Virus record (IMG/VR): IMGVR_UViG_2713896790_000007
DNA length: 18,937 bases
From: a virus
Taxonomy: Duplodnaviria > Heunggongvirae > Uroviricota > Caudoviricetes
Direction: 5' to 3' (one strand)
The position numbers were made by a program, and so were the translations under genes. Shown here in pieces: positions 1 to 18,937 of this stretch. Numbering within the stretch: position 1 is the stretch's first letter; the number at the start of each line of letters is the position of its first letter. The notes under the pieces were generated by a model. It saw only the letters and a list, made by a program, of their open reading frames with translations. It was not told where the DNA came from and made no database searches.

Positions 1-162
1 GATAATGATTATCATCTACATATCACAACGTGCGTGGAGGCCATCAAACCACGTCAAATAATCAATTATGACGCAGGTATCGTATTAATTGATCTGCATC
101 AACCTAACGTAAAAACAACTTCAGACAATACAAATCAGCGACACTGAATACAGGGCAACCTC

Positions 163-396
163 ATGTCAACGAAGAACAGAACCCGCAGAACAACAACCCG
201 CAACATCCGCTTTCCTAACCAAATGATTGAACAAATTAACATCGCTCTTGAGCAAAAAGGGTCCGGGAATTTCTCAGCCTGGGTCATTGAAGCCTGCCGC
301 CGGAGACTGTGCTCAGAAAAAAGAGTTTCGCCTGAAGCAAACAAAGAAAAGAGTGACATTACTGAATTGCTCAGAAAACAGGTCAGACCAGATTGA
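163..396 (+). CDS. ynfO: Small DUF3950-type (YnfO/YlcI-like) prophage protein, 77 aa
   Basis: 77-aa ORF directly upstream of ydfO as in K-12 Qin; the family name is from memory. Weak SD. Confidence 0.6.
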   Translation: MSTKNRTRRTTTRNIRFPNQMIEQINIALEQKGSGNFSAWVIEACRRRLCSEKRVSPEANKEKSDITELLRKQVRPD

Positions 397-453
397 AGCA
401 ATTTAGATAATCGTGCAGACTACGCCCCCTCATATCACATGGAAGGTTTATCT

Positions 454-864
454 ATGGATCAGGTAGTCATTTTTAAACAAATATTTGATAAAGTTCGAAA
501 CGATTTAAACTATCAATGGTTTTATTCTGAGCTAAAACGTCACAATGTCTCACATTACATTTACTATTTAGCCACAGAGAATGTTCATATTGTATTAAAA
601 AATGATAATACAGTGTTATTAAAGGGCCTAAAAAACATTGTGTCTGTCAAATTTTCAAAGGATAGGCATCTTATAGAAACGACCTCTAATAAGCTGAAAT
701 CCAGAGAGATCACATTTCAGGAATACAGAAGAAACCTTGCTAAAGCAGGAGTTTTTCGGTGGGTTACAAATATCCACGAACAAAAAAGATATTACTATAC
801 CTTTGATAATTCATTACTATTTACTGAAAGCATCCAGAAAACTACACAGATCTTACCACGCTAA
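454..864 (+). CDS. ydfO: DUF1398-family prophage protein (YdfO/YbcV-like), 136 aa
   Basis: ORF 439..864; the internal ATG at 454 gives the 136-aa form [14 protein letters not shown]... recalled for YdfO. Confidence 0.8.
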
Positions 865-966
865 ACCATAACGTCCGGCTTCTCTCACTCCTGAGCCGGA
901 CTGCATTGGTTTAATAAAAACCATCAACAATTGTGATTTAGATATTCGGAACCATTCAAATATAAC

Positions 967-990
967 AAAACCCCGTAAAAACGAGGTTTA
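967..990. terminator. Bidirectional hairpin between convergent ydfO and gnsB
   Basis: Imperfect inverted repeat aaaccccgt-aaaa-acgaggttt, T-rich on the minus strand immediately after the gnsB stop. Confidence 0.4.
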
Positions 991-1015
991 TGGATAAATT
1001 TTATTATTGAATACA

Positions 1016-1189
1016 TCAGATTAAATTAATCTTGACATCATAGCTTTCAAGACCCGTCATTTTTTCCCGTGCGGTAAACTGAATACTGGTAACTTCTTTC
1101 CCGGTCTTTTTCTTAAGTTCAATAATTTTTTTTGTTATATATTCAGAAATATCTGCTTCTGCTTTTGTTTTTAAGTTTTCAATATTCAT
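1016..1189 (-). CDS. gnsB: GnsB, 57 aa (below the ORF-track length cut-off)
   Basis: Manual minus-strand translation MNIENLKTKAEADISEYITKKIIELKKKTGKEVTSIQFTAREKMTGLESYDVKINLI with AAGAGGAA SD; GnsA/GnsB family from memory. Confidence 0.85.
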   Translation of the reverse strand: MNIENLKTKAEADISEYITKKIIELKKKTGKEVTSIQFTAREKMTGLESYDVKINLI

Positions 1190-1360
1190 CATTTCCTCTT
1201 TTAGTCTGTTATGACTTTCCAGTTACACAGTAAGTCGATTATATGGTGCAAACGTGTAAAAGATAAGATGAAACATCGCAATAATCAACATACGATAGTC
1301 TAAATTTTACACAAACAGACAAAGAGAATTTTCCTGAATTATCAATGCAATAGCATCAAA

Positions 1361-1591
1361 TTAACTCAAGAGCCTTATTGCTGCTTCCAGAATTTCTTCT
1401 GAAGTAACATGTCGATCCGCGGCTACATAAATGACTTTATGATCTCCGGTCAGAGATGGAAACCCTGCGGCCATTACAGTAAGGTGTGTTTTTTCGCCAT
1501 TTGGATATTCACGCATGATGGTGTTAACTCCAGTCATCGCTGGCACTACCACTGCTGGTTCAGAGTTAAAAAAAACTATGATTTTTTTCAT
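1361..1591 (-). CDS. Hypothetical prophage protein, 76 aa (ynfN position)
   Basis: ORF between gnsB and cspI; start taken at the internal ATG (MKKIIVFFNS...). Weak SD, function unknown. Confidence 0.45.
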   Translation of the reverse strand: MKKIIVFFNSEPAVVVPAMTGVNTIMREYPNGEKTHLTVMAAGFPSLTGDHKVIYVAADRHVTSEEILEAAIRLLS

Positions 1592-1862
1592 GATGTTACC
1601 GTAGTATGTGAGTATCCATCGAATAGACACCAAGCAAAAAAGCTCCCGAAGGAGCCTTCATTTTCACTTTTTTAAATCCAACGACAGACGGCTGGCATTT
1701 AAGTATTGTGAAATATTATCAAATGTAATCATCATTGATTTACAAAAGATACATTTTGCCCCGAAAGGATTCATGTCAGAAACATCAAAAGATGATGTTC
1801 TATACTGGGAACCATGACAACACGGGCATCTAAAGTGAATATGGTTTGTAATATTGTCTACC

Positions 1863-2075
1863 TCAAAGCGCCACTACATGAACAGCGGCAGGACCTTTAG
1901 GTCCGTTCTCAATACCAAATTCAACTTCCTGATTCTCAGTTAATGTTTTGAAATCGTTGCTCTGAATTGCTGAGAAATGGACAAACACATCTTTGCTGCC
2001 ATCTTTCGGCGTGATGAAACCAAAACCTTTTTCAGGGTTAAACCATTTCACTAAACCAGTCATTGTGTTAGACAT
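1863..2075 (-). CDS. cspI: Cold-shock protein CspI (CspA family), 70 aa
   Basis: [21 protein letters not shown]... cold-shock domain with RNP motifs; long 5' UTR region upstream (2076-2430). Confidence 0.95.
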
Positions 2076-2437
2076 AATTATTACCTTTTGAAGAAATTAG
2101 CCCTTGGGCAGAATGGTCCGAAAAAAAATATCAGAGAGAAAAACCAACAAGGAAATCTCAAGAGGTACAAATAATAAAATTATAACAATGACTGCTTCAG
2201 ATAAATTTGTAACAAACCAGAACACCATTAACGCATGATTAACCACCCATAGCAAGGATTACTTTTGTAAAGAAAAACACAGCAATGAAAGAATAGCTTT
2301 ATTTATTAATAAAACGTGTCATTCTGATTAAGACCTTTTATCTTACCCTTAAGATTTCAGGAATTTTGGCTCATGGAAGAGTCCTTTTTATTTAAATTTT
2401 ACATTCCGCGATGTAAATGTTCCGATTTAATATTACC

Positions 2438-3353
<916 letters not shown>

Positions 3354-3357
<4 letters not shown>

Positions 3358-3665
3358 AGATATTTATGATGAGGACGCTCGTGCTTATTGGCAGGATTTT
3401 CAATCTTAAAGGAGTACTGATGCTGCAGATAAGACTCAACTTTTTCTGACAATTTTTCTGCTACTTCCAGGAAGACTTGCCGGACGCTCCTTCTGGCTGC
3501 TGCCTCATAAAACTCCAGCGCAGCTCCTTCAACACGGTCCATGGCGACATCTAGGTCAAAAATTTCACCGTCAAAGCGTTCTTTGTCCTGTAAGGCTACA
3601 GTTACCGTAACTTTATTCTCAAAATTACGGACTCCTTTCACAACCAGTTCATAGTCTTGAGTCAT
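3354..3665 (-). CDS. ydfR: DUF1327-family prophage protein YdfR, 103 aa
   Basis: ORF between holin and endolysin, ATGA overlap with the rrrQ start; matches recalled YdfR. Confidence 0.8.
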
Positions 3666-3669
3666 TGGA

Positions 3670-3885
3670 TTACTCTCCTCTCGCAGCCTTACGCCTGTCT
3701 TCTTTAATCTTGAAATAAAGATTTGTCAGATACGTCAGCAGGCCAAAAACCAGGCTACCCAGCACACCGATTGCAGCCCACTGTGACGGAGTTACTTTAT
3801 CGAGTAACTGCAATGCCCAGAAACCAGCATTACCCGCCGATGTGCCATAGGCAACACCTGTTGTTAACTTATCCATTGATTTCAT
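3670..3885 (-). CDS. essQ: Phage 21 S-like pinholin, 71 aa, dual-start MKSM motif
   Basis: [26 protein letters not shown]... with two TM segments and a charged C-tail; the longer ORF to 3960 is probably not used. Confidence 0.9.
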
Positions 3886-4104
3886 ATCCTCACCCCGATG
3901 TACACGGATGGTGCAATATGTTTGAAAAGATCGGAGTCTACGGGGTAGTTTTGACAGCACACGTTGTTCTCAACGGCGCTAAAAAAACATACACATTAAA
4001 AATGTGGGTAATTATTTTGAAAGAAAGTCATATATAAAATAATAATACGAGAAATGTTTTCATATTTAGTGTACTGTATACGGCCATTTATACAGGAAAA
4101 GCCT

Positions 4105-4275
4105 ATGTCAGAACGTAAAAACTCAAAATCACGCCGTAATTATCTCGTTAAATGTTCCTGCCCAAACTGCACCCAAGAGTCAGAACACAGTTTTTCAAGA
4201 GTACAAAAAGGTGCCCTTTTGATCTGCCCTCATTGCAACAAAGTATTCCAGACAAATCTTAAAGCTGTAGCCTGA
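4105..4275 (+). CDS. Small zinc-ribbon protein, 56 aa (CxxC...CxxC)
   Basis: ATG at 4105 preceded by AGGAAAA; MSERKNSKSRRNYLVKCSCPNCTQ...ICPHCNKVF. Function unknown. Confidence 0.5.
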   Translation: MSERKNSKSRRNYLVKCSCPNCTQESEHSFSRVQKGALLICPHCNKVFQTNLKAVA

Positions 4276-4332
4276 TTGATTTTATTAGTAACAAGTATTT
4301 TTTATATTTTAATAATATATTTAAAGCAGATA

Positions 4333-4358
4333 ATAAAAAACCCGCCTGAGCGGGTTTG
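4333..4358. terminator. Bidirectional rho-independent terminator hairpin
   Basis: aaaaaacccgc-ctga-gcgggttt; the minus-strand reading has a T-run after the stem. Confidence 0.6.
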
Positions 4359-4638
4359 AGATTGTGGTGCTTTTTGTGGGAGTCATCCACTTACGCACTT
4401 TGTTTTGCCATGCCAGCAGTTAGCTTCTGCTGTAAAACTATTCATGCAGCAAACCTGCACTTCACCACAATGGTTAGCATACTTTTCCTGATTAAGATTT
4501 TGCCAAATATGCTAGCCATTGTTTCATGTATTGGACCTCCTTACTTTTTATTAAAGAGATCCAATATTCACTACTCTGTCCGTATCTCTACTCAGGCATC
4601 AGCCTTCTTCGTTATCGTATACAGACGAGCGATGAATT

Positions 4639-4854
4639 TTAATCAGTAATGATGACATTTGCTGCTGCAGGACCTTTAGCACCACTCTCTATAGAGAAGG
4701 TAACCTTTTGACCTTCAAATAAGGTTCGATAATTATCATTCTGAATCGCAGAAAAATGCACAAACACATCTTTACTACCATCAACAGGAGAAATAAAGCC
4801 GAAACCTTTATCAGCGTTAAACCATTTTACTAAACCAGTCATTTTATTTGACAT
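4639..4854 (-). CDS. cspB: Cold-shock protein CspB, 71 aa
   Basis: [23 protein letters not shown]... CspA-family sequence. Confidence 0.95.
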
Positions 4855-5154
4855 TCTACATTCCTTAACTTGAGCCTTTCGGCATAAATGGTTTGCATAA
4901 CAGAAACGACTTCGTACTTAATTGGAGAGACTCAAAGAAGGAATAAGTGAATAACACCTGAAATGAGAACTGCTTTAGTAAACTACTTCGTATATCGTCT
5001 GTTCTTCAAACCGACGCAATCATTAACGCATAGTTGAACATATGAAGCAATGTTTATTTTAGACATCCAGCCATCTTCAACCCCATCAAAAAACTATAGC
5101 TTTCTTCAGGAACGTGTGTATAGTGCGCCAAGTTATCAGTATTAAGGAATTTTT

Positions 5155-5367
5155 TTGTCCCGTAAAATGACAGGAATTGTCAAAACCTTTGACGGCAAAA
5201 GCGGCAAGGGTCTTATCACCCCATCCGATGGTCGTATCGATGTCCAGCTTCATGTTTCAGCGCTCAATCTCCGCGATGCAGAAGAAATTACCACCGGATT
5301 ACGCGTGGAATTTTGCCGGATAAATGGTCTGCGTGGCCCTTCAGCTGCCAATGTTTACCTTTCATGA
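5155..5367 (+). CDS. cspF: Cold-shock-domain protein CspF, 70 aa
   Basis: [23 protein letters not shown]... divergent CspA-family member, divergently transcribed from cspB. Confidence 0.95.
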
Positions 5368-5421
5368 GCTATATTAAAGCTTTAATTTCAGGCCCCATCG
5401 GATCACACATGGAGAGTTTTT

Positions 5422-5511
5422 ATGAATAACCCCGTCTGTCTTGATGACTGGTTGATTGGCTTTAAAAGCTTATGCTGTACTTTGGCCGTAATAGCTCTGC
5501 TAATAATATAA
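5422..5511 (+). CDS. Candidate small protein, 29 aa, hydrophobic C-terminus
   Basis: GGAGAG SD 5 nt upstream of ATG; [29 protein letters not shown]. No homology check possible. Confidence 0.3.
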
Positions 5512-5658
5512 TAAGCAGACTCATTGTGTTTAGGGACATTGTACTGGAAGAAAACATTTTAAACATCAGGCAAATAACCAAGTCACCAGCTAAATAATAA
5601 GTTAACAGACATGAGTCCCGGGATGAGATTCAACATTACCATTGCCCCATTTAAAGCA

Positions 5659-5695
5659 CAAAACCCGCTCATCAGCGGGTTTTCTACTTTTTCTT
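5659..5695 (+). terminator. Rho-independent terminator
   Basis: aaacccgc-tcatca-gcgggttt followed by tctacttttt. Confidence 0.6.
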
Positions 5696-5788
5696 AACGT
5701 CGGGTATACAAAGCCCATCGTTGAAAAAATTTTATCCATATTTTTTGAAAAATGCAAACATCATGTCGCCATCTTCAGCAAAAATCAT

Positions 5789-6541
5789 TTATCTCGTCAC
5801 CTTCCTCAATTGCGCTTCCGCGTATGCTTCTTCCTGCCAGCACTTTGTTACCAGTTTACCAATGACGTCCGCATACCCCTTATACCACTGATAATCGGTC
5901 AGGTCTGGTACCAGCTTCTGGACATGACGTCGTGCCAGCGTGGTCGGTAAACGACTAAACCGGTTTCCATTACAACGCCCACAAATCTTATATACCGGTA
6001 CGCCATGAAACCGGGTTCTTTTTTCATCCAGAACAATCCCTTTACCCTTACACCCTCTGCACGCTGTGCTGGCTTCGCCCTTACCATGGCAATGCTGACA
6101 TAGTTCCTTCACCCATTCTTCCTTGATTACAGATTCCCCGCGTCTGTAGTGTTTCACCACTTCGCGCAATACATTATAAAATCCCGTACCTGAACAATGC
6201 TCACAGCGAGCCTTACTTGCCGCAGACCTGGAGTAATCAGCAAAGGCAAAACTCACGAGGTAAGGAATAATCTGTAACCGGATTTCTTCACTCAATTTGT
6301 TCAATGTCGGGTTATCCAGTGCCATCGCGTAATTTAGCAGGCCTTCAATCGCAAACTGAGGGTCCTGAACACCAACTTTTGCCAGAAATAAGGCCAACCC
6401 AAGTGGTGCTTTCGACTGCACCATCCCCTGCGCTGCCATTACATCCGTAATTGTTAAACAACCGGTGCCTGTCGCTGGAGCGTCATCGCTCAATTTTGGA
6501 GATTTTGGGGAGTAATATTTTGGTAAGGCTTCAAGGTTCAT
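5789..6541 (-). CDS. quuQ: Late-gene antiterminator Q, 250 aa, Cys-rich zinc-binding
   Basis: Start chosen at the internal ATG 6541 (SD GGAGAA; MNLEALPKYY...); multiple CxxC motifs. Confidence 0.85.
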   Translation of the reverse strand: MNLEALPKYYSPKSPKLSDDAPATGTGCLTITDVMAAQGMVQSKAPLGLALFLAKVGVQDPQFAIEGLLNYAMALDNPTLNKLSEEIRLQIIPYLVSFAFADYSRSAASKARCEHCSGTGFYNVLREVVKHYRRGESVIKEEWVKELCQHCHGKGEASTACRGCKGKGIVLDEKRTRFHGVPVYKICGRCNGNRFSRLPTTLARRHVQKLVPDLTDYQWYKGYADVIGKLVTKCWQEEAYAEAQLRKVTR

Positions 6542-6554
6542 GCTCGTTCTCCAC

Positions 6555-7643
6555 TTACGCCAGTACGCCAATTGCCAGCGCGCGATCGATAAAACGAAAT
6601 ATCAGCTCCAGTTGGGAGCCATACTTATCTTCAAATGCCACTGTATCCGTATGCAGCTCGTTGTGATGCTTTCTGCACAAAGGCAACACAAAGAGATCAT
6701 GTGCTTTTGTTCCCATTCCGCCCTGCCCGTGACCAATCAGATGATGCGGATCGTCGGCTGGCATACCGCAGCAAGCACACGGCTGTGTCTTAACCCAACG
6801 TGTGTATTTCTCCTTAACCCAGCGGCGACGTTTAGGCAGCTTCATGAAAGATTCCGGAGACTCTGGATCAACGGTGATGCTTACCACCGTCTTTTCCTGT
6901 GGTGATTTTTGTTGCTGGTGGGCGTAAGGCAACGGTGCAAGATTTTTTGTGCGTTGTTTCAATATGCTGGTGGCGGTCTGCTCTCCCGGTACGATGTCGC
7001 TTTCGCGGTACACCGAGCAGATTTTTTCCGCTGGTAATCCCAGCGAACGACGCGATACAGCCTCAGGTAGTGCATCCACCACCTGATTGCAGACCGCCCA
7101 CCAGGATAATTCAGCCAAAGATAATTCCCGCTCCTGCGTACCGCTTATTGCGTGACGGATGACGTCAATCACCCATGCTGTCAGATTTTGTTGAGCAAGC
7201 AGCTCCAGTGATTCCGATGTCTGGTCACGCAGTTGGTTGTCGCAGTGCCAGCACAACACCATTGCGCCGGTACCATAACGGTGAATGACTGTTTCAGTGT
7301 GATGGTAATCGCCATTAGGCCACTGGCAGGATGTAACATGACGTAATAGCCAGTCGGACAATGCGCCAACGCCGCCAGCAGCACGAATCACCCGTTCGTT
7401 ACTAAAAAACGGCAGCAATGTTTTGTCTTCCGCCAGCGGCTGGCGAACGGCAGGAACGACTCCGGATGGCAGATTACGCATGCTTTTTGGTTCCGGTTCC
7501 ACCAGCACTCGAGGATTATGAAATATCTGTATGGATTCACGGCCCGGCTTAAGGACCACCAGCCCAAGCTCAGGCACCAGAACAGGTCTAAGTAATACCC
7601 GCACGTTACCTCCAGATCCGTTGCTGGAAAGTGCGGGACGCAC
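6555..7643 (-). CDS. ydfU: DUF968-family prophage protein with C-terminal HNH-like motif (YdfU-like); start uncertain
   Basis: 362-aa maximal ORF; C-terminal CACCGMPADDPHHLIGHGQGG...CRKHHNELH; N-terminal 38 nt overlap the next ORF. Confidence 0.75.
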   Translation of the reverse strand: MRPALSSNGSGGNVRVLLRPVLVPELGLVVLKPGRESIQIFHNPRVLVEPEPKSMRNLPSGVVPAVRQPLAEDKTLLPFFSNERVIRAAGGVGALSDWLLRHVTSCQWPNGDYHHTETVIHRYGTGAMVLCWHCDNQLRDQTSESLELLAQQNLTAWVIDVIRHAISGTQERELSLAELSWWAVCNQVVDALPEAVSRRSLGLPAEKICSVYRESDIVPGEQTATSILKQRTKNLAPLPYAHQQQKSPQEKTVVSITVDPESPESFMKLPKRRRWVKEKYTRWVKTQPCACCGMPADDPHHLIGHGQGGMGTKAHDLFVLPLCRKHHNELHTDTVAFEDKYGSQLELIFRFIDRALAIGVLA

Positions 7644-7884
7644 GTGGTGGGCGTTCGGAATAAGGCAGCCTGACAGAGATTATCCAGTGCCGATAGTCGA
7701 GACTGAGAGCTTTCTTAACCTCGAACCCGCGCCTGCGGTAAGAATGAATCAGCCATTCGGCCTGTTCTGCAGTGCATGGAGGGTGCTGGAACCATTCAGA
7801 CTTGAATGCGTGAGAATACCGCCCGTGCGTGCAGGCAAGAACGGGCGAATTATCAGAATTGTAATATTTTGCGTTGCGTGCCAT
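7606..7884 (-). CDS. Hypothetical protein, 92 aa, overlapping the ydfU 5' end
   Basis: ATG with GGAGA SD; could be a separate gene or a frameshifted N-terminal part of ydfU. Confidence 0.35.
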   Translation of the reverse strand: MARNAKYYNSDNSPVLACTHGRYSHAFKSEWFQHPPCTAEQAEWLIHSYRRRGFEVKKALSLDYRHWIISVRLPYSERPPRASRTFQQRIWR

Positions 7885-7950
7885 CGGTTTTCTCCGGTGG
7901 CACGGTGTTACTCAGCGGGAGTTCAGCCCCGCGCAAGATTGTAGATGAGT

Positions 7951-8202
7951 TTATTCTCCTGAAAAAGCAGAAAAGCCAGCTTTTATTCCGATCTCTTTCA
8001 ATGCCTGTAATGAAGTGACAAACTCACCTTCGCGCAAGATAAATCCGTCCGTGACCCGAGCATCCACAAAATTAATTAACGCAGCCCCATTCTTTCGCAA
8101 ACACATAATGCGGTAATGACTAACAAGATTTCCATTTTCAACGCACACAGCATAGAGGCCATCTTCACAAAAAATTTTACGCAGTTCTTCGATGTTCATC
8201 AT
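7951..8202 (-). CDS. rem: Rem protein, 83 aa
   Basis: MMNIEELRKIF... with GGAAGG SD; position between ydfU and hokD as in K-12. Confidence 0.75.
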   Translation of the reverse strand: MMNIEELRKIFCEDGLYAVCVENGNLVSHYRIMCLRKNGAALINFVDARVTDGFILREGEFVTSLQALKEIGIKAGFSAFSGE

Positions 8203-8317
8203 CAGAATCCTTCCGGATAATTAGCTCTCCCCTTTAAGGGACCATCCCTCTTATCCCTGCGCGCTACTTAAGTATTTTTGATTCTATTCCGGCACCGTCC
8301 AGAACTTCAAACGCGTT

Positions 8318-8352
8318 GAAAATAAAAACAAAAACCCGCCGAAGCGGGTTAA
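8318..8352 (-). terminator. Rho-independent terminator of the relB-relE-hokD operon
   Basis: aacccgcc-gaa-gcgggtt followed on the minus strand by a T-run, just downstream of the hokD stop. Confidence 0.65.
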
Positions 8353-8418
8353 GTGCGGGTGCGTTGAGGATGCCTGCCACATCAGAGGTGGCGAGGGATT
8401 TCTCCCCCGCCGGGTCTC

Positions 8419-8561
8419 TTACTCCTCAGGTTCGTAAGCTGTGAAGACAGCGACCTCCGTCTGNNNNNNNNNNNNNNNNNNNNNNNNNNNNNNNNNNNNN
8501 NNNNNNNNNNNNNTAAACAGATGACGATCAGGGCGATTAACATCGCCTTTTGCTGCTTCAT
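8419..8561 (-). CDS. hokD: Hok-family type I toxin HokD (RelF), interrupted by an assembly gap
   Basis: N-terminus MKQQKAMLIALIVICL at 8561..8514 and C-terminus QTEVAVFTAYEPEE* at 8463..8419; the middle lies in the N-run. Confidence 0.8.
8464..8513. other. Assembly gap, 50 N
   Basis: Run of n; about 21 hokD codons (63 nt) are missing, so 50 is a placeholder length. Confidence 0.95.
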
Positions 8562-8632
8562 AGCCTGCTTCTCCTGTCAACGCAAAGCAGAAGTGTCACC
8601 TTCGGTGCGAAACAGAGATGTCATGCTTTGGT

Positions 8633-8920
8633 TCAGAGAATGCGTTTGACCGCCTCGCTATATACTTCCGAGCGTTCTCTTTTCCCAACAGAAATCACGA
8701 AAACGACAACTTTCTCGTCTATAACCTGGTATACAAGGCGATAGCCTGAAGACCGGAGCTTAATCTTGTAACAATCAGGCATACCACGGAGCTTGTTTGC
8801 TTCAATCCGGGGTGACTCAAGTACTTCAACCAGCTTCTTTTTCAACTGTTCACGTACCGTCGAGCCCAGCTTTCGCCATTCCTTTAGTGCCCGCTCGTCA
8901 AAATCCAGAAAATACGCCAT
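8633..8920 (-). CDS. relE: RelE mRNA-interferase toxin, 95 aa
   Basis: MAYFLDFDERALKEWRKLG... RelE/ParE fold. Confidence 0.95.
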   Translation of the reverse strand: MAYFLDFDERALKEWRKLGSTVREQLKKKLVEVLESPRIEANKLRGMPDCYKIKLRSSGYRLVYQVIDEKVVVFVISVGKRERSEVYSEAVKRIL

Positions 8921-9159
8921 CAGAGTTCATCCAGCGTCACACGTACTGGCTTAGGATTACGAAGCCGTTCTTTCACTATCTCCACAAGTTCAGCATCTTC
9001 ATCACTCAGGAGTGTCTGTTTGAACGGCAAGCGTTCATTGTCAGCGATATACTCGAGCATGAGACGAAGCGCTTCAGAAGGAGTTACACCCATTTTTTCA
9101 AGCGCGGCGTAAGAACGCGCTTTAAGTTCATCGTCAATACGCAGGTTAATGCTACCCAT
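8920..9159 (-). CDS. relB: RelB antitoxin, 79 aa
   Basis: MGSINLRIDDELKARSYA... ribbon-helix-helix; its stop overlaps the relE start. Confidence 0.95.
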   Translation of the reverse strand: MGSINLRIDDELKARSYAALEKMGVTPSEALRLMLEYIADNERLPFKQTLLSDEDAELVEIVKERLRNPKPVRVTLDEL

Positions 9160-9169
9160 GTCTTACACC

Positions 9170-9196
9170 TCTTGTAATTACAAATGTCATTACAAG
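9170..9196 (-). promoter_or_regulatory. relBE operator/promoter (relO-like inverted repeats)
   Basis: cTTGTAATTACAAatgtcATTACAAg immediately upstream of relB. Confidence 0.6.
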
Positions 9197-9489
9197 TATC
9201 GCACTACAACATGCTTAGGGCAAGTCACGAAGGAAGTCAGAAAGTAGTCGTAAGAACGGTGATCACTGTCCGCTTTGTGCCAGGAGCAGCCATTGCTAAG
9301 TCCATCCTGTATTGTGCAGGTCAGCTCGTTTTTAAAGAGTCCGGCCATCATCTTACTGGTACAGACACCATATACTTTGTGACGGTCAGGCTACATATGC
9401 ACAACTCAACTTATTCATCTATTTTTTGCTTTAGCATGTCAGTGTTGCTTTCTCGTCGGCGGGTGAGCGGTGACCTGACCTGTCGATAA
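9184..9489 (+). CDS. ydfV: Hypothetical protein YdfV-like, 101 aa; coding status doubtful
   Basis: ORF of the size and position recalled for K-12 ydfV; starts inside the relB operator. Confidence 0.35.
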   Translation: MSLQVSHYNMLRASHEGSQKVVVRTVITVRFVPGAAIAKSILYCAGQLVFKESGHHLTGTDTIYFVTVRLHMHNSTYSSIFCFSMSVLLSRRRVSGDLTCR

Positions 9490-9641
9490 AGGAACGTAAC
9501 ACGTTTTATGCAACACCCGCATGCGGCAGAAAATTATTGCCGAACGTTTACCCCTGTCAACAAGCTTTACTTTCTGAGGCGCGCCAGCCCGCGAGGAAAA
9601 CAATCTGAACATCAAACAATTAATGACACAAGAAATACGAT

Positions 9642-9668
9642 TAAAGATTTTTTTGTGCATGCCGATAG
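9642..9668 (+). promoter_or_regulatory. Sigma-28 (FliA) class 3 flagellar promoter of flxA
   Basis: TAAAGATT-N11-GCCGATAG versus consensus TAAAGTTT-N11-GCCGATAA, about 24 nt upstream of the flxA ATG. Confidence 0.7.
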
Positions 9669-9691
9669 TGCTTTTTTAAAAGGAGAAATCT

Positions 9692-10024
9692 ATGTCTGTC
9701 ACAATTCAGGGAAATACCTCAACCGTTATTTCAAACAACTCCGCCCCGGAAGGAACATCAGAAATAGCCAAAATCACAAGACAAATTCAGGTGCTGACTG
9801 AAAAGCTTGGGAAAATCTCATCGTAAGAGGGGATGACGACACAGCAGAAAAAAGAAATGGCTGCATTGGTACAGAAGCAAATTGAAAGCCTCTGGGCTCA
9901 ACTGGAGCAGTTGTTAAGGCAGCAGGCAGAGAAAAAGAATGAAGACGCGACAGTTCAGCCTGATAAAAAAGAAGAGAAAAAAGACGATACAAATACCGCT
10001 GGCACCATTGATATTTACGTCTAA
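9692..10024 (+). pseudogene. flxA: flxA interrupted by an in-frame TAA at 9824-9826
   Basis: 44 codons from ATG 9692, then TAA, then GAG GGG ATG and a 63-aa ORF in the same frame; total span equals the 110-aa FlxA recalled from K-12. Confidence 0.75.
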
Positions 10025-10038
10025 GTGACAGCCGTATT

Positions 10039-10062
10039 GTGGCCCTCATCGGGCCACTTTTC
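10039..10062 (+). terminator. Rho-independent terminator after flxA
   Basis: gtggccc-tcatc-gggccac followed by ttttc. Confidence 0.65.
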
Positions 10063-10460
10063 GCCATCAGCCTTTTCTTTAAAGACATATTATCTTTGTA
10101 TCATTTCTGATAGTTAACATTACAAGATATAAGTAATGGACGCACTCCCAATTAGTCTATTTAAATCGCCACGAGTTTAACTGACAACCCATGATCAATT
10201 ATGAATTGCAACTATTTCTGTAGTCACTTTTGTGGGGACAGTCCACAAAACTGCCAACTTCCGCTTCTTGCTCTTAGCGGACATTAGCATAGGCTATTTA
10301 CCATAACGCCTCATTACGCGCACCGCCCAGACTGACTCAGCGCGTTTCTGGCATATCCCCGGTAAAACAAGTAACAAACCACCCGAAAATGAACACCAGA
10401 AACGCGACTTAAGAATCTACCCTATGAATGGATATGCACTCAACCGAATCGATCTTGGTT

Positions 10461-11774
10461 TCAATCTTTTTTATCGGGATCAGGCTTCTTTTTAGGTAAC
10501 TTCGGGGGCTTAACTTGCTGATGACTTTGCGTTCGGCGCGTAAGCCAGGGATGGTCAGCTTTAGGTTTAACATAGTATTTTGAGCGTAAATCAATACGGG
10601 CATTATCCACTCGTTCATGGACACTCTTTTCATCATCCAGTGGTATAGGCTCCGGGCCATCAACATACTTTTCCCAGCCCAGCGCTTTCCCGTCATACAG
10701 AACGTTAATTTCACCGTCAAAGTTCTCGCATACAGTAACAACCGAATGCCTAAGTCGATATCCCCGGCCCTCACTGCGTACCTGAAACGCACTGCTTTTG
10801 TACTGGAAAGTGAGATTTTTAGACAGAACGCGCTTCGCCTGTAGGCTGAAGATATAACCCAGTTCCTCTTCAGAATGGTGCACATCAAGATGAGCATTAT
10901 CAGTAGTACGAGGCGACGTAGCGAACCGGTTGTTATAGGCTTCAATAAAGGTCGGCAACCATGCATTTGCTGTTTCAATATCACTGATATTCTGAAGCCG
11001 CATTTCTTTGACCAGCCTGTCCTGTAGTGTCTGATTGGCGCGCTCTACCCGCCCTTTTGCCTGCGGGCTGTTGGCATGGATTGGCTCGATGCCCAGTGTC
11101 TTTATCGCACGAGTGAACTGGGTCAGCTCACCTTCCCGCTCTGGGTTATTTACCCTGAATATACTGTGTCTATCAGAGTAGAGAGCGAGCGGTACGCCAT
11201 GATCATTAAGGTAACCCCGGAGGGTTTCCATGTAAGCCCGGGTTGTTTCAGCAGGCACAAAACGCAACGCCATCAACGCACTGGTGGCATCATCAATGAA
11301 AACGATCAGTGTACATCTGGGGCCTCGATTTTCAAACCAGTCATGAGGTGAGCCATCAATCTGGATCAGTTCACCGTAAGATGGTCGTCGCATGCGGCGT
11401 TGATATATACGGGCAATTTTACGACGGCGTTCACGCCATAACCCCTCTTCTACCATCCACTTTCTGAGAGTTTCAACGGATAAAGATAAACCGTGTATCT
11501 CGCGCAATTTTTCGCACGCAAACGTAGGTCCAAAATCAGCGTAACGGCCTTTGAGGAGTGAAATTACTGTTGCTCTGAATTCAGTAGAAAAGGAATTATT
11601 AGGACGCTTTCCACGTCGGTGGGAAACCAGACCAGAAGGCCCTTCATTTCTATACCGTTGCACCAGACGTTTAACCTGCCGAATAGAAATGCCAATGCGT
11701 GCCGCAGCTTGTTCCTGAATAATCTGAAGTCGGTGGAGTTCCTTATGACTCATCGTAACAGTCTCTTTGATCAT
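10461..11774 (-). CDS. DDE (rve integrase-core) transposase with N-terminal HTH, 437 aa; IS481/ISNCY-like; element boundaries not resolved
   Basis: N-terminal HTH with ...GLVSHRRGKRPNN..., central ...ALYSDRHSIF... catalytic region, basic C-tail; inserted between flxA and the nin/replication block. Confidence 0.75.
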   Translation of the reverse strand: MIKETVTMSHKELHRLQIIQEQAAARIGISIRQVKRLVQRYRNEGPSGLVSHRRGKRPNNSFSTEFRATVISLLKGRYADFGPTFACEKLREIHGLSLSVETLRKWMVEEGLWRERRRKIARIYQRRMRRPSYGELIQIDGSPHDWFENRGPRCTLIVFIDDATSALMALRFVPAETTRAYMETLRGYLNDHGVPLALYSDRHSIFRVNNPEREGELTQFTRAIKTLGIEPIHANSPQAKGRVERANQTLQDRLVKEMRLQNISDIETANAWLPTFIEAYNNRFATSPRTTDNAHLDVHHSEEELGYIFSLQAKRVLSKNLTFQYKSSAFQVRSEGRGYRLRHSVVTVCENFDGEINVLYDGKALGWEKYVDGPEPIPLDDEKSVHERVDNARIDLRSKYYVKPKADHPWLTRRTQSHQQVKPPKLPKKKPDPDKKD

Positions 11775-12108
11775 GAAAAATCCCCCAGAGAATTGTCTGG
11801 GGACATTTTAGAATGGTTCAAAGGGGACATTACAGCTTGGTGTTAACAATAGCCTGCTTCTCCGTGCCTTTCGGCACGTAAGAGGCTAACCTACATGTGT
11901 CTAGCATGAAATTGGCCTCAGATTAATGTTAAGCGTCTTGCAGGACGCGTAATGTTAACTGGGGCTTTTCTCTATCTGCCGTTGGTGTCCATGCCCGAGG
12001 CAGATAGCCTCAAGCACCCGCAGTCATTCTACTTAACTAAGATTTCCCCGCAAACCGTTTTTGTCCAGCACAGTAAATATCCAACTAAACCAATGGAGTT
12101 CGCTGTAT

Positions 12109-12288
12109 TTACCGCCAGTATTCAATGCACATGACCGCCATGAACACCCCTAAAAAAAGGGCATTTATATATCCAAATATTAATATCAAAACATCAACTT
12201 TTTCCATATACCTTGCTGTGAAGATGATGGGCATACATGATGCGAACAACCAGAACGCAACAAACAAAAACTGCAATGCGTTTTTCAT
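12109..12288 (-). CDS. Small hydrophobic (2-TM) protein, 59 aa
   Basis: GGAGGAATA ATG (strong SD, 5-nt spacer); MKNALQFLFVAFWLFASCMPIIFTARYMEKVDVLILIFGYINALFLGVFMAVMCIEYWR in an AT-rich island. Confidence 0.45.
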   Translation of the reverse strand: MKNALQFLFVAFWLFASCMPIIFTARYMEKVDVLILIFGYINALFLGVFMAVMCIEYWR

Positions 12289-12542
12289 TATTCCTCCTAC
12301 AATCAATGTGCAATTACATTTAAACACACCTCAATTTGGCCGGACATATAAATATCTAAACCAGAAAAAATCACTTACATAGCGTTACAAACTCTTTAGT
12401 CTAAAGGTTCATCGTAAAACATTCCCCATACTTATCAGTCCGTTCCGCGCCAGGTAGCTCATTGCCTTATCTGGCAACCTGTAATCAGGTTTCCGCTTTT
12501 TCAGTTGGCTGGTCGTTTAACCGACATAGTTAATCCATTAAT

Positions 12543-12830
12543 CTAGTTGCCGGATGTTGGTGGATTTTCGCGTTTTAGTTGTTCATAAAAGTGCACAGCT
12601 TTAACCAGTTCTTCTGATGTAACTGGGACTGGTGAGGCAGTGAATAAGGCCTGAATTTGATAGTTCGGCCTGTCGTTACAATCCTCTTTTTTCGGTACAT
12701 ATTTCCAGTCACCAGACCACTACTTCCCCTGAAAGTCCGTAACGCCTTTTTTCACGTAGCGATATCGCCATGCCACTGGTTTTGCTTGCCCCGCCGTTTC
12801 ATGCCCTTCCTGATAATTAATCTCGCTCAT
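12543..12830 (-). pseudogene. Small prophage ORF (about 95 codons) with one in-frame TAG at 12722-12720
   Basis: MSEINYQEGH...DFQGK-TAG-WSGDWKYVPKK...PPTSGN; no in-frame start after the TAG; ATGA overlap with the upstream ORF. Confidence 0.4.
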
Positions 12831-13018
12831 TCATCGCCCCACTCATCACAATATGCTTCGACCGGAGTTTTTCCCGCTTCATAGTCATCACGCTAGGATT
12901 CGACATCAGCAGCACTTCCACCGCGTAACTCACCATAGTCCATTAATAGTTCATCCCGCTCTTCAAAACTGATGTTATATTTAGCTGAACAAAAATCAGC
13001 CACTTTGTTCTTCCTCAT
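12827..13018 (-). pseudogene. Small prophage ORF (about 63 codons) with one in-frame TAG at 12895-12893
   Basis: MRKNKVADFCSAKYNISFEERDELLMDYGELRGGSAADVES-TAG-RDDYEAGKTPVEAYCDEWGDE; no in-frame start after the TAG. Confidence 0.4.
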
Positions 13019-13440
13019 CGTCTTTTATTTCGTGGTATGAGTAATTGCAGTAGTTAAAGAAAATTTCTTATGCTCCGTCATGAATTTCCTCAGGTGTTGC
13101 GTCATCGTCCACTTCGAATACATCCTCAAAATCTCCACCAGCTATTCCCGTTTCAATAATAATTTTGAACTTTCGCATTTCACTACCGCCCTTTCGGGCG
13201 GCCTCCTGATGTTCTGAGGGTGCAGAAATCCATCCGGTTAAGGATTAAATTTTATTTACAGAACTGAATTTAATTATTCAGATATACGTATCTGTAGCCT
13301 TACGAATCTACTCACTGGATGCCTCTTTCATAAAAATAATCCAGTGGGTTTTATCGTTTTTTCCCTGTTCGTTGACAGATAACAGGTTTTCTGTCTGTCA
13401 GTGCCAGAATCTGGCTTACCGGTATTTGCGTTTCATTCCA

Positions 13441-13797
13441 TTAAAAAATCAGAACGCCGTGCGGCCTCAACACCCGAAAGGCTTCTTTAAATCTCTGTCG
13501 CGAATCATCACGCCAGGCATCTTTATTCAGCCGTCCATATTTCTTTCCCATCCAGGCGTTATCACCAACACTCTCAAGATGCGGAGGGTCTAATACAACC
13601 ATCGAAAAAGATGCGTCTGCAAATGATAATGCACGAAAATCTGCGATAATGTCAGGGCTGATAATCAAGCGTCTCCCATTGCGTAATGTGTATCCTTCTT
13701 TTCTGATATCGCTGAATATCGCCCGTTCGTCAGACTTATCGAACCAGAACATGCGGCTGCCACAGCACATATCAAGAATGGTTGCCGGTGCACTCAC
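13441..13797 (-). CDS. Short SAM-dependent methyltransferase-like protein, 118 aa (DPPH motif), possibly truncated
   Basis: GTG start overlapping the upstream stop (GTGA); motif I-like LDMCCGS and motif IV-like VVLDPPH; ends at TAA with 29 more in-frame sense codons before the next stop. Confidence 0.6.
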   Translation of the reverse strand: MSAPATILDMCCGSRMFWFDKSDERAIFSDIRKEGYTLRNGRRLIISPDIIADFRALSFADASFSMVVLDPPHLESVGDNAWMGKKYGRLNKDAWRDDSRQRFKEAFRVLRPHGVLIF

Positions 13798-14216
13798 TGC
13801 GCCACGTCCTGAAAATTACCCTGATAGAAAGCCAGTATGCGCTGCATAACTTCGCTCTTCCGGCACTCGCGACAGATTATGTTTAGGCGACTGTCGTAGC
13901 GACGTATTTCTCCGTCAGGTGATGACCAGATAAGGTCCGGATCAACCACAGCAGGTTTCTTCACCTTTGCCCTCGAGAGTTTTTTGCGGGCGTTTTGCCA
14001 GTCCTTACGCGCCTGTTCAGAGGGGAATAACCCGTAGCCGGAGTTGTATACATCGCCACTGGCTACCAGCTCTCTGGCAAGAACGCTCATCAGATATCTA
14101 GTCGCACCTGTTTTAGCTTCCAGTTGCCGTAACGTCTCACGGCCGCTCTGGCGCACGAGTTCCACCACCTGCCATTTAATTTTTTCCCGCTCTTCTTGTG
14201 TAAAAACTTTTGCCAC
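13794..14216 (-). CDS. Hypothetical prophage protein, 140 aa, possible winged-helix
   Basis: Clean ORF with start MAKVFTQEEREK...; translationally coupled to the methyltransferase. Confidence 0.65.
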   Translation of the reverse strand: MAKVFTQEEREKIKWQVVELVRQSGRETLRQLEAKTGATRYLMSVLARELVASGDVYNSGYGLFPSEQARKDWQNARKKLSRAKVKKPAVVDPDLIWSSPDGEIRRYDSRLNIICRECRKSEVMQRILAFYQGNFQDVAQ

Positions 14217-14256
14217 AAGTCCCCCTTAAAATTACCTCATGACCTGAAATCAACAC

Positions 14257-15222
14257 TTATCCTCTGAAACCAGGCGGAATTTCTGTATCCGGTTCAGAAA
14301 TATGATTAACACAACGCTGTACAGGTGAACGTCCCAGGCGGATGACCAGTTCGTCCCATTTTTCGCGGAGCTTTGACGGGCTCATGATGTTTTTGACCCA
14401 GAATGGATCTCGCTGAACCCGACCAAACATTTCGCAAATTTGTCTGTGGCTTCTGCCATCCAGCATCCGCATTGTGCGCACGTCATTGGCCCAGGCAGTC
14501 CAGTTAGGCTCTTTTGGTCGCATGATCTCGCCATCATCACTGGCTGCCTGTTCGTAGAGACCCACGATCCGCCCCCAGATCCACTGCGCACACGCCAAAT
14601 CCTCCCTGCTACCCCACTGGCGTTTTTTCGCACTAAACACAACCGCGTCGGAGTTCCGGGTTAAAAAATCCTGTTCAGTCGTCTGCGGGTCCGGTTGCGA
14701 AGCTTCCGGACGAAAAGTGTTTTTATTCTCTGTAGTAGTCTCTGTTGTATTCTCTGTAAGATCATCAGGCCATTTTGACCCGATGACATTGGGTCGTTTT
14801 GAACCAATGGAGCGTTTCATTTTGACCTCTTCCATCGTGTCATTTTGACCTGATGGAGCGGCGCATTTTGAACCGATGGATTCGCTCAATTTGCCACCAT
14901 CTAAAAGCTCGCTCCCATAGTTGATCGTGTAGAAATTGGTCATATCGCGCTTTGATTTATTGAGCTTTTCACAACGCAAAAGCCCCAGCGTTTTCAGACT
15001 TGCAAACGCGCGCTTTAACGTTGACTCTGACCAGAATGGGAACTGTTCCAGCCATTGTTCCGTTGTGTTATAAATCCAGCGAACACCATCACATTCCATG
15101 CCGGAGTTGGTATCTCTCAACCAGTAGTGCAGTTGTTGCAAAACAATGGCTTCGTTTAAGCCAATTTTCATTGCCAGCTGCGTGTTTATAACCAGTGGGC
15201 GTTCAGCAAAAAGAAGGCTCAT
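14257..15222 (-). CDS. Phage replication initiator (O-like replisome organiser) with internal origin iterons
   Basis: Start taken at ATG 15222 (SD GGATGG; MSLLFAERPLV...) rather than the TTG at 15276; the central repeated IGSK peptide motifs correspond to the DNA iterons. Confidence 0.75.
   Translation of the reverse strand: MSLLFAERPLVINTQLAMKIGLNEAIVLQQLHYWLRDTNSGMECDGVRWIYNTTEQWLEQFPFWSESTLKRAFASLKTLGLLRCEKLNKSKRDMTNFYTINYGSELLDGGKLSESIGSKCAAPSGQNDTMEEVKMKRSIGSKRPNVIGSKWPDDLTENTTETTTENKNTFRPEASQPDPQTTEQDFLTRNSDAVVFSAKKRQWGSREDLACAQWIWGRIVGLYEQAASDDGEIMRPKEPNWTAWANDVRTMRMLDGRSHRQICEMFGRVQRDPFWVKNIMSPSKLREKWDELVIRLGRSPVQRCVNHISEPDTEIPPGFRG
14771..14900. repeat. Replication-origin iterons, about six copies at a 23-24 bp period
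   Basis: CATTTTGA(C/A)C-N-GATGG copies starting near 14771, 14795, 14818, 14841, 14864 and 14888, flanked by an AT-rich tract at about 14735-14770. Confidence 0.7.
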
Positions 15223-15724
15223 AATTCCATCCAGCTTTTTGTTGGTATTGCTGTCGATACGCAAGTTTGAAAGCAATTGCTTTTTCTATAAGTTCGTCAG
15301 TTTCACGATCCACTACGGCAGGATCAGCAAAAAGCAGTCCGGACTCCACCACATCGCCATATTCTTTGTTTAACCCGGCGATCATGCACGTGATGCTTTT
15401 TCCGTCAGTAATTTCACGATACAACCTGAAATCATTAATCCGGATAGCCTCCATAATTGCAGGCACTAGCGCCGTGAACTTTTCACGCTTATCCCTGGTG
15501 TCGATAGCCTTCCAGCGTTCAAATATCTTCACTCGATTAACGCCAAGCGCTCGCTGATCAATCGCGCCACCTTCATATGTGACACGCTGAACATCGATGT
15601 TCGGGCGCTCTTTCAAAGCCCAGAATGCTTCAGTGATTAATATCGTCGCCTGCTCCTGTGTCATTCCTGGTCGACATATCCAGGCATCCAGAGCCTCACG
15701 AGCCTGTTCAGGAGTGATTTTCAT
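15203..15724 (-). CDS. YdaT-like (CII-position) prophage regulatory protein, 173 aa
   Basis: Gene directly downstream of the cro-like dicC; family resemblance to YdaT is from memory; 3' end overlaps the replication gene by 20 nt. Confidence 0.5.
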   Translation of the reverse strand: MKITPEQAREALDAWICRPGMTQEQATILITEAFWALKERPNIDVQRVTYEGGAIDQRALGVNRVKIFERWKAIDTRDKREKFTALVPAIMEAIRINDFRLYREITDGKSITCMIAGLNKEYGDVVESGLLFADPAVVDRETDELIEKAIAFKLAYRQQYQQKAGWNYEPSFC

Positions 15725-15938
15725 TGTTCAACCGCCCCGCCCGCTTCGTCTTACGATATTCATCATAAACTTTGGGATCATACTGAAGCTCCCCGCCAGA
15801 TGCCTCCTGTAGACGCATCGCGCGACCTTCGGGAACTAAATCCCCTTTCCAGCTATAAAGCGAAGCCAAACGAATACCTGCTGCTTGTGCAAGTTTTGTT
15901 TTTGAACCGAAATACAAAAGAGCGTCAGTTTTAAGCAT
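15708..15938 (-). CDS. dicC: DicC, Cro-like repressor, 76 aa
   Basis: MLKTDALLYFGSKTKLAQAAGIRLASLYSW... divergent from dicA. Confidence 0.9.
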   Translation of the reverse strand: MLKTDALLYFGSKTKLAQAAGIRLASLYSWKGDLVPEGRAMRLQEASGGELQYDPKVYDEYRKTKRAGRLNNENHS

Positions 15939-15952
15939 TTAAAACACCTTTA

Positions 15953-16019
15953 TTGTTAGCCATAACTAACAAGATAGATGTTAACAAAAACATAGTCAAT
16001 ACGATTTAGCATTAGCTAA
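15953..16019. promoter_or_regulatory. dicA-dicC divergent promoter region with operator palindromes
   Basis: TTGTTAGccataaCTAACAA (15953-15972), ATGTTaacaaAAACAT (15978-15993) and TTAGCattaGCTAA (16006-16019). Confidence 0.6.
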
Positions 16020-16021
16020 CT

Positions 16022-16429
16022 ATGGAAACAAAAAATTTAACTATCGGCGAACGCATCAGGTATCGTCGGAAAAACCTCAAACACACCCAAAGGTCTCTTG
16101 CTAAAGCCCTGAAAATCTCCCATGTGTCTGTATCACAATGGGAACGGGGTGATAGTGAACCTACAGGGAAGAACCTTTTTGCCCTCAGCAAAGTATTGCA
16201 ATGCTCACCAACATGGATTCTATTTGGCGATGAAGACAAGCAACCAACACCACCTGTTGAGAAGCCAGTTGCCTTATCCCCCAAAGAACTAGAGCTCCTT
16301 GAGCTGTTTAATGCACTGCCAGAATCAGAACAGGATACCCAGCTCGCCGAAATGCGAGCTCGAGTAAAAAACTTCAATAAACTCTTTGAAGAATTACTAA
16401 AAGCCCGTCAGCGGACAAATAAAAGATAA
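16022..16429 (+). CDS. dicA: DicA, HTH (CI/C2-like) repressor, 135 aa
   Basis: METKNLTIGERIRYRRKNLKHTQRSLAKALKISHVSVSQWERG... XRE-type HTH. Confidence 0.95.
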   Translation: METKNLTIGERIRYRRKNLKHTQRSLAKALKISHVSVSQWERGDSEPTGKNLFALSKVLQCSPTWILFGDEDKQPTPPVEKPVALSPKELELLELFNALPESEQDTQLAEMRARVKNFNKLFEELLKARQRTNKR

Positions 16430-16595
16430 CATCATCAATGAGTTATCTTTTACCACATCAATTATGTTAGCTATAGCATACAAAATCACTTGACCGATAT
16501 GTTAGTCATGGCTAATCTTGTTTGCATCAACACACCGCACGGTGTTCTCAGCAAACAGTTCCGCTACCCCAGCGTTAAGGGGAAATGAGGTCAGC

Positions 16596-16735
16596 ATGGA
16601 TACTATCGATCTTGGCAACAACGAATCTCTGGTGTACGGCGTGTTTCCAAACCAGGACGGCACGTTCACCGCAATGACGTATACCAAAAGCAAAACGTTT
16701 AAAACCGAAAATGGTGCCCGTCGCTGGCTGGAAAG
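16596..16735 (+). CDS. ydfA: YdfA-like small protein, 3' end lost in the assembly gap
   Basis: GAGG SD then MDTIDLGNNESLVYGVFPNQDGTFTAMTYTKSKTFKTENGARRWLE, running into the N-run. Confidence 0.7.
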
Positions 16736-16785
16736 NNNNNNNNNNNNNNNNNNNNNNNNNNNNNNNNNNNNNNNNNNNNNNNNNN
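16736..16785. other. Assembly gap, 50 N
   Basis: Run of n; expected to hide the ydfA 3' end, ydfB and the ydfC 5' end. Confidence 0.95.
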
Positions 16786-16786
16786 C

Positions 16787-16981
16787 ATCGCGCCAGACTA
16801 TACCGATGATGAACTTTATGAGTGGATGCGCCAGAAAATTAATGCAGCGCAGGATCTGAAATGGGCTAATGAAGCCAGGGCTAAGCAGGCTGAAAATCTG
16901 TCCGCTCTGGAGCAGGATATCACCAATCTGGAAAAAGCAGCGGCATTAAGCATTGCCAGAATGATTACATACCCGCGTTAG
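16787..16981 (+). CDS. ydfC: YdfC-like protein, 5'-truncated by the gap (64 codons visible)
   Basis: In-frame from the gap edge: IAPDYTDDELYEWMRQKINAAQDLKWANEARAKQAENLSALEQDITNLEKAAALSIARMITYPR*. Confidence 0.65.
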   Translation: MAPDYTDDELYEWMRQKINAAQDLKWANEARAKQAENLSALEQDITNLEKAAALSIARMITYPR

Positions 16982-17321
16982 TAGCTAATCAACAAAGCTA
17001 AGGTTAGTAATTAAGGAGTTCTCCACGGGTGAGGTGGAGTGCGTGCGCCGGACACGGGTGCGCATCCGGAACTGACAGTTTACTGAAAGGATATTTCCCT
17101 GAAAAGTCAGACCATAACGCGAAAGCGCACGGCGAGGTAGCTGGTTCATAGATAGCCTGTCGTTAAATTTTCGTCGACCGTGCGCTTCCGGTTGTGGCAA
17201 CCCGCGAAATGGCGCGGCGGTAAGTATGGCGGGGTTATTCCTTCCCCGTTGAGGACACCGGGTTGTCAGGTTGACCATACGCTTAAGTGACAACCCCGCT
17301 GCAACGCCCTCTGTTATCAAT

Positions 17322-17379
17322 TTTCTGGTGACGTTTGGCGGTATCAGTTTTACTCCGTGACTGCTCTGCCGCCCTTTTT
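17322..17379 (+). ncRNA. dicF: DicF small RNA (ftsZ-targeting)
   Basis: TTTCTGGTGACGTTTGGCGGTATCAGTTTTACTCCGTGACTGCTCTGCCGCCCTTTTT matches the DicF sequence recalled from K-12, including the terminator stem and U-tail. Confidence 0.85.
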
Positions 17380-17548
17380 AAAGTGAATTTTGTGATGTGG
17401 TGAATGCGGCTGAGCGCACGCGGAACAGTTAAAACCAAAAACAGTGTTATGGGTGGATTCTCTGTATCCGGCGTTAATTGTTAACTGGTTAACGTCACCT
17501 GGAGGCACCAGGCACTGCATCACAAAATTCATTGTTGAGGACGCGATA

Positions 17549-17737
17549 ATGAAAACGTTATTACCAAACGTTAATACGTCTGAAGGTTGTTTTGAAATTG
17601 GTGTCACTATCAGTAACCCAGTATTTACTGAAGATGCCATTAACAAGAGAAAACAAGAACGGGAGCTATTAAATAAAATATGCATTGTTTCAATGCTGGC
17701 TCGTTTACGTCTGATGCCAAAAGGATGTGCACAATGA
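17549..17737 (+). CDS. dicB: DicB cell-division inhibitor, 62 aa
   Basis: MKTLLPNVNTSEGCFEIGVTISNPVFTEDAINKRKQERELLNKICIVSMLARLRLMPKGCAQ; GAGGA SD. Confidence 0.95.
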   Translation: MKTLLPNVNTSEGCFEIGVTISNPVFTEDAINKRKQERELLNKICIVSMLARLRLMPKGCAQ

Positions 17738-17925
17738 ATTCAGCATTTGTGCTTGTTCTGACAGTTTTTCTTGTTTCCGGAGAGCCAGTTGATATTGCAG
17801 TCAGTGTTCACAGGACAATGCAGGAGTGTATGACTGCAGCAACCGAACAGAAAATTCCCGGTAACTGTTACCCGGTCGATAAAGTTATTCACCAGGATAA
17901 TATCGAAATCCCGGCAGGTCTTTAA
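17734..17925 (+). CDS. ydfD: YdfD lysis protein, 63 aa, N-terminal TM
   Basis: ATGA overlap with the dicB stop; MNSAFVLVLTVFLVSGEPVDIAVSVHRTMQECM... Confidence 0.9.
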   Translation: MNSAFVLVLTVFLVSGEPVDIAVSVHRTMQECMTAATEQKIPGNCYPVDKVIHQDNIEIPAGL

Positions 17926-18017
17926 AACAGTTCCGTAATAAATATCCGGTTTCATTCTTATATGCCAGCAATGGCAGGGATTTGTTCATCCTTAAATCTG
18001 TCATGAGGTTAAAACAA

Positions 18018-18937
18018 ATGAGTAAAGTCTTTATTTGCGCCGCTATTCCTGACGAACTGGCAACAAGGGAAGAAGGCGCTGTGGCTGTAGCCACAGCCAT
18101 TGAAGCTGGCGACGAACGCCGTGCTCGAGCAAAATTTCACTGGCAATTCCTGGAACATTATCCGGCTGCTCAGGACTGCGCTTATAAATTTCTTGTCTGC
18201 GAGGATAAACCCGGTATACCCCGCCCTGCCCTCGATTCCTGGGATGCTGAATATATGCAGGAAAACCGCTGGGATGAGGAATCTGCTTCCTTTGTCCCGG
18301 TTGAGACTGAATCAGATCCGATGAACGTCACTTTTGACAAGCTGGCCCCTGAAGTACAGAACGCTGTCATGGTTAAGTTCGACACATGTGAAAACATCAC
18401 CGTTGATATGGTTATTAGCGCACAGGAATTGTTGCAGGAAGACATGGCAACATTCGACGGACATATCGTTGAAGCGTTGATGAAAATGCCAGAAGTTAAC
18501 GCCATGTATCCGGAGCTTAAGCTGCATGCCATCGGGTGGGTTAAGCATAAATGTAAGCCTGGTGCCAAATGGCCCGAAATTCAGGCAGAGATGCGCATCT
18601 GGAAAAAACGTCGCGAAGGTGAACGCAAGGAAACCGGAAAATACACGTCTGTTGTTGATCTCGCCCGCGCCAGAGCCAATCAACAGTACACTGAAAATTC
18701 AACAGGAAAAATCAGCCCGGTCATTGCTGCCATTCATCGCGAATACAAGCAGACATGGAAAACACTGGATGACGAACTGGCCTACGCTCTCTGGCCTAGT
18801 GATGTGGATGCCGGAAACATTGACGGCAGCATCCATCGCTGGGCAAAAAAAGAAGTTATCGACAACGACCGCGAAGACTGGAAGCGTATCTCGGCATCAA
18901 TGCGCAAACAGCCTGATGCCCTTCGCTACGACCGCCA
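18018..18937 (+). CDS. ydfE: YdfE-like prophage protein, 3' end beyond the window
   Basis: ATG 18018 (MSKVFICAAIPDELATREEG...) open to the window end (306 codons); absent from the ORF track because no stop is reached. Confidence 0.85.
   Translation, partial: MSKVFICAAIPDELATREEGAVAVATAIEAGDERRARAKFHWQFLEHYPAAQDCAYKFLVCEDKPGIPRPALDSWDAEYMQENRWDEESASFVPVETESDPMNVTFDKLAPEVQNAVMVKFDTCENITVDMVISAQELLQEDMATFDGHIVEALMKMPEVNAMYPELKLHAIGWVKHKCKPGAKWPEIQAEMRIWKKRREGERKETGKYTSVVDLARARANQQYTENSTGKISPVIAAIHREYKQTWKTLDDELAYALWPSDVDAGNIDGSIHRWAKKEVIDNDREDWKRISASMRKQPDALRYDR

Follow-up and report, generated by a model that had tools for sequence, protein, structure and literature searches.

By sequence comparison, the window (the whole 18,937-nucleotide stretch of DNA that we analysed) is the long form of Qin, a cryptic lambdoid prophage of Escherichia coli. 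E. coli chromosomes carrying dicA, dicC, dicB, DicF, relBE, hokD, flxA, ydfU, ydfT and cspB/F/I proved to be colinear with the window at 99.9% identity, and it is this shared gene set together with the high identity that places the window in Qin. In the best-matching annotation the prophage begins with ynfO, ydfO, gnsB, cspI, the lysis genes, cspB and cspF, the antiterminator gene ydfT and ydfU. It continues with rem, hokD, relBE, ydfV, flxA, the remnant of an ISNCY transposase gene and the three-gene region that is the subject of this analysis. A methyltransferase gene, a DUF977 gene, an O-like gene, a ydaT-like gene, dicC, dicA, ydfABC, DicF, dicB and ydfD complete the order. An Rfam search of the window identified DicF and cspA-type leaders.

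The same three-gene region, with the same three broken genes, is present in PhiR42_1, a deposited prophage genome of 48.7 kb from ECOR13 that also carries complete lambda-like structural genes. The Qin of K-12 MG1655 differs in that its annotation runs directly from dicC to ydfX and ydfW, which we take to be gene remnants. K-12 has lost the whole three-gene stretch by deletion, so that only long-form Qin shows the nonsense alleles described below. Decay of the same defective lambdoid prophage is evident in K-12 as well, where ydfE and insD7 are annotated pseudogenes.

Several peculiarities of the window itself were seen when it was compared with the closest genome. Two runs of 50 N (8464-8513 and 16736-16785) stand for 63 nt within hokD and for a 198-nt piece that takes in the end of ydfA and most of ydfB, respectively; they are therefore masks and represent no real sequence. 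At 2831/2832 the window lacks 108 nt that the closest genome has (positions 2832-2939 of the aligned locus). This loss takes the start of rzpQ and the final codons of the lysozyme gene rrrQ, leaves a 182-codon open reading frame at 2809-3357, and looks like a strain-specific lesion of the lysis cassette.

Upstream of the three small early-region genes (Table 1) are the O-like replication, DUF977 and methyltransferase genes. The original prediction had described two translationally coupled frames here, ORF C and ORF D, each broken by a single in-frame amber codon. This two-gene picture was incomplete: the minus strand of 12400-13250 holds three small overlapping frames rather than two, and the frame upstream of ORF C, a gene of the DUF7167 family, is broken too, by an ochre codon, TAA, at 13070-13068 in place of AAA (Lys37). 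Both ambers were found where they had been placed, at 12895-12893 in ORF C, reading from ATG 13018, and at 12722-12720 in ORF D, where the amber is codon 37 counted from ATG 12830; the ATGA overlap between the ORF C stop and the ORF D start was likewise confirmed. The ORF C amber stands in place of TGG (Trp37), and the frame ends with TGA at 12829-12827. The start assigned to ORF C was wrong. Every intact relative starts at the position equivalent to 13003, with ATG where the window has GTG, and the ATG at 13018 is a change private to the window haplotype that lies inside the upstream DUF7167 gene.

Table 1. Genes, pseudogenes and gene overlaps of the three-gene region, and flxA, in window coordinates.
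Feature	Coordinates	Strand	Basis or detail	Length when intact
DUF7167-family gene, now pseudogene	12996..13178	-	PGAP; alignment with intact copies; Pfam/phrog match	60 codons
Overlap of ORF C start and DUF7167 stop	12996..13003	-	eight bases GTGGCTGA; intact relatives ATGGCTGA	
ORF C, pseudogene	12827..13003	-	alignments; phrog_519	58 codons
ATGA overlap of ORF C stop and ORF D start	12827..12830	-	sequence read	
ORF D, pseudogene	12409..12830	-	PGAP; alignments; tblastn; phrog_660	104-156 codons
flxA with ochre codon	9692..10024	+	GAA -> TAA (E45*) at 9824-9826	

Intact copies of all three genes are common in other prophages and phages, where gene order and overlaps (ATGGCTGA and ATGA) are kept. 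They include those of ATCC 25922 (60, 58 and 129 aa; WP_001224662.1, WP_000753058.1 and WP_001556926.1), strain 127, phage vB_EcoS-640R1 and, for the first two genes of the triplet, phage ArgO145. The proteins of the intact triplet are 81-84% identical to the conceptual translations of ORF C and ORF D from the window, and all three frames are open in the relatives. When the window was aligned with ATCC 25922 at the DNA level, its TAA faced AAA, the TAG of ORF C faced TGG and the TAG of ORF D faced CCG.

We extended this comparison to codon 37 of 160 further loci drawn from viral contigs, in addition to the annotated records. In this sample, which was picked by similarity to two DUF7167 alleles and whose proportions are not population frequencies, the DUF7167 gene had AAA 122 times and TAA 45 times; ORF C had TGG 118 times, TAG 43 times and TAA once; and ORF D, counting in-frame alleles only, had TAG (35), CCG (27), ATG (16), CAG (9), CTG (7) and TCG (1). 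In most of the sampled prophages ORF C and ORF D are intact. Alignment to intact homologues, the check proposed with the original prediction, thus shows both ambers standing at sense codons, namely TGG in ORF C and CCG, CAG, CTG, ATG or TCG in ORF D; of these last, CAG and TCG are one step away from TAG. Among the homologues compared, none used these stops as native gene ends followed by separate downstream genes.

The intact proteins fall into known families, all of them with no assigned function. An intact DUF7167 relative matched Pfam PF23768 (E 7.9e-15; 55.1 bits against a cut-off of 24.4) and phrog_1997 (E 9e-31), an intact ORF C relative matched phrog_519 (E 2e-22) and an intact ORF D relative matched phrog_660 (E 6.8e-45), the last two matches also being significant. 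Intact ORF C and ORF D gave no match to a Pfam family, and none of the three intact proteins gave an NCBIfam, PADLOC or PDB sequence match. In the literature, DUF7167 was mentioned in no paper, and nothing specific was found on nonsense alleles of Qin.

That two of the three genes are pseudogenes is already known from NCBI PGAP flags. The DNA of ATCC 8739 is 100% identical to window 12400-13250 and carries two PGAP pseudogenes there: ECOLC_RS26670, which is the upstream gene, and ECOLC_RS26235, which is ORF D. PGAP labels the former "DUF7167 family protein, internal stop", in ATCC 8739 as in KH_005, and the latter (window 12830-12409) "hypothetical protein; frameshifted; internal stop"; the codons that were replaced are left unstated. 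Over ORF C, the PGAP annotation of Qin-type records holds no feature, and ORF C is thus an unannotated pseudogene in the RefSeq records of Qin-carrying strains.

Between the window copy of the DUF7167 gene and the intact allele closest to it, 6 of 183 bases differ, the stop among them. Among intact alleles of this gene pN/pS is about 0.06. Immediately upstream, at 13176-13207 on the minus strand, an AGGAGG precedes a GC-rich hairpin (CCGCCC GAAA GGGCGG), after which comes the DUF7167 ATG; relatives keep this arrangement. The hairpin may draw a distant Shine-Dalgarno sequence near to the start codon; its folding z-score is just -1.6. When the early region was searched for a structured RNA in place of genes, no Rfam family reached its gathering score in 12400-13250, and a scan for promoters and terminators gave background level only.

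In ORF C, the private changes include loss of the ATG start and of the conserved Trp16. Eight private non-synonymous changes fall within the N-terminal 36 codons and none in the C-terminal part; the conserved 3' part belongs to a stretch that is almost invariant across all lineages, as is expected of a shared recombination segment. The codon change itself suggests how the amber may have arisen. Where the window has TCC TAG, 12 of 33 distinct intact alleles of ORF C have GCC TGG and so contain CCTGG. Since Dcm methylation makes CCTGG to CCTAG the expected product of 5-methylcytosine deamination on the complementary strand, the ORF C amber looks like a deamination at a Dcm site, the ancestral base before TGG being inferred. 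Amber hotspots at Dcm sites (CCWGG) in lacI were reportedly described by Coulondre, Miller and co-workers in 1978. The likeness extends to ORF C only: the ambers of ORF D, and that of phage vB_EcoM-606R7 (CATGG), lie outside Dcm sites.

In phage vB_EcoM-606R7 (positions 1048-1234 of its locus), Trp37 of ORF C is likewise replaced by TAG, on another haplotype in which the DUF7167 gene and ORF D are intact. An intact sister allele of this haplotype exists in viral contigs, which suggests that the codon was struck independently in 606R7. Furthermore, ORF C is broken by an 8-nt deletion in FDAARGOS_943 and is frameshifted in one IMG/VR viral contig.

ORF D has been damaged more heavily than the original prediction supposed. 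We mapped its lesions by DNA alignment and by tblastn of intact relatives of 132 and 156 aa. The triplet that had been taken as the end of the gene, 12545-12543, is a second premature amber, at which FDAARGOS_943 has CAG and the longer relatives have Gln. The ancestral frame ran on to 12409 through a frameshift located within about 12504-12477. The 132-aa relative, which also has Gln at the second amber, matches window 12477-12412 with its final 22 residues, in another frame. In addition, the window copy lacks the conserved VETGAWKDAVDWVLKEA segment. The ORF D ends annotated in phage records are not native gene ends. A run of A at 12752-12747 has six bases in the window and seven or eight in other lineages; the A7 and A8 lineages keep the same TAG bases, but out of frame. 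The A8 form leaves an open 85-codon frame that is annotated as a protein in phage records, though it is a frameshifted ORF D. The codon-37 amber of ORF D is also present in lineages in which the DUF7167 gene and ORF C are intact, which indicates that it is older than the other stops or has been moved by recombination.

Intact homologues of ORF D were also seen in lytic phages of the Vequintavirinae, Avunavirus 18-1-2 and Av-05, at 76-82% DNA identity. The family is therefore common to temperate and virulent coliphages.

The original prediction had further stated that neither downstream half has an in-frame start. For ORF C this holds, there being no in-frame ATG, GTG or TTG after the amber. 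For ORF D it holds for ATG only: a single in-frame GTG is present, at 12596, 17 codons ahead of the next stop. We considered split genes with separate downstream products and rejected them, as restart codons are lacking.

Two neighbouring ambers raise the possibility that the stops are read through, whether by a suppressor tRNA such as glnV/supE or in a programmed manner, so that full-length products of ORF C and ORF D are made conditionally. The third TAG further down ORF D and the protein-level conservation of the downstream part of ORF C are in keeping with this idea. The latter, however, is a segment that hardly varies in any lineage, and several observations make readthrough extremely unlikely. 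In the upstream DUF7167 gene the stop is TAA, a codon that amber suppressors leave unread, and ORF D would remain frameshifted and short of a segment even if its ambers were translated. Within the window there is no tRNA gene, and TAG is the normal terminator of intact rzpQ and ydfC in the same prophage. The functional-looking homologues have sense codons at these positions, with the stops confined to the broken haplotypes and not conserved among homologues. Moreover, the stop alleles occur in hundreds of independent natural isolates, so that a suppressor allele is not needed to explain them. Reassignment of TAG as a sense codon was rejected in turn, given that TAG terminates rzpQ and ydfC and that in-frame TAGs occur only in these broken genes. 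A possible signal of recoding or suppression is thereby cleared.

We next asked how widely the broken genes are distributed. The 851-base stretch 12400-13250 is present at at least 99% identity in 506 complete E. coli genomes and has a match at some level in 2,530 of 5,426. In some 45 Qin-type loci that we read, the stops always occur together. Haplotypes identical to the window apart from a restored sense codon were absent: exact matches were found in none of 505 genomes for ORF C with TGG and none of 676 for the DUF7167 gene with AAA, and for ORF D with CAG there was no full-length exact match among 1,157. The stop alleles are carried by many independent natural isolates, for example ATCC 8739, W, IAI39 and O55:H7. 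The block of three dead genes has thus long been fixed in roughly a tenth of sequenced E. coli. The chance that the stops are sequencing or assembly errors of a single record is practically nil, since the identical sequence recurs in hundreds of assemblies made by different methods and in PhiR42_1; for the three early-region genes a read error is excluded.

We consider it highly probable (roughly 0.9) that the three genes are ordinary pseudogenes, in which point mutations of the Qin lineage became fixed and have been inherited with the prophage, and that the stops are read as stops, with no recoding. The original suggestion of pseudogenisation in a decaying prophage is borne out by the sense codons in intact homologues, by the additional lesions of ORF D and by the broken upstream gene. 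Window-private changes in the DUF7167 gene and ORF C comprise 12 non-synonymous changes, 5 synonymous changes and 2 stops; this ratio is close to neutral, and we read the window copy as unconstrained. The downstream parts are not separately translatable. On this pseudogene reading, the DUF7167 gene lost its frame by AAA to TAA and ORF C by TGG to TAG. ORF D went from a sense codon to TAG, in a single step if the ancestor had CAG or TCG, and also suffered the second change of CAG to TAG, the frameshift and the loss of the internal segment. The three genes would presumably be silent in the repressed prophage, and as they overlap, a stop in one would be expected to lower translation of the next. 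With silent genes and coupled stops, constraint would be gone and mutations would be free to pile up.

A different account of the same losses is that they were positively selected: the intact small proteins might harm the lysogen, either by being toxic when expression is leaky or by triggering host defence, and loss alleles would have been swept to fixation. The repeated independent loss of ORF C could reflect such selection rather than neutral decay, as its lesions lie on different haplotypes (the Qin TAG, the 606R7 TAG, the FDAARGOS_943 deletion and the IMG/VR frameshift). Likewise, the lesions of ORF D are of several kinds (TAG, A7, A8 and deletions) across roughly 1150 E. coli genomes, and three neighbouring genes are all broken. 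We nevertheless think that selected loss is unlikely. Intact ORF C and ORF D prevail in the sampled prophages and occur in the lytic Avunavirus phages, the genes should be silent in a cryptic prophage repressed by DicA, the private non-synonymous and synonymous changes stand in a ratio compatible with neutrality, and there was no match to defence-system models.

The original prediction had called two amber codons in neighbouring genes unusual. We listed every nonsense mutation that a single step could produce in the repaired genes, with transitions weighted twofold. TAG makes up 0.30 of the possible nonsense mutations in ORF C and 0.36-0.46 in ORF D, and the probability that both are amber by chance is about 0.1-0.14, which is unremarkable.

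The positions of the stops are less easily accommodated. The first stops of the DUF7167 gene, ORF C and ORF D each fall at codon 37, and the four stops at 13070, 12895, 12722 and 12545 on the minus strand are separated by 175, 173 and 177 nt. In post hoc calculations with a random nonsense model, three first stops would share a codon index with P 0.7-2e-4 and three intervals would agree within 4 nt with P 4e-4. The shared codon and the regular spacing are thus unlikely under random nonsense mutation and count against random nonsense decay. By eye, the contexts of the four stops have no shared motif, and the stops arose at different times. Diverged tandem paralogues would explain equal stop positions, and we rejected this origin for the three genes on hhalign probabilities below 1%. 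A DNA-deaminase signature was rejected as well: of the 19 changes private to the window in the DUF7167 gene and ORF C, G:C to A:T accounts for only 3, and strand coordination is absent among the three ambers.

If the placement were not random, two sources could be envisaged: selection for a set of N-terminal peptides, each some 36 residues long, or a mutational or recombinational process that acts on this operon at intervals of about 175 nt. We hold such non-randomness to be very improbable. The first of these, in which the truncated products are functional as three peptides of about 36 residues and the codon-37 stops were selected, appears to us a very unlikely explanation on its own evidence. 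The common codon and the fixation of the stops in a near-invariant sequence in more than 500 genomes would fit it, but this near-invariance belongs to the whole Qin region and not to these frames. The three proteins are unrelated, and the private changes of ORF C, which include the lost start codon and Trp16, are concentrated N-terminally, whereas selection for an N-terminal peptide would predict the reverse. With no mechanism found, we treat the regular placement of the stops as coincidence, alongside the pseudogene reading.

The original prediction had grouped the two ambers with a TAA in flxA. The flxA ochre is real, and its link to the ambers did not stand, since the allele is private to the source strain: it was found in none of the 1196 complete E. 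coli records that hold the flxA stretch. Judged on these comparisons, the flxA change is probably a separate, recent event, or possibly an error in the source strain. The allele would be usable as a strain-specific marker.

Between flxA and the three-gene region, the ISNCY transposase frame (10461-11774, minus strand) is open over 437 codons in the window, and its in-frame C-terminal end is the annotated gene ydfW. PGAP annotates the transposase as partial and ydfW as a separate protein; the window and the closest genome differ there by one residue (N for D). An Rfam match to the sok antitoxin RNA (104 bits) lies at 11848-12019 on the minus strand, adjoining the IS remnant; the annotated hokD is about 3.3 kb away. 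Where relatives have no IS-flxA-relBE block, hokD directly follows ORF D, which suggests that the block was inserted at or beside a hok/sok locus.

Follow-up and report, generated by a model that had tools for sequence, protein, structure and literature searches.

The short tandem repeats that lie within an O-like gene of this phage DNA very probably make up the origin from which a Qin-type lambdoid prophage replicates, and they are situated inside the gene of the very protein that would bind them. The DNA analysed (referred to here as the window) is 18,937 nucleotides long. Textbook cases of an origin placed within the initiator gene come from lambda and from RepA_N plasmids, and the basic finding is therefore an ordinary one. 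What appears to be new beside this known arrangement, judging from the gene order and the protein sequence, is that there is no helicase-loader gene and that the initiator ends in a tail seemingly copied from DnaT, the restart protein of the host. Also beyond the textbook is a very large and unnamed initiator family, spread across bacterial phyla and with an N-terminal domain for which Pfam has no model; a simple DNA signature of three parts now suffices to recognise the family's in-gene origin. Our best explanation, taking identity and mechanism jointly, is that positions 14689-14901 form a vegetative origin that lies where its own initiator gene codes for the linker, and we regard this as likely by a good measure.

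Table 1. Positions of the putative origin elements, the initiator and its domains, and the neighbouring genes in the window.
Feature	Positions	Strand	Remarks
DUF977 (LygF, 'Ren-like') gene	13794..14216	-	lambda ren position; Pfam DUF977 E=5e-29; phrog_142
O-like replication initiator gene, 321 aa	14257..15222	-	ATG at 15222; ORF translation
C-terminal tail, aa 301-321	14260..14322	-	VQRCVNHISEPDTEIPPGFRG; matches E. coli DnaT C-terminus
C-terminal domain, aa 183-296	14335..14676	-	lambda O C-terminal homologue; phrog_277
Linker, aa 109-182	14677..14898	-	origin-encoded; predicted disordered; pLDDT ~25 over aa 108-175
N-terminal domain, aa 1-108	14899..15222	-	winged-helix-like; putative iteron binder
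GC-rich palindrome	14689..14711	.	coding strand GTCCGGAAGC TTC GCAACCGGAC; where the lambda ori has its palindrome
AT-rich array, three 12-mers	14721..14759	-	coding strand ACAGAGAATACA / ACAGAGACTACT / ACAGAGAATAAA; candidate DNA-unwinding element
Iteron 5	14763..14785	-	CATCGGGTCAAAATGGCCTGATG; VIGSK; closest copy to AT-rich array
Iteron 4	14787..14809	-	CATTGGTTCAAAACGACCCAATG; frame gives SIGSK
Iteron 3	14810..14832	-	GAAGAGGTCAAAATGAAACGCTC; third frame, EEVKM
Iteron 2	14833..14855	-	CATCAGGTCAAAATGACACGATG; different frame, PSGQND
Iteron 1	14856..14878	-	CATCGGTTCAAAATGCGCCGCTC; frame gives SIGSK
Iteron 0	14879..14901	-	coding strand GATGGTGGCAAATTGAGCGAATC; degenerate in the window
YdaT/cII-like gene	15203-15724	-	same transcription unit; overlaps initiator start
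dicC (cro-like)	15708-15938	-	same transcription unit, upstream of initiator
Promoter-like site TTGACT-17-TATCTT	15971..15999	-	dicA-dicC intergenic; consensus scan only
dicA repressor gene	16022-16429	+	profile match and RefSeq annotation

The initiator is named 'hypothetical protein' in RefSeq (WP_000054512.1), although it matches phrog_391 ('replication initiation O-like', E=6e-92) and has 4762 homologues at E<=1e-5. It belongs to no Pfam family even at E<=10, and Phage_rep_O is absent. BLASTP aligns residues 147-294 with residues 135-270 of lambda O at 33% identity (E=8e-26), with no alignment in the N-terminal part. The protein thus looks like a hybrid with a Pfam-less N-terminal domain, a lambda-O-type C-terminal domain and a DnaT-like end, and in Klebsiella phages the N-terminal domain, iterons and CAGAGA array have moved as one mosaic block onto a different C-terminal domain. 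The AlphaFold2 model places secondary structure in the order H-H-b-b-H-H-b-b across residues 14-101, and a profile of 56 N-terminal domains found only sub-threshold winged helices (PadR, MarR, HTH_11) among PDB sequences and Pfam. The Foldseek matches to this model were headed by the RepA_N N-terminal domains 4pql and 5kbj (E 0.03-0.08, target-normalised TM 0.46-0.48) and also included 4ro3, with E values for RepA_N-type matches ranging from 0.03 to 0.4. As the model is of low confidence (mean pLDDT 55, from a shallow alignment of 15 sequences sharing at least 70% identity), both the assignment to a winged helix and the likeness to RepA_N are weak and the Foldseek matches are a lead only; in fold the domain may bear a faint resemblance to RepA_N, which it also resembles in iteron grammar.

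Six copies of a 23-24 bp repeat span 14763-14901 within the minus-strand O-like gene at 14257-15222, starting at 14763, 14787, 14810, 14833 and 14856, with a weaker copy at 14879 (steps of 24, 23, 23, 23 and 23 bp). The tandem-repeat analysis that the first-pass annotation had recommended does find periodic repeats, with a period-23 array at 14797-14880 (Tandem Repeats Finder score 70, with 3.7 copies and 70% matches) and another of period 12 at 14727-14758. Relative to the coding strand, the motif reported at that stage is reverse-complemented, since the gene lies on the minus strand; six copies are indeed present, 23-24 bp apart, but the full string CATTTTGA(C/A)C-N-GATGG occurs in only two of them. 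The unit is best given as a 13 bp semi-palindrome, GGTCA-AAA-TGACC, within codons 108-153. Iterons 0, 3 and 4 deviate from the consensus, and in relatives the position of iteron 0 is a good GGTCAAAGTGACC palindromic site. Iteron 5 is the copy kept in a natural 93 bp deletion variant. The core YRTTTTGAMC is found five times in the 18.9-kb window, always at 14771-14873, where 0.56 matches are expected and none of 200 shuffles gave five or more. Tandem-repeat and core-pattern scans revealed no other iteron cluster in the window.

The AT-rich tract that had been noted beyond the iterons is real. Three 12-mers occupy 14724-14759, and GC content falls to 0.30 at 14720-14759, right after iteron 5, from about 0.45-0.6 in the surroundings; the tract is short (some 39 bp) and its AT content is just 70%. 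CAGAGANTAM has three matches, all of them in this array, with 0.22 expected. The CAGAGA array is kept across phyla with a period of 11-12 bp, and it is followed by a GC-rich palindrome in which 88.7% of cells form pairs, where slid partners reach no more than 39%, although compensatory change is seen at one pair only (GC/UA/CG). The order of iterons, CAGAGA array and palindrome, at the same position within the gene, recurs in dozens of relatives from Enterobacterales, Pseudomonas, Acinetobacter, Staphylococcus, lactobacilli and Clostridia. A Rfam scan of the origin region gave no match, and a known RNA element is ruled out as the explanation.

As a rival reading, the DNA periodicity could be a functionless by-product of a low-complexity linker containing IGSK and TENT peptides, and the translation does contain IGSK and TE.T, each of them three times, in a region predicted to be disordered. 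However, the repeated IGSK motifs said to mirror the iterons are encoded by three of the five good copies, whereas the other two give SGQND and EEVKM, out of the IGSK frame since 23 is not divisible by three; these two thus yield unrelated peptides, and the iteron core is translated in frames 0, 1 and 2. The linker peptide varies among relatives while the DNA palindromes beneath it are kept, the arms of the iteron palindrome changing together from lineage to lineage. In relatives, CAGAGA copies spaced 11 bp apart likewise sit in differing frames. In TExT repeats from 38 related loci, defined by the peptide and not by the DNA, glutamate is encoded by GAG in 110 of 110 cases, as against 45% elsewhere in the same genes (p=5e-35), and threonine by ACA in 103 of 103, as against 25% (p=4e-55), so that the CAGAGA array has no synonymous variation among these loci. 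Selection on the repeats acts at the level of the DNA and not of the peptide. We reject chance or a peptide origin for the repeats (0/200 shuffles, three-frame reading, GAG- and ACA-only codons), and regard a functionless periodicity as very improbable.

Evidence that the initiator recognises the repeats comes from residue 67, a serine here (codon at 15022-15024), which predicts the base in the iteron half-site in 33 of 33 loci, among them relatives from several phyla. Serine, proline or alanine occurs with T, lysine or arginine with A, aspartate with G, and histidine with C; the mutual information of residue and base is 1.58 bits, equal to the label entropy and reached in none of 2000 shuffles, although the compared loci are mutually related and the counts are therefore not independent events. 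In 14 of the 33 loci the nearest relative by N-terminal domain has a different specificity. This covariation indicates that the N-terminal winged-helix-like domain is the probable binder of the iterons. Together with the lambda O homology of the C-terminal half and the layout seen in relatives, it upholds the proposal of a lambda-style ori inside an O-like gene. With direct repeats spaced regularly at some two helical turns, an adjoining AT-rich region and an initiator that recognises the repeats in silico, the region shows these features of an iteron-type theta origin. The residue-67 rule could be used to predict prophage incompatibility and replication specificity, and might help in engineering orthogonal replicons.

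Covariation of this kind establishes recognition and not origin firing, and the repeats might bind the initiator for control (as in autoregulation, handcuffing of copy number or the exclusion of related phages) with the true origin elsewhere; we note too that plasmid iterons often serve both jobs. Nonetheless, the sites adjoin an AT-rich array and a palindrome in the order of the mapped lambda origin, there is no second iteron cluster in the window, and in lambda (PMC7466680) and RepA_N plasmids (PMC5703833) alike it is the corresponding repeats within the gene that form the origin, and we consider a purely regulatory array improbable. DnaA boxes are lacking in and beside the repeats, with a window-wide count at the level of chance, and a DnaA-box-dependent origin is accordingly unsupported.

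The C-terminal tail of the initiator, VQRCVNHISEPDTEIPPGFRG, is identical to DnaT at 15 of 21 positions in PDB chains 2ru8, 6aep and 9zbt, with a ...SEPDxxIPPGFRG pattern. The similarity does not extend further, as the NCBIfam model for DnaT (NF002770) gives 16.2 bits where its cut-off is 201, and only its positions 160-179 align. The tail is found on at least three unrelated C-terminal domains. In 21 tail-bearing loci, all from Enterobacterales, the next two open reading frames contain no DnaB, IstB or lambda P match, whereas the corresponding frames of 47 tail-less loci include 17 matches to DnaB_C, 16 to IstB_IS21 and three to Phage_lambda_P; among these loci, which are themselves related, the tail and a neighbouring loader or helicase gene are mutually exclusive. 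The loader-coupled relatives (L010, L017, L030 and others) have no IPxGFRG tail and carry a loader or helicase gene immediately 3', and the P0036 initiator, which ends in ...GDWNSADGWEDVL, has its own lambda P gene. In L089, a 75%-identical initiator on the same prophage backbone has a different C-terminus and is followed by lambda P and then by DUF977.

The first-pass annotation was correct that no P- or DnaC-like loader gene follows, DUF977 being directly 3' of the initiator, but the absence is not a sign of decay, since phages mEp460 and HannyBb also have O followed by DUF977. The loader-less layout is native. In HannyBb, an environmental isolate, the initiator is the sole annotated replication gene, and no helicase, loader or primase is annotated in its whole genome. 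We considered DUF977 as a hidden loader and rejected it, as in L089 it stands after lambda P at the ren position, and it belongs to the 'Ren-like' phrog_142.

A different concern is that the region is an origin by descent but is dead here, a fossil in a cryptic prophage that cannot replicate. Prophages of the Qin type are often cryptic, the methyltransferase next door is truncated, an identical genome carries nearby genes as pseudogenes, and there are natural variants with four iterons deleted. However, the initiator gene is full-length, and the ori region differs by only one to four bases from its counterparts in the deposited phages PhiR42_1, mEp460 and HannyBb, of which mEp460 is viable and completes both lytic and lysogenic cycles (PMC9836094), which bears out the earlier description of the replication module as structurally intact. 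The accompanying description of the prophage as defective is not established, as the whole window is 99.8% identical to the deposited phage genome PhiR42_1. We consider a dead origin unlikely, although the prophage may never fire it in its present host.

For a vegetative origin within the initiator gene, we propose the following mechanism. Lifting of DicA repression would allow transcription from the dicC promoter to produce the 321-residue initiator and also to cross the origin; the promoter-like site between dicA and dicC could drive this transcription. Dimers of the N-terminal domain would bind the six 13 bp semi-palindromes spaced 23 bp apart, with residue 67 reading the third base of each half-site, and the resulting nucleoprotein complex would destabilise the neighbouring CAGAGA 12-mer array, which would serve as the unwinding element with the GC palindrome as its far edge. 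The lambda-O-type C-terminal domain and the DnaT-like tail would then recruit the host DnaB machinery directly, in place of a P- or DnaC-type loader. The sequences themselves show the repeats with their constraint as DNA, the three-part layout in relatives, the covariation of residue and base, the homologies of C-terminal domain and tail, and the choice between tail and loader gene. The firing of this region, the unwinding within the CAGAGA array and the binding partner of the tail are what we infer here; the literature searched holds no replication, binding or unwinding experiments on the element. Nor does it hold an account of this origin, the CAGAGA array or a phage DnaT-like tail, although coverage was incomplete and earlier descriptions are possible (e.g. 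Weigel and Seitz 2006).

We also put forward, tentatively and with rather less than even confidence, a broader proposal with two parts. The IPxGFRG tail would be a portable peptide that links a sequence-specific phage initiator to the host DnaB-loading restart primosome and makes a phage loader unnecessary, and the array of CAGAGA 11-12-mers would not be a mere AT-rich spacer but a sequence-specific element for unwinding that spans phyla and is read by a very widespread Pfam-less N-terminal domain. No role for the extreme C-terminus of DnaT and no partner for the tail are described in the literature searched (PMC5778457, PMC13377028). Because E. coli DnaT shares the tail, and recruitment of DnaB-DnaC by DnaT is undocumented, the tail would also mark a missing contact in replication restart, and it is a concrete candidate peptide for the contact of DnaT with DnaB/DnaC (or PriA). 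The tail-or-loader pattern amounts to a natural either/or experiment, and suggests by what means lambdoid phages that lack a loader, such as mEp460, replicate.

Among the closest known systems is the lambda ori within O, which also lies mid-gene in the part coding for an inter-domain linker and has, in the same coding-strand order, dyad-symmetric tandem iterons (20-24 bp spacing), an AT-rich tract and a palindrome; Stx-phage origins have six iterons, as in the window. The gene also lies 3' of cro- and cII-like genes as in lambda, and early rightward-type transcription would thus cross the origin. The departures from lambda are that the N-terminal DNA-binding domain is without sequence similarity to that of O, the iterons have another sequence, CAGAGA 12-mers in an ordered array make up the AT-rich tract, and there is no P gene 3', the DnaT-like tail replacing the ...DWIYGVDL end of lambda O.

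In its size and three-part build the initiator is near-identical to pSK41 Rep, which with pTZ2162 RepA is one of the RepA_N plasmid initiators; the Vibrio PLE RepA belongs to the same comparison. pSK41 Rep has 319 residues, with an N-terminal domain (1-120) that binds Rep boxes central in rep, a linker (121-199) encoded by ori, and a host-specific C-terminal domain (PMC5703833). Iterons of the RepA_N type have a semi-palindromic form and converge on a poly-A tract (PMC7145576), a description that a mid-gene GGTCA-AAA-TGACC with its central A-tract fits. Nevertheless, the RepA_N family (PF06970) was matched neither by the window protein at E<=10 nor by 56 relatives at E<=0.01, the C-terminal domain is of lambda O type and not DnaD-like or primase-binding, and the element is a lambdoid phage and not a Gram-positive plasmid.

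Primosomal protein I, the DnaT of E. coli, belongs to the PriA-PriB-DnaT restart pathway and acts, as the initiator would, just before DnaB loading, although the tail alone matches and the remainder of the two proteins is unrelated by sequence. Whereas DnaT is recruited by fork structure via PriA and PriB, the phage initiator would be recruited by sequence-specific iterons. The loader-coupled relatives, in which the initiator is paired with lambda P, DnaC/IstB or DnaB, have the N-terminal domain and the layout of iterons, CAGAGA array and palindrome in common with the tail-bearing initiator, and often the same backbone.

The element within the initiator gene is best described, from its sequence, as a putative in-gene origin of the lambda/RepA_N type belonging to a hybrid, loader-less initiator. 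The first-pass annotation had proposed a lambda-style origin inside an O-like gene, and this is supported by the iterons, the AT-rich 12-mers and the palindrome at the lambda position, and by a C-domain homologous to lambda O. An origin inside the initiator gene is an already known arrangement, and in the literature searchable here we did not find the DNA signature shared by the family, the rule linking one residue to one base, or the DnaT-like tail in the role of a loader alternative.

The window is an E. coli prophage of the lambdoid, Qin type. Several genomes, relatives of ATCC 8739 among them, match it at 100% identity in the 4 kb that were compared. It also shares 99.8% identity, with 99% of its length covered, with phage PhiR42_1 (PV340562.1). 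The latter, from ECOR13, was deposited as a complete phage genome, IS element included, although we found no paper describing the phage; given this match, the earlier description of the prophage as defective is an assumption and not a finding. The initiator gene is full-length; dicC (cro-like) and a YdaT/cII-like gene lie upstream of it, and dicA is oriented divergently. The initiator is named 'hypothetical' in RefSeq and 'replication initiation O-like' in PHROGs (E=6e-92). There is a promoter-like site upstream of dicC, so that transcription following release of DicA repression would pass through the putative origin as well as producing the initiator, as happens in lambda. The methyltransferase ORF appears truncated, and beyond it an identical annotated genome has pseudogenes and an IS fragment. 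The second masked run breaks the ydfA region and leaves an X-run in one ORF translation, and DicF, sok and the two cspA-type leaders are ordinary Qin-prophage cargo.

Positions of features in the window (RNA elements are Rfam matches above the gathering score)
Feature	Position	Strand	Remark
Initiator gene, 321 aa	14257-15222	minus	contains the putative origin
Three 12-mers, GC 0.30	14724-14759		directly after the iterons
SAM-dependent DNA methyltransferase ORF, 118 aa	13441-13797	minus	aligns to positions 52-165 of a 229-position PHROG profile
DicF sRNA	17323-17374	plus	
sok antitoxin RNA	11848-12019	minus	hokD locus
Two cspA-type thermoregulator leaders	4623-5015; 1836-2221	minus	cspB/cspI region
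Masked N runs, 50 bases each	8464-8513; 16736-16785		

The 23-24 bp repeats noticed at first in the O-like gene are reported as a 23-bp array by both Tandem Repeats Finder and a repeat finder, with copies starting at 14763, 14787, 14810, 14833 and 14856 and a weaker copy at 14879, and the AT-rich tract said to follow them corresponds to the three 12-mers. In 18.9 kb the core YRTTTTGAMC has five matches, all of them within this array (chance expectation 0.56; five reached by 0/200 shuffles). Copies of the motif originally given are present, but the coding strand carries its reverse complement, and the full string fits only some of them. The proposed mirroring by IGSK peptides holds for three copies, in which the core GTCAAAATG is read as S-K, but others read Q-N (once) and V-K-M (once); 23 bp is not a multiple of three and the same core is therefore read in different frames, the mirroring being a side effect of three copies that happen to share one. 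When the 12-mer repeats are defined by their peptide (T-E-x-T, 4-residue spacing) in 38 distinct related loci, Glu is encoded by GAG in 110/110 instances (45% elsewhere in the same genes; Fisher p=5e-35) and Thr by ACA in 103/103 (25% elsewhere; p=4e-55), and in arrays with an 11-bp period (loci L034, L049, L056, L057 and L062) CAGAGA falls in differing frames. Because of this codon fixation and the frame changes of both iterons and CAGAGA, the iterons and the 12-mer array are under constraint as DNA.

A scan of one genome per species yielded 80 loci encoding the same N-terminal domain, spanning Enterobacterales, Pseudomonas, Acinetobacter, Staphylococcus, lactobacilli, Bacillus relatives, Clostridia and several MAGs. 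In most of them the gene contains, at a shared position (about nt 320-460), 3-6 repeats with a unit of 22-24 bp; 2-5 copies of (A)CAGAGAnTAC(n)A come next, and a GC-rich palindrome usually lies 10-30 bp beyond these. The CAGAGA array (14721-14759 in the window; about nt 400-560 of the initiator gene in L006-L085) has an 11-12 bp period and zero synonymous variation in its Thr and Glu codons, and hardly changes between Enterobacterales and Firmicutes, in contrast to the adjoining iterons, which vary; it may be read by the initiator binding a single strand, by a host factor or through helical phasing. Pairing in the palindrome reaches 88.7% among 23 proteobacterial loci, versus at most 39% with slid partners; one pair varies GC/UA/CG and is never unpaired, and the encoded peptide differs.

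Palindromes of 13 bp form the iteron cores; their sequence varies from lineage to lineage, and both arms change together (GGTCA..TGACC, GGACA..TGTCC, GGGCA..TGC(A/C)C, GATCA..TGATC and GGCCA..TGGCC). We labelled 33 loci by the variable third half-site base (GG[N]CA) and calculated its mutual information with each column of the N-domain alignment. The column of S67, at the start of a predicted helix (66-78, W-S-E-S-T-L-K-R), matches the base in 33/33 loci, with S, P or A for T (17 loci), D for G (10 loci), K or R for A (5 loci) and H for C (1 locus). Its value of 1.58 bits equals the label entropy, the next column having 0.95, and was reached by 0/2000 label shuffles. The match does not simply reflect clade structure, since the nearest N-domain relative carries another specificity for 14/33 loci; L027 (K, GGACA) and L025 (D, GGGCA) are 86% identical, and L049 (S) and L080 (R) 75% identical, with differing specificities in each pair. 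Of all the evidence, this covariation speaks most strongly for recognition of the gene's own repeats by the N-domain, which would bind them as a symmetric dimer. The ori region of the window is one base from that of PhiR42_1 and a few bases from those of mEp460 and HannyBb, and natural 290-aa variants (P0016-P0021; L088 1640-1860) lack exactly 93 bp, in frame, between iteron 1 and iteron 5. Some E. coli prophages appear to have lost four iterons through a repeat-mediated event; the deletion shows that the repeats recombine and that most of the putative origin is gone from some prophages.

The last 21 residues of the initiator match the C-terminus of E. coli DnaT at 15/21 positions, and the following gene is DUF977, at the ren position, in agreement with the initial observation that no P- or DnaC-like gene follows. 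Decay would be one explanation for the missing loader, and we reject it on four grounds. First, the O-then-DUF977 layout is common to the deposited phages PhiR42_1, mEp460, which completes lytic and lysogenic cycles (PMC9836094), and HannyBb, which has zero annotated helicases, loaders or primases in its whole genome. Second, the tail IPxGF(R/K)G (aa 301-321 in the window protein, encoded at 14260-14322; L004, L011-L044) is found on at least three unrelated C-domains. Third, DnaB, IstB and lambda-P matches are absent from the next two ORFs of the 21 tail-bearing loci, whereas the same ORFs in 47 tail-less loci give DnaB_C (17), IstB_IS21 (16) and Phage_lambda_P (3). Fourth, the homologous initiator P0036, 75% identical to the window protein and within the same dicB-dicA-cro-ydaT backbone, diverges only after ...ELVLRLG to end in ...GDWNSADGWEDVL; a lambda-P homologue comes next, with DUF977 after it. 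Among the loci compared, the tail and an adjacent lambda-P, DnaC/IstB or DnaB gene exclude each other, and these counts together with P0036 suggest that tail and phage loader are alternatives. We also note that lambda-P-coupled initiators end in a W-x-x-x-L type motif, like lambda O (L089). How DnaT recruits DnaB-DnaC is stated to be unknown (PMC13377028; PMC5778457), so we can only infer the partner of the tail, for which DnaB-DnaC and PriA would be the obvious candidates.

The N-domain (14899-15222, minus strand) has an invariant G-L-N-E-A-I-x-L-Q-Q motif and 4762 homologues, in phages of many phyla, which deposited records variously call DnaD-like, O-like, 'primosomal protein I' or 'conjugative transposon protein'. 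No Pfam family was found for it with either the window protein or the relatives' profile, and its similarity to winged-helix regulators stays below threshold. AF2 modelling, of low confidence (pLDDT 55), predicts an H-H-b-b-H-H-b-b N-domain, disorder at residues 108-175, coinciding with the origin DNA, and a helical C-domain; the best Foldseek matches of the model are the RepA_N N-domains 4pql and 5kbj, with 4ro3 also listed, and in view of the model's quality we take this predicted resemblance as a lead only.

Sequence comparison shows clear homology of the C-domain to lambda O (aa 147-294 aligned with 135-270; E=8e-26). BLASTP similarity to lambda O starts right after the last iteron, and the half of the origin that would unwind may have a common ancestry with the C-domain. 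A palindrome also occurs in lambda at the position it has in this family, and those of L012 and L013 are almost lambda-identical. The AT-rich tract of lambda (ACAAAAGACACTATTACAAAAGAA...; L086 1120-1190, compared with 14689-14759 of the window) resembles the ACA(G/A)AGA units of this family, as do its palindrome arms GTCAGAGAAT / GTCAGAGGAT. RepA_N systems have semi-palindromic iterons that converge on a poly-A tract (PMC7145576), and the N-domain of pSK41 Rep binds Rep boxes central in rep, its ori-encoded linker being dispensable and its C-domain host-specific (PMC5703833). At 319 aa, compared with 321 aa here, pSK41 Rep fits the initiator in its central in-gene repeats and ori-encoded linker.
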